A stretch of DNA of 64,000 nucleotides from Trichoplax adhaerens (lineage: Eukaryota > Animalia > Placozoa). The position numbers and the translations under genes were made by a program. The stretch lies in contig NW_002060957.1 of NCBI RefSeq assembly GCF_000150275.1, positions 1,042,445-1,106,444 on the forward strand, read 5' to 3'. Of the stretch, positions 1 to 64,000 are shown one piece after another (within the stretch, counting starts at the first letter, position 1; each line of letters starts with the position of its first letter). The notes beneath the pieces are model-generated. The model was given only the letters and a program-made list of their open reading frames with translations, was not told the origin of the DNA and did no database searches.

Positions 1-16
1 TACGCCTAAATAGTAA

Positions 17-520
17 ATGGCTTGTAGAGCAATTCTTTGTTCGCAAAGATGATTGCTGGTTAAAATAAAATCACTTGGTTTATCCTAATAGATGTAGAAA
101 TAATCAACGTGTTAATGAATGGCTTCTAGAGCAATTCTTTGCTGCCAAAGATGACTACCAGTTAAAATAAAATCACTTGGTTTATCCTAATAGATGTAGA
201 AATAATCAACGTGTAAATGAATGGCTTCTAGAGTAATTCTTTGTTCTCAAAGATGACTAGTGGTTAAAATAAAATCGCTTGATTTATCCTAATGGATGTA
301 GAAATAATCAACGTGTTAATGAATGGCTTGTAGAGTAATTCTTTGTTGTCAAAGACGACTACTAGTTAAAATAAAATCAATTGGTTTACCCTAATAGATG
401 TAGAAACAATCAACGTGTTAATGAATGTTTTCTAAAGTAATTTCTTAGTTGTCAAAGATGACTACTAGTTAAAATAAAATTACTTGATTTATCCTAACAG
501 ATTTAGAAATAATCAATGCG
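17..520. repeat. Tandem repeat, ~102-bp unit, ~5 copies
   Basis: The unit ATGGCTT(G/C)TAGAG..TTCTTTG..CAAAGATGACT..GTTAAAATAAAATCACTTGGTTTATCCTAATAGATGTAGAAATAATCAACGTGTTAATGA recurs at ~17, 119, 222, 323 and 425. Confidence 0.95.
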
Positions 521-1540
521 AAGAATTTACAAATGCGGTGACTTTACGCCTTAAAGTTAAATGAAAAGGCAAATCGCAAAAGAGACAGTTACCAGAAAGT
601 AGCAAAATATCATAAATTAATGCGAAGACTAATGTATATGGAAAGGAATAGATTCGAAAAATGGACATGGTTCATAATTTTTTACATATAGTAACAATGG
701 AACTGACTCATATGAGAGGACTAGTATGCATAATTGCATATGGAGATCTTGATTTATAAACAGTTCAATGCACCTATAAAAATTACACATAGCCCTGAGA
801 TATGAATTTAGGGCAAACCTTGACTGCATCAATTTTAGACCTCAGTATATTTTAATTAATTTCTGAAATCAATCCCTTTGCCCAGTTGTCTATTTAATCA
901 AGAGAACGAAAGCATCCTTTCACTTTATTTAAGGCGATGCAAGTGTCGATAGATTATCCTGAACTGCTATCTCTGGTCTAAAAGGCATTTAACCATTTAC
1001 ACAGCTCACTTATCACGAGCCAATTTCGATTCATTGCCTTAAACGTATGGCATTAATATGCTATAAATGACGCAAATAGCAGATAAGATAGGACTAGCAA
1101 ATCTAGCAATAATGATCGACCTGAGTTTCAATACCTTCTAGTGCTCCTACTTAGCCATAAATCAACCTTTTTAACGAGCCACTCTTGATATTAACCTTCC
1201 ACTTGAGGGAATAATTGTTTTCTAATGTAGTGATCAGCTGATTTCAAAGTGAGCTTGTCCTCAAACTACGCAAATAAAGGACATTTTGTAATTTAAAACT
1301 GTTCGATTCGATATGTAGTTTTTACTTTGTCTAAGAAAAAAGCTTTCGCAGTCTCATCAAAATAGTTTACTGTAGAAGAGTCATCAACCCCAAGCATGAA
1401 AATTGAGACGATAGTAACATATCATAAATAGCTATGATAATATTCATTTTGGATATTTGAATGCCTAATTCTAGTTTTTCCGTAGCAGTTATATTCAATG
1501 CACTAGAGTAATATTGCAATCATATTGATACTGAACCAAA

Positions 1541-3679
1541 ATGCCGGATTCCTGCTGTGTGATAGGATGCAAAAATAGAAGAATAGGAAATCGTCTGAGT
1601 TTTTATCGAATACCGAGAGCATGCACTGCCAAAGAAATTCATCGTCGTCAACTTTGGTTAAAAGCAATCAATCGATCCAATTGGTCTACCAAGAAGATTG
1701 CTAATGCTCGAATATCTAGCCAACATTTTACTACAGGTTTGTTCTCCCAGTGGAAATACTACAATATGCTCAACGCTGTACGCTGGAATAATAACCAGTA
1801 GGTCTGATCAGTTCTGACCTAATATCCGGTGTTAATTAGGGGTTGCATTATTTGGTCTTTCTACTATCTTACTAGGCACAGGTTTATCTTGTCCGTATCA
1901 TGCAGCCTAATTTTAATTGTTGATGATATACAAGGTTATATTGTAAAGGGTATCAGAAGATTTCATAACGATATCCTAACCGTATAGACTACAGTTACAT
2001 GGTCAAACTTGAAGTATCAGCTATACTCGTATAAATAAGAAATTATATCCCAAATTATATCCCACAATAGTTATGAACACGATAAAGTGGATACATGGAT
2101 TTTTTGATTACAACTAAACATCACTTTCTATCGTCGCTTAATTTAATACCGTGTTATCCATGAAATGACTAGCGATTACACTTTCAACTAAAGATATTTT
2201 GCATTATTTCGCCAATTAGATAGTACTATCTCAGCCTAAAGCCATAGAGTAAGGCAAATAACACCTTATAATATGAATTATTATAACATTCAATCTAATT
2301 CTCATTTTGAATCTAATTTATTGCTAGGGAAGAGATCAGATAATCCCGATCATCCAGATTATATTCCATCTATTTTTACATCTAATAAAGAGTTGAATAT
2401 GACCGATCATCAGGAGATTCGTCAATCTGGAGGACTGACTGCTAATTCATCAATCAATCTTGGCAAAGAAACTCACTCCGAGGTTGGAAATAGAGTAATA
2501 AAGATAATAAAAATTATTGACTTTCAAGCTGGAGTACCACAGCAGCAATACCATAGTAGACAAATCGGTGATTGATCTTTCTTACTACTACTTTAATCCA
2601 ATTGTTACATTTTCACTTCCATAAATAATGTCATTAATTTTCTTAGGTATGCAAACGGAAAATAAAATATCTCTTTCTGTAGGAGTACAAACGCAAGACA
2701 CTGATGGAGAATTGGAAACAAACTTAAAGCAAGCATATATAGAATTAAATAACAAAAACGTAATAATAAGTGAACTACGACATGAAATTTTTGAATTAAA
2801 CAGGAAATCAATCTTCTCTTGGCATTCAGTTAAATATAATTTTAAACTGTTTCGATTTCTGACTGGTTTACCCACAATTGAATCTTTTAATTGGCTGTTA
2901 GGGTTAGTTAGTAACCATGCTAAGATCATAAGAAAGACTCTAAGTTCCGAAGATCATTTATTAGCGGTATTAATGAAGCTAAAATTAGGTCTTACGAATG
3001 CTGATATTGCCTATCGTTTTGCAATTGAACCAGTATCTATTTCCTACATTTACAATCATTGGCTTCCTAAGTTAGCAACTGCTGTTGGTCAATTAATTAT
3101 CTGGCCAAATAAGGAAGCAATTGAAGAAATATGCCAGCTTGCTTTAAACGGAATTTTCCAAACTGTGTCGCGGTTATCGACTGTACAGATATTGCAATTG
3201 AAAGACCGAGTAACTTATCGGCTAAAGCTCAAACTTGGTCAAGCTATCGGCATTCGAATACAATAAAATATTTAATCGGCATCACTCCGGCAGGAGCAGT
3301 TAGTTTTTTATCGTCAGGTTGGGGTGGTAAAGTATCCGATAATGAAATTACATTACGATCTGGATTTCTGGAAAAATTAAATCAAAACGATGTTATCCTT
3401 GCTGACAAGGGATTCTTAGTGAAGAAAGAATTGGCTTTAAGAGGCGCTATATTAAAAATTCCTTCCTGCATAAGAGGTAAAAAGCAATTACCAGCAAGAG
3501 AAGTTGATCAGTCAAGGGAATTATGCCATGTTAGAATTCATGTTGAGCGTGTTATTGGTCGACTTAAAAGATTTAAACTATTACAGACTACAATACCTAT
3601 ATCACAAGTGCAGTTATTAGATCATGTTATGATTGCTGTCGCAGGAATAGTCAACATGAACCGCAGCATTATTACCTAG
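1541..3679 (+). pseudogene. THAP-HTH-DDE (HARBI1/ISL2EU-type) transposase, 3 exons, with a 1-nt frameshift at ~3129 (pseudogene or assembly error)
   Basis: Exon 1 1541-1736 (MPDSCCVIGC..FYRIP..RRQLWLKAINR..RISSQHF); exon 2 2328-2567 (KRSDNPDHPDYIPSIF, THAP C-end); exon 3 from 2647 (FRFLTGLP..LSSEDHLLAVLMKLKLGLTNADIAYRF, HTH). Both GT-AG introns are phase 1. After IIWPNKEAIEE the frame shifts into MPACFKRNFPNCVAVIDCTD..LADKGF..RIHVERVIGRLK, with the D, D and E catalytic residues intact. Confidence 0.85.
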
Positions 3680-4059
3680 ATATATACATTGATATCTATT
3701 CCATTAATGGAGTCGAATTCTTAAGCACTCTTACTTTTTACTGCAGTAAAGATTATGTATCACACAATATGAATTTTATTAACCAACTTTTTGGCAATGA
3801 ATTAATTAAGCGAAATACGCATGTAGCTATTAATATAATATAGAACGAGATGCCAGCATAACCAATATATATAAATCGGTGCTAACGCATTTATCTAGAA
3901 AAGTATATATGAAGTGAGGAGGTAGCAATAAATAACAATCATAATCAGAGATAACATTGAACAATTAATAAATTCTTATTGGAAAGAGAAATTTAATATT
4001 TTATAGTAGGGTGCACATGAAGTTGATAACCAAGGTAACAAACACTTCTTTAATTAACA

Positions 4060-4800
4060 AGATTTTCTTACTTGTTTCTATTGAACCTTTTTTGGTAAAA
4101 TAGCACTCTTTATTTACCTGATTTAAAATTATTGCAGGCATTAGCTTTTCAAGTAAAGTTCTTATTTCTTTAAATACTTATTCGACGGATTTTGCTCTCC
4201 AATATTGGCATCTTGAGTCCATATGAAAATAGTTGAAATAATTACACCCATCCACAAACTAGCAGTCATATTTGAATTGGATGTATTTGAAGGTTGATAT
4301 TCAAAGTTACGAACAACTACTTAGGAAGCAGGGATTTTCTTTCTTGCTTTAGACTTGTAATTTCTGATAAAATAGCATTCTTAAATAATAGATTTAAATT
4401 ACTGTAAGTCATGACTTTTCAATAAAGTTATCACTACTGCAAACCTTAATATTATTCCTCCAGCATTAATATTTTATATTCGTATGAAATAAATGATAAT
4501 AGTTTAATTTGTAACAGTTAAAGGTAATCCTTTAGCTTGAAGATAGATAAAGAAGGCAGCGAACACTTGTTCAATTAAGAGGATTTCCTATCTTGCTTTC
4601 GACTTACGATTTCTGGTAAAATAGCATTCTTAAACACTTGATTTAAACTAGGTAATAACTTTTCAATAAATCCATCGTTCCTCCAAACTCTTATTATAAT
4701 TTTATCTCCAGCATTGTTACCTTGTGTCCATATGAAAAAATCACAATAGTCCAACTCGCAAACTAACAGCAATCCTTGAACTTGATAAAAATATGGATGA
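4060..4800 (-). repeat. Degenerate tandem triplication (~250-270 bp period) of the 3' end of the SWIM-YqaJ gene
   Basis: 4580-4800 (GGATTTCCTATCTTGCTTT..GTAAAATAGCATTCTTAAA..GATTTAAA..CTTTTCAATAAA..CTCCAGCATT..TCCATATGAAAA) is echoed at ~4331-4556 and ~4060-4290. Confidence 0.8.
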
Positions 4801-7790
4801 TTCTCTTTCAGTAACTTGCTTTCGGATATTGGGCAATCTTTATCCTTATACCAATTAGTTAAGCCTTCCTTATATTTATAAGGGCAGATAACTTCTAAAG
4901 CACCTTTACCATGACATTCGCAATGGATAATACCATCTGGTGAGGCTGCAAATTGAGGAAATTTAGAATTGATGTGTAGACCTGTCGCTTTAAGCGTAAA
5001 ATTGCCATGACTTTTACGCATGGTAGCTAGGTAGCAATTTAACGCGCTGTCTGTCATTTGCTTACTGTAAATAACTGCTGCACCATCATATTCGAGCTTA
5101 TACTGCATTATACATTTAATTAAAGCTCTATTTGGATTATTTATGGAATGAGCAATGCGATGAAACATGGAAGCGATAATTCGACCAGCACAGTGAACCT
5201 TCCACAAAGGTGATCGCTTGGGGAAGACTGTTACTGCGCATAGCTTATCATAAGAATTTTGCGTATATAATTTTTTATATTCTTCAAAAGCCTGATAGCT
5301 TATTGTTCGAAGATCTCGAGAGTTTAATTTTGCTTTTTCTGGATCGTATAAACTTGTTATCGGCCTTGGAATAGAGCTCCAGTCATGCTGGATAATTCGA
5401 TTACCTTGCGATCCATTAGGAATGCCAAAATGGACTCTATTCGTCGTAAAACTTGTAAAAATAGCAGCATTTGGAGCAGCTACTTTTAAAGCGGTTAGCT
5501 GGATTTCTGATATACCTGCTGCACCAGCTGTTGGATCTGCGTAGCTAATATTCATTTTCGTATCTTTAACACCATCTGTATGGGTGCTGTAAGGTAGTAA
5601 ATCGCTACGCTTAGGTCTCTTAAAGCAAATCTTTTTGAGAGGTCGTGGCGATGTATGCGTTTTAGATTGATTCCAGGTACTTAATTTGCTCGACGATGTA
5701 GTTGTATGAAGTTCCAACTGAAAGTATGCTAGTAATTTGAATAAGACAGCGGCTACATGATCACATGCAGACCCTAAGCTGGTTATACAATAAGGTAAGA
5801 ATTTCAATTTTTTGGTTTAGTTCTCAACAAGGATTTACTTATCGTCGTTACATTATATCGCAAAGAATATGGGAGAGATCAATCGGAGCATGGCTATTAA
5901 CTAATTTTTTCAGCTATTTAACAGTAGCTAAAGCAATTATAAAGAATTATTTTAATATAATATGCTAAAGCTTGTATATTATAGTTTTGTGATGATGTTA
6001 GGGTCCGTGAAATTTGTATAGTTTATCGTGAAGTAATCGAGGTAAAAAAATGATATAATTATATCTTTCTAATTATGCTAGGTTGACATATCAAAATTTT
6101 ACTGTTTATAATTTATAAATGAGATCTGGCGTGGTTTAAAACCTAAAAATAAGGAATATTGGCGTGACTAAAACTGCAATTTAGTTGAAATTTTAATATT
6201 AATCTAGGTATCGTCCACAGCTTTCTTCTTCTTAGAGATTAGAATGTCTCAATATCGTCTACAGTACTAGACAAAATGACTTCATTGCATGGTAACTAGT
6301 ACAAGTTTGCACCAACTGAAGATATTTTAACTTGAAATTTATTCTAATCGCCGTATATTAATTAATTACTGACATAGCTCATGTTTTTAGTTACCCAATT
6401 TTTAGACGGATAAAAATTTATCCTTTCAGATAAAGACTTAAGACATTTTTAGATAATATGCATGGAAGTAAAGCATTACCATTCTGCAACTAGATGGACG
6501 CATATTTACATGATGAATATTTACTTGTCAATGGAATTCGATCCGATCTGGGATCGTCAAGGGCTAAATTATGTAAAAGTCTCCTATATTATTCTCCAGA
6601 AATATCATCGATATCTACGAAACAAGTGATTTACAGTATAGTTTATTCACTGTCATCGCTAGTCGAAATATTGAATATATCTAGAAAACAGTATTCTTGC
6701 TCATTTAAATAATTCTAAAATGGAACTAATCACTGCAGCTAATAATTAATTTGATTGTCGCTAATAGTGCAATGACTGAAAATGATCTTCATTTAGATCA
6801 TAAATTGAGTGAGAAATTATTCTATACCACAGTTGTCCATAGATTTAGTTAGTAATGACTGTAAGGTGGTAGCAATTGGACTAGATAAGCAGCATATATA
6901 CGGCTAATTTAGTTTAATTTCGAGTCTTTTGAAAAGGGGTTTTAAGCTTATGTCGTCACATGTTCTGGAATACAACAGACATACGATGCTGTAGGTACTG
7001 CAGTATCTACTGTCATAAATAAAGACAGAATTTATAAGTAGCGCAAACTAAGCATTTCCGACTCTGTAATAGCTTTTGAAATGAAAATTGTTTGATATTC
7101 CTAACTTTGCAAACTTTCTCGGCAGAAAGAGATAAAAATCGACTAGCAAAATTTCAATCACATTACACCTATACCTAATGTCTATTTCGAAGCACTTATT
7201 AGTATGTAGATAGTAAAACCTGATATAATTACTTACCCGGATTTACAAGTACAATTTGCAGTTAATATTGATCCTGATTTTTTGTTAGTACATATCCAGG
7301 CGTGGTAGAATTCTGCTTTTTTACCTTGCAGTGTACTGGACAGAATCTTTTTATTGATTTAAACAAATTGATGAAATTATTTATACAAAGTAAAGTAGTA
7401 TGCGTAAGCCAGGACAAAAAAGAAAACATTATACGTTAGTACCTTTGATTTCACAAAGCAGAATTGACATTCTACTTCGATGTCATGGTAATAGATGTCC
7501 TGTACATGTCCACAAAGGAAGTAACTATACGCTTTTAGAGATTTGTATGCTTTGACAGTATCTTGCGTAAATTCACTTGTAGTATCTACAAGGTATTTAT
7601 AGATATCAAGCCATGCTACATTAGGTAGCAGGTTGATATCGCGTTTCCAATTCTTTAAGGTAAAAGGATCAGGCAGACGTTCCTCCTTACTTGGAGTTAA
7701 TTTCCGATCATATTGAAACTGTTGACTTATGTCCAAGGATTGATAATAAGAAGATAAGTTAGAGGTAGCTACATCGATAGTACCTGCCAT
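4575..7790 (-). CDS. SWIM zinc finger + YqaJ/lambda-exonuclease-like protein, 553 aa, 3 exons (7790-7443, 7346-7237, 5778-4575)
   Basis: GT-AG junctions give one open frame of 1662 nt. The SWIM motif spans the exon 2/3 junction (ANCTCKSG|LGSACDHVAAVLF). YqaJ motifs: GRIIASMF, GLHINSKFPQFAASPDG, LEVICPY, YFYQVQG..CDFFIWT. The N-terminus has KAYKSLKAYSYFLCGHV, typical of these transposon ORF2 proteins. Confidence 0.88.
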
Positions 7791-9900
7791 TATAGTATTG
7801 ATTTGAGAAATGGGAAAGTATCTTGGCCACGTAATAGTAAATGTAAAACACGACCTTGATATTGTACACGCATCAGTACTTTTGCCCTATCCGAATGAAA
7901 TTATTTTGCTGAGATATTAGATTTTAACGCATTCATATTCCTGCGATTTGCAATTGTTATTTGTTAATTATTGATTTCAATTAATCTTAATATAATTAGA
8001 TGGGGAAATTTTGCGATAAACGCGATTACTCATTAGTTAGTGATTGTATACTAGTCACATGCACTGTAACAAGTGTTAGAATATAGAAAGTTGCCAGAAT
8101 TTAAAACCGCAATATTTTTTTGAGCAGACTTTATTATCAATATCATTACAGTAATGTCCTCCCCTGAGCCATGCCAGGTTCAATTCGATTTTATTGTGAC
8201 ATTGCTACTCTATTCGGAATGGTGCAAAGTCAACTAGCTGCAAGTAAATCATAATAATTAATTAGTCCTTAATCACATCATCCACTGTATTTCTAATTAA
8301 TTCTTTATAGATAGTCTACAAAATGGAAAAAAATTGTAGAAGAGATTCATCTAGTTTTGCAATAAAATGCAGCCGTGTAAAATTCCGGTTAATAGTGATT
8401 TTACACGTTTGAGCTCGATTCACCAATCAGCGACATAAAATAGAACTTTACCTCTAGGCATATTTTATTATCTTATACTATTTCTCCCTAAATAGAAATA
8501 GAGAGATCGATCAAGTTTGTAAGGATGTACTATAATATTTCCCTTTTTGTTTTTGTATATAAGTGATAAATTTACGTTCGCTTGAAATATTAGCAAGATT
8601 ACGCGTATGAGCCTATGAGGTCTAATCATATTGGGAATTTCAATCTCATATGTTTAACTTTTGTCTGTTGCCTTCCTATTAACTTGGAAAATGATCCATC
8701 TAAAGACATCGTTCTCTTTTCCTGTCATTGTCCATAAGCAAACTGTACGAATAAATTAATACGAGTTTAAAATACAGTTATATTATGATTTCTAACTCGC
8801 TAATCGAGAATAATAAAATTATTAATATATAGAGAGTGGCACTTGCATTGGGTTCTATTGGTTCTTTATTAATTAATTATCAACGTATTCACAGATTTTA
8901 TATGAACTGGTCAATTAAGTGATTAATGTTTACAGCGTTGTAATAAAGTTCTAAGATTTATTACCCGAATGGTTACTTGGGGCTGGATATAATACATTGG
9001 TTTATTAATTAATGTGGAATTACAACAGTGATCTGTTATAATTACTAAATTAGCGACAATAAATAATAAGGATTTTAAAATGTTATTGGTTTTAATTTAT
9101 TAATTTACAGTATTTCTAGATTGGTGCAGTTTATCACCTGTATTCATATCATGGCTATGCTACCATAGACAACTAAATTGCATCTAGAAGTCCGTGGTAC
9201 TACCCGTTGGTTCCGTCGTTCGTTATCTGAGTAACTGTACAGAGCAGCAATTGGATTGTATCCATTAGTGGATCATGTTGATCTGCTGTTGGTGGAAGAT
9301 GAGTATCCAATAGGCGGATATGATATAGTTATTGCTGTCAGTGAATTCTGTATTGATGAAGTCAATAACCTGTAAGTTCATGTTTACCGGGTAAAGGGTA
9401 TCGTGAAAAGTAGCGCTTTCCTCTCCAACTACTCTGCCACCCAAAGTATTGTGTCGATTCGGCGTTGGAGTAGATTACAATGATTCACTGTCTATGTTTA
9501 ACCGTAAATCATTCTCTCCGTATCTCGCTTAGTGGCTTGACCTAGCATTTTTACTTTTAGTACAGTTGTCTCTATACTGCCTTACAGCTCTGCCTGTTTA
9601 TTAGGCCACAGTCCCTTTGTAACTTACTGCTACTATGTATAACATATCCATATTGCTGAAAGTAGTCTATAGGTTCAAAAATTCTGATAGTCTATCAGCA
9701 TCTCTATGAAGAAAAGGAACAATTATCCCTATTTCAGCTGTCCTTCAACCGAAATTCGATTGCCTATCACCACCTTCTACACTTTTAATAAGCGCTTGTA
9801 CAAACAGGAAGGTAGAAAAAACTGCGGGCTGCTGTTTACCAAGACGACCACTTCTATCTTCCCTGATGAAGTGGACGTGTCCAATGTCCAACGTCCATAG

Positions 9901-10021
9901 TACAGTACTTTACTGTACAGTGTACAGTACACAGTACACTGGCGTGTGAGCTACCGCATTTTGCTTAATCATACAGTACTGTAAGACAAACAGTACGCGT
10001 ACAACGATACACAGTACAGTC
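9901..10021. promoter_or_regulatory. TACAGTA/TACTGTA motif cluster upstream of ATE1
   Basis: TACAGTACTTTACTGTACAGTGTACAGTACACAGTACAC...ATACAGTACTGTA..ACAGTAC..ACAGTACAGT lies ~470-580 bp 5' of the ATE1 ATG. A regulatory role is inferred from position only. Confidence 0.4.
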
Positions 10022-10125
10022 CAAGTCTGCATTTTAAATTTTCACTTACGTCATTCTACAGTCAGATTCAACGCAGCCGGGTCACTCTGGTAGGGCTTGG
10101 TACTGTAACAAATTTGAGCGTAGAG

Positions 10126-10222
10126 GATTGACAGCGTTTCTATGCGTTTCTATACAGTTTTATATGGGAATGATTGACAGCGTTTCTATGCGTTTGTAGA
10201 GAGTTTTGTATGGGAATGATTG
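10126..10222. repeat. 46-bp tandem duplication in the ATE1 upstream region
   Basis: GATTGACAGCGTTTCTATGCGTTT(C/G)TA.A.AGTTTT(A/G)TATGGGAAT occurs twice, followed by GATTG. Confidence 0.85.
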
Positions 10223-10484
10223 CTCATCATTGGGCACTCCACAATATCATACGCAACTGTACTCAGTGTACTACCGTACTTTGCACTGCAAACTACGATA
10301 CAATGTCCTGTACTTGCATGGGTATATGGACATTATCTGGCAGCTCCTTAAACCGGTAGTAGAATTCCTTCAGACCATAAGAATCTTACCACCAGGGTTG
10401 TGAAAAAAAAAAAAATTGTTTTTACTGTTCGTTGTCTCAATTTGAACAGAACTTGAGCAGCCTCGACGAGTCAAGATTATCGCC

Positions 10485-15990
<5,506 letters not shown>

Positions 15991-18333
15991 CGTTAGGTCA
16001 ACTCGAATATGATACTGCTCTTTGTGATGTCCGAAATACCAAATGTCAACTGTCCATTATTATTATAAAGTTATTGAACTGCTTCTTTTATCATTGGAAA
16101 TAATTTCCTAATTCTGTATTGTACATAAAGAGTGAGGATGTAGTCATGCATAATTAGGTAGTGGGTACCAATACTAACGTACATCTGTGTGTGAAGTACA
16201 CGATATTTGTAAAAAATATTTATCTATCACTCTGTTGTAGTATTTACTAAAATTTTTTATGTTACTTTTGTTTGCATGGCGTTTGGAATTGGGTGATAAA
16301 GCGCCTTATGTAGATAAAGTGTATTAAGCACACATAATATAATTGTGCTGTATTTTTCAAATTTTATTATTGGCGACGTTTACACGGCATCAATCTCATT
16401 TAGAATGGTCTGGATTGTGTATAATTTTATCTCTTGACTGTTGTTTCAATGACAGGTTACTGGATAAATCTCAAAAAAATGTTAATTATATAATTTGGAT
16501 GAATTTTCTGTTTGTATGAGGCCGAGACTAGTGTATTTTTAAAGTACATGTATTTGTTCACGGTTTATAATTCCCCGATCTGGATGCTTTTATTTATAAC
16601 TACTTTAACAATAAAATCTTAAAATCTTCTTTATATAATTTACCCTTATTTTATTAATTATATGTTGTGCAAAATTTATAACTACATGTTTCCGGATGAA
16701 GGCATATGTTTTAACAAGATAAGCAGAAGTAGCGGTTTAGATGTACACAATTCTTATAGCATGAAGAATTGACAGGTAGAAATGAATATTTGCTACGTTG
16801 AAGTCCACCTATTCTGAAATAGAAGGGCAAGAAAGCTCTCGTGCAGTTCTCGCATGCAGAAAATTAGGAATAAAGCAGCCAACGAATGAAATTCTTCGTA
16901 TTTACCGTGTAAATTTGATATTAACCACAAACGACCCTAATACTGTACTTTACTGCAGATGTATCATCGTAATATCCAGACTTAGTTGTGAATTCGGAAT
17001 GATAATTAAAATGAAGTTACTATAGTGCAAATATTATATCGAACTAATCAATCCATTGACAAAACGGCTAAAACTGTAGATCTATTGTAATTGATATTGT
17101 ACTAGTTACAGTAATAATGCATATTAGATAGAGCTCTTTTCAATTCAGGTCAATCTTCAGTATTCAGTTATCTGTCTTTCAGTTGACAAAATCTACAGTC
17201 TCATATCGATGTGAAGTTATATGATAGATATTATCTGTCATTATTGAAGAACCGTATTAAGAAATAAACTTAAGTTATATCTATCACAAACTTTGCATTC
17301 AGGTAAAGGTAGTTCACCATTATAGGATTAAATGTAGAATGCTGTACAATAATCGGAGTACCTCATGAACTTTAGCAAGCTCAGTTGTATACGCATAAAT
17401 TTTTTAGTCGTAACATTAAAGTTAACCCTTTCGTAGTGAGTTAAGTTAGCAGGTTCATTAAATACGAAATCGTTAGAGACTAGTATAAAATTTGCAACTA
17501 AAATCTAAAATTGCTACAATTATATTTACATGACACATTCTGATTTCTAAATTGCGAAAAGATTTCATCTATAACTAAAATGATGACCTAAAAACTCTTT
17601 GATTTGGGGATACAGATTAAATTTATGACATAGCTTGTTTGTATTTGATGTACACAACATCTGCCCCATTTATAGATTTACTGCACCAATGAAAAAGAAA
17701 TATCAGCTTCTAGTTACCTAGTAGTGACCAGGTCAACTAAGCGTAACATTGAGCATATAGGTATTCAACTATGTGAAAATCTTAACACTTGAAATTGCTG
17801 ATATACTTTTTTAATTAGAGGTGTCATCAAGTGGCCACCGATCGAGGGTACATAAATATATAATGCATATCCTTCAAAAAAAGAATTCCCTATTCGTATC
17901 AAGTGATAAGAAAAATAATAGCAAAAGTAGCAACTTCAGCGTATCGACAAGAAAATTGCGTTCTAGAGGTATACAATCAAATCATCTAATTTTTAATTAC
18001 GTACTGTAGTTTCAATTTAATAGCTTTAATCGCAGTCATTACATTAATCTTAATAAAAATTAAATGCAAAAAAATATTTTTCGTTTACTAACGAAAAATA
18101 ACACTGTAACAGATTGCCATGATTTATTTCAGTTCGAATAGTTATAGAACATTTCATACGAATTGTTGAATTAGTGTATATTGAAACTGCATAATATCTT
18201 ACATGTATTCTTTTGCTTCCCATGACCAGTTTTTGTACATGAAATTATGACAAATTGACTAAATAGCTTTAAACATTTAACGATATGACATAACATTTAC
18301 TACATCCAATTTCGGTAATGTTACAGAAAACTA

Positions 18334-21300
18334 CTATAGCTCTTCTGATTTGATCTGAAAATAACAAGCCTGTGCAAGTAATAATTAAGCAATAGAAAGT
18401 TACATAGTTATCGAATAGCATTGCAATCTAGTAGCCCTATCTGAATAAGCATGTCTACGGTACTTGCTAAATAAATAATTAATGGCATCTTACAAATATG
18501 TAATCACAAAATTACCTGTAATGTTGTAAACATCATATCTAGCTCCCCTAGTAGAACACTATCGTCAACCATATTTTGTATAAATAATATTTCTGATCCT
18601 AACTGGCTTATTCTTTGACGAAATGATGTAAAACATAAACAGAAAGACTTATGAAATATATACAAGCCCTATCGATGTAAATTGCCTGAAAGGTCTTTAA
18701 TAACCTCGGTATTTAATATATAATCGTTTAAACTACTGGCTTACTCTGCCCTTACAACCACGAAATGAAATACCGGTAAAATATCATCCATTGCTTTTAA
18801 GTTTCCAGAATCATTCCAGAAAGTATCTACTGCCTACAGTCATCACAATAAATCAAGAAATCAATAAATTACAGCTGTAGCATTAAAAGTTGTACATATC
18901 TGTTAAATTAAAAAAATGCATCTTGTAACAAACATGGCCTACCTTAAATATTTCCGAAAAGCAGTCCTTAACGACTAGAAGCTTCTGCATTGGGCTAAAT
19001 TTGGTACTATTGCATAATAGTAAAACAGTAAGGGGCAATTTTAATTTTTATAGGGTATTATGCTATCACTGCGATTATGACAATATTCCAGACATATTTT
19101 TACAGAAACTTCGAAACCATAGAGGACAAGTTGCAATAACTCCAACGTATAATAGTACCTAATTTGTTGCAAAGTAGAGATAGCATCTGTGTAATGTAGA
19201 CAATTTTCGCATTCGTTTGGTTCTCCGTTCTCATCCTTTTCAGGAATTAACCTGAACTTTCTACGTTTAAATAAAACGTTAAATAGATCGTATTTTTTAG
19301 TGTGCAAAATGTGCATAACAATACTATACCTACTAGCAGCAAAAGATTCAATCAAGGTTTACTAACTTGTTTATTCCTAGCTTTCGCATTAAAATCAGGT
19401 CGGTGTACTTTGCCAGTCGTCGTAACTTTCTTTTATAAGATTCTTCCTCTGTCTCATTGTTTAAAGCATACAAAGTGAACAAGGGAGGGTATATTCGGGG
19501 TAAAATTAATGGATGCAATAGGCTAATACTGCTGACAGTTTCTTGTGCTTCTAAAAGTTGTGGGTCATCGTCGGAATTTGACACTGCTAACTCACCATCA
19601 ACAGGTAGATCTGGAAATAGTATCCTGGATTATCAAAGAAATGAGTCATTTAATCAATCTATTGTTCTTATCGCCTTACGGCTATAAATAATACCTTAAA
19701 CTCTCGTACAATCTCCTAATCATTGATTTAGCTTCACCAATAGCATGGGGTAATAATAAACGATGATTAGCAGCAATCCCTAAGTAGCTGTATCGGAAAG
19801 CTTCAACTAAAGAGTCAACAAGCCTTCCCAGTGGATGAGTACCATCATCGAAGGCCTGTAATTGCATAAAAATTAAATGATTTAATTCTAGTTACAAGTA
19901 CTCAGAAATGGTGCTTCAGTCAAATACTTTGCATTTGAAATACTTTAGTAATTACAAGATAGTTGCATAAACTTATACCATGTATAAGTAAGTACCTTTG
20001 ATAAATAATGCATTAAAGCCTGCAAGTCTGTTCCTTTTATATCTGGTGCAACTGTTAAATCAACATCAGAGTCTAAAATATCACTTCCAATGCTTTGAGA
20101 TGATCGCGAAATTGGAAGTGCTGGTACTGCAGCTGGCTTATTCTTTAATTTCTCCATTCCGTCAGTAATGTTTTGCCAGGCACTTTTTGAATCGATTTTA
20201 CCTCGATGAGCACCAATTACCAAACGAAACTGTAAAAATAATGATTCCCACTTCTTATCAGGATTAACGGCGTAATTATTTTCTTCGGATGATAATTCAG
20301 AAGGGCTAATACAGTAGTGCATATAAACAAATAAGGTGTGTTATAATTGCAGATCTATTTTTTAAGTTTTAAGTGTTCCATTATATATACATAACTTATG
20401 TATTTTTATTGCAGTATCGACAAATCGTATATGAATCTAACAATAAGCCTTACCTCGGAAGCATATCATAAAATGATCTCTCGCTATCGAGATCAGACAT
20501 ATTTTGCTTGTAGAAGGATCCATTAATTTTAATGCTATTGCCCCATTTTCCGTTGAAAGATCCTTCAATGTAATCTCCATTGGGAAGTGTTAAAACACCC
20601 TAAAAGGACACATCAGAAAGAACAATCAATATAAGTACAGAAGCCAAAGAATAAAGATTGATAAATCGATAAATAACATTAAAGATCTTGGTTTAGAATG
20701 TAATCATCAAAATCAGCTGTGTTACAGCTACCTTTCCACTCAATATAGCATCAGATGAAAATTCACCAACAAATTTAGTTTTATCATCAGTCAATAGAAT
20801 TCCGTTACCCTATAAAAGTTAGAACGTTATTAAGTTTAGAACAATAGTCCTATAAAGGTAGGTTTATCGGCAAGCTCCACCTAACAACTCACAACGAGTC
20901 GATCATTGCTGAAAGAACCTGCGAGAAATATACCATCCAATGTTATTACAACACCTTCACCATGGCGAGTATCATTTGACCAAATGCCCATATATCTTTT
21001 ACCCCTATACACGTAATTCACAGGATTCGGATCTTTAAAGCTATGCAAAATATCATGCAATATATGATGTTGTACTGACTTGTGGTCATAGATTCCATAT
21101 CCAGCTTTATTATCGCAAAGCCATTCACCAATGTAAAAACTACTATTTACGTTGGTAACAGTTCCTTGCTTCATAATGCCATGTCCATGTCGCATATCTT
21201 GATACCAGAAGCCATTGTATTCATCACCATTAGCGTATCTAATTTCGTATTAAGTAGAAATTTACGTTTATAATACGAACATAAAGGAGTTCTAAAAGTG

Positions 21301-24300
21301 CTTGCTTACTTCATTGTTCCATATCCGTATTTTCTTCCGGTTCGCCACTCACCAACGAAAACATCATTTTGGTTATGATTAGATAGCGTGGTATACTGTC
21401 CAAGTCTATCCAATTTTTAATTGGTTACAAATTATATAATTTATCTTATCAGCATAAGCTACTAGTTATTTATAAAAATATTTGATAGAAGCAACTGCCA
21501 TAAATTGATGATCAGTGTTACACATTACCCATGAAATAAATTCTTTTTGAACTGTCCTATGTAAACACTACCATCATTCCATTTCATTTCACCACTATCA
21601 TGGAATAGAAAATAGAACAGTGAACTAAAGTTATGCTAAACGATATAATTTATGACAAAACTTAGATAAATTTATACACTTACTGTCCATGCAATTTTCC
21701 AGCAAACCACCAACCTAAGTACTTTGCATCTTTATAATCTCCTGAATTAAACAAGTATTCAGCGTACCGATACTGAGGCAAAAGACTACCACTCTGTTGC
21801 TTTTTTTGTATTCTGGCGAAAAATATTATAAAGTAATACGTTAATGAACACACCCCACAAGAAAGTACTGATTTAATTGAGATTCCTACTTTGCGTATGG
21901 ACTGGAGGCGATACTACTAAGTACTGCCTGCTTGATATTTCTTAACCATTCTGACTAGAAATTGTTTGTATCAGGAGGTAGAAACGTGAGATTTATACGC
22001 AAATCAAAGATTACATTGTTTAAATTCATTTCAAGAATTATGGATACTTAATGATAATATAATATACAAATACTCCAGTTTACCTTAGCTATGGATGATG
22101 ATGCACTCAGTTCCAGTGTTTCTTCAGGTGTTATCAGTGTGAAGATATTGCTGCTGCTGCTGCTATAGACAATTGTGAATGGCATACGTTTAATTTCGAT
22201 TTTATAGTTGTAACGAAACACTAAAAATGACTATCCAAAGTAATTCTTACTTAGCAGAGTTTGTATCTTCATCAGGATCGATCCAAAGCGTTGTTAAAGG
22301 GCATATGAAGCAGCTATTGGTCTAAGTTTTGTTAGTCGGTTAAAACTTAATACAATATCGGTATTAAATATTTCTTCCGACAACTGATATAAATTATCAC
22401 TCACGTGGTGTCGTACAAAGACTCTATTAAAGAGAATAAAGTTATAATTTGTAAATCGTCCGGACTTAGAATATTGCAAAGGATTCTTTTTTGACGTGCT
22501 AAGGATTAGTCGAAGTTGTGGAATGCAAAGATGCTCCTAGAATTCAAAATCGTCATTAGTACAGAAAAAATTTCGTTAGCCACTACGACGAGATTTTAAA
22601 ATTACATGATACCCTTAGCTTTGGACTACACTCTCTCCAGAATTGTTTAGTTATTTCAGCTCTAGGGTATTCATCATGTAATGAATTAGATAACGATTGC
22701 CAACGTGAAGATAAGTTTCTAACAAGTTTAAGCATTTTCTTGGTCTACCATATTAAGCAAACAGAATTTTATCAATAACATACAATTCATTTTATGCTTG
22801 TACAAGTTGTATTTTAAATCGTTAAGAAATACTATATTAAGAATTGGTTATGACAAGTAATTAAGGGCTTAAAATTGTAACTTACAAAGTCGGAACTAGG
22901 AATAGTACTGAATTTTTGAATCAAGCCACTCAGAACCGCTATAACATACTTTAAGCGATTTAAGGGTAAATAAAGGAATTGCTCTAAAAGCGTTTCGTGT
23001 GATTTCGCAGTCTGAATTGAGTAAAAATTGATTAATATATGTAAATTTTATCCAGCTACGAAGTATAGTAGAATGTAAAACAACCATACTTCCTTAGAAC
23101 CACCGGAACGTGTATTTGGCGCATTTTTGGATTTTGGGGATAGGCTATATGAAAACATAGACATAGAGGAATCATTTTTATTAAAAGATTGTTGTAGATA
23201 TTTTATGAGTAGAAAGGCCGAAATTAAAGCATGACAACTTCTGATTAAGAAATGAAAAGGTTCTACGCATCATAACTTTCGAATTTATCCTATATTAATT
23301 AGTTATATAAGCTAATTATTACCATTATTAATTGAGGTTAGTTACCTGCTGCCGAATAATGATTTAGGCATGTACTCAGACACGAAAGATTTTAATGAAG
23401 TGGAAAGTTCAGAGAGCGGCAATGTTTTGTAATAGTTATTGATGATTTTCCATAATTCACTACTTGCTGCTAGACTTATCTCGTTAGATTGCCTTCGAAG
23501 CAACAAAAATTTATTAGTTCAAGATTTTTAGTACATTAACGCGATTCCTTGGAAAAGAAGGGATTTTTCCTTATACCTGTAATGCCAACTACTAAATAAA
23601 TCTTTTACATAATCGGATTACATAATAATTAATAACATTAAGTTAATATAAAATGTAGTACTCGTTATAATGATTAGTGTGATTCGTATAGCGCCTGCAA
23701 AATTATATATTGAACTGAATTTAATTATTTTCTGTGTATTTGCAACAGTGTAGTATCGTTAAAGAATCATCATCATACCATGCTGAGTTTGCACATCGGG
23801 TTATAATATCAACAGAGACAGCATCAAGAAATATCGTGGCATATCTAAGCAAATGCAGAGTGGTTCCTAAATCAATTACTGTACGATTTTTAAGTAGGCT
23901 AGGTTACACAAGAATAGCTCACCTAATATAGATACTTAACAGTGAATTCCGCTCAAGAAATGCTAAATCTAAATTTAAATATTCCTGAGTAATTATAACT
24001 TTTTCTAAGTCATCACTAAATTCATCTATATGCGTCATCAAAATTTCAAAAGTTTCAAAGAGTTTTCTAAGGCAATTTCCACCAATAACACCCCTAATAT
24101 TTTTCCAGTACTCTACGTCGTATTGAACAATGAAAATTACTCTAAGAAATACATAAGTCTCATCAATGTTATATGTAAGCCAAAAGTTTTTAGTTGGTAA
24201 CACTTTATATCAGTATCGATACACTCAATATGCTATATAAAATCAGAAAATAATTACCGGTTTGCTTTATCGGTGATAGTATACTCTTTTTAGCTGTAGT

Positions 24301-27293
24301 AATCTGACAGTATAAAATTCTATCTTGAATCAATAATTCATGTAAGATTTTTCGGATATCATCGTTTTCATTTCTATGAGATATTTTAAGATATTTAAAT
24401 TGTAAGATTTTTAAGATACAAATATTGACCTTGAACGAAAACATTTTCAATAAGTGCCTTAACAATCGGAACATTTCTGTTATCGATAATTATTTACAAT
24501 TTTTTAAGTGATTTACCTTGCAGACACAAAACAGCTTTGACCATAATTACTAGCAATGGCGCATATATAATCCTATACAATTCAATTTTTTGAGATAAAT
24601 CTTTAAAGTACTTTGTAATAACATCTTATTCAGTCTAACCTCTTTTGGAACTGTAATATTAGCATAGGTGGTTTTCTTATCCCTAAAATTGACATCAACT
24701 TAAAACGTTAGTTGGAAGAGTCATTAATCTTGTACAGCAATCACTCATGCTGCTTCTATCTGCTGTCGCTACAAACTAATTGACTTGAGGTTTCTTCGAT
24801 AAATGCAAATTACGGTACAGTAGGTTGATTGATATAATTACACCTGCTATGATATCGTTGCTATGCCCTCAATTATTAGTATATACAGTTATACGTACGT
24901 TACAATATTACCAATACGATAGATTTGATTTTGCTGATTAGCTGCAAATGTTAACAGGGATGTATTATCTTCTCCAGTTGCAACACCTGAAACTCTTTGA
25001 TCGACTCCAATCGAAAGCTAAAGGTGGCAGAAAGTCAAACATTACAGTTATAAAATTATGTTTCTACGCTTATTACTTCTAACTACGATCTTCATTCCGG
25101 CGAAGAATGTTGCTTTCAATGAACAATACAGTGAGATAAGTCGTACTCATGCAATTTTATCACGTCTAAAGTTTATACCTCAACTTGTCGAGGTATCAGT
25201 GATATTTCGCCAGAAACTCCTAACTGTCCATTTGAATTTCGTCCCCAAGCATAGAGCTAGAAGGAAAAGAATATAAAACATAGGTTATTATTTCAACGTA
25301 TAAGACTCGACAACTGTAAATGATCAGTTCAGATCAGACTACGAATTCTAGATAAATAATTAGTCCATATTAATGGACATCTACAATTAATAATTGTCAA
25401 CAGTAAGTGTTTGACTACTATTGCGATAGCCTTTTGATATTCACAACCTGGCAATCGCTAGTAAATGCAATAGAATGGTAACCACCAGCGGAAACTTGTT
25501 TGATAGCCAATCCTTTCATAGATTCAATACAGCAAGGAATGTGTCTGTTGGAGGTGATAACAATGTTATGATAATTGTGAAGCCAGCATCAATCCATCCA
25601 TTTAAATAAGTATATATTAGACATGTCTGTTGAATAGATATCACTATTGGGTAACGCCTGATGATGATGATGGATTAATGACGTGATAGTAATGATATAG
25701 CATAAACGATGACTTTATATACGACCAGCAAGTCCTAGAGAGCTGCATGAAATTGTCATGATAGCAAATAATAAATGATAAAAATTATAAATAACTGAGT
25801 AGTAGAAGCTCTTTTACGGTTACGAAATACCACGATGTGATTGCTGGTCAATAGAATGCCTAAAGTGTATTAATTTATTTTTCAATTTACTACCACTATT
25901 ATCATGGTTGATGTAGAGTATTAGTATCGATGTATCGATGCATCTGTTGACGGTGGTAATTACTGTAATTGGTTAATTACCACCTAATGAGATGTCTATA
26001 GCACAATAACTGAAGTAATAGAATTACATAAGGTTTAAAATACTGTATGCTAGAAAATGGGTCATTTTCATTTCTACGCTTCATGCAAGTCTACATGATA
26101 GGAATCAACATTGATTACCTTAACATTACAGAATCCATCATAAAATTACATCATGGGATGTCAATATTACATTATCCTTTCAATTTACTGATTTCTGAAT
26201 ACCTTGCTGTTTTATCGCCAAGACCTAATTGGCCATAGTTATTATTACCCCAAGTCCAAACTTGTGTAATTTGCTGGCTATAGGTAAAGGTAGAAGATCG
26301 TGGTTTAGGCGAAATCAGAATAAAATCTTCATTGGCGTCTGTACTGTCACTGTTCTCATTTAATGGTGTCAAGGTATAATCGACTGAATAAGTATCAGGT
26401 GGTGTTATGAAAGCAGGAAATGGATTAATATTACTACTGGATCCACTTCGAGAGGCTTTCCTTTTGCTTTCGACTGGAGTTGTATTTCGCGTTGCATTGA
26501 AGGTGGAATCGACTTTATTATACTTTCGACTAGGAGGGGTGATCTTGGAAGGAGTCACTGGTGGCGAATCGACATCATGGCGTCGATAGGATACAAGAAT
26601 ATTATGAAATAACCCACAATCAACTTGAGTGACAAATTCATCGCTTAATTCATTAACACATAACGGCTTGGCATTGGTACTAGCGTCGTCATCGGCAAGA
26701 CCATAATCACATCCTTGGCCCCATGTCCAGCATTGGCCATTGGAAGAAACGGTAATCGTATGCGCTTTGCCACAAGCAACTTGAACTAATTCAATACGTG
26801 ACGGATGATCACCACCACAACTGCATATCTGCAAATCCGAAGGAGAACAAACTGAAACTTGAACAGGTGCTTGATAGAATAAATCATCTCCCACACCACA
26901 TTGACCTTGTGCATTATCGCCCCAACTATACAACTGGCCGCCATCATTGATACAACAACTATGTTGACTGCCAGCAGCGATGAAGGTTACGTGCATTTGT
27001 TGAAAAAGAGGCAATAAAGTAAAGCATTTTCTATCGCTTAAATCATCCAAACCTAATTGACCATAATTATTATTACCAAGAGCGAAAATTTGACCATCAT
27101 TGGTCAACATTAGCGTATGCTTTTGGCCTAAACTAATTCTTTCAATTCGCCTTGAAGAACGGAAAGAGGCAACCAGTCGAGGCGATGGTAGTCTTGGCCA
27201 ATGATCCCATCGATACACTTTCATTTCATCGTTTTGTTCGCCTTCCTTGTAGACTTGATAGCATTCTTCTTGTTCACTATCATTCCCTTCCAT
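18334..27293 (-). CDS. ALS2: Alsin, Rab5 GEF (RCC1 repeats - DH/PH - MORN repeats - VPS9), multi-exon
   Basis: The first exon (27293 to ~26201) has RCC1 repeats (ISLGQKHTL, AAGSQHS, WTWGNNNYGQLG). MORN repeats lie at ~20700-21790 (YIGEWLCDNKAGYG, YMGIWSNDTRHGEG). Alsin-specific AFDDGTHPLGRLV and LLHPLILPRIYPPLFTLYAL are present, then VPS9 (AMDDILPVFHFVVVRA). The C-terminus ACYFQIKSEEL* resembles the alsin end. Confidence 0.95.
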
Positions 27294-27599
27294 CCCTTCA
27301 ATCTTTTTTTCTCAAAGCTCACCCAATTTTACGCCAACATGATAGTAGAAAAAGCAAAATAACAACTCTGTGAAAAATTTCACTGGTCCGCCATAAAAGT
27401 CCAATGGTAGAATGAAATCAACAAGGCCAAGGGGCAACACTTAGCCTATGGGGGGCCTGGTGATGGTGTTCGATATAACCGGGTGTTGAATACTTTCCTA
27501 TACTGTAGACTAGTGGGCTGGATGGCCTGGGCTGTGGCAAAGCCGGTAGCGTCCAATATAGTGTATCGTACTGGTATGCTAGTATAGTGTATCAGTATA

Positions 27600-28494
27600 G
27601 GATAGCTGTCTAAAGTGGGCTTTTGTAATGGACTATTCTACCTAGACCCTGGAGGGGAAATTGGCTCCAGCTGACGAAAACCCTGCTGGCGCTGTTCTAG
27701 CTGCAACATTTCCTTGTAAGTGGCCAAGAATCGCCGGTTTTGCGTCTTCGATCGATCATCTAGGTATGGAAACTGTTGATTTTATGACTTCTATGTATGT
27801 TATTCCATAGTCTACAGTACTGTTTAGGATAGCAGTCTAAAGAAGGGTTTTGTAATGGACTATTCTACCTAGAACCCTGGAGAGGGGAATTGGCTCCAGC
27901 TGACGAAATCCCTGCTGGCGCTGTTCTAGCTGCAACATTTCCTTGCAAGTGGCCAAGAATCGCCGGTTTTGCGTCTTCGATCGATCATCTAGGTATGGAA
28001 ACTGTTGATTTTATGACTTCAATGTATGTTATTCCATAGTCTACAGTACTGTTTAGGATAGCAGTCTAAAGAAGGGTTTTGTAATGGACTATTCTACCTA
28101 GACCCTGGAGGGGAAATTGGCTCCAGCTGACGAAAGCCCTGCTGGCGCTGTTCTAGCTGCAACATTTCCTTGCAAGTGGCCAAGAATCGCCGGTTTTGCG
28201 TCTTCGATCGATCATCCAAGTATGGAAACTGTTGATTTTATGACTTCTACGTATGTTATTCCATAGTCTACAGTACTGTTTAGGATAGCAGTCTAACGAT
28301 GGGTTTTGTTCTGTACTACTCTACCTAGACCCTGGAGGGGAAATTGGATCCAGCTGACAAAGCCCCGCTGGCGCTGTTCTAGCTGCAACGTTTCCTTGCA
28401 AGTGGCCAAGAATCGCCGGTTTTGCGTCTTTGATCGATCATCTAAGTATGGAAACTGTTGATTTTATGACTTCAATGTATGTTATTCCATAGTC
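27600..28494. repeat. GC-rich tandem array, 227-229-bp unit, ~3.9 near-identical copies, between divergent ALS2 and COA1
   Basis: Units start at 27600, 27827, 28056 and 28283 (GGATAGC.GTCTAA..CTACCTAGACCCTGGAGGGGAAATTGGCTCCAGCTGAC..CGATCGATCATCTAGGTATGG..CCATAGTCTACAGTACTGTTTA). Confidence 0.97.
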
Positions 28495-28574
28495 AATGCT
28501 GAAATAGTGTCGTGCACTTCAGGGTGAATAAGAAGTAACATGCAAAACACTGCTACAAATCAATGAATTTGCAT

Positions 28575-29225
28575 CATTGAATGAAGAGGAATAGCCATCA
28601 GCATAAACAAACATCATGCTATGGATTTTCCCCTTCCATCAATCCGTTGTTGATGCAGGGACTTCTTAGAAAATGTTCTCTTACAAGTTCCTGTTGATGG
28701 CATGACTTGAAATGGGGATTTATTCTACAGTCACTGCTGAAATGATGTCGAGAATTGGCATTGTATGCAGCAGTAGTATGCATGAATAGGTGACAAGAAA
28801 GCTTGCATATTTTCACTCGCTCTTGCGTTGTCCTGATGCATACCTTCACTTTTCGATCGGACTACTATAAGCCAATCAAATTCCATCACTCCATGGAGGG
28901 GAAATACAGTAAATACCATCGGCATAGAAAACTTTCCAATGCAATTCGATAATGTTAAGCGTAGTGTTCTCTTCCATCAATTCTTCGTGTCGTTGATGTA
29001 GCGACTTGAAATGTGTGATAGCTAGTAATTATTAGCAATGCTGAAATGGTGTCGAAGATTGATATTGCAGTTCTTGCTGTATACTTGCATTTTTCAATCG
29101 GTCTACTGTAAATCAATGAAATTCCATCATTCCATGAAGGGGAAATAGATACTATCAGCATAAAGAATGTTTTAATGCAACACGACATGATATTAATTTC
29201 CCCTTCAATAAATTCTTCGTGTTCT
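28575..29225. repeat. Older degenerate repeats (~240-300 bp period)
   Basis: (C)CATG.AGGGGAAATA..A..ATC.GCATA.A and TT.CC.TTC.AT.AATTCTTCGTGT / GTTGATG.AG.GACTT blocks recur at ~28580, ~28880 and ~29120. Confidence 0.6.
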
Positions 29226-29963
29226 ACACCAATTGCTCAGGCTTGGCACTTTCGGTATGGCTATTAATTTAAGTGAATTCAGTCAAACTGATCATTAGAC
29301 GTGATAGGAAGGTTCTATTTGTGATGTATAAGCACCAATTTAATGAACTTGTTAAGCATCAAAGTACTATCCAACTCCACACGGAATCAAGAGTACATCT
29401 CTTATACATGCTATCTCTAAATACTGTACATGTTAGTCCATACTTAATACCAAGTTAGGTTACAGTGTTGTAGTTTAACATAATGGTAGCAATACGTATT
29501 AATTAGTTATGTATAATTACGCACGTGTATACGGATAAATATCCAATTAAGCACACCTTGACTATGCAACAAGACGTTAATTACTGATGCTGTATGTAGA
29601 TTTTAATAACGTTATTCACTACACTACTGATACTATGTGATTAATTTTTGATATAGAGCATTACTCATTTAAGGTTGACTGCTTGTACAAGCAGCAGTAA
29701 AGAAAGCCACTTCCAGGTATCGTGATTTCAAATGCAACGAAACTTGAAATGTTATTTTATTAAAATTCTACATTAATAAATCAATCATGTCTTGTGCAAT
29801 CCTTCAACCTTTGAGCTTTTGTTGTTCTCTTAATTTAGTCAGATTGATTAGTAAACGTTTAGAAAAGGCTGAACAAGATCGCTCACTTAGGTGCTGAGGT
29901 CAAAGGCATAGAAGGAACCTGACCAAATTTTTGCAAACAATTCTATCGGATGTTTTGGCAACC

Positions 29964-30974
29964 ATGCCCTCATTAAATTCATTAAAAAGGATCGCATTTT
30001 ACGGTGGTATTGCAAGCTTAGGTGGTTCGCTATTTTTATACTTCAGGATTCAATGTAGGTTTGCGCCAAGTGATATTGTATTTGTTTTGAATATCAACGC
30101 GCTGAATCAATGACAATATAGCGTGTTGAAGATGTATTGAAGAACATCCAATCTTATAATCCGATAGCAAATTTATCTAAAGGTGGATACTTTAAGAAAT
30201 CCTTAGCATTATTACACGATGACAAGCGTGCAATGGAAATACTTGGAGGTCCACCCATATCCGTCGGCTATATACATTTACTAGATTTGTTTAATTACAT
30301 TGATGGAAAGAAAGCTCAGGTTTGTTTAAAAATTGAATGCAGGCATTTTAAGTACTCCATTTTTGTGCAATGCACTAACTGGAATGAAAGTGATATACTA
30401 TACTGTACTTTGAAAAGATTTCATTAAATCATGCTATTGATAGTAGCATGCAAGGTGCATTGTTTGTTAAATAGGCAAGCCTGTATTGAACTTGGATCAT
30501 TCACCTGCTAGTTCTTGCTGTAGATGTATACTGTAGCATTATGAAGTGATCATATCTACTAGATTTGATGCAAGTGAATACTTATTCGCGTAAATGGCTA
30601 ATACAAACTGCTGATAACTTATTCACTGATTTTTATTACAAATGCAGCTGTCAATTCCAGTCACTGGTCGCGACAATTCCGGAAAATTGATCGCGAGAGC
30701 TAGCAGAGAATCAATTGCAGAAGGGTAAGACTTAACAGTAAGGCCATTGCTATGCGAATCCTCTATAATTAATAATACTCATAGACTACATGTTATTACT
30801 CGTATGATTATAATGAAACTGATTAATGGATCAATTTGCATTTAATAGACCTAACACTTTTTCTACTTCTCCAGGTGGATCATCGATTCTCTAATTGTTG
30901 ATATAGATCAGAAGGAGTCGATCACTATTGTAGAAGGACCAACAGTAAATTACCGTAAATTAGCAAGTAGTTGA
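29964..30974 (+). CDS. COA1: Cytochrome c oxidase assembly factor 1 homolog (C7orf44/MITRAC15), 4 exons
   Basis: Exons ~29964-30054 (TM segment IAFYGGIASLGGSLFLYF), ~30168-30319 (YFKKSLALLHDDKRAMEILGGPPISVGYIHLLDLFNYIDGKKAQ), ~30648-30724 (LSIPVTGRDNSGKLIARASR) and ~30875-30974 (WIIDSLIVDI..*). This matches the COA1 pattern LG.P...D..N..D...A.L.IPV.G....G.L. Confidence 0.85.
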
Positions 30975-31643
30975 TGACATTACGATGAACTATGAAGAAA
31001 TTGGCTATTTTTAAAACTCCGATTCATCCAGCTATGCTATTTTACTCATAGTTGCTTTAAAGAATTTACTAAAAATACTAGCTCTTTCTATAGATCAGAT
31101 ACATACTACACGCATTTTTTATTTAAGAAACGACTGTATCTGCGTTCAAATAATCCCTAAATTGATTAAGCAACCACTGAAATAAAGTGTATTACTGTTT
31201 TCTTCACTATACGTATTCGCTTTTATCTGGAAGGCCGTTCTGAGGCTTTATTGCAGCTTGGCAATAGCCCTTAAGATGTAATTAAATTTAAAATTTTACT
31301 CCTTTTTATGCTATTTATACATTTCTAAGCTGGCTTCTAGCGAAGTGCAAGCACCCCAAGGAATGTGACTTTTAGCTCTAAAATAACGAGACCAGCTGCT
31401 CTATCGACATTAGCAACGTTTTTTACATAAAAGTATTTTTTATTTTATTTAATGTTAATATGACAGAATTTATATGCAAATCGCTTTACAAAAGCATTTG
31501 TGTCGTTATAAAGGGTTTACGTAATACAGCAATTGAAATACAGTAAAAACAAAATTTCTGTAGCTACGTAAGCCACATAGGCAAAGGATTAAAGTACAAT
31601 GGCATCAAAATAGTACAAGACTAGAGTCTATTCTTTCAATGCT

Positions 31644-34600
31644 TTACTTTTTTTTTTTCTTCTTTTCGCTGGAAACCTATAGAATAACAAGGGTAATTAT
31701 TGAGTTAATTAGATTGCTGCTAGTCACTTATCCGAGATAATGAAACGGTCATACAGATAGTAATTATCCCTCACTTTTTCCGATGATTCTGCATCTTTCT
31801 TGGCCTTTTTTGTCTTTTTCTTAGCAGACCCCTACAGAAAGCAAGGGACTCGTTATTATTCATTCCTCATTAACAATTATCACTAAAAGTATTTAAATAC
31901 TATATACCGCATCTGGAGATATAGGAGTATCAGATTCCTTTTTCGCCTTTTTCTTTTTCTTATCTGAGCTAACGATCTAAGCAAAGAGGAACGTAATAAA
32001 TTACCAAAGTGCATCGCTATGTATCGTTGACAAACGTTAAGGAAGGCATATACGTATTCAGAAAAATTGGTTTTATACCATTTCAGGTTCTTCTACTATA
32101 CTGGCAGTTTTCGATTTATCCTTTTTCTAATTAATATTTTCAATATAATGGAAAAGCCATTGAGAATACTGCAAACCGATATAAGGATAATGTTCTACCG
32201 ACTTTGTGTTATATTGAAAGACACATACCTTATCCTTCTTCTTTTGCTTTTGTTCCGTTGGGGTCTACAAATAAAAAGATTACAAATTAAATACCGAGAA
32301 TTTTACATATACGCGTACGTAAGTTAATGCACCTTCCAAAAACTACTATGTTATTTTGTAATTAGTAAAGTTTAAAACTGATGCATCGGAAAATATTACA
32401 ATATAGTACCTCAACATTCATAGATTCTTCTTCTTTAGCTTTCTTGTCTTTCTTCTTCTTCTCTTTGACTGGAGTCTAATAAATAGACAACGTAAAATAG
32501 TTAAATACTTGCGATGTAATTAAGCCAACAAGCATTACGTCCAATAAGCATCTATCTTTCTACCGTTAATGTTTACAATGTAGGATATCAGTTATCAAGT
32601 ACTCGTAATACCTGAAAACTTTCTGAAGCAGCTGCTTCACTGGAGCTTTTCGCTTTCTTTTCTTCAGACTATTGGAGAAAGATCGTAATTAATGAACAAG
32701 CTCTACAATGAATATCAGGGATACTATATCACACTAGAATTATCGCTACATTTCTAACCCAGTTAGCCTAACTCTAACCCTAGCTTCAGCTTAATATTTA
32801 GAATTTATATAAGGTCTAAAGGTTGCAGCAATAACATACACTATCGTATATTGCTGTCTTAACTGAATGCAAATATTGTGTCCTAGAGTTTAAGAGCAAA
32901 TGAAGAAACATCGTGATTACGTTTAAATAACCTTAGCTGAGGCAGCTCCAGATTTATCTAATTTTGCCTTCTTCTTTTTCTTCTTTGGGGTTTCTTCTAA
33001 AACTTCTATCAGCTTCTTTTTCTCACTAATGCTTTCTACGCAATCGGATCAATACAAAGTTGTTACTAAATTTTCTCAATCTCAGAAAACGAGTACTATA
33101 TAACAGAAACAAGTAAAATAACTTTACCATTAGCTTCCGCAATGACGGAAGTATCTTCCTCACGTTTACGTTTTTTACCAACAACGAAATCAGTATCAGG
33201 ATTATAAGTGCGGACTTGACTATTATGAAATGAAATCATATTAAGTTTCTGCAAGACAAATTCATGACTAGATCTAACATTGCTATCTCCGAAATGAAAT
33301 TAGATGGCAGTCATGGTAGCTTACCTCTGATTAGTATACTTGTCAAATTTGGCGCTGCTTTTGGCACTACCACTAATTTTCTTCATCTAACATTACCCAA
33401 TAAATGATAGTCAGTACAACTAATTTTACAGGATAAGAACAAAGACGTAATTAACGTTGCATACATGGCCTTCTTCTAAACTCTTTAGGCGTATCTCAAG
33501 TTTTGCTCTTCCATCAATTCCAACATCAGTATTTGATTCTTCGCCTAGTGCATCGACTCGAGCAGCTAGTGAAGTTTTAGCAGCCAGCATACGTGATATC
33601 TACAAATAGTTTTTTTAGAGTAAATTGCGTAAGTAATTATTGCTTCGTAAAAGTTTCAATGGGTTTTATTACAAGATACATTAACGGCGTACCTTTCCTT
33701 TATTCTTAGGATTAGACTGACCAACTAGTGAAGCATGATAAATAAGACCATATTTTGGTGTGTCATGTTTGGTTTTTAAAGCTCTAATTTTGATCAATAA
33801 ATTGGAATAAGTAAAAATGTTATTGAGGTTCACTACGTATTAACTGTAAAAATTAACCGAAATAGTGCTTTTTCGGCGCCAAGAATTTGCACAGTTGAGG
33901 CTGGATATTTAGCAAGATTGAGCAAGGAACCTACAAGAGATTACAGAAGAAACTTTTAGTCAGTAAATGACCACAGCACCATTTCTACTCATTCATAATT
34001 ACTATACCAGCATGTGCAATTAATCTTGCTCCCACCAACTCGCCAACTAATAGTGTTAAATTAGGAGCAATAGCGGTCATGCGATTCTTAATATATTCGT
34101 ACAGTTCTGTACGATAATTACTGACTTCAATGACCTATGATAGAGACACAGAGCAATCCTATTTATTCTCTAATTATCTCTACATTAAAAACTTTATTTT
34201 GACATTTTACTAACCTGATTGCACAAATATTTGATGTTTTCAATATCATCTACAGATATCTATCAAAACAGAGATCATTAAGCTGAGTTAGCTTAAGCTA
34301 CATGCACTATGTTAAAAAGTACTATTTCGTAATAAGGGATGTAGTACGAATTTTGTCTACCTCTGTACCCATGGAAATTTCTGCAGCTTCTTTAATCTCA
34401 GCCTCTACTTCTTCGGGAAGAATCGATGATAAATCTGTACTCGACGTATTGTTTCTCATACCTTATAATCATAGATAAACATTTATGATCAATATTCATT
34501 AATTTATACATGTCCATATAATAAAATTGCTTAGTAATTAGCTGACATACCGATCGCATTGATTGTCTTGACAAAGACCAAGTGGTCCGATACAATTTTG

Positions 34601-36652
34601 CCCAATTCAGGGAAATGCCAACCATACCATTCACGGCAACGCATAACGTAATTGTTCAATTCTTTATCTAAATCATCTAGTAAGGCTATGGTTGGAATAC
34701 AAAAGCATTTGTAAATTACAGGTTTAGGAAAATAATATAACTTCAGAACGTCGATGAAAGTAAAGTACAGTAGTAATTTTATTACCATCTTCTAGTTATT
34801 TAGGTAGTCATTTCACTTACATATAGCTTGAACGATCATTGTGTCGACTTTGTCTGGGCTAAATTTCAACTTGTAACGTGAGAGGCTATAGTATAAATTA
34901 TAAATAGCAAATAGAGATGATTTCACTTTCAAAATGCAATATAGAAATGGATAAAATTAAGATTATGTATAAGCAAGTGGCTACCTATGAGCTAGACCAA
35001 GAGCCATAGCACTCATTTCTTTTTCCGGCAAACCTTTCATAGAATAGGTGATTAGTCAATGTTTTTTAACTATTCAGAACTATGAAATTTCTTTAGAGAA
35101 AGAAAAAGTCTTACCGGTTATCAATTCGTTCATTTGACTTCGTATTCCTCTAGTTAATTCATGTATGGCATTGTTACAAACACAAGCTATCCCAGTTTTT
35201 TCCTAAGTGCAAAATCGGGATTTGTAGTAAAACAATAACCCCCAAATTGGTTTGTAAGGAAATTAAGCTATCTAAACGATTTATAAAGTAGTAGCAAGTG
35301 AAGATGACGAAACTAACTTTGATGGCATTGCCTAATTTAGCATCAGCTACGGCAAGTTCGTCGTGTATATCTTTGGCATAGGCCTTCTTCAAGATTTTTT
35401 TCAGTTTCTTACTGACTTTACCTTCTACAACTGCCGTTGCAGCTATAATATGATTGAAAGGAAAAGAAGGCAACATTTACTCTAGCGTTCAGTCATTGTT
35501 GATTTTGGTATCTACGACTATCTATCTCACAAGATGTTGCAAAAGGAGCTATGAGCTATAAGATTGCTTATGATTGTTATTTGTATTCACCAGTAGAGTA
35601 ACTTGTGCTTAAATCATGAACAATTTACTATTTATACTCTATCTCTATGCACGTAAAACTCCAGATTTTATACAGGTGCAATGCATATTGCACAATCCAG
35701 AAGAGAATAGCGAAAGGAAAAAAATTACAAGTTGATATCATTTAATTTAAGATTGAAACTAACCAGCCAAAGCCTCAGTGGTATCTTCGAATTTCTGAAA
35801 GTGCTTTAGCTTGATGCTATCACGAGTAGAAAAATCCATTATTTGTAAGGCTATTCGATTACGGTTTGTCTGATTGACTGGCTAAAGCAAAGACTCCAAG
35901 CTAGCAAGCTAGTCTATACAGTTTATTATAACGTTGATGGTGGAAAAGGTGATGACTATCGCTACCCTTTAAGAGAGTCAGGTAAGACTTTCCAGGTAGT
36001 AAGATAATCCGTACACATTCTACTGTAGCTTTTGCTGAGAAATAGTAGCGGATTACCTGGAGAAAATAGTGCAATCTCTGTAGACACTACCTATTGTAAG
36101 ATGCACAGTGTACAAGGCATGATATTTCAACTGCATCCACTAGACTGTGGTTATTATTTTTGATTGCAGCAAGACAGTCAAATACGGCACAACTACTCAT
36201 TTCAAACGCAATGGAAAGATGTGCCTTGACTCATTGATTTCATGACATGACAGTACAGTAGTACACTGATTTATTGTATATGCAAATACAGTGATTACAA
36301 ACTAAGGTACCAATGGTGCTAGCTTGGCAAGATAATCAGCCTACAGTAGGTATTTACAATTTGTTGGCTTCATCTGGTGAAATGAATTCCTTATACAAGT
36401 TGTCAGCCTGTTGTAATTTCTTCTCATTCAAGACCTAAAAAGTTACCAAAAAAAAAATGCTATGAGCTCTTGGATGCTTGCATTGTATATTGTTCATGGA
36501 TCAGTTGGTTGCCGTAAGACTATTCTAGGCAAAACCTATGGTATCCTTCAGTCTACGTTGTGCCTATCATGCTTGAAGACAAGCCGATTGATGAAGCATT
36601 GGAGTACCTTAAAGATTGCATATCCAGACGATGTTTCAAATAGAACCAACAT
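31644..36652 (-). CDS. NOP58: Nucleolar protein 58 (box C/D snoRNP core), multi-exon
   Basis: Starts [15 protein letters not shown] at 36652. Motifs: [129 protein letters not shown], then a Lys-rich tail. The stop position depends on an A-homopolymer length. A probable non-coding first exon has its donor at ~37019. Confidence 0.96.
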
Positions 36653-37142
36653 CTTGTAGGATTACTCAATCGATTCAACTATTCAATTTACAAAGAAATG
36701 GCATTTAGTGTATCCTATTCTCATCATCGCATGGGCTAATCTCGCCCTTACTTTATCCATTTCAAATGATTGATTGGGTACTACAACGTGAACTACCTTG
36801 CAATAACGTTGGCAAAAAATGACAGATCGTCCAGTGGTTGACGACGATGACTGGCTATAGCCTGTAGGATCTTGGCTGACCTCGTTGAGTGACAAGGGTG
36901 CTCCTTCTTCCTTTAGCGATGGTTGAAGGTGTTTCTTTACTGCCAATCGTGCACGGCACTAATAATCTAGGCAGAATAACTTGTCTTTCCTTGCAGCAAG
37001 AATGGCGTGGCAGGCGTACCTAGATGGCAAAAGTCCAGAATTGGCCGATCACGGAGGTTGAAAAAGCTGCAGATTGCCAATCCAGTAAAAACAACGTGGA
37101 TGCGACGAGGACGGATGGCAGCCAGCCCTGACCCCTGGCTGC

Positions 37143-37692
37143 TACAGTACGGTACTGTAGACTACGGTGCAGACACTGTAGAGGTAGACTGTAGACTAGT
37201 ACTGTCGAGGTGACACCGTCGGACCGGTTGACGTTCATAGTAACACGTGAGCGCGTTTGACGTTGCGAGTATGACATCTAATAATTGAAGAGTATAAGTA
37301 CAGTACTGTACACTACTAAAATGTACTGTACAGTACTGTACACTGTAGGGTACTGTACTGTTCTGTATGATTGCAGTGTACAGTACAGTACTGTAGACTG
37401 TAGAGGTGATACAGTAGGACAGGTTGACGTCAGGTCTAGGTTGATCATCATAGTAACACGTGTGCGCGCTTGACGTGACGCGTGTGACAACTAATTAGAC
37501 TTGAGAAAGGTTCGGTTCGGTTTGGTTCGGTACCTGGATGATCGATATGATCGAATTGAAGTGTACAGTACAACACTAAAATATCGCGAGAAAACTGTAC
37601 TGTTCTGTATGACTGTCGTCAGCAGTATGCAACACTAAACCGAACCATGGACTGCATTCCGACTGCGGTACTGTACACTGTACACTGTACAG
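37143..37692. promoter_or_regulatory. Putative NOP58 promoter: duplicated module with E-boxes (CACGTG 37244-37249, 37457-37462), CRE (TGACGTCA 37425-37432) and TACAGTA/TACTGTA runs
   Basis: CpG-rich region 5' of the NOP58 first exon. GAGGTGA.AC.GT.GGAC.GGTTGACGT..CATAGTAACACGTG.GCGCG.TTGACGT occurs twice (~37207 and ~37403). Confidence 0.55.
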
Positions 37693-38039
37693 CCCCAACA
37701 GATCAGAGCTGGGAGATGGAGATTGGACGTACAGAAAAGATGAATCGATGCTCAAAGCAGAGTCTGCCTCCTTGCTTTCCAACCCAGGTATCGCATCGTA
37801 CTCGATACTCTATAGCTACAGATTGAAAAGGCATCGCAGCCAAAATGGACGTTGCAGGCACACTGATGCCTACAGCCAGTTGCTAGCCTGCGATATTGAT
37901 ATTGGAAATTTTTACCCAGAGTTAGTCATCATCATATTGATCTTGTTGAACGAGATCGTTGTACAGGATATCCAATGGACCCGTGCAAAATCAACCAATG
38001 TTGTCATTCTACTGTGTCGGTATTCTGATGACAAGAGTG

Positions 38040-38581
38040 TCCAACCCTAACATTCAACACAAGACAATATTCAAAATGAGCTCAAGTCATGCTGTTACTG
38101 TGTCAATATCCCAATGGCCAGAGTGGGATTAGACATGATATCTGCCGATGGATTCAACAAAGTTATCATTTACTATGTCAATATCACCAATGACCACACA
38201 ACGTTGCACATGATAGTTGTTCCAACCCTAACATTCAACACAAGACAATATTCAAAATGAGCTCAAGTCATGCTATTACTGTGTCAATATCCCAATGGCC
38301 AGAGTAGGATTAGACATGATATCTGCCGATGGATTCAACAAAGTTATCATTTACTATGTCAATATCACCGATGACCACACAACGTTGCACATGATAGTTG
38401 TTCCAACCCTAACATTCAACACAAGACAATATTCAAAATGAGCTCAAATCATGCTGTTACTGTGTCAATATCCCAATGGCCAGAGTAGGATTAGACATGA
38501 TATCTGCTGATGGATTCAACAAAGTTATCATTTACTATGTCAATATCACCGATGACCACACAACGTTGCACATGATAGTTG
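38040..38581. repeat. Tandem array, 181-bp unit x3 (each a dimer of related subunits), with diverged flanking monomers to ~39060
   Basis: Units start at 38040, 38221 and 38402 (TCCAACCCTAACATTCAACACAAGACAATATTCAAAATGAGCTCAAG...). Each holds two TTACT(G/A)TGTCAATATC..AATG.CCA...ACATGATA subrepeats. Confidence 0.95.
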
Positions 38582-39456
38582 CTAGGCGCATTTTCAAAAT
38601 GAGTTCCAGCCATGATATTACTGCGTCAAGATTCTAATGGCCGCAGCAGCATTCGACATCATGTCTACTTTCATACAGTACTAGATGAGGTCAGGATTTT
38701 GACCGCGTTGGACATGATAATAACTAGACTCATTCAAAATGAACTCTAGTCATGCTGTTACTGTATCCATCATGGCCAGAGTATTCGACATGATATCTAT
38801 TTGCTCATTAGGTTAAATTATAATTCCACTGTGATTATAATACTGAATTGAGCGCAGCGTGGGACATATCTGTTGCATTCATTCAAACTTGGCTGAAATC
38901 ATACTGTCACGGTTCACCATGAGCGTATTATAATTATTGGTTTATTAAAAATAAACTAAAGTATTGATTTTAGGTCTCCGATATCTACCAAGCTACGCAT
39001 AATTAGCTCAAGTCTTGCTACTACCGTAGCGATATATTCTTTATCAGAGCATTATACATGACAACTGCAAATATATAATCATATACACGTTGCTTGCTCT
39101 GGCCAGTCAATTGAAAGGATGACTTGCAACCAATTATAATTATTACGATTGGAGTTGAGACTTATCACCGCTATAGTACTGTAATTTCCTACCAATGATA
39201 ATTTAATGATGCTGTACAGTAAACAAATGAAGAAATGAAATTTCAATTTGAAAGCAAATTGAATCCTTCAAGCTTACTTTAACATTTGCATCACACAAAT
39301 TTGTGTCTTATTCGTGAGCATCGTTTATTACTGAGTATCAGAGCAGATCGTATAATTATCTCGATAAATCAAGGAAGATGCTGTACGATTTTGTAGATTC
39401 GTCCGTAAATTACCATTTCGCAACAAGGCTTGTGGTCGGTGGTCAACCAATACAGA

Positions 39457-41480
39457 CTAATCACTACTTGAAACTTGATCATTTTGTTCCCTATGGAACA
39501 CCTTGCATGCATTCGATTTGAACAATACAATGACGTTGCAAGGACGCACTTTGATAAAAGTAAATTAGAGACTAGGCTGTAAGACCGTTCGATTTAGTAA
39601 CATTAATTCTGATCTACTAAATTGCTTGTAAGCAGGCTATACACTTGCATTCGTAAAGTGATGGGATAAATTGAAGATCTATTAAACAAAAATATGACGT
39701 AGAATAGCAAAAAGAGTGTCATGCATACACTCACAATCTTACAAAAGTGCTTTGAATAAACATTCGCTGAAAGCAAAGTTATAGTGATGCATTTACAGTA
39801 AATCCAGTAGATGTATTGAGACGACGGGACGATCTCAATCAATTATCATTTCGCAAAGAGGAACCCGATAATTCTAATTTAACGATAACAGTTTTGTTGA
39901 TCCTTGTATCAATCGAATTTCTTCTTGACTCAGGACTTGTTCAGCGTGCTCTTGCATCCAAGCCGATACTGCTTCACTTCCGTAGTTGTTAATTAGTTCT
40001 TGTCTTTGCTGTTCGGCATTATTAACTTCTCCTTGCATTCTATAGACGAAATTCAAACATCCTATTTCATAGCTATCGTTGCATGGATATCTGGAGCAAG
40101 TAAGGCAAACTGCTACCCACTAGTCTTCCATTCTTATATTACGTAACCATGGGAAAATATCTGGTTGTAATAACTAACGTATTATCAATTATACACAGTA
40201 AAGATCGATGCAATCAAGATATTGCCCTTAAAAGTTTAAACGCGATTCATTATTTTTAGCATCTTCATCTTTCAAATAGTTTTCGGCTAACAATCAAGAA
40301 TAAAGTGTGCGGGATTGGGCACTGATTAATCTTATCTTAGGCCTACAGTCACCTCTGAGATTAGTGAAAGTCTATATTCTAGGATTAGATAGTCTTTGAA
40401 GTACCTAAGGTATTCACTTCTCATTATACAGTAATAATACTGTAACCTTATGATAGATAGTCAATACAAGTTAACATTCTACCGTAATCCAACAATGTAC
40501 CTATCTTAATAGAAATATGAGGTAACAATATTCTCACCGGTTACTTTCCGACAATGCTCTTGCCACGAATTGATTTAACCTTTCCTTGTCCAAGTTTGAC
40601 TAATCCGTAAGATTTTAAATAAAAGATATTAATATAAGGGCGTGAATTTCGTAAAATTCGGTAAATTTCGAAAACACACGGGTATAGCATACATCAGGCT
40701 GTTATGAGAAATCGTATAAATGAAATATCGAATACCACAGATTTAATTTATTTTTATGAGGTAAAACTAGCCATTTAGTTTATGTACAGTGTAAGTAATT
40801 TGAACTGCATCATGACTAAATGAATAGAAAATTGTAATGAATGGGTTTTAACTTTTTATGTCTATAGTGCGAATGTAAGTACCTCATTTCATCAGCCTAG
40901 CCATCCTCTATGATTACTTTATAAGCAACATTGATTATTCTATCTGGCTTAGTGCTTTGCTTCGTGATACTAACATACCTTGAAAACATATGACTACAGT
41001 AATTAGTTGAAATTTGCCAATTAAGAATAACTCTACTCTACCACTATCGACGTCTACGGAAAATAGCATATTTACAAACAACTTCAACATATGCAGAAGT
41101 AGAAGTACGGTACGTTACTGTCTGTGAGAAAACGTTGGGCTTTTAGCGATTCACATACACGTCTATAGCATAAGAATTGCCATAGATCATCATTAATTAA
41201 ACGTTACTACGACACAGCATAGACTAATTAATGATACTATACTATTTACGAATCAACCGGCCGCATTTCAACAGTTGAAAAATTTTTAAACATAAACAAC
41301 AAATAAATTCTGGTTATTATTGCTATCATCATAATAAAGAAGCAATAATAATATCATTTCAGCGATGGATCCAAGAACGAACAAATAACTACCAATATAC
41401 AATATACTATAATGGCTGTATCTTCAAATAACTAATCAATCAGTCCAATTTCTAACCCATACCTCATCGGAGTTGTCCAT
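39457..41480 (-). CDS. Hypothetical small protein encoded by many very short exons, divergent from TRMT10A; exact structure uncertain
   Basis: ATG exon MDNSDE|GT at 41480-41463; AG/GT-bounded pieces at 41053-41042 (TSIV), ~40589-40538 (SNLDKERLNQFVARALSESN) and ~40039-39885 (MQGEVNNAEQQRQELINNYGSEAVSAWMQEHAEQVL); candidate last exon EQNDQVSSSD*. Not all intron phases could be reconciled. Confidence 0.4.
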
Positions 41481-41699
41481 TTTGTATCGCATTTTATCGA
41501 ATCCTATCGAGGTTGCCTTGTCAACGACCTACTCGGAGTCAGTGAGTCACTGCCCAGTGTGCTCACATCTAGCGCCACTTTGGTAAGTATTAGACCATGA
41601 GCCTGGCTGTTGTTACGGTACTATGACTGTAACAGGACCATCAAGCACTAGTATTTCACTACAAATAATCTGTGGTTTCGTAGACTACTATGGAATTTA

Positions 41700-41830
41700 T
41701 ACTGTACTGTACTGTCCGTACAGTACAGTACTGTCAGTACAGCATAGTAGTTGCTTTACATAGACGTCTGTCTGTCTGGACGTAACACGAAACCAATTGC
41801 GCAGTACAGTACTGCACAGATAGAGACTGT
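41700..41830. promoter_or_regulatory. TACAGTA/TACTGTA cluster in the bidirectional region upstream of TRMT10A
   Basis: TACTGTACTGTACTGTCCGTACAGTACAGTACTGTCAGTACAG...CAGTACAGTACTG lies ~190-310 bp 5' of the TRMT10A ATG. Confidence 0.4.
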
Positions 41831-42014
41831 AGGTAGATCTACTGCGGCAAAGTCCAGTTGGGAGGTTGGGATTTGCTTGCGAGTATCCTTGCCAGCCATT
41901 TTTGTAAACTTAAAGATCTTCTACAGCTATTAGCATCGTATACAAGAGTACTGAATGAGTTTTAGTCAAGGCTTGTAAAGTTTAAGCCGTAATTTATTTT
42001 ACGATTGGAAAAAA

Positions 42015-44082
42015 ATGTCTTGCTCTAGTCAAGCGGATGCTGATGATTCCTCTGAAAAGCAAGCCATCCAAGATACAGATCCAAAGCCACTTCAGCCATC
42101 AACTTCTCAAACTGGTCAGGAATTAACTAAAAACCAAATAAAGAAAATAGCGAGAAGGCAAAGACTGCTGGAGAAAGTAAAATCCAATAGGTAAAGTTTG
42201 ATAGCAGATTACGCACTTTACTCATGTTTGTATGCTTGCATTGCTTGCTCTCTACTGTACATTCTCGTAAAGTAATGAGAGTAGCATGCAATCGTGCTGT
42301 TCTTATAAACAAACTTAGTAATATTGAAATTCCTTTCGCCCTATCCTAGCGTAAGGAATACTGCTATTTACCGATACATCTATCCGTTTATTATATTTTA
42401 TACCTATGCACTGTATAGTATATCTGTTAATAAATAAAAAATGAAATCCAATGTGTATCATTCGTATATATTCAAAATCTTAATATGAAATAATAGATAG
42501 TAATATTTGGTATTATAGAAAGCAGGAAAGGATAAAAAGAAAAGAACGAAGACGTCTTCGCATAGCAAATGGTGGTATGTATATATATGTGTATATCCTT
42601 ACGACTGTACGAGCATATGTATCTTTAAATCTAATACAGTATAATATTTGATTTGCAAAGCAGCATCTTGAGTGATACTTGTACGTATTCAAATGTACGC
42701 TAGTTCACACGTTTGGATATAGGTTATATAGGAATTTTGTTTAAAACGTAATCTCTTGTTCAACAGATGTGCAACCTAGGGCTATCAAATCTATGAGTAG
42801 TAAATGTGCAAGCAACATTCGTGTGGCCATTGATATGAGCTTTGATCATCTAATGACGGATGGGGTTAGTCTTGGTGCAAGATGTTTATGAATACAGTAC
42901 GCGTATCATTATACTCGTCTATAATATACCATTAGTGTTTAAAAGCCTCTACAACGTTTGCTGAAATTACAGGACATTGCAAAATTACTAAAGCAGCTAC
43001 AACGTTGCTATGCTGAAAATAGACGAGCTGAACACGCTTTACAGGTAAAAATTTTTATTGCTTGTAAACCATCAACGCCCATTCTGAAAGATTCTGCAGA
43101 ATTAAATGTGAATTCTACTACGTAATATCAAAGTTACTAGCTTTGCAATGACTTATTACGGTATTTCATGTGGCTTTGGTAGTTTTATATAACCGGTTTA
43201 GGTGGTAGATCTGAGCAGAGGTTCAAAGACGCTGTTAGTGGATACGACAAATGGGATGTGAGTTATACTTTCACAGTATACTGTTTAGATACTGTTTTGT
43301 TTTATACTGGCCTAAATAACTATTATCATAGGTTTACAGAAAATCGGAGTCATTCTTAGACATATTTAAGAAGGAAGAAATAGTATATTTAACGTCGGAT
43401 TCATCCAATGTCTTAAAAGGTCTTGTGTGATAATGGTCATGCAGTTTTACTCCGATAGTATACAGTAAATGAAAATTTAGTTTTTTAATCGTACCGGTGA
43501 GTACTTAATGCACGATTTATTTGATCAACAATCATAACTTTGCCTTGTTATCATAGATCTGGATCCAAACTCTGTGTATATAATTGGAGGACTAGTTGAC
43601 CATAATTTCCATAAGGTTACCTTCTGTACTATTATAAGATAGTAAATCTACAAAATGTAACTATGTGTCGCAATTCGCTCACTGATCGATTAATTATAAA
43701 TGAATGGCATATTTATCATATAAATTCTTGCAATAAATCATGATCAATTCACCATTATATTAAATAATAACGGACTTGTATTGAATTCACATCATAAAGG
43801 GAATTTGCATGAAATTAGCTAACAAGTATGGCATTAAACATGCTCAATTACCTATAAAGAAATATATAAATTTGGCATCAAGGAGCGTCCTTTGTGTAAA
43901 TCACGGTATAGCGAAAGATATTTGCGTTTAGCTTTTTATAGTTGAACCCTAATTTTAAATGCAATCCTCATTTATCTTTTTTTATTAACGTAGTGTTTGA
44001 AATACTGCTGGCATATGCTGAATGCAAGAATTGGGCAAGCTCGCTAGAAAAAGTTATCCCACATCGGAAACGAATCAAATAG
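42015..44082 (+). CDS. TRMT10A: tRNA (guanine-9/adenine-9-N1)-methyltransferase, TRMT10A-like, 9 exons
   Basis: Spliced protein contains LTKNQIKK, RVAIDMSFDHLM, DIAKLLKQLQRCYAENRRA, IVYLTSDS, VYIIGGLVDHNFHKG, HAQLPI and VLCVNHVFEILL..W..VIPHRK (Trm10 SPOUT motifs). Confidence 0.93.
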
Positions 44083-46698
44083 AGAGAACGATTTATAAAA
44101 CCTATTTTATGTAGCAAAATTATTTTTAATTTGCTCAATATTTTCAATCTATGTACCATAAATTTTTTTATAGCTTAATAAGCAGTAATTTTGCATGTGT
44201 CATTTGCGGAATGTTCTGCAGCTATCCTTAAAAAAATCCATACTAAGAAAATGTGATATTTTATCAGAACGAATATGCATCAAGTAAAGCATTGCACGAC
44301 TACCGTGAGTTATCATTTAGTCAACTATGAAGAAATCAGTCGGTACCGATCGATTTCAAAACTCATGCTATTTGAGGCTGTACCATTTATTGTATCGTTA
44401 AGTACTTGATAAAATGAGTTTTTGCTCAAAGGTGTAAGTTCCATAATGTTCAATATTTTTATTATCAGATTTACTTTAAAAAGTTCATCAATAAATAATT
44501 CGAATCAGCGGCTTGGTTATAACTGTAAAAGTTTGCAGCATTTCTGACATGGTATTATTACAACGCTCCATATATTCATGTTATTGGTGACGTTTAGATG
44601 TATAGGTTAATAATGGTAGGAATGCGTATGAAGGAAGATTTGCAGACAAGCATAATATTGTCGTAATAATTGTTTTTGTCAGACTTATCCTTATTACTAA
44701 TGTAGGCTTGTTAAGTAATTCTTACCAAATGTTGATATTAACTATGATCTTGATTAAGTACAGTATTTAAATGTTGGTTATATACGACTAGAAGGATTGC
44801 ATTACAATGCCAAAATCACACGATAGAGTAGCTTAACAGAGTAATCTTTTTTACCGGTGTATCAAACAAAATTGAAAGCCATAGATTTTTTATATCTCAT
44901 TGATTATATTAATATTCTTAACGGAATTTTTAACTGTTAAGGAACCTTAATTGCCCCTAGATGGTAGTAAAATCTATTCTATTAACTTGTTGTTGTAATA
45001 TTATCTTAGTAATCTTGCTTGAATGCTAAATTGCTAGCACTTACTATCCCTTGATGCTAGTTATATATTTATTACTAAATAATGAATTTTTTTTAATGCT
45101 ATACATAGAAGGCTATAAATAAAACGATTTTTTATTTATACCCGAGACTAGCCTGCACATGGGCATGAAGAACTTGTAAAATACTACGTGATCTGTAAAA
45201 TGTTTTTGTCGTAAATGAATTTCTGTGGTCCTGATATAATTTTAGAAAGTATAAACCGATATTTAAATTTGTTAGAGGGATTACTGGAGCAGGTTTCTTT
45301 CTTGCAATATGAGTACTACGCATATATATAGAATTCTTTGATACTTTTGGTAATCTTAAGCCAAAATGTAGAATTATAAGTATTTTATCCGGCCTATAAT
45401 TTCTAAATGGATTGGTGCTTTAAAATTATTTTGTACACACACAATATGTAATTGTAATAGGCAAAATAATTTCATTCTTATAAATACTGTAACTGTAATT
45501 CGAAATATCATATGATATACCAATAAATCTGCATAAAAGCAGTGGCATGGATATTAGTAGCAGCATCAAGTGATATTACATCATAAATATGGTAGCACAA
45601 CAAGAGAAATACAATAAATGAAATACATGAATAGATAAATTTATTGTCGGATAATATTGAAATCGATTTCATTTCTCTTCTAAATTAACTTTCCTATAGA
45701 ATTTCCAGCCAGTTAGTTAATATGTGGCGACATTGATACACCAAATGGCGAGTAGCCTGTACTCTATAAAATGATGAACCGTGTAAATATCGTATAGCAC
45801 AATTTGGACATAGTTAATAAAGAAATTCAATTGATAGTCGTATCAGCTATAACAAGAGGATTTCAGAATCGCACTATATATCTGCGCCAGTCTATCTCAT
45901 TCTACTTTGGCTTCCTCCTATAGCCTGCTTTCATTAAGATTACAAATAATTTTAAGTCGATCATTGTTGCATAGTTACAATGCCAAATTAATTTCAATAA
46001 AACTATATCGTCGAATTATAGTGTTCCTTTATTACTTTTGCGAATCAATTTTTTCCTCTTCAGATACTCTTTTTGTAGTACTAGAACAATCAGTTCGTTC
46101 TTTAAATTACTATTCAACAAATACGTGAAAACACATATCAATTATCGAGATGGAATACTGAGTAAACCGTTTTTCGTAATTGAAATGTTTTTCTATCCCA
46201 ATTTTACAAATTTAAACAGTTGAGAAAGAAATAGACCATTCCTGGATGAGGATGATGGCCATATACTATTCGCATATAATAAAAAAATAATTTAATCCTA
46301 TATTGACTGAATCTCGTTTTAATTGTTTTTAATTAAGGTATTATAAAATTTTTTTCAATAAATTAATGGCAATATAAAGGATTTAATCAAAGTGTAAACT
46401 ATGGCAATTTATCTATACCAAGGACACTAGAACTTATTTATGACGAGATTTTGACAGCTTTCATTAGTTAAATATACTTAATTAAATCGATGATTTGAAT
46501 TCAAGAAGAAGTCATAGAATAAAGGACCAAAAATAGAAGTTTAATATCCTTTTACATAATGGTTGTATAAACTAATAAATAATCAAGAATAATTCTTATA
46601 ATCATAGCAGCTATCCTGTTTCCTTAAACTAAGGTCATCCTCTTATTGTATTAAATTAAAGAATATATGGTAGTTAACGTTTGAATTCATTCTCAGCC

Positions 46699-47814
46699 TT
46701 ATTTTGTACGTGTTATGATATATAAAACGAGAAATATAATTGGATTAGTTAAACCGTTCACTGTGAATAGTAGAATGGATATGGTACCAATTGGACGAGA
46801 TTGTGATATATCTATAAGTTTGTTGTCTGATGTAAAAAAAATAACCCAAAACACGCTTGGTGTCCAGCATAAAATATTACTTAAGACAATTAATCCATTG
46901 CAAATAATGCTATATTCAGCATATCGATTAGAACGACGAAAGCTGGTCAAAGATGGGCTTTCTTGCTTCTGTGAATCTAATCGAGCTTTACGCAATCGTA
47001 AAGTAATTACGATATAGACAATTAGAGTAATCAAATATATAAGGGCAATATTCATGGTAATAAAAATAGCGAAACCAGCAACATTAGTATTTTGTAAATT
47101 ATCAATTAAGCAAAGATTACTGTACCAGCTAGGTAATATTGGATGTGATTGATTAAAATGACGATGAGAATAATACGAGATAGGTTCCGAAGTAGCCGTA
47201 TTAATGACAATGATACAAGTAGCGCAACCCCAACCGATGGCAAGTAGCCAAATGCCGAAACAAATCATTAGGCCACCTTTGAAAGTTGAACGACGATTTA
47301 ATTTGAGTGGATAAAGAAGGAGAATTAAACGATCGGCAGTAATGGCCAATGTGAAACAAGCAGAAGCTAAACACCCTGCAATAGCAATAAACCGTAAAAA
47401 GTGGCAGAGACGACTTTGGCTCCATCTTGATGGTCGATCATTCCAAACTGTAATGCATCCATTATAACTACCATTGCATTGCGTAATTTCATCTACCGTC
47501 AAGATAGAAATGTCACAAATAGCCAATATAGTAATATACAAACATGAGAAGATATCAGCGAGACTTAAATTAAAAAAAAATAATGATGCTACTCGGCTTA
47601 ATTTACGGTCTTTTTTCTTTACGAGTATAAATGCATAACTGAGATTTCTACGTTTTGAACTTGTATGAGTAGCATGATTAATTCTAACCGATGGTCGTAT
47701 GTATTTCCATGTCATTTTAATAACACCAATATTAGCTAGTAGACCAAGTGGTCCGCATAACCATGCAATAATTTTAGCAGTCAATACACGATTAAAAACA
47801 TAAAGACTGATCAT
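46699..47814 (-). CDS. Rhodopsin-class GPCR, LGR/relaxin-receptor-like 7TM domain, single long exon, no LRR ectodomain seen
   Basis: Seven hydrophobic segments with LGR-type motifs W..G..G..AN..V, NLSLAD....LY, W..S..C, AITADR, N.LCW.P and NGLTNPIIF. Confidence 0.88.
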   Translation of the reverse strand: MISLYVFNRVLTAKIIAWLCGPLGLLANIGVIKMTWKYIRPSVRINHATHTSSKRRNLSYAFILVKKKDRKLSRVASLFFFNLSLADIFSCLYITILAICDISILTVDEITQCNGSYNGCITVWNDRPSRWSQSRLCHFLRFIAIAGCLASACFTLAITADRLILLLYPLKLNRRSTFKGGLMICFGIWLLAIGWGCATCIIVINTATSEPISYYSHRHFNQSHPILPSWYSNLCLIDNLQNTNVAGFAIFITMNIALIYLITLIVYIVITLRLRKARLDSQKQESPSLTSFRRSNRYAEYSIICNGLIVLSNILCWTPSVFWVIFFTSDNKLIDISQSRPIGTISILLFTVNGLTNPIIFLVLYIITRTK

Positions 47815-50800
47815 GCTTTTACTTTCGAAATTAGTACGCAGTCGATGAAAGGGCGAAAATTGAGCATAGATTGATCGAAGCTATCTTGAGACAGATTATT
47901 CCCCAATTCTTAGTATGGCCATCCGTAAATGCAATCGATAATGGATATGAAACTCAATCTAGATTGTCGATATCACCTTTAAGTCATGATATTGAAGTTG
48001 AATATACTTTAGAAATTATAAATCTAGTTATATCTTTTTCTTTCGACAATTTATCTTTCGCCTGCGATAAAATTTTAAATATGTAAAAATCAGCTAAATT
48101 TCATGGATATCAAAGTAATTTATAATAGTAAGACATAATAGATCACAATTGAAGATCAAGTTGTTTTGATATAAAAATAAAAGGCCGATGCCAATGTAAA
48201 TTATTGATGAATAGAAAACAGCGGTAATTGTAAAATATGCTGTTCTAATAGCGTGTGGGCCAACAGATATATTATTGAGTTAACTTTTGTTTGTCTTTAA
48301 GTTATTCATTGAAATATAAGCCTATTCGTCTTACTCCTTTACCTAATTTGCAAACTTGCCTATTTGCGTGTAGACAGCAAGAATGACTTCAGGTAATAAA
48401 TCTTTTGATAGCATGACGTAAAGGAACAAAGCTGAATTCGGAATCAATTGTTGCTCTGTAAAATGTTGTGATAATAAGTTGATAAATGATATCTTGAACC
48501 GAAGATTAATTTAGTACGGAGGAATAAATCAAGTCATTTATCTTCATTCCCTACTCTTGAATTAAACGAAAAGAATTGAATTGACTTGAAATTTTACCGG
48601 ACGATTTTATATTTATTATTCTAAATCTTTAACGCGCCTTAAATCTTGAATACCACGGTAGCCGACGTTAATATCGTCTATTATTTCTATTTTGAATAGA
48701 AATCAACAATGATTGTTATAAATCTGTCCTAGGTACGGGTGAATGGAAAAACGTTGCAGCTTAATTTGGTTGATAGTGTTGACATATTTTGCTTTGATTA
48801 TTTATAATTATAAGAGGGTCATGTTCAAAAGACAAATCACTTCTCTATAGTTACGTTTTCAATCAAGTCTGGTGCAGTATCCATATTCAATGCCTACCGA
48901 TTTGCTTACTTTGATCCTTTATTATAATAGAATAACCCTTAGGTTTTAATTAATTATGGAATTTTTTCTTTTTTATGGTGTTCCAGATAGATTATTAACC
49001 ATTGATAAATATTACCGAAGAATAAGCGTCATCTACTCTACAGACAATAGTGTCTATTTTATATTCTATTGAGTGATGAGCACATAAGTGTGATTGAATA
49101 ATATTTCTAATAGAGATATTGGATTATATGCTATCATCAATATGGCTTATGGAAATTTAATAATATAGATAAAAAAAGCTTAATTTAATAAAAGCAATAT
49201 GGAAAATGGATAAGAAAGTGGTGTGAATGATTTTAAATAATATAAAAATCGACATTTTGGAGGAAAATTTTTAATCATTCACAATCTGCAATGGTTATGA
49301 TAGATTTGCTTGTACTCTATATGTTATCATTATACGTGTATGATTAAATTACGCCATTCCTCCGATATCAATACCAATAAAAATTTTAAATGCTGATTAA
49401 TTTAAATAAATATCAGAAAAAGACCATTTATAAATTAAATAAATTCATCTTCCGCTTGTGTTGTGATACTGACTATATTATCACGATTCACAGATTTGCT
49501 TTGTTGATCCAGTTTGATAATATACGATAAGTAGTTTTTTCGCAAATTGTAAATTTATATCAATTTTGAATTTACGTTTGAGGATAGTCCCGTTGACTAT
49601 GACTAATACTGTATTGATGGCCACGTTTCAGAACAAAAAGGGGTAAAACAAGATCAGTTTTTAACCAAACAATAGCACCACCAACAATAGTACCATAAGG
49701 AAGCTTAGAATAATTCCTAGAACATGGATCAGTGTAGGGTCAATCAATTCATGGAAACGTACTATCCCTAGATTGCTATCTATGGAACTTAAATATTAAA
49801 CAGCTAATTTGGTTGTAGAACAAGAGGTTCGTCGCTAAACTTGTCAATATTGATAATATATCATGATTAATTTTTGTTTGCTAGGAATGGAACAAGGGGA
49901 TATTACTATTTTCAAGGTGAACTACAATAAATAAAGGATGAAATTGAGAAGTATAAAATGTATGCAGTAATAATTAAATGAGATAGACTACGAGCTAAAT
50001 GATTGAAAGTCAAATTTAATTTATACTAAAAGTATTAATATTGCTTTGGATTATTTAGTAATAGTAAAAGTTATTTAGACTAAGTATTACTTCCGCCTAA
50101 TTTTGTTAAAAATTTAGCGAAAAATATTATAAGCAGCTGATCGAGTTATTGCTTAACTTAAAATTGTTTTTATATAATTTTTTATAGTCAATTTTCAATG
50201 TTAGCTAAAATAGCGTGCTTAATGTGGGATTGATTTACGAAGCACGTCTATCCACTTTGATAGAGATATTACCACTTAATTATTTATTTTTTGCATCAGC
50301 AATTATTCAAGGATGAGGTGATTTAAAACTGCAGCATTAAAGAGATAGTAATAAAAGACTTTAATCTAAAATGTCAGATTTATTGAATTTTAGACAAGCT
50401 TAAATACGTACTGGTACAGGTCATCAAGAATCGACTGCAAAAAGGTCTCAATTTTTTAGGCTAATTATGTGTAGATTTCAATGTAAAGACGGATTTTATT
50501 TATTTATTTTGAGTTATGTTTAAATATAAATCGTTAAAGAATTAATTACATGAAGATTTCAATCTAATAATATGAGATTTATCGAATTTTAAAACAGGCT
50601 GAAATACAGAGTATTAGAGAATTAAGCGCATGGAGTTTTAAGCCTATCGTCGATCACCCATCCAATGCAACTTTTTGTATTTTGATAGTTGATAACATGA
50701 CGACAATGTCTTATTACGCAATTGATCATCTTATAAAGTTATTGCTTCCTGAAAGATAAAAGGACGCGATCTTGACTCCGTTGAATAGGATGTTATTACT

Positions 50801-51866
50801 AGTGTAACTTATTTCACTAGTATTGTACATAATATTTACATATGTTTTCAAATTTATTAGAGCATATTTTTCTTGTCTTCCACGCATTTCTTTGTTATTT
50901 TATATCTAAAATTTATGAACTTGTTTTGAATAGTATTTGTTATAAGCGTCAGTTGAAAAGATGGCAATGAGAGCTACTGAATAAAATAATGATAGCGTCT
51001 AACTTTTTTGCTTAGTTAAAGGTACAGTAGTAACTGCTATATATTAATTTTACTTAAACCACGCTTTACTATACATTTCAGCATTTGCCATATCTAATAG
51101 AAATTTTACACAAAGATACCTAAAGACAAATGGGTAATCTTTTATATTTGTGACACAAAGTAGAGCACATTGACGAAGAGAATTTCTAGCCTATCAAATT
51201 GTCTCTTAAAAATAGTCGATATATTAACTAGTTATATCGGTAAAAAGTTGGCTGTCATCGAATAAAGAAATGAAAATTCATGGAGTGCTGCTATTACTAT
51301 ACCTGCATTGAGCATTAATTAATGTATTCAAAACAGAAGATAAAAATGCCTGTAATTCCTTTAATAAAGCTGCAATAGGTATCATGACTTTTATCTTGTT
51401 GATGGCTTTTTTTATTGCTAAATAATTTCGAAGGTTGTAAATAAGAATAAAACTAATGAAATTTATTTGCTATTAGCCATGCCAGCGGAGCTGATCAATC
51501 AATTATTCCAATATATATCCTAATCTAATTTAACTGTAAAATTTTCTTTCAACGGTATAAAGCAGTTAACAAGGTTCAAACTTAATAGTAGCAGATTCAA
51601 TTTCTGAACGAAGTTTTTTATCGTAAGAATTAGTACGGTATAATTGAATTTAATAAGTAGTATAAGAACCTGTTTAATTAAGGCTATGCTTTCAATTCGT
51701 TTTCTATTTGCTGTCTAAATTTTATTATTTTATCAATTTGAAATTATTCTTTACACTCTATCAGGTTTTCGGTCGACAGTTTATGACGGAAGATAACATA
51801 TTTACCTAGGAGATAAGTCATTTTGAGAGAAAGTAGTGTCTGTACGCTATTAGAAATCATCAAAAG

Positions 51867-52110
51867 AATGTGATAGGATGATAAAGCGAACAAAATAAAT
51901 CAATTTTTACGACTTTTAGAATAATTCCTTGTGTTTAGAACAACGGTAATTACTACATATTTTTGTGGCCCTCTGTATCAACAGATGAAATGTGATAGGA
52001 TGGTAAAGAGAAGAAAATAATTAATTTTTATAACTTTAGAATAATTTATTGTATTTAGATCACCGATAATTACTATACATTCTTGAGATTCATTATATCA
52101 ACGGAACTTG
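51867..52110. repeat. ~122-bp direct tandem duplication
   Basis: AATGTGATAGGATG.TAAAG.GAA.AAAATAA..AATTTTTA..ACTTT.AGAATAATT..TTGT.TTTAGA.CA.CG.TAATTACTA occurs at ~51867 and ~51989. Confidence 0.8.
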
Positions 52111-52960
52111 GTCCGAATAGTCAAAGTAGCCAAAATTAATTTTATTGATCAATTTTATGCTGTTTATTACATGTAGAGCACTGGTAATAAATATATTGCA
52201 GGAAATCAAATGCTCAGTTTTACGACGTGATCAATATATTCAATCTATCTTCATAAATAACAGCACTATATCGGCTTTCAGATAATAAATTTTCACCTCC
52301 TACTTTGGTTTTAGTCGCTGTAAAGTGACAATATGATTGTTTTATAGATTATACACTAACTGGCTATTTTTACACAGTTGATGGCAATATCGTGTATCAT
52401 GTTCATATACACTATTCTAACATATTTAGTATAACGAACAAGAAAATTTTAAACTAATTTCTATTGTAGCTTTGTCTATATCGACGGATGCCATGCCGTT
52501 TTCTACATTCATAACCTCAAGCATTGTATAGCATTTGCAGAATTAAAGTTGATATAATAATAAAGTCTAGGTCTACAGCATATATAAAATTGATATGCAT
52601 ATGCAGTAAACGGACGCCTGAAAGAATAATGAAAATAATTAATGCTGAAAATTTCAGTGTTAAATATACAAAATTTCTGCATAAATTTATCATCACTCCA
52701 TATGATACCATATGGTGGTAAACTAAATTTATAACTTGGATGAGATCACTAGGATAGCATCACGCTTGCGTTGTTAACTTCTATGTATAGATATGGTATA
52801 AATACCGAATCAGTTACGTAGCCATCTGCAAGGACGCTAATCTGAAGGCTAATAGAAAATATCAGATCGCTTACGTAGCCAATTATAGTTCAAGGACACC
52901 AAACTGACTGAGGGTAGCAATAGAATAAACTTTCAGTTTTAATATATAATATCGATATAG

Positions 52961-55900
52961 TGGAGAAATTATCGGGTATGTCGAAAAGTTAAAAATTTTA
53001 AACAAGTATTATCAGCTTACTCGCTATGTCAGACCCTCAATATTTAAGATTTGGAGATCAGATTGCCCTATATTGCCAAGACTCTCGCGGTTATGTATTT
53101 TCTCAGTTAACTTGGTAAGAACTCTGCTACTTCATATAACGAAGTGCTAGACTACAGTATTGTTGATGGATACATAATTTTGAACTCATATAATAGCTAA
53201 AAATTCATTTGGCATTCTTCCTTCCATTTGGAATCAATTATTTATTTCTTTGAATGTACAGTGAACCAAATATCATGGATGTTAATAATAAATTCAAACT
53301 AGAAAGCACTTCCTAACTATCAATGCCATTGTGTTTTCATTCCTAATTAATATCTTTAGTTTATGTATTGATCGAATTATTACATTTCATTATCCAATAC
53401 TGTACGTTGTGTAAGGCAGCAATCTAATTACAACAAGAATGAGATATCTAACGAAATCTATCAAATTTTACATTAATTTTGAACCGTATTTTTAGTTCCC
53501 AACATTCTCGAATCGCAATCGGTGCTAACGATAGACAAGGCCAGAATGTACCTGATTTAAAATGTAAGTATGCTGATAGATATGGTATAAATCACTGAGA
53601 AATTTTTAAAAGTTTTGATTGATTATTAGAATTAAATGTGTTCGAATTTTGCCAGCTGTAATATCATACTAAGATATACTTTTTATACTATTAAGATTAC
53701 ATCTCTTTCGAAATTGATATTATGGCCTTTTGCTACTTGTTGCGTTCTTCAGTTCCATTACAAATAAACAGATCGCTATAAAACTACCATTAAATTATAT
53801 GACATCTTCTTTGATTATATATAATTAATTCAATAGGATCTACTTTGATTTAGATCATTTACTATTCCGCTTATGGCTAGATATGAAGGCTATATGTAGC
53901 TCGTGATGGTTATCACAATGATCTGTTACTTATTATGATGTCTAATCATATTACTGTAGAGATAAACTACCATACAGTTTTATTACTATCTTACTAAATG
54001 CTTTAACTTGGTTGTAATACTCATATACTGATTATACTAGAGTATAATAAGTTACATTGTAGAAGCATATTTTGATAAATTAATATATTGATTACATAAT
54101 ATGAAGGTGCCTTGTTTCAACCTTTGCCACCAACTCGATTCAAGGCACAAGATAGATTAGCTGAGCTAAAATCGAGGTAACCTTGATCATGATCACGTAT
54201 TCAATTGATTGCAGTCAGAGTCAGACAGATCGTAGATTTTATACTTGCAATATATTTAGCAACTAGTTTCATATAAACTATTGCAGTTATTCAAAGCTTG
54301 AACCAAACCACAGTGTATCTTTGGCATTTAACAAAATTATGCTCTTTAAGACTATATATATAGTACATGTAATTCTGTAACTTTACCAAAATAGCATCGA
54401 CGAGTTACTAATTTAAATTGCACTTATATTTCAGATTTAACAATCAAAGTGGATTAGGTGTAAAGGATGTTGAAGAATTAGAAGACGCTGAGGTTAGACA
54501 TGTTTCATAAAATGTTTTCGCTATTCAACTTTAGTTATTGCCATTATTAATCGTAACAGTTTTTAGATTTTAATTGAAATAGCATTATGACTGATATCGC
54601 TTACAGGTGTAACATTATGATCTTATATAGAAGATGCCTAGTATAGTAATATCCTAATATACGAATACTTATCATATACCGTTTAAGTACTGTATTGTAT
54701 TACATTCATAATGTACGACATCATGACTACATATAGACGACATGCTATACATATAAAGACATTATCTCAATCTCATCTAAAACCTATAAATACCCTTGTA
54801 CGCTAACTTGTTAGTCAGTTCCTACATTCCTGCTATCTCAAATACCTTATCTATAACAACCATATCATTGTTAGCCTGTAACTTGTATCTCAATAAAATC
54901 CTTTATACCTTCTATCATCGTCTACCTTAAAATACTTTACGCTACTTAAAGAAGATATTATTACATACAGGAAGCTGCAGTATCTGAAATAGAGGAAAAT
55001 CGAAATGAATCTAAAAATCTAGCTGCAAGTATTCTGGTCTATGGTCAAGTTATCCAGGTAGCATCTGCAGTAGCTGATCCCTAAAATTTAGCTGTAATAT
55101 TGGATTTTGATTATAATTTTCGGATTTGACAACTGTTTTATTATGCTACATAAAGCGTTTTCTCATGCGATTAAAATGACCAATAACGTAAAAATGAATT
55201 TGGTGATTAATTACAAATAACAACCACATCATATAGTATAAACGGACTATAATTCTGCATTCTAAAATCAAGAATTCGCGTAATCGAGTAACTGTAATTC
55301 ATTCATTTTTTAAATTAATTTTAAGATTATGCTCATGGTGCACATATAATCTTATAGCACTCAAATAGAATCAAATCGATGATAAATCTAAAGCCATATC
55401 TTACTGAGTGCCTTCTCTTTCATAGTTATTTCATATATTTACAGCAAGATTTGTGGGAATCGATCCAAACACCCCTTCTTGTGTAGAAAGGTTAAATAAG
55501 AAGGTAGGCGTAGATAACATTTCGAAGATTGTTGTAATTTGTCTTGAAATTTCGTCGGCAAGCTCTGATTTTAATCGAATTATACCGTACACCTATGTCT
55601 TAAATGCAAGTATATGAAATAGATTAATTAAAATTTTCATTTGATGAAAGGTAAAATTATTTCAAACAAGCAATAGCCAATCTCTGTTTAAAATTGTACC
55701 AAGATCGAAAGTCAAACTGAACGGCGATAAGGTAGATAAAATCTGTAGCTCTCTATCCATGATGGAATGATTGTTATGCTAGTAAAGAAGTAGCTTCGCA
55801 TAAAGATAAATCATTCTGACCAGTCGTATAAATCTTGTAGTCAAAATATGCCTCAAAAATTAGATTGGGTATTAGCTTACAACAGAATAAGGTGGATAAC

Positions 55901-58900
55901 TGAAGACTATTTTGTAGCTATACTAATATAGCGTATTTTATTGTAGATATCTTTAAATGATCATGTCATCTTCGAAAGCATTGCATATCCCGATTATTAC
56001 CTACATTGTAGCCGGGGAACATACGGTTACAATGAAATCGAGAGAGGAAGGTTAGTATCAGATTACAATTAGGATATTTTAATTGATTTGGCATTCTTTA
56101 CTGTAGATGATTATATGATTATATGAACTTGTAATTTTTTTCTCTATCTTTAAAAAGCTATGAATTAGATCTTTCTGTTTTAAAAACTGAATATACCCTT
56201 GGGCTTCATTATCGACCATCCCTCTATCCGGAACACGATCAGTTTATAAAGGTATCTCTAAGCTTGAAGGTTATTGTAGTGAGTGGGCTTGTAGTAAAAA
56301 TTAAATAAAAATTATGGACACCTTGCTTCTATCCCTCTAAATGGTAAAAACGGATAAAAGCCTAATATAGGAAGGATACACAAGTATAGCATAATTTCAT
56401 TATCAGAGTTGTAAGCAATGCTATTAAACCGCAGTTTAGTTTGTATGATCGGAAACGTAGACCTAATCCTGCTGCCGTAGTTTCGTACAATTTTATATAT
56501 ATTATATTGAAAATAATAAAATGTTTACAAGTTCTAAGCATTGATCATTCTAATCAACTTTCTCTTTACTTAGCCTGGTAGTGTGCTACAGCTATTTCAT
56601 CATGAAGTTAAGGGTTACCTTACAGCAGAAGGATCTTTCTTTGATAAGGAAATCATTGAAGAACGTAAGTTAATATCAGGGGTAAAATGTCGTAGAGGAA
56701 GAAATCGATCTATCGCCAGTTATCGTTTGCTCTGACAATTCTTATGTTAGTGATCAGTTAATGATCTTTGAATAAATTGAGTCTTTTCTGTACTGTTTCG
56801 TTTTTCATCTAAATGATACAAAGCTATTCTCAACTCCATAACCTGTAATGCTATATTGACTAACTAATCATCTAATTTGAAATAACAGCCCATATAGGAA
56901 TATGCAAAAATAAGTCAAATCTGTTACAATATCGCTTTCCAGTTAATTCTGCCCAGGTTTGTTGGCAAGTTGAATTCACCGATGTTAATCAAAGTTACGA
57001 AGGTAAAATTGATTCTGCTTTATTGCATGCAAGAGTGACTATATTTTATGCTGTAGCAGCATTAGCTATACAGTAAAAGGATTAGTCGTGAACACGATCA
57101 AAACCATAAGATTATCACCGTATTTGTATCACTATTAGGCCATTACTTAACTTGGAATCAACCTTTCCGCTTGCGCCATTTACCGTCCCGTCAATATTTA
57201 CGGGTTCGACAAAATAATAATACTGGTCTGATGCAAGTATGTCTATATTTCTCCATCAGTATTGAAATTATAAGAATGATGCATTTTCAGTTGAGAAGAT
57301 GTTTAGCCTGTTTCTTGTATCCAAACTAGTTTATTATCGATCAATATTTTACTTAGCGGAATTTAGTTAAAAGATGATTGAAGTAGGGTGTTGACAATAT
57401 TAATATCTAAGCTATGGACATTAATTGAAACTGAGTCTTTGCAGTTCTAAGATCTTTGATGAAATCCTACAAACCAAATTACTTTACATCTACAACATTT
57501 TCAATCACCTTGACATGCCGACGGCACTTAAACACAAAATACAGTCATAATTGATAACAATTTAAATCAATATCGTGAGCAACTATGAATGCTTGACAAC
57601 TACGGAAGGTTAATATATGAAAGTGCTTTATATGGCTTACAGAACAGTTAAAATTAGAATCGTTTGGCTTTATAAGTAAACTACTTGATTACGATGGTAA
57701 TTGACTGTAGATGAGTTTCTGCTTTCAAAATAATGTTAGATAGCATAAAAACCAGCAAGGACTGGAAATTCAATATTTGTAACTTAAAATGCTATATCCA
57801 AGTCATTCCAACCAAACTGGTATAGCATTGCAAAATTTCGATTAACTCATAGTATCTAGCTATAGTCAAAATCGGTTACAGTGCTTCTCATTTAGAAGAC
57901 GTAGTCGATAACAAAGCATAACTATAAAAATTGAACTGGCTATAAAGGATAGGAATGCTTCCTACGTATATGCAAGCATCAGTGCTTGTGCAATGTGCTT
58001 GTTATGATCATGCTACTCTACTACTACAGAAATCAAAGTAGACAGTTGCCAAGGACATATATGATGCAGTGTAATTATTTATATCTTGGTTTGCTAACTA
58101 TTTTAATATGCCTACTAGATTACAGCTGATACGATTACTGATGATAGTGAATATGAAGATTTTACTTTTTGCTTTCATTCTGTTATCAAGGTAAGCAATA
58201 TATGATAGTTATGGAAGCGCAGGAATCTAATCACTACCTGATAATTTTAAATATTAATCATCTATATCAAATTTAATAATTCAAATATAAAACTAACAGT
58301 AATGACGTTGAATATTGGCCGTAGGAACCTTTGGAACATATTTTAAATGACAGTTACGTTAGAATGGAACACATAGCAAGTCATTCTTGGCTACACGTTT
58401 GCAAAAGTAAGGGCAGAAAATGCTGTATTTTTGTGTGTTAGTCGAAATGGTAAAATTTATGGCTGCTTAATCTGATATATCTAATGGAGTAACGCTAATA
58501 CATCAATTAAGATCATTATATTCGCTCATCGAATGGTGGTAGCACTATTTCTGGATCTTCAGATCTAATGGACATAAAGTGGGAAGACAAGGAAACTTAT
58601 CAAGTAATTCTTCTCATACGATATTAAACTGATGAAGCTTATATGATGCAAACTACATGTATATACTTAATGTTATTCTATTTTCTCTCTATGCAGGTGG
58701 ACTTCGTCAAGATTTCCAAGTCTCACGACATATTTTGTGTTCAAGAGGTAATTTTATATTTAAAATTGCATTGAAAGTAAAATATCAGTTCGAAGGATAG
58801 AAATTTTAACGTTTGAGTACAAGTTCTTCTTTAGTAACAACTTCCTAAATTATGTACACAGGTTGATGAACAGTTGATTACTAGATTTAACTATGTCGCT

Positions 58901-61900
58901 GGATTTATTCCTTTACTAAAGAAATTTGTCAAGGAGGTTGGAATTTATTTGATCTGCCTCGTGAATGATCTATCACGATGGATTAATATCTACCACCTTA
59001 ATGCGTATTTTAATTATATTATCAACATCCTTTCTAGAGAGAACAAGGTTTGCTGTGTACCGAAAAGGATAAAAATGCTGTCGTGGCTGTAAGTAAAAAG
59101 CATCATTTTTAAGAGATAAATTAAAAATATCGAAGAGGGCTCACTTAACTTTTGATTTAACACATTACGCTATCTAACACGGAACAATCTTGTAACAATT
59201 GTATCCTTAGGCCCTAAATGACTTGAAAGAATTTCAATATGAGCAAGGCGAAGTTAACTTAATAAATCAAAAGTGTTTGCGAGATTACAAGGTATACATG
59301 GTATTGTTAGGACGAAAGTTACCGGTATATATTTGCAGTATTGATTTATTATGATATTCATAACCACCACGCAGATTGTTGATATTGCAATTCGGTTGAT
59401 GCGATTATGGGAACGACGATTTTCTCTTCCAGCAGATCAAAGAAAGTAATTGATTCTAATTTCGACATAAGTTTGGAGTTAGCCTCTCTTGTATCTGCTA
59501 GCTAGGCTAATAAATGCGATGATATCCATAACCATTTATGTCATGTTGGTAATATTAAATGATCTTTCGTAGATATTTGCAAGTAATCTGCGCAGAAACT
59601 TCTGACTTATTATTTTATTTCCTGGACAGCTATAAAGGATACCAGTAATGTTTCTAATAAAATAGCTTTCATACTATCTCATTACGAAAGTCTATTATTT
59701 TACTCCGATATAGAACGCTAAAACTCCATCTTTATATAATTTATATTTCAGTAAAAATAAGTTATATCTTGCAAGATATATTCCAACTATACAAAAACAG
59801 GTACAATCTATATTTCATAGTTGCTATGGTTAGAAATCTAAAATTGTATGCGGTATTCTTCTCATGTGATCACAGATTGGTCCAGAAATTCAGTGTGAAA
59901 AATTACTAATCGAATTGATGAAGGATAATAAGTAATAAAGCATGTAAGATTGTGGAAACTTCCATTCAATAGATACATTATGTTTTTTTCTAATTCCTTT
60001 CAGATGTATTCTGAATCAAATAACAACAAACCATATCGATAATCTAATCGATACATTACGTAATAGCAAGGTCAGATATGTTCATTANATAATAATCGAT
60101 TAAAAAAAACTATAGATGGTTTATAATAGTTCATTTTAGATAGCTTTTAAATATTTTAAATAATCGTAGCCATTATTAGTGAAAGTTTTCTAATTTAATA
60201 TAGAATATATTTAATATTTATTTTCTTTAGAACTATCTTTATCTTGACTTTTTGGCTGCTTTATGTGTTAGTGATGGCTGCTCTTTACCCAATAATCAAG
60301 GTTCATAGATGTAGCCATAAGCTTAATGATAAAGATTTATTTATTTCAAATGCTTTGAGATTGTTTATACCGATTTTATACCATTTTGTGGTATACGTAT
60401 TCCGAGGAATCGCTAAATTAATTTAATTGCATGCTAATACATTAAAACTATCTGAAAATACTTTAATTTATTGAGTAAAAACGAATTAAGTGAAATATAA
60501 CCATTTTTGACTATTTTCTTAAGAACAGGAGTACATGTTGTAGTAAGAATTAAAAATTTATCTTTCTAGAATATATTGCCAATGAATTATTCAAACATGA
60601 ATCAGCTATCTTACTATATCGTATCTACCTTGGAGAAGAAATATATTTAAAACACGGCGTCGTTTATATTGGTTATAAAGGAAGCAAAGAATGGAAGCCA
60701 ATTCAACAATTTCTTGTAAGATACTCTCCAAGTTAAGATATTTAAAGAAGTCTTGATCGATATGGATATTCGGTCAATAAATATATTCCTTCCGTTTACT
60801 AAACTAGCGAATAATAGTTGTTATATTCCTACCCTGTGCTAGGAATCACAAGCGAATGGCCAACTAAATAGTCGATACCTTTACCTTAAAAAGCAGCTGT
60901 ACCTTTTTTGCAAGCTTTGCTGGGTTAGTCAGAAGAAAATTGAACAGATTGTCGAGCTCATAAGTTAATTTGTTCAGACTCACTTGCTTAGCTTATACAT
61001 TAATATCGGAGTTTCAATTACACAATAGGGAAGAAATTGGCGGGTTTTTCGTATTTTGATTGATGTAAGTTTTCAAGAATTTGGGGAGGCATGATCGATA
61101 ACTAGATTGATAAGTATATTGGTATAGTTATCATATTATCCATGTATAACGTCATTCCTTAATAGACTTATTTTGAGCAAGAACCCTGAAAATGAGTATG
61201 GTATTACATAAAATTAAGACATTTTGTATATTATGCTTACTTTGCGAATATAGGAAAAGAAAATGTTTTCTCTATCTGCTGTTTGTGCTTGTGTACGCGA
61301 CTGCCGTTTACCTCCCAGTCTTCGAGCACAATTTTGTTATATAATCCGTGGTAATTTTTTCATATTTATTCTCATAATACTCAAAGTTACTTTGCTATTC
61401 CATTTGCACTTTGTTAATTGCTATTTGTCTAATGTTATTATACCTGAAATGACACGCTGGAAAAGATTCTTGATGAATACATTAATTGATAGATTTTGTA
61501 GCTTACAACTATTTCAAATATTATAAGAAATATGTAATGTAAACTAAAAATATTAAGTACTTCCGATATCAAATAATAAACTAATATAATTATAATTCAT
61601 TCATCTTGTATGTATATATTATTTGTATCGTTAATATGAACATATGTTGATATATAAAAATTACTATATTTCTCTTACAGATATCTATATGTCCGGTAGA
61701 ATCCGTTCTTCCATTGCAAGTTTATACAGCCTTTCCTTTGTTAGTTTTTAGCAGTAATAACGCTTCAAGTTGATATTACTATAGATTAATTTAAGAATCT
61801 AAAATACCCTCAGATTTGACCTTCAGTCTTGATACGACTTTAAAACTAAATACTGACAGTTATAATTTATGAGTAACTATTTACCCTTTGACAACAGAAC

Positions 61901-63913
61901 TACAACATCAGTGAAACAGATGATTTTCCGAATGATTTTGCAAAGGTACTCAGAAAAGATCATACCGAAACTTACTAGAAGAAAATGTTAACTTAAATAT
62001 TAGGCTACTGCTGATTTCCTATGACCCAGTTTCGATTTCTGAGCTATTTAATCAAAGATTCTATTTACTGCTTTGGTTTAGAATTTTACAGCGTGGGAAT
62101 TATTCCAAATCAATGACTTAAAATTGTGGTGCTTGACATTTCTATCCAAGAAAACGGTAAGCGTAATGGCTATCACAAAAATGTGTAGTTCGAAGAATGG
62201 TAATTGGTATTTAATCACAATCTACCCGAGCCATTTATTTTTTGGACCTGTTACTTGGATTTGCTGTTCTTACTGATTTTATTTGTTCTTTACTTTTGTT
62301 TATTATCTAGCATATGATTGCATCTCAAATTGATCTTAATAAATTTATAATTTCGGTAAGTATCGTCTGGTAATCATTGCACGAATCGCCTACAGAATTA
62401 AAATTGGTATTAAAATCCTTTTTAGATATTGAAATTAATCCATAGCTTTGTCGAAGAGGGGTTATATCAAGATATGGAAATAAAATCATTAATAAAATCC
62501 ATTTCATTCATAATTAATGGAAGCATGGATACGCCTTATCACACTATACCGATGAAAAGTATGCTATATAGGATTAAAAATGATTCTGATGATGACTTTA
62601 GACATAGTGGAATTAATAATACCTTACTATATGGTACCAGTCCTAGTAGGTCAGGCTTTAGAACTTTTGAATTTTTAATTATTTTAAATTCAGGTTATAC
62701 GATACTTCATAAAGAGAATTTTTTACATGTATCCAATTTTAATTAAGTATAATGTTTCGTTGTTATAGGCTATAAATTGGTAGAATTTCAAGCATATAGG
62801 AACAAAAGTAGATTTGAACGGAGTAAAGAAAATGGATTCATGGCCGAGGCAAAGCGCAGGTTAATAGTTTATTGTATAGACTTTGAATTCTGATATTTTT
62901 ACGCCTATTGTGTGCAATATTTTATTCTAATTTAATATTTGTTACTCCTTGTAGGGTTCTACGTACTTTAGAAATGATATTTAAAAGGCAATGCTATCAA
63001 TATGTAAAGGTGAATATATTAGAATGATGAATTATTCTTAAGTTTTTAAAGCTATAGAAAATTGGAATAACAACCAACACTTGAAATCTTATCTCTATTA
63101 TAGCGATTTATACAGGAATTTAGACATGTTGAAAGCGAAACTAGAAGTAAGAAAAGAAATTTCAGTAAGAAATTTAAAGGCAGCGATAAGTTTGTAAGTC
63201 ACCAGATTATTTAATAGCAGCATATTATTTGAAATGAAGGATAGAGCTGCTATCTATTTAGGAAAATATTTTTAAAATTGTGTTATATTGGATTATTTTC
63301 AATTAGGCTTTTTTAACAAAGATGATGCAAATTCACAATTCGGAGGCTGTTATCGCCTCTATTAGGTGTGTATATTACAGTATTGATGTTTCTTCAAATT
63401 GTTAGCATAAAATGGCTATAATGGTTCTTTTTTCACTTCTTTTATTTCTGCTAATGAATTAATCTTTAATGCTACAGATTAGATGATCAAGCTAAATTGT
63501 TCCTAGATGGTCTTCGTGACGAAACGACAAATTGGAACAAGTTTGATTCAGAGTTCCTGTTATTGGTATGACGGGCTGTGGACTAAAATATTCAGCTCTA
63601 TCATTTATATTTCTTTTATTTTGTAATAAGCTACTACATATTTTCATTACTATTATAATTCCCTAGATTTTAAATTGGAATAGCGCATTTTTCGAAGTAT
63701 CGTGTCACTATCATTAACATTTCTTTTACTTTGCTTTAAGCTACTACATGTTTTCATCACATTTATAATTTTAAATTGCTATACATTTTTTTAACTGATA
63801 ATTAGGACCTTACTAATTATAAATATGAGTGCATTAGTAATAATGCAATCGCAGTTTTAAGTGCCAGATATTCTATCTACCAAACATTATTTACCAAAAG
63901 CAAAGAAATCCAG
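52961..63913 (+). CDS. Divergent inositol 1,4,5-trisphosphate receptor-family Ca2+ channel, N-terminal part (suppressor, MIR, RIH); start exon not located, continues past the window
   Basis: Dozens of short exons translate to ITPR-like segments: FGDQIALYC, ALFQPLPPTRFKAQ, EAAVSEIEENRNESKNL..LVYGQVIQLFH, SLFKIVPRSKVKLNGDK, PGSVLQLFHHEVKGYLT, WQVE, FRLRHLPSRQYL, NQKCLRD, KNKLYLARYIPTIQKQIG, LDFLAALCVSDG, LYLFCKLCWGRN and LPPSLRAQFCYII. Confidence 0.88.
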
Positions 63914-64000
63914 GTAGGTTTAAGATTTTCAAATGCTTTGCTGTCATACATACGCTCATAAGAGGGCATCTTCAAAATAATTAATTTCATAACTAACTAT

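What the first reader, a model, noticed from the sequence alone, without database searches (positions are those of the whole stretch)
4575..7790. Intact spliced SWIM-YqaJ gene with a dismantled nuclease active site: candidate domesticated pseudo-exonuclease
Seen: one open 553-codon frame across three exons with canonical splice sites and a complete SWIM CxC..CxH. Established: lambda-exonuclease/YqaJ enzymes need the PD-(D/E)xK motif plus W...R.GR.TAS and G...E motifs. Here PDG is kept, but ExK reads EVI (ATC codon at 4887-4889), G...E reads YSKQMT, and W...R.GRITAS reads WKVHCAGRIIAS. Adjacent copies of its own 3' end (4060-4556) have decayed heavily, so the locus is old, yet the ORF has no stop. 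Inference: selection keeps a catalytically dead DNA-binding or scaffold protein, analogous to co-opted Harbinger ORF2 partners such as NAIF1 but with a nuclease fold.
Basis: partly seen in the sequence, partly recalled or inferred. Interest (0 to 1): 0.8.

Follow-up and report, generated by a model that had tools for sequence, protein, structure and literature searches.

The report
Placozoan transposon-derived nuclease-dead SWIM-YqaJ gene
A single-copy Trichoplax gene descended from the second gene of an ISL2EU transposon keeps a lambda-exonuclease fold and stays under purifying selection, although it has lost three key catalytic residues and a chromatin-reading finger, so it is probably a non-cutting partner protein rather than an enzyme.

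Summary
A minus-strand gene of three exons and 553 codons (7790-7443, 7346-7237, 5778-4575) has GT-AG introns, a CxC-x7-CxH SWIM motif and a weak YqaJ domain. An annotated Trichoplax sp. H2 protein of 553 aa is 99% identical.

Seven transposon-borne relatives keep W..HRAGRITAS, YGK..E, SPDG, LEIKCP and YYYQVQLQ. The window reads HCAGRIIAS, YSKQMT and LEVICP. An intact three-exon ortholog from another placozoan-like sample (71% identical) shares R>C, G>S, E lost and K>I. Both have also lost the ING-type PHD finger of the relatives.

dN/dS against that ortholog is 0.16 (dS about 1.3). The gene is single-copy with no detectable terminal repeats. Its protein divergence equals that of the neighbouring ACADVL.

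Three things weaken the domestication claim:
- Genuine transposon copies show the same dN/dS (0.14).
- The convergent THAP-HTH-DDE transposase is equally conserved (0.12), and is intact in H2.
- Synteny beyond H2 could not be tested.

Best reading: an immobilised ISL2EU gene pair kept in placozoans, whose second protein is a pseudo-exonuclease. This is a new variant of a known kind. The scan also noted this same stretch as s1-762672.

The parts
7443..7790 (-). Exon 1 (116 codons, ATG at 7790-7788): conserved N-terminal domain that precedes the SWIM finger
   Evidence: Identical in H2, 63% identical in L003, and aligned to the full-length transposon relative P0005.
7347..7442 (-). Intron 1 (96 nt, GT..AG)
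   Evidence: The position is shared with L003 and with the paralog L002.
7237..7346 (-). Exon 2 (36 codons plus 2 nt): carries the first half of the SWIM motif (CTCKSG)
   Evidence: P0001 gives a SWIM match of 18.2 bits at residues 140-167.
5779..7236 (-). Intron 2 (1458 nt, phase 2), which splits the SWIM motif. It is present in L003 (about 990 nt) and absent from the transposon relative L005 and the paralog L002.
4575..5778 (-). Exon 3 (1 nt, 400 codons, stop): second half of the SWIM motif (CDH), a low-confidence linker, and the lambda-exonuclease/YqaJ-fold domain
   Evidence: Pfam YqaJ 24.7 bits. The AF2 model has pLDDT of about 90 over residues 140-400, with lambda exonuclease and LHK-Exo as the top Foldseek matches.
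4887..4889 (-). ATC codon, Ile450, in the position of the catalytic Lys of ExK (LEVICP against LEIKCP)
   Evidence: The same K>I change is in L003/P0002.
5190..5192 (-). Cys349 in the position of the 5'-phosphate-binding Arg (Arg28 in lambda exonuclease). The coordinate is computed from exon-3 residue 196.
   Evidence: PMC7496540 and PMC3239189 for the role of the Arg.
5052..5054 (-). Thr395 in the position of the metal-site Glu (Glu85 in lambda exonuclease; motif YGK..E). The coordinate is computed from exon-3 residue 242.
   Evidence: The LHK-Exo alignment.
4041..4556 (-). Two decayed tandem copies (period about 249 nt) of the last 65-75 codons of the gene, with stops and frameshifts. They are present in H2. 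No self-similarity was found in the 376 nt downstream of the L003 gene.
1541..3679 (+). Convergent partner gene for a THAP, HTH_Tnp_4 and DDE_Tnp_4 transposase. The THAP exon lies at 1541 to about 1738 and the main exon at 2628-3679. H1 has a 1-nt shorter A-run at 3127-3129 that shifts the frame. H2 has an intact 350-codon ORF.

Best explanation
The gene is the second ORF (SWIM, lambda-exonuclease/YqaJ fold) of an ISL2EU-type DNA transposon. It sits with its convergent THAP-HTH-DDE transposase gene as one immobile copy between ATE1 and ACADVL in Trichoplax.

Before Trichoplax split from a second placozoan lineage, the protein lost four things:
- the 5'-phosphate-binding Arg
- the metal-site Glu and its Gly
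- the catalytic Lys
- the whole C-terminal ING-type PHD finger

It also gained an intron. Since then it has evolved under purifying selection at the pace of an ordinary host enzyme.

The inferred mechanism is a nuclease-dead protein. It keeps its N-terminal/SWIM module and the exonuclease fold as a DNA-binding or scaffold surface. It most probably works with the co-retained transposase-derived protein, as NAIF1 does with HARBI1.

Shown here: the anatomy, the homology, the residue losses, their age, the selection and the copy number. Inferred: catalytic death, host function and partnership.
For: - **Homology and layout.** Relatives at 34-40% identity lie in the same convergent arrangement next to THAP/HTH_Tnp_4/DDE_Tnp_4 genes in L005 and L006. 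A shared inverted repeat flanks each of those pairs. The literature defines ISL2EU as a transposase plus a YqaJ ORF2 (PMC4482050, PMC4122938, PMC9179366).
- **Residue loss.** Of 72 columns invariant in seven transposon relatives, 57 are kept. R349C, G391S, E395T/M, K450I and Q489L are lost in both placozoan sequences.
- **Pfam signal.** The YqaJ score falls from 63-68 bits over the full model to 20-25 bits over the C-terminal half.
- **Fold.** The lambda-exonuclease fold is kept.
- **PHD finger.** The relatives carry it (E 1e-18 to ING/Yng PHD). No remnant is found in the window or in L003.
- **Selection.** dN/dS is 0.16 overall and 0.14 in the nuclease domain, with dS 1.27. The raw pN/pS is 0.29.
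- **Rate.** Protein identity of 71% equals that of ACADVL in the same sample (71.3%) and of the transposase (70.5%).
- **Copy number.** The genome holds one copy plus a 26% identical paralog. No terminal repeats exceed shuffles, and the flanks are unique.
- **Locus.** It is the same in H2, in the order ATE1, gene, THAP gene, ACADVL.
Against: - Genuine transposon copies show the same dN/dS (0.14), so selection at the level of the element is not excluded.
- ISL2EU terminal repeats can be as short as 6 bp (PMC4482050), and such repeats would escape my test.
- Synteny is shown only against H2, which is 98.9% identical in DNA.
- The transposase keeps its DDE residues and is intact in H2, so mobility is not ruled out.
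- Single Ala mutants of the Lys, Glu and Arg in LHK-Exo keep 15-30% of activity (PMC3239189).
- There are no expression data, no biochemistry and no evidence of interaction.
Confidence: 0.6

Rival explanations
1. It is still part of a functional low-copy autonomous ISL2EU transposon. Under this reading, ORF2 serves transposition through binding rather than cutting, so the purifying selection acts on the element and not for the host.
For: - Both genes of the pair are conserved with dN/dS 0.11-0.16, the same range as true transposon copies (0.065-0.14).
- The DDE residues are present and the H2 transposase ORF is intact.
- A second, diverged pair in the same genome also combines an intact 483-codon transposase ORF with an eroded nuclease motif (LQLKC, no G...E).
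- Very short terminal repeats cannot be excluded (PMC4482050).
Against: - The genome holds exactly one copy, with no fragments or MITE-like relatives of the flanks.
- No terminal repeats exceed shuffles in two lineages, whereas L006 shows one above all shuffles.
- The H1 transposase carries a frameshift.
- Decayed tandem debris sits between the two genes.
- The protein divergence equals that of a host enzyme.
- An intron was gained and the PHD finger lost before the lineage split.
Confidence: 0.25
2. The protein is still an active nuclease that uses a non-canonical active site, with Asp434 and Glu448 kept and the general base supplied from elsewhere.
For: - SPDG and the Glu of ExK are retained, as are Trp345, Ser356 and the YxYQ motif.
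- LHK-Exo K114A, E68A and R12A are only partly impaired (PMC3239189).
- The fold is well predicted.
Against: - Three functional positions are replaced together, by Cys, Thr and Ile, none of which can do the job.
- Lambda exonuclease K131A is inactive (PMC7496540).
- The motif keeps eroding independently in each lineage (T354I in H1; S356P and S432T in L003).
- The nearby lysines (CPYKYK) are also present in intact relatives, so they are not compensatory novelties.
Confidence: 0.1
3. It is a decaying relic whose frame is open by chance or by youth.
For: Against H2 there are only 7 differences, 5 of them non-synonymous, which is uninformative.
Against: - The 553-codon ORF and both splice sites are intact in a lineage separated by dS of about 1.3, with dN/dS 0.16.
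- The adjacent duplicated 3' ends are full of stops and indels.
- The chance probability of the open frame is about 4e-14.
Confidence: 0.03

Closest known systems
ORF2 (YqaJ exonuclease-domain protein) of ISL2EU transposons of the PHIS/Harbinger-like superfamily
   Same: - Homologous over the N-terminal domain, the SWIM motif, the linker and the nuclease fold (34-40% identity).
- The same convergent pairing with a THAP-HTH-DDE_Tnp_4 transposase (PMC4482050).
   Different: - Single copy with no detectable terminal repeats.
- The catalytic Lys, metal-site Glu and phosphate-binding Arg are replaced.
- The ING-type PHD finger is missing.
- There is an extra intron.
- It is conserved between placozoan lineages at the rate of a host gene.
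HARBI1/NAIF1 in vertebrates, and HDP1/HDP2 and ALP1/ALP2 in Arabidopsis: co-opted pairs from Harbinger elements
   Same: Both genes of a two-gene PHIS-superfamily transposon are retained together under purifying selection. The accessory protein would act as a non-catalytic partner. This is an analogy; the examples are cited in PMC9179366.
   Different: - The accessory protein here has a nuclease fold with a SWIM motif, not a Myb/SANT domain.
- The two genes still lie side by side in the transposon's own arrangement.
- Host function, interaction and deep synteny are not shown.
Lambda exonuclease and LHK-Exo (PD-(D/E)xK 5'-3' alkaline exonucleases; PDB 1AVQ, 3SM4, 3SYY)
   Same: - The fold matches (Foldseek E about 2e-8, TM 0.65-0.73 on the target).
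- The family profile aligns motif by motif with LHK-Exo.
- Asp and Glu of PD...ExK are kept.
   Different: - Sequence identity is only 17-18%.
- The equivalents of Lys131, Glu85 and Arg28 are Ile, Thr and Cys.
- The domain is fused to a SWIM module.
- Trimer formation is unknown.

Membership tests
YqaJ / lambda-exonuclease family (PF09588) | Profile match above the curated cut-off | tested here: met
   24.7 bits against a cut-off of 22, but only profile positions 78-147. L003 scores 20.1 bits, below the cut-off. Transposon relatives score 63-68 bits.
YqaJ / lambda-exonuclease family (PF09588) | Lambda-exonuclease-type PD-(D/E)xK fold | tested here: met
   The AF2 domain has pLDDT of about 90. 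The top Foldseek hits are 3sm4, 3syy and 1avq, at E 2e-8 to 1e-7.
YqaJ / lambda-exonuclease family (PF09588) | Catalytic triad Asp...Glu-x-Lys | tested here: not met
   Asp434 and Glu448 are present, but the Lys is replaced by Ile450 (LEVICP). The same holds in P0002 (LELICP).
YqaJ / lambda-exonuclease family (PF09588) | Metal-site Glu of the G...E motif, and the 5'-phosphate-binding Arg of W...R.G.ITAS | tested here: not met
   YSKQMT (G>S, E>T) and WKVHCAGRIIAS (R>C, T>I). The roles of these residues come from PMC7496540 and PMC3239189.
ISL2EU transposon ORF2 | Homology to YqaJ ORF2 proteins encoded next to a THAP/HTH/DDE_Tnp_4 transposase | tested here: met
   The window's own DDE ORF is 61% identical to those of L005 and L006.
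ISL2EU transposon ORF2 | Element bounded by terminal inverted repeats (usually starting with GG) and an AT target duplication | tested here: inconclusive
   No inverted repeat exceeds shuffles (score 24-26 against a median of 23-27). Repeats as short as 6 bp are known (PMC4482050) and would not be detectable.
ISL2EU transposon ORF2 | Repeated in the genome | tested here: not met
   One copy plus one paralog at 26% identity. There are three DDE matches in all, one of them broken.
SWIM zinc finger (PF04434) | CxCxnCxH signature and profile match | tested here: inconclusive
   The CxC-x7-CxH signature is present across the exon 2/3 junction. The profile score on P0001 is 18.2 bits, below the cut-off of 19.6.
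Domesticated transposon gene (operational criteria) | Single copy, purifying selection, and orthologs at the same locus in distant species | tested here: inconclusive
   Single copy and dN/dS 0.16 are met. The same locus is shown only in the near-identical H2. The distant ortholog lies on a 3.6-kb contig without neighbours. The transposon control has the same dN/dS.
Domesticated transposon gene (operational criteria) | Expression as a spliced host mRNA | not testable with these tools
   No RNA-seq was available. The only indirect support is the H2 gene model of 553 aa.

The most novel reading that the evidence does not exclude
Placozoans have co-opted a whole ISL2EU transposon as a two-gene host module. 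The transposase-derived THAP-DDE protein and a nuclease-dead SWIM-exonuclease-fold partner would work together. This would be the first domesticated ISL2EU pair, and the first case in which a transposon's accessory nuclease became a pseudoenzyme. A second, independently acquired pair in the same genome shows parallel erosion of the nuclease motif.
Probability: 0.45. Interest if true: 0.65.

Novelty: new variant of a known kind. Interest (0 to 1): 0.5.

Why it matters
The function of the ISL2EU second ORF is unknown (PMC4482050). This natural variant keeps the fold, the SWIM module and most invariant positions, and lacks specifically the catalytic and 5'-phosphate residues and the PHD finger. 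That pattern suggests the protein has a role that does not need cutting, which is testable.

If the pair is a host module, it extends the HARBI1/NAIF1 type of paired co-option to another branch of the superfamily and to an early-branching animal. It would also add a pseudo-nuclease to the list of transposon-derived host proteins.

In the library searched I found no report of a domesticated ISL2EU or YqaJ gene. That is absence within that library only.

Tried and rejected
- **Linking contigs in the distant placozoan (SRR30664517).** I compared the contigs carrying the gene (L003), the transposase (L012) and ACADVL (L014). There was no overlap and no shared end words, so synteny stays open.
- **A possible empty-site allele.** A second 99% match to the upstream flank (contig C1126) turned out to be a redundant haplotype contig that simply ends at window 8243.
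- **PHD remnants.** I found none downstream of the stop, either in the window or in L003.
- **Terminal repeats.** Nothing exceeded shuffles, and the GATGGGCA core of the L005/L006 repeat is absent from the first 10 kb of the window, L003 and L012.
- **dN/dS against H2.** There are only 7 differences, so it is uninformative.
- **Frameshift in the transposase.** I first took it as evidence of decay. H2 lacks it (one more A in the run), so it may be recent or an assembly error.
- **Joined spliced protein.** Never submitted. Exons were searched by reference, and the database protein P0001 served as proxy.
Full report
**What is there.** The window belongs to a 105.6-Mb, 33% G+C genome. Its proteins match Trichoplax adhaerens at 100% (TRIADDRAFT_30874). 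It is not human sequence.

On the minus strand lies a gene of three exons: 7790-7443, 7346-7237 and 5778-4575. It has canonical GT-AG introns of 96 and 1458 nt and 553 codons. A 553-aa annotated protein of Trichoplax sp. H2 (P0001, hypothetical protein TrispH2_002946) is 99% identical. Its gene spans the same 3216 nt.

The SWIM signature CxC-x7-CxH straddles intron 2. On P0001 the Pfam SWIM model scores 18.2 bits, just under its cut-off of 19.6. Exon 3 scores 24.7 bits on Pfam YqaJ (cut-off 22), but only over the C-terminal half of the model.

An AlphaFold model of exon 3 has pLDDT of about 90 over residues 140-400. Its best structural matches are lambda exonuclease (3sm4, 1avq) and LHK-Exo (3syy) at E 2e-8 to 1e-7.

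Exons were searched by reference, and P0001 served as the database proxy.

**The motifs.** Seven relatives at 34-40% identity (P0003-P0009) read W.LHRAGRITAS, (Y/H)GK..E..A, ASPDG, LEIKCP and YYYQVQLQ. The profile aligns motif by motif to LHK-Exo.

The window protein reads:
- WKVHCAGRIIAS
- YSKQMTDSA
- ASPDG
- LEVICP (ATC at 4889-4887)
- YFYQVQGLL

In lambda exonuclease the corresponding residues have known roles:
- Arg28 and Trp24 form the 5'-phosphate pocket.
- Glu85, Asp119 and Lys131 form the active site.
- K131A is used as the inactive mutant (PMC7496540).

In LHK-Exo, by contrast, single alanine mutants of the Lys, Glu and Arg retain 15%, 30% and 14% of the rate (PMC3239189). Three simultaneous replacements by Cys, Thr and Ile still make an active exonuclease unlikely.

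Of 72 alignment columns invariant in the seven relatives, the window keeps 57. Those lost in both placozoan sequences include R349C, G391S, E395T/M, K450I and Q489L. The loss therefore falls on functional positions within an otherwise preserved domain.

**Where it comes from.** Two relatives were fetched with context (L005, and L006 from GCA_024449705.1). Both show the gene followed by a convergent THAP, HTH_Tnp_4 and DDE_Tnp_4 transposase. In both, a shared inverted repeat (GCGCGCA..GATGGGCAAAA) brackets the pair.

This is the published architecture of autonomous ISL2EU elements: a transposase plus a YqaJ ORF2, an AT target duplication, and terminal repeats of 6-259 bp (PMC4482050, PMC4122938, PMC9179366).

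The window has the same layout:
- a THAP exon at 1541
- a main exon at 2628-3679 with DDE_Tnp_4 (E 1e-45), 61% identical to the transposases of L005 and L006
- the two genes convergent on each other

The relatives also end in an ING-type PHD finger (E about 1e-18 to Yng1/2 and ING1-5). The placozoan proteins stop just before it, and no remnant is detectable downstream.

**Age and selection.** A Logan contig from run SRR30664517 (L003) carries an intact ortholog. It has the same three exons, the same intron positions and phases, the same stop and 71% identity.

That sample is a placozoan relative. It also holds an ACADVL that is 71% identical to the Trichoplax gene, against 53-56% for other animals. 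Its G+C is 34-37%.

The ortholog shares R>C, G>S, loss of the Glu, K>I, Q>L, the PHD loss and intron 2. All of these therefore predate the split. Each lineage has eroded the first motif further, with T354I here and S356P and S432T there.

Nei-Gojobori results for the gene:
- dN/dS is 0.160 (bootstrap 0.108-0.213) at dS 1.27.
- The nuclease domain alone gives 0.143.
- The uncorrected pN/pS is 0.29.

The adjacent tandem copies of the 3' end serve as an internal contrast. They are 70-73% identical to the real end, with 12-14 gaps and many stops.

**Controls that limit the inference.**
- The true transposon copies L005 and L006 give dN/dS 0.141 for ORF2 and 0.065 for the transposase. The ratio therefore does not separate host-level from element-level selection.
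- The partner transposase is conserved as well. Orthologs exist in SRR30664517 (L012) and in a metagenome (L013). They have 350 and 346 codons, and dN/dS is 0.11-0.12.
- The frameshift I saw in the window's transposase is a run of three A (3127-3129) where H2 has four. The H2 ORF is intact.
- H2 is 98.9% identical in DNA across the whole region, so its shared locus (ATE1, gene, THAP gene, ACADVL) says little.
- The three SRR30664517 contigs do not overlap, so deep synteny is unresolved.

**What favours a host gene.**
- The genome holds one copy, plus a 26% identical paralog.
- There are only three DDE matches of this type in the genome.
- The flanks are unique, apart from a redundant haplotype contig.
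- No terminal repeat exceeds shuffles, either in the window or between the upstream regions of L003 and L012.
- Protein divergence is 71% identity with dN 0.20, equal to the neighbouring ACADVL (71.3%, dN 0.19).
- An intron was gained inside the SWIM motif.
- Debris of a tandem duplication lies between the two genes.

**Verdict.** A nuclease-fold protein that lost its catalytic residues long ago has been kept by selection. Whether the beneficiary is the host or a very quiet transposon remains open.

My estimates are about 0.6 for an immobilised, host-maintained pair with a pseudo-exonuclease partner, 0.25 for a still-functional low-copy element, and 0.1 for a non-canonical active nuclease.

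This is a new variant of a known kind, the ISL2EU ORF2. I found no report of a domesticated ISL2EU or YqaJ gene in the searched library.

The scan's sibling note s1-762672 describes the same stretch as an ISL2EU-type pair. My results agree with it.

Noticed in passing
window 3123-3133: The transposase main exon is frameshifted in this assembly by an A-run of three (3127-3129). Trichoplax sp. H2 has four A and an intact 350-codon ORF (L004:14115-15164, minus strand). This is either a very recent inactivation in H1 or an assembly error.
   Followed up: partly
L002 (G000:C1407:1130905-1135086) and L008: A second ISL2EU-like pair in the same genome. It has a two-exon SWIM-YqaJ gene (26-28% identical to the window's) convergent with an intact 483-codon DDE_Tnp_4 ORF. 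Its nuclease motifs are also eroded (LQLKC, ITDS, no G...E). A broken DDE fragment with two TGA stops lies 2 kb further on (C1407:1137200-1137599).
   Followed up: partly
P0003-P0009; L005 and L006: Transposon-borne ORF2 proteins of this ISL2EU branch end in an ING-type PHD finger (E about 1e-18 to Yng1/Yng2/ING1-5). This suggests the element reads H3K4me3 chromatin. I did not find this described in the ISL2EU papers I read.
   Followed up: partly
L005:9413-9434 and 13245-13266; L006:1031-1058 and 5053-5080: A shared inverted repeat (GCGCGCA..GATGGGCAAAA) brackets the two-gene unit in both transposon relatives. It is a candidate terminal or subterminal repeat of that family.
   Followed up: no
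window about 9155-9157: Both Trichoplax sp. H2 (L004) and the redundant contig C1126 (L016) carry about 1 kb of extra sequence at this point compared with the window. This is an insertion/deletion polymorphism between ATE1 and the gene.
   Followed up: no
window 14-516: Offset self-matches at 88-89% identity against the H2 locus indicate a tandem repeat array with a period of roughly 100 nt upstream of the THAP gene.
   Followed up: no
upstream of the window's start; L004:18724-20529: ACADVL is a small gene family in Trichoplax. TRIADDRAFT_30874 is 100% identical, 31810 is 89%, 20833 is 68% and 31757 is 58%. Orthology of the benchmark gene in the distant placozoan therefore carries a caveat.
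   Followed up: no
window 5779-7236: Intron 2 (1458 nt; about 990 nt in L003) splits the SWIM motif. It is absent from the transposon relative L005 and from the paralog L002, so it is an intron gained in the placozoan lineage.
   Followed up: partly
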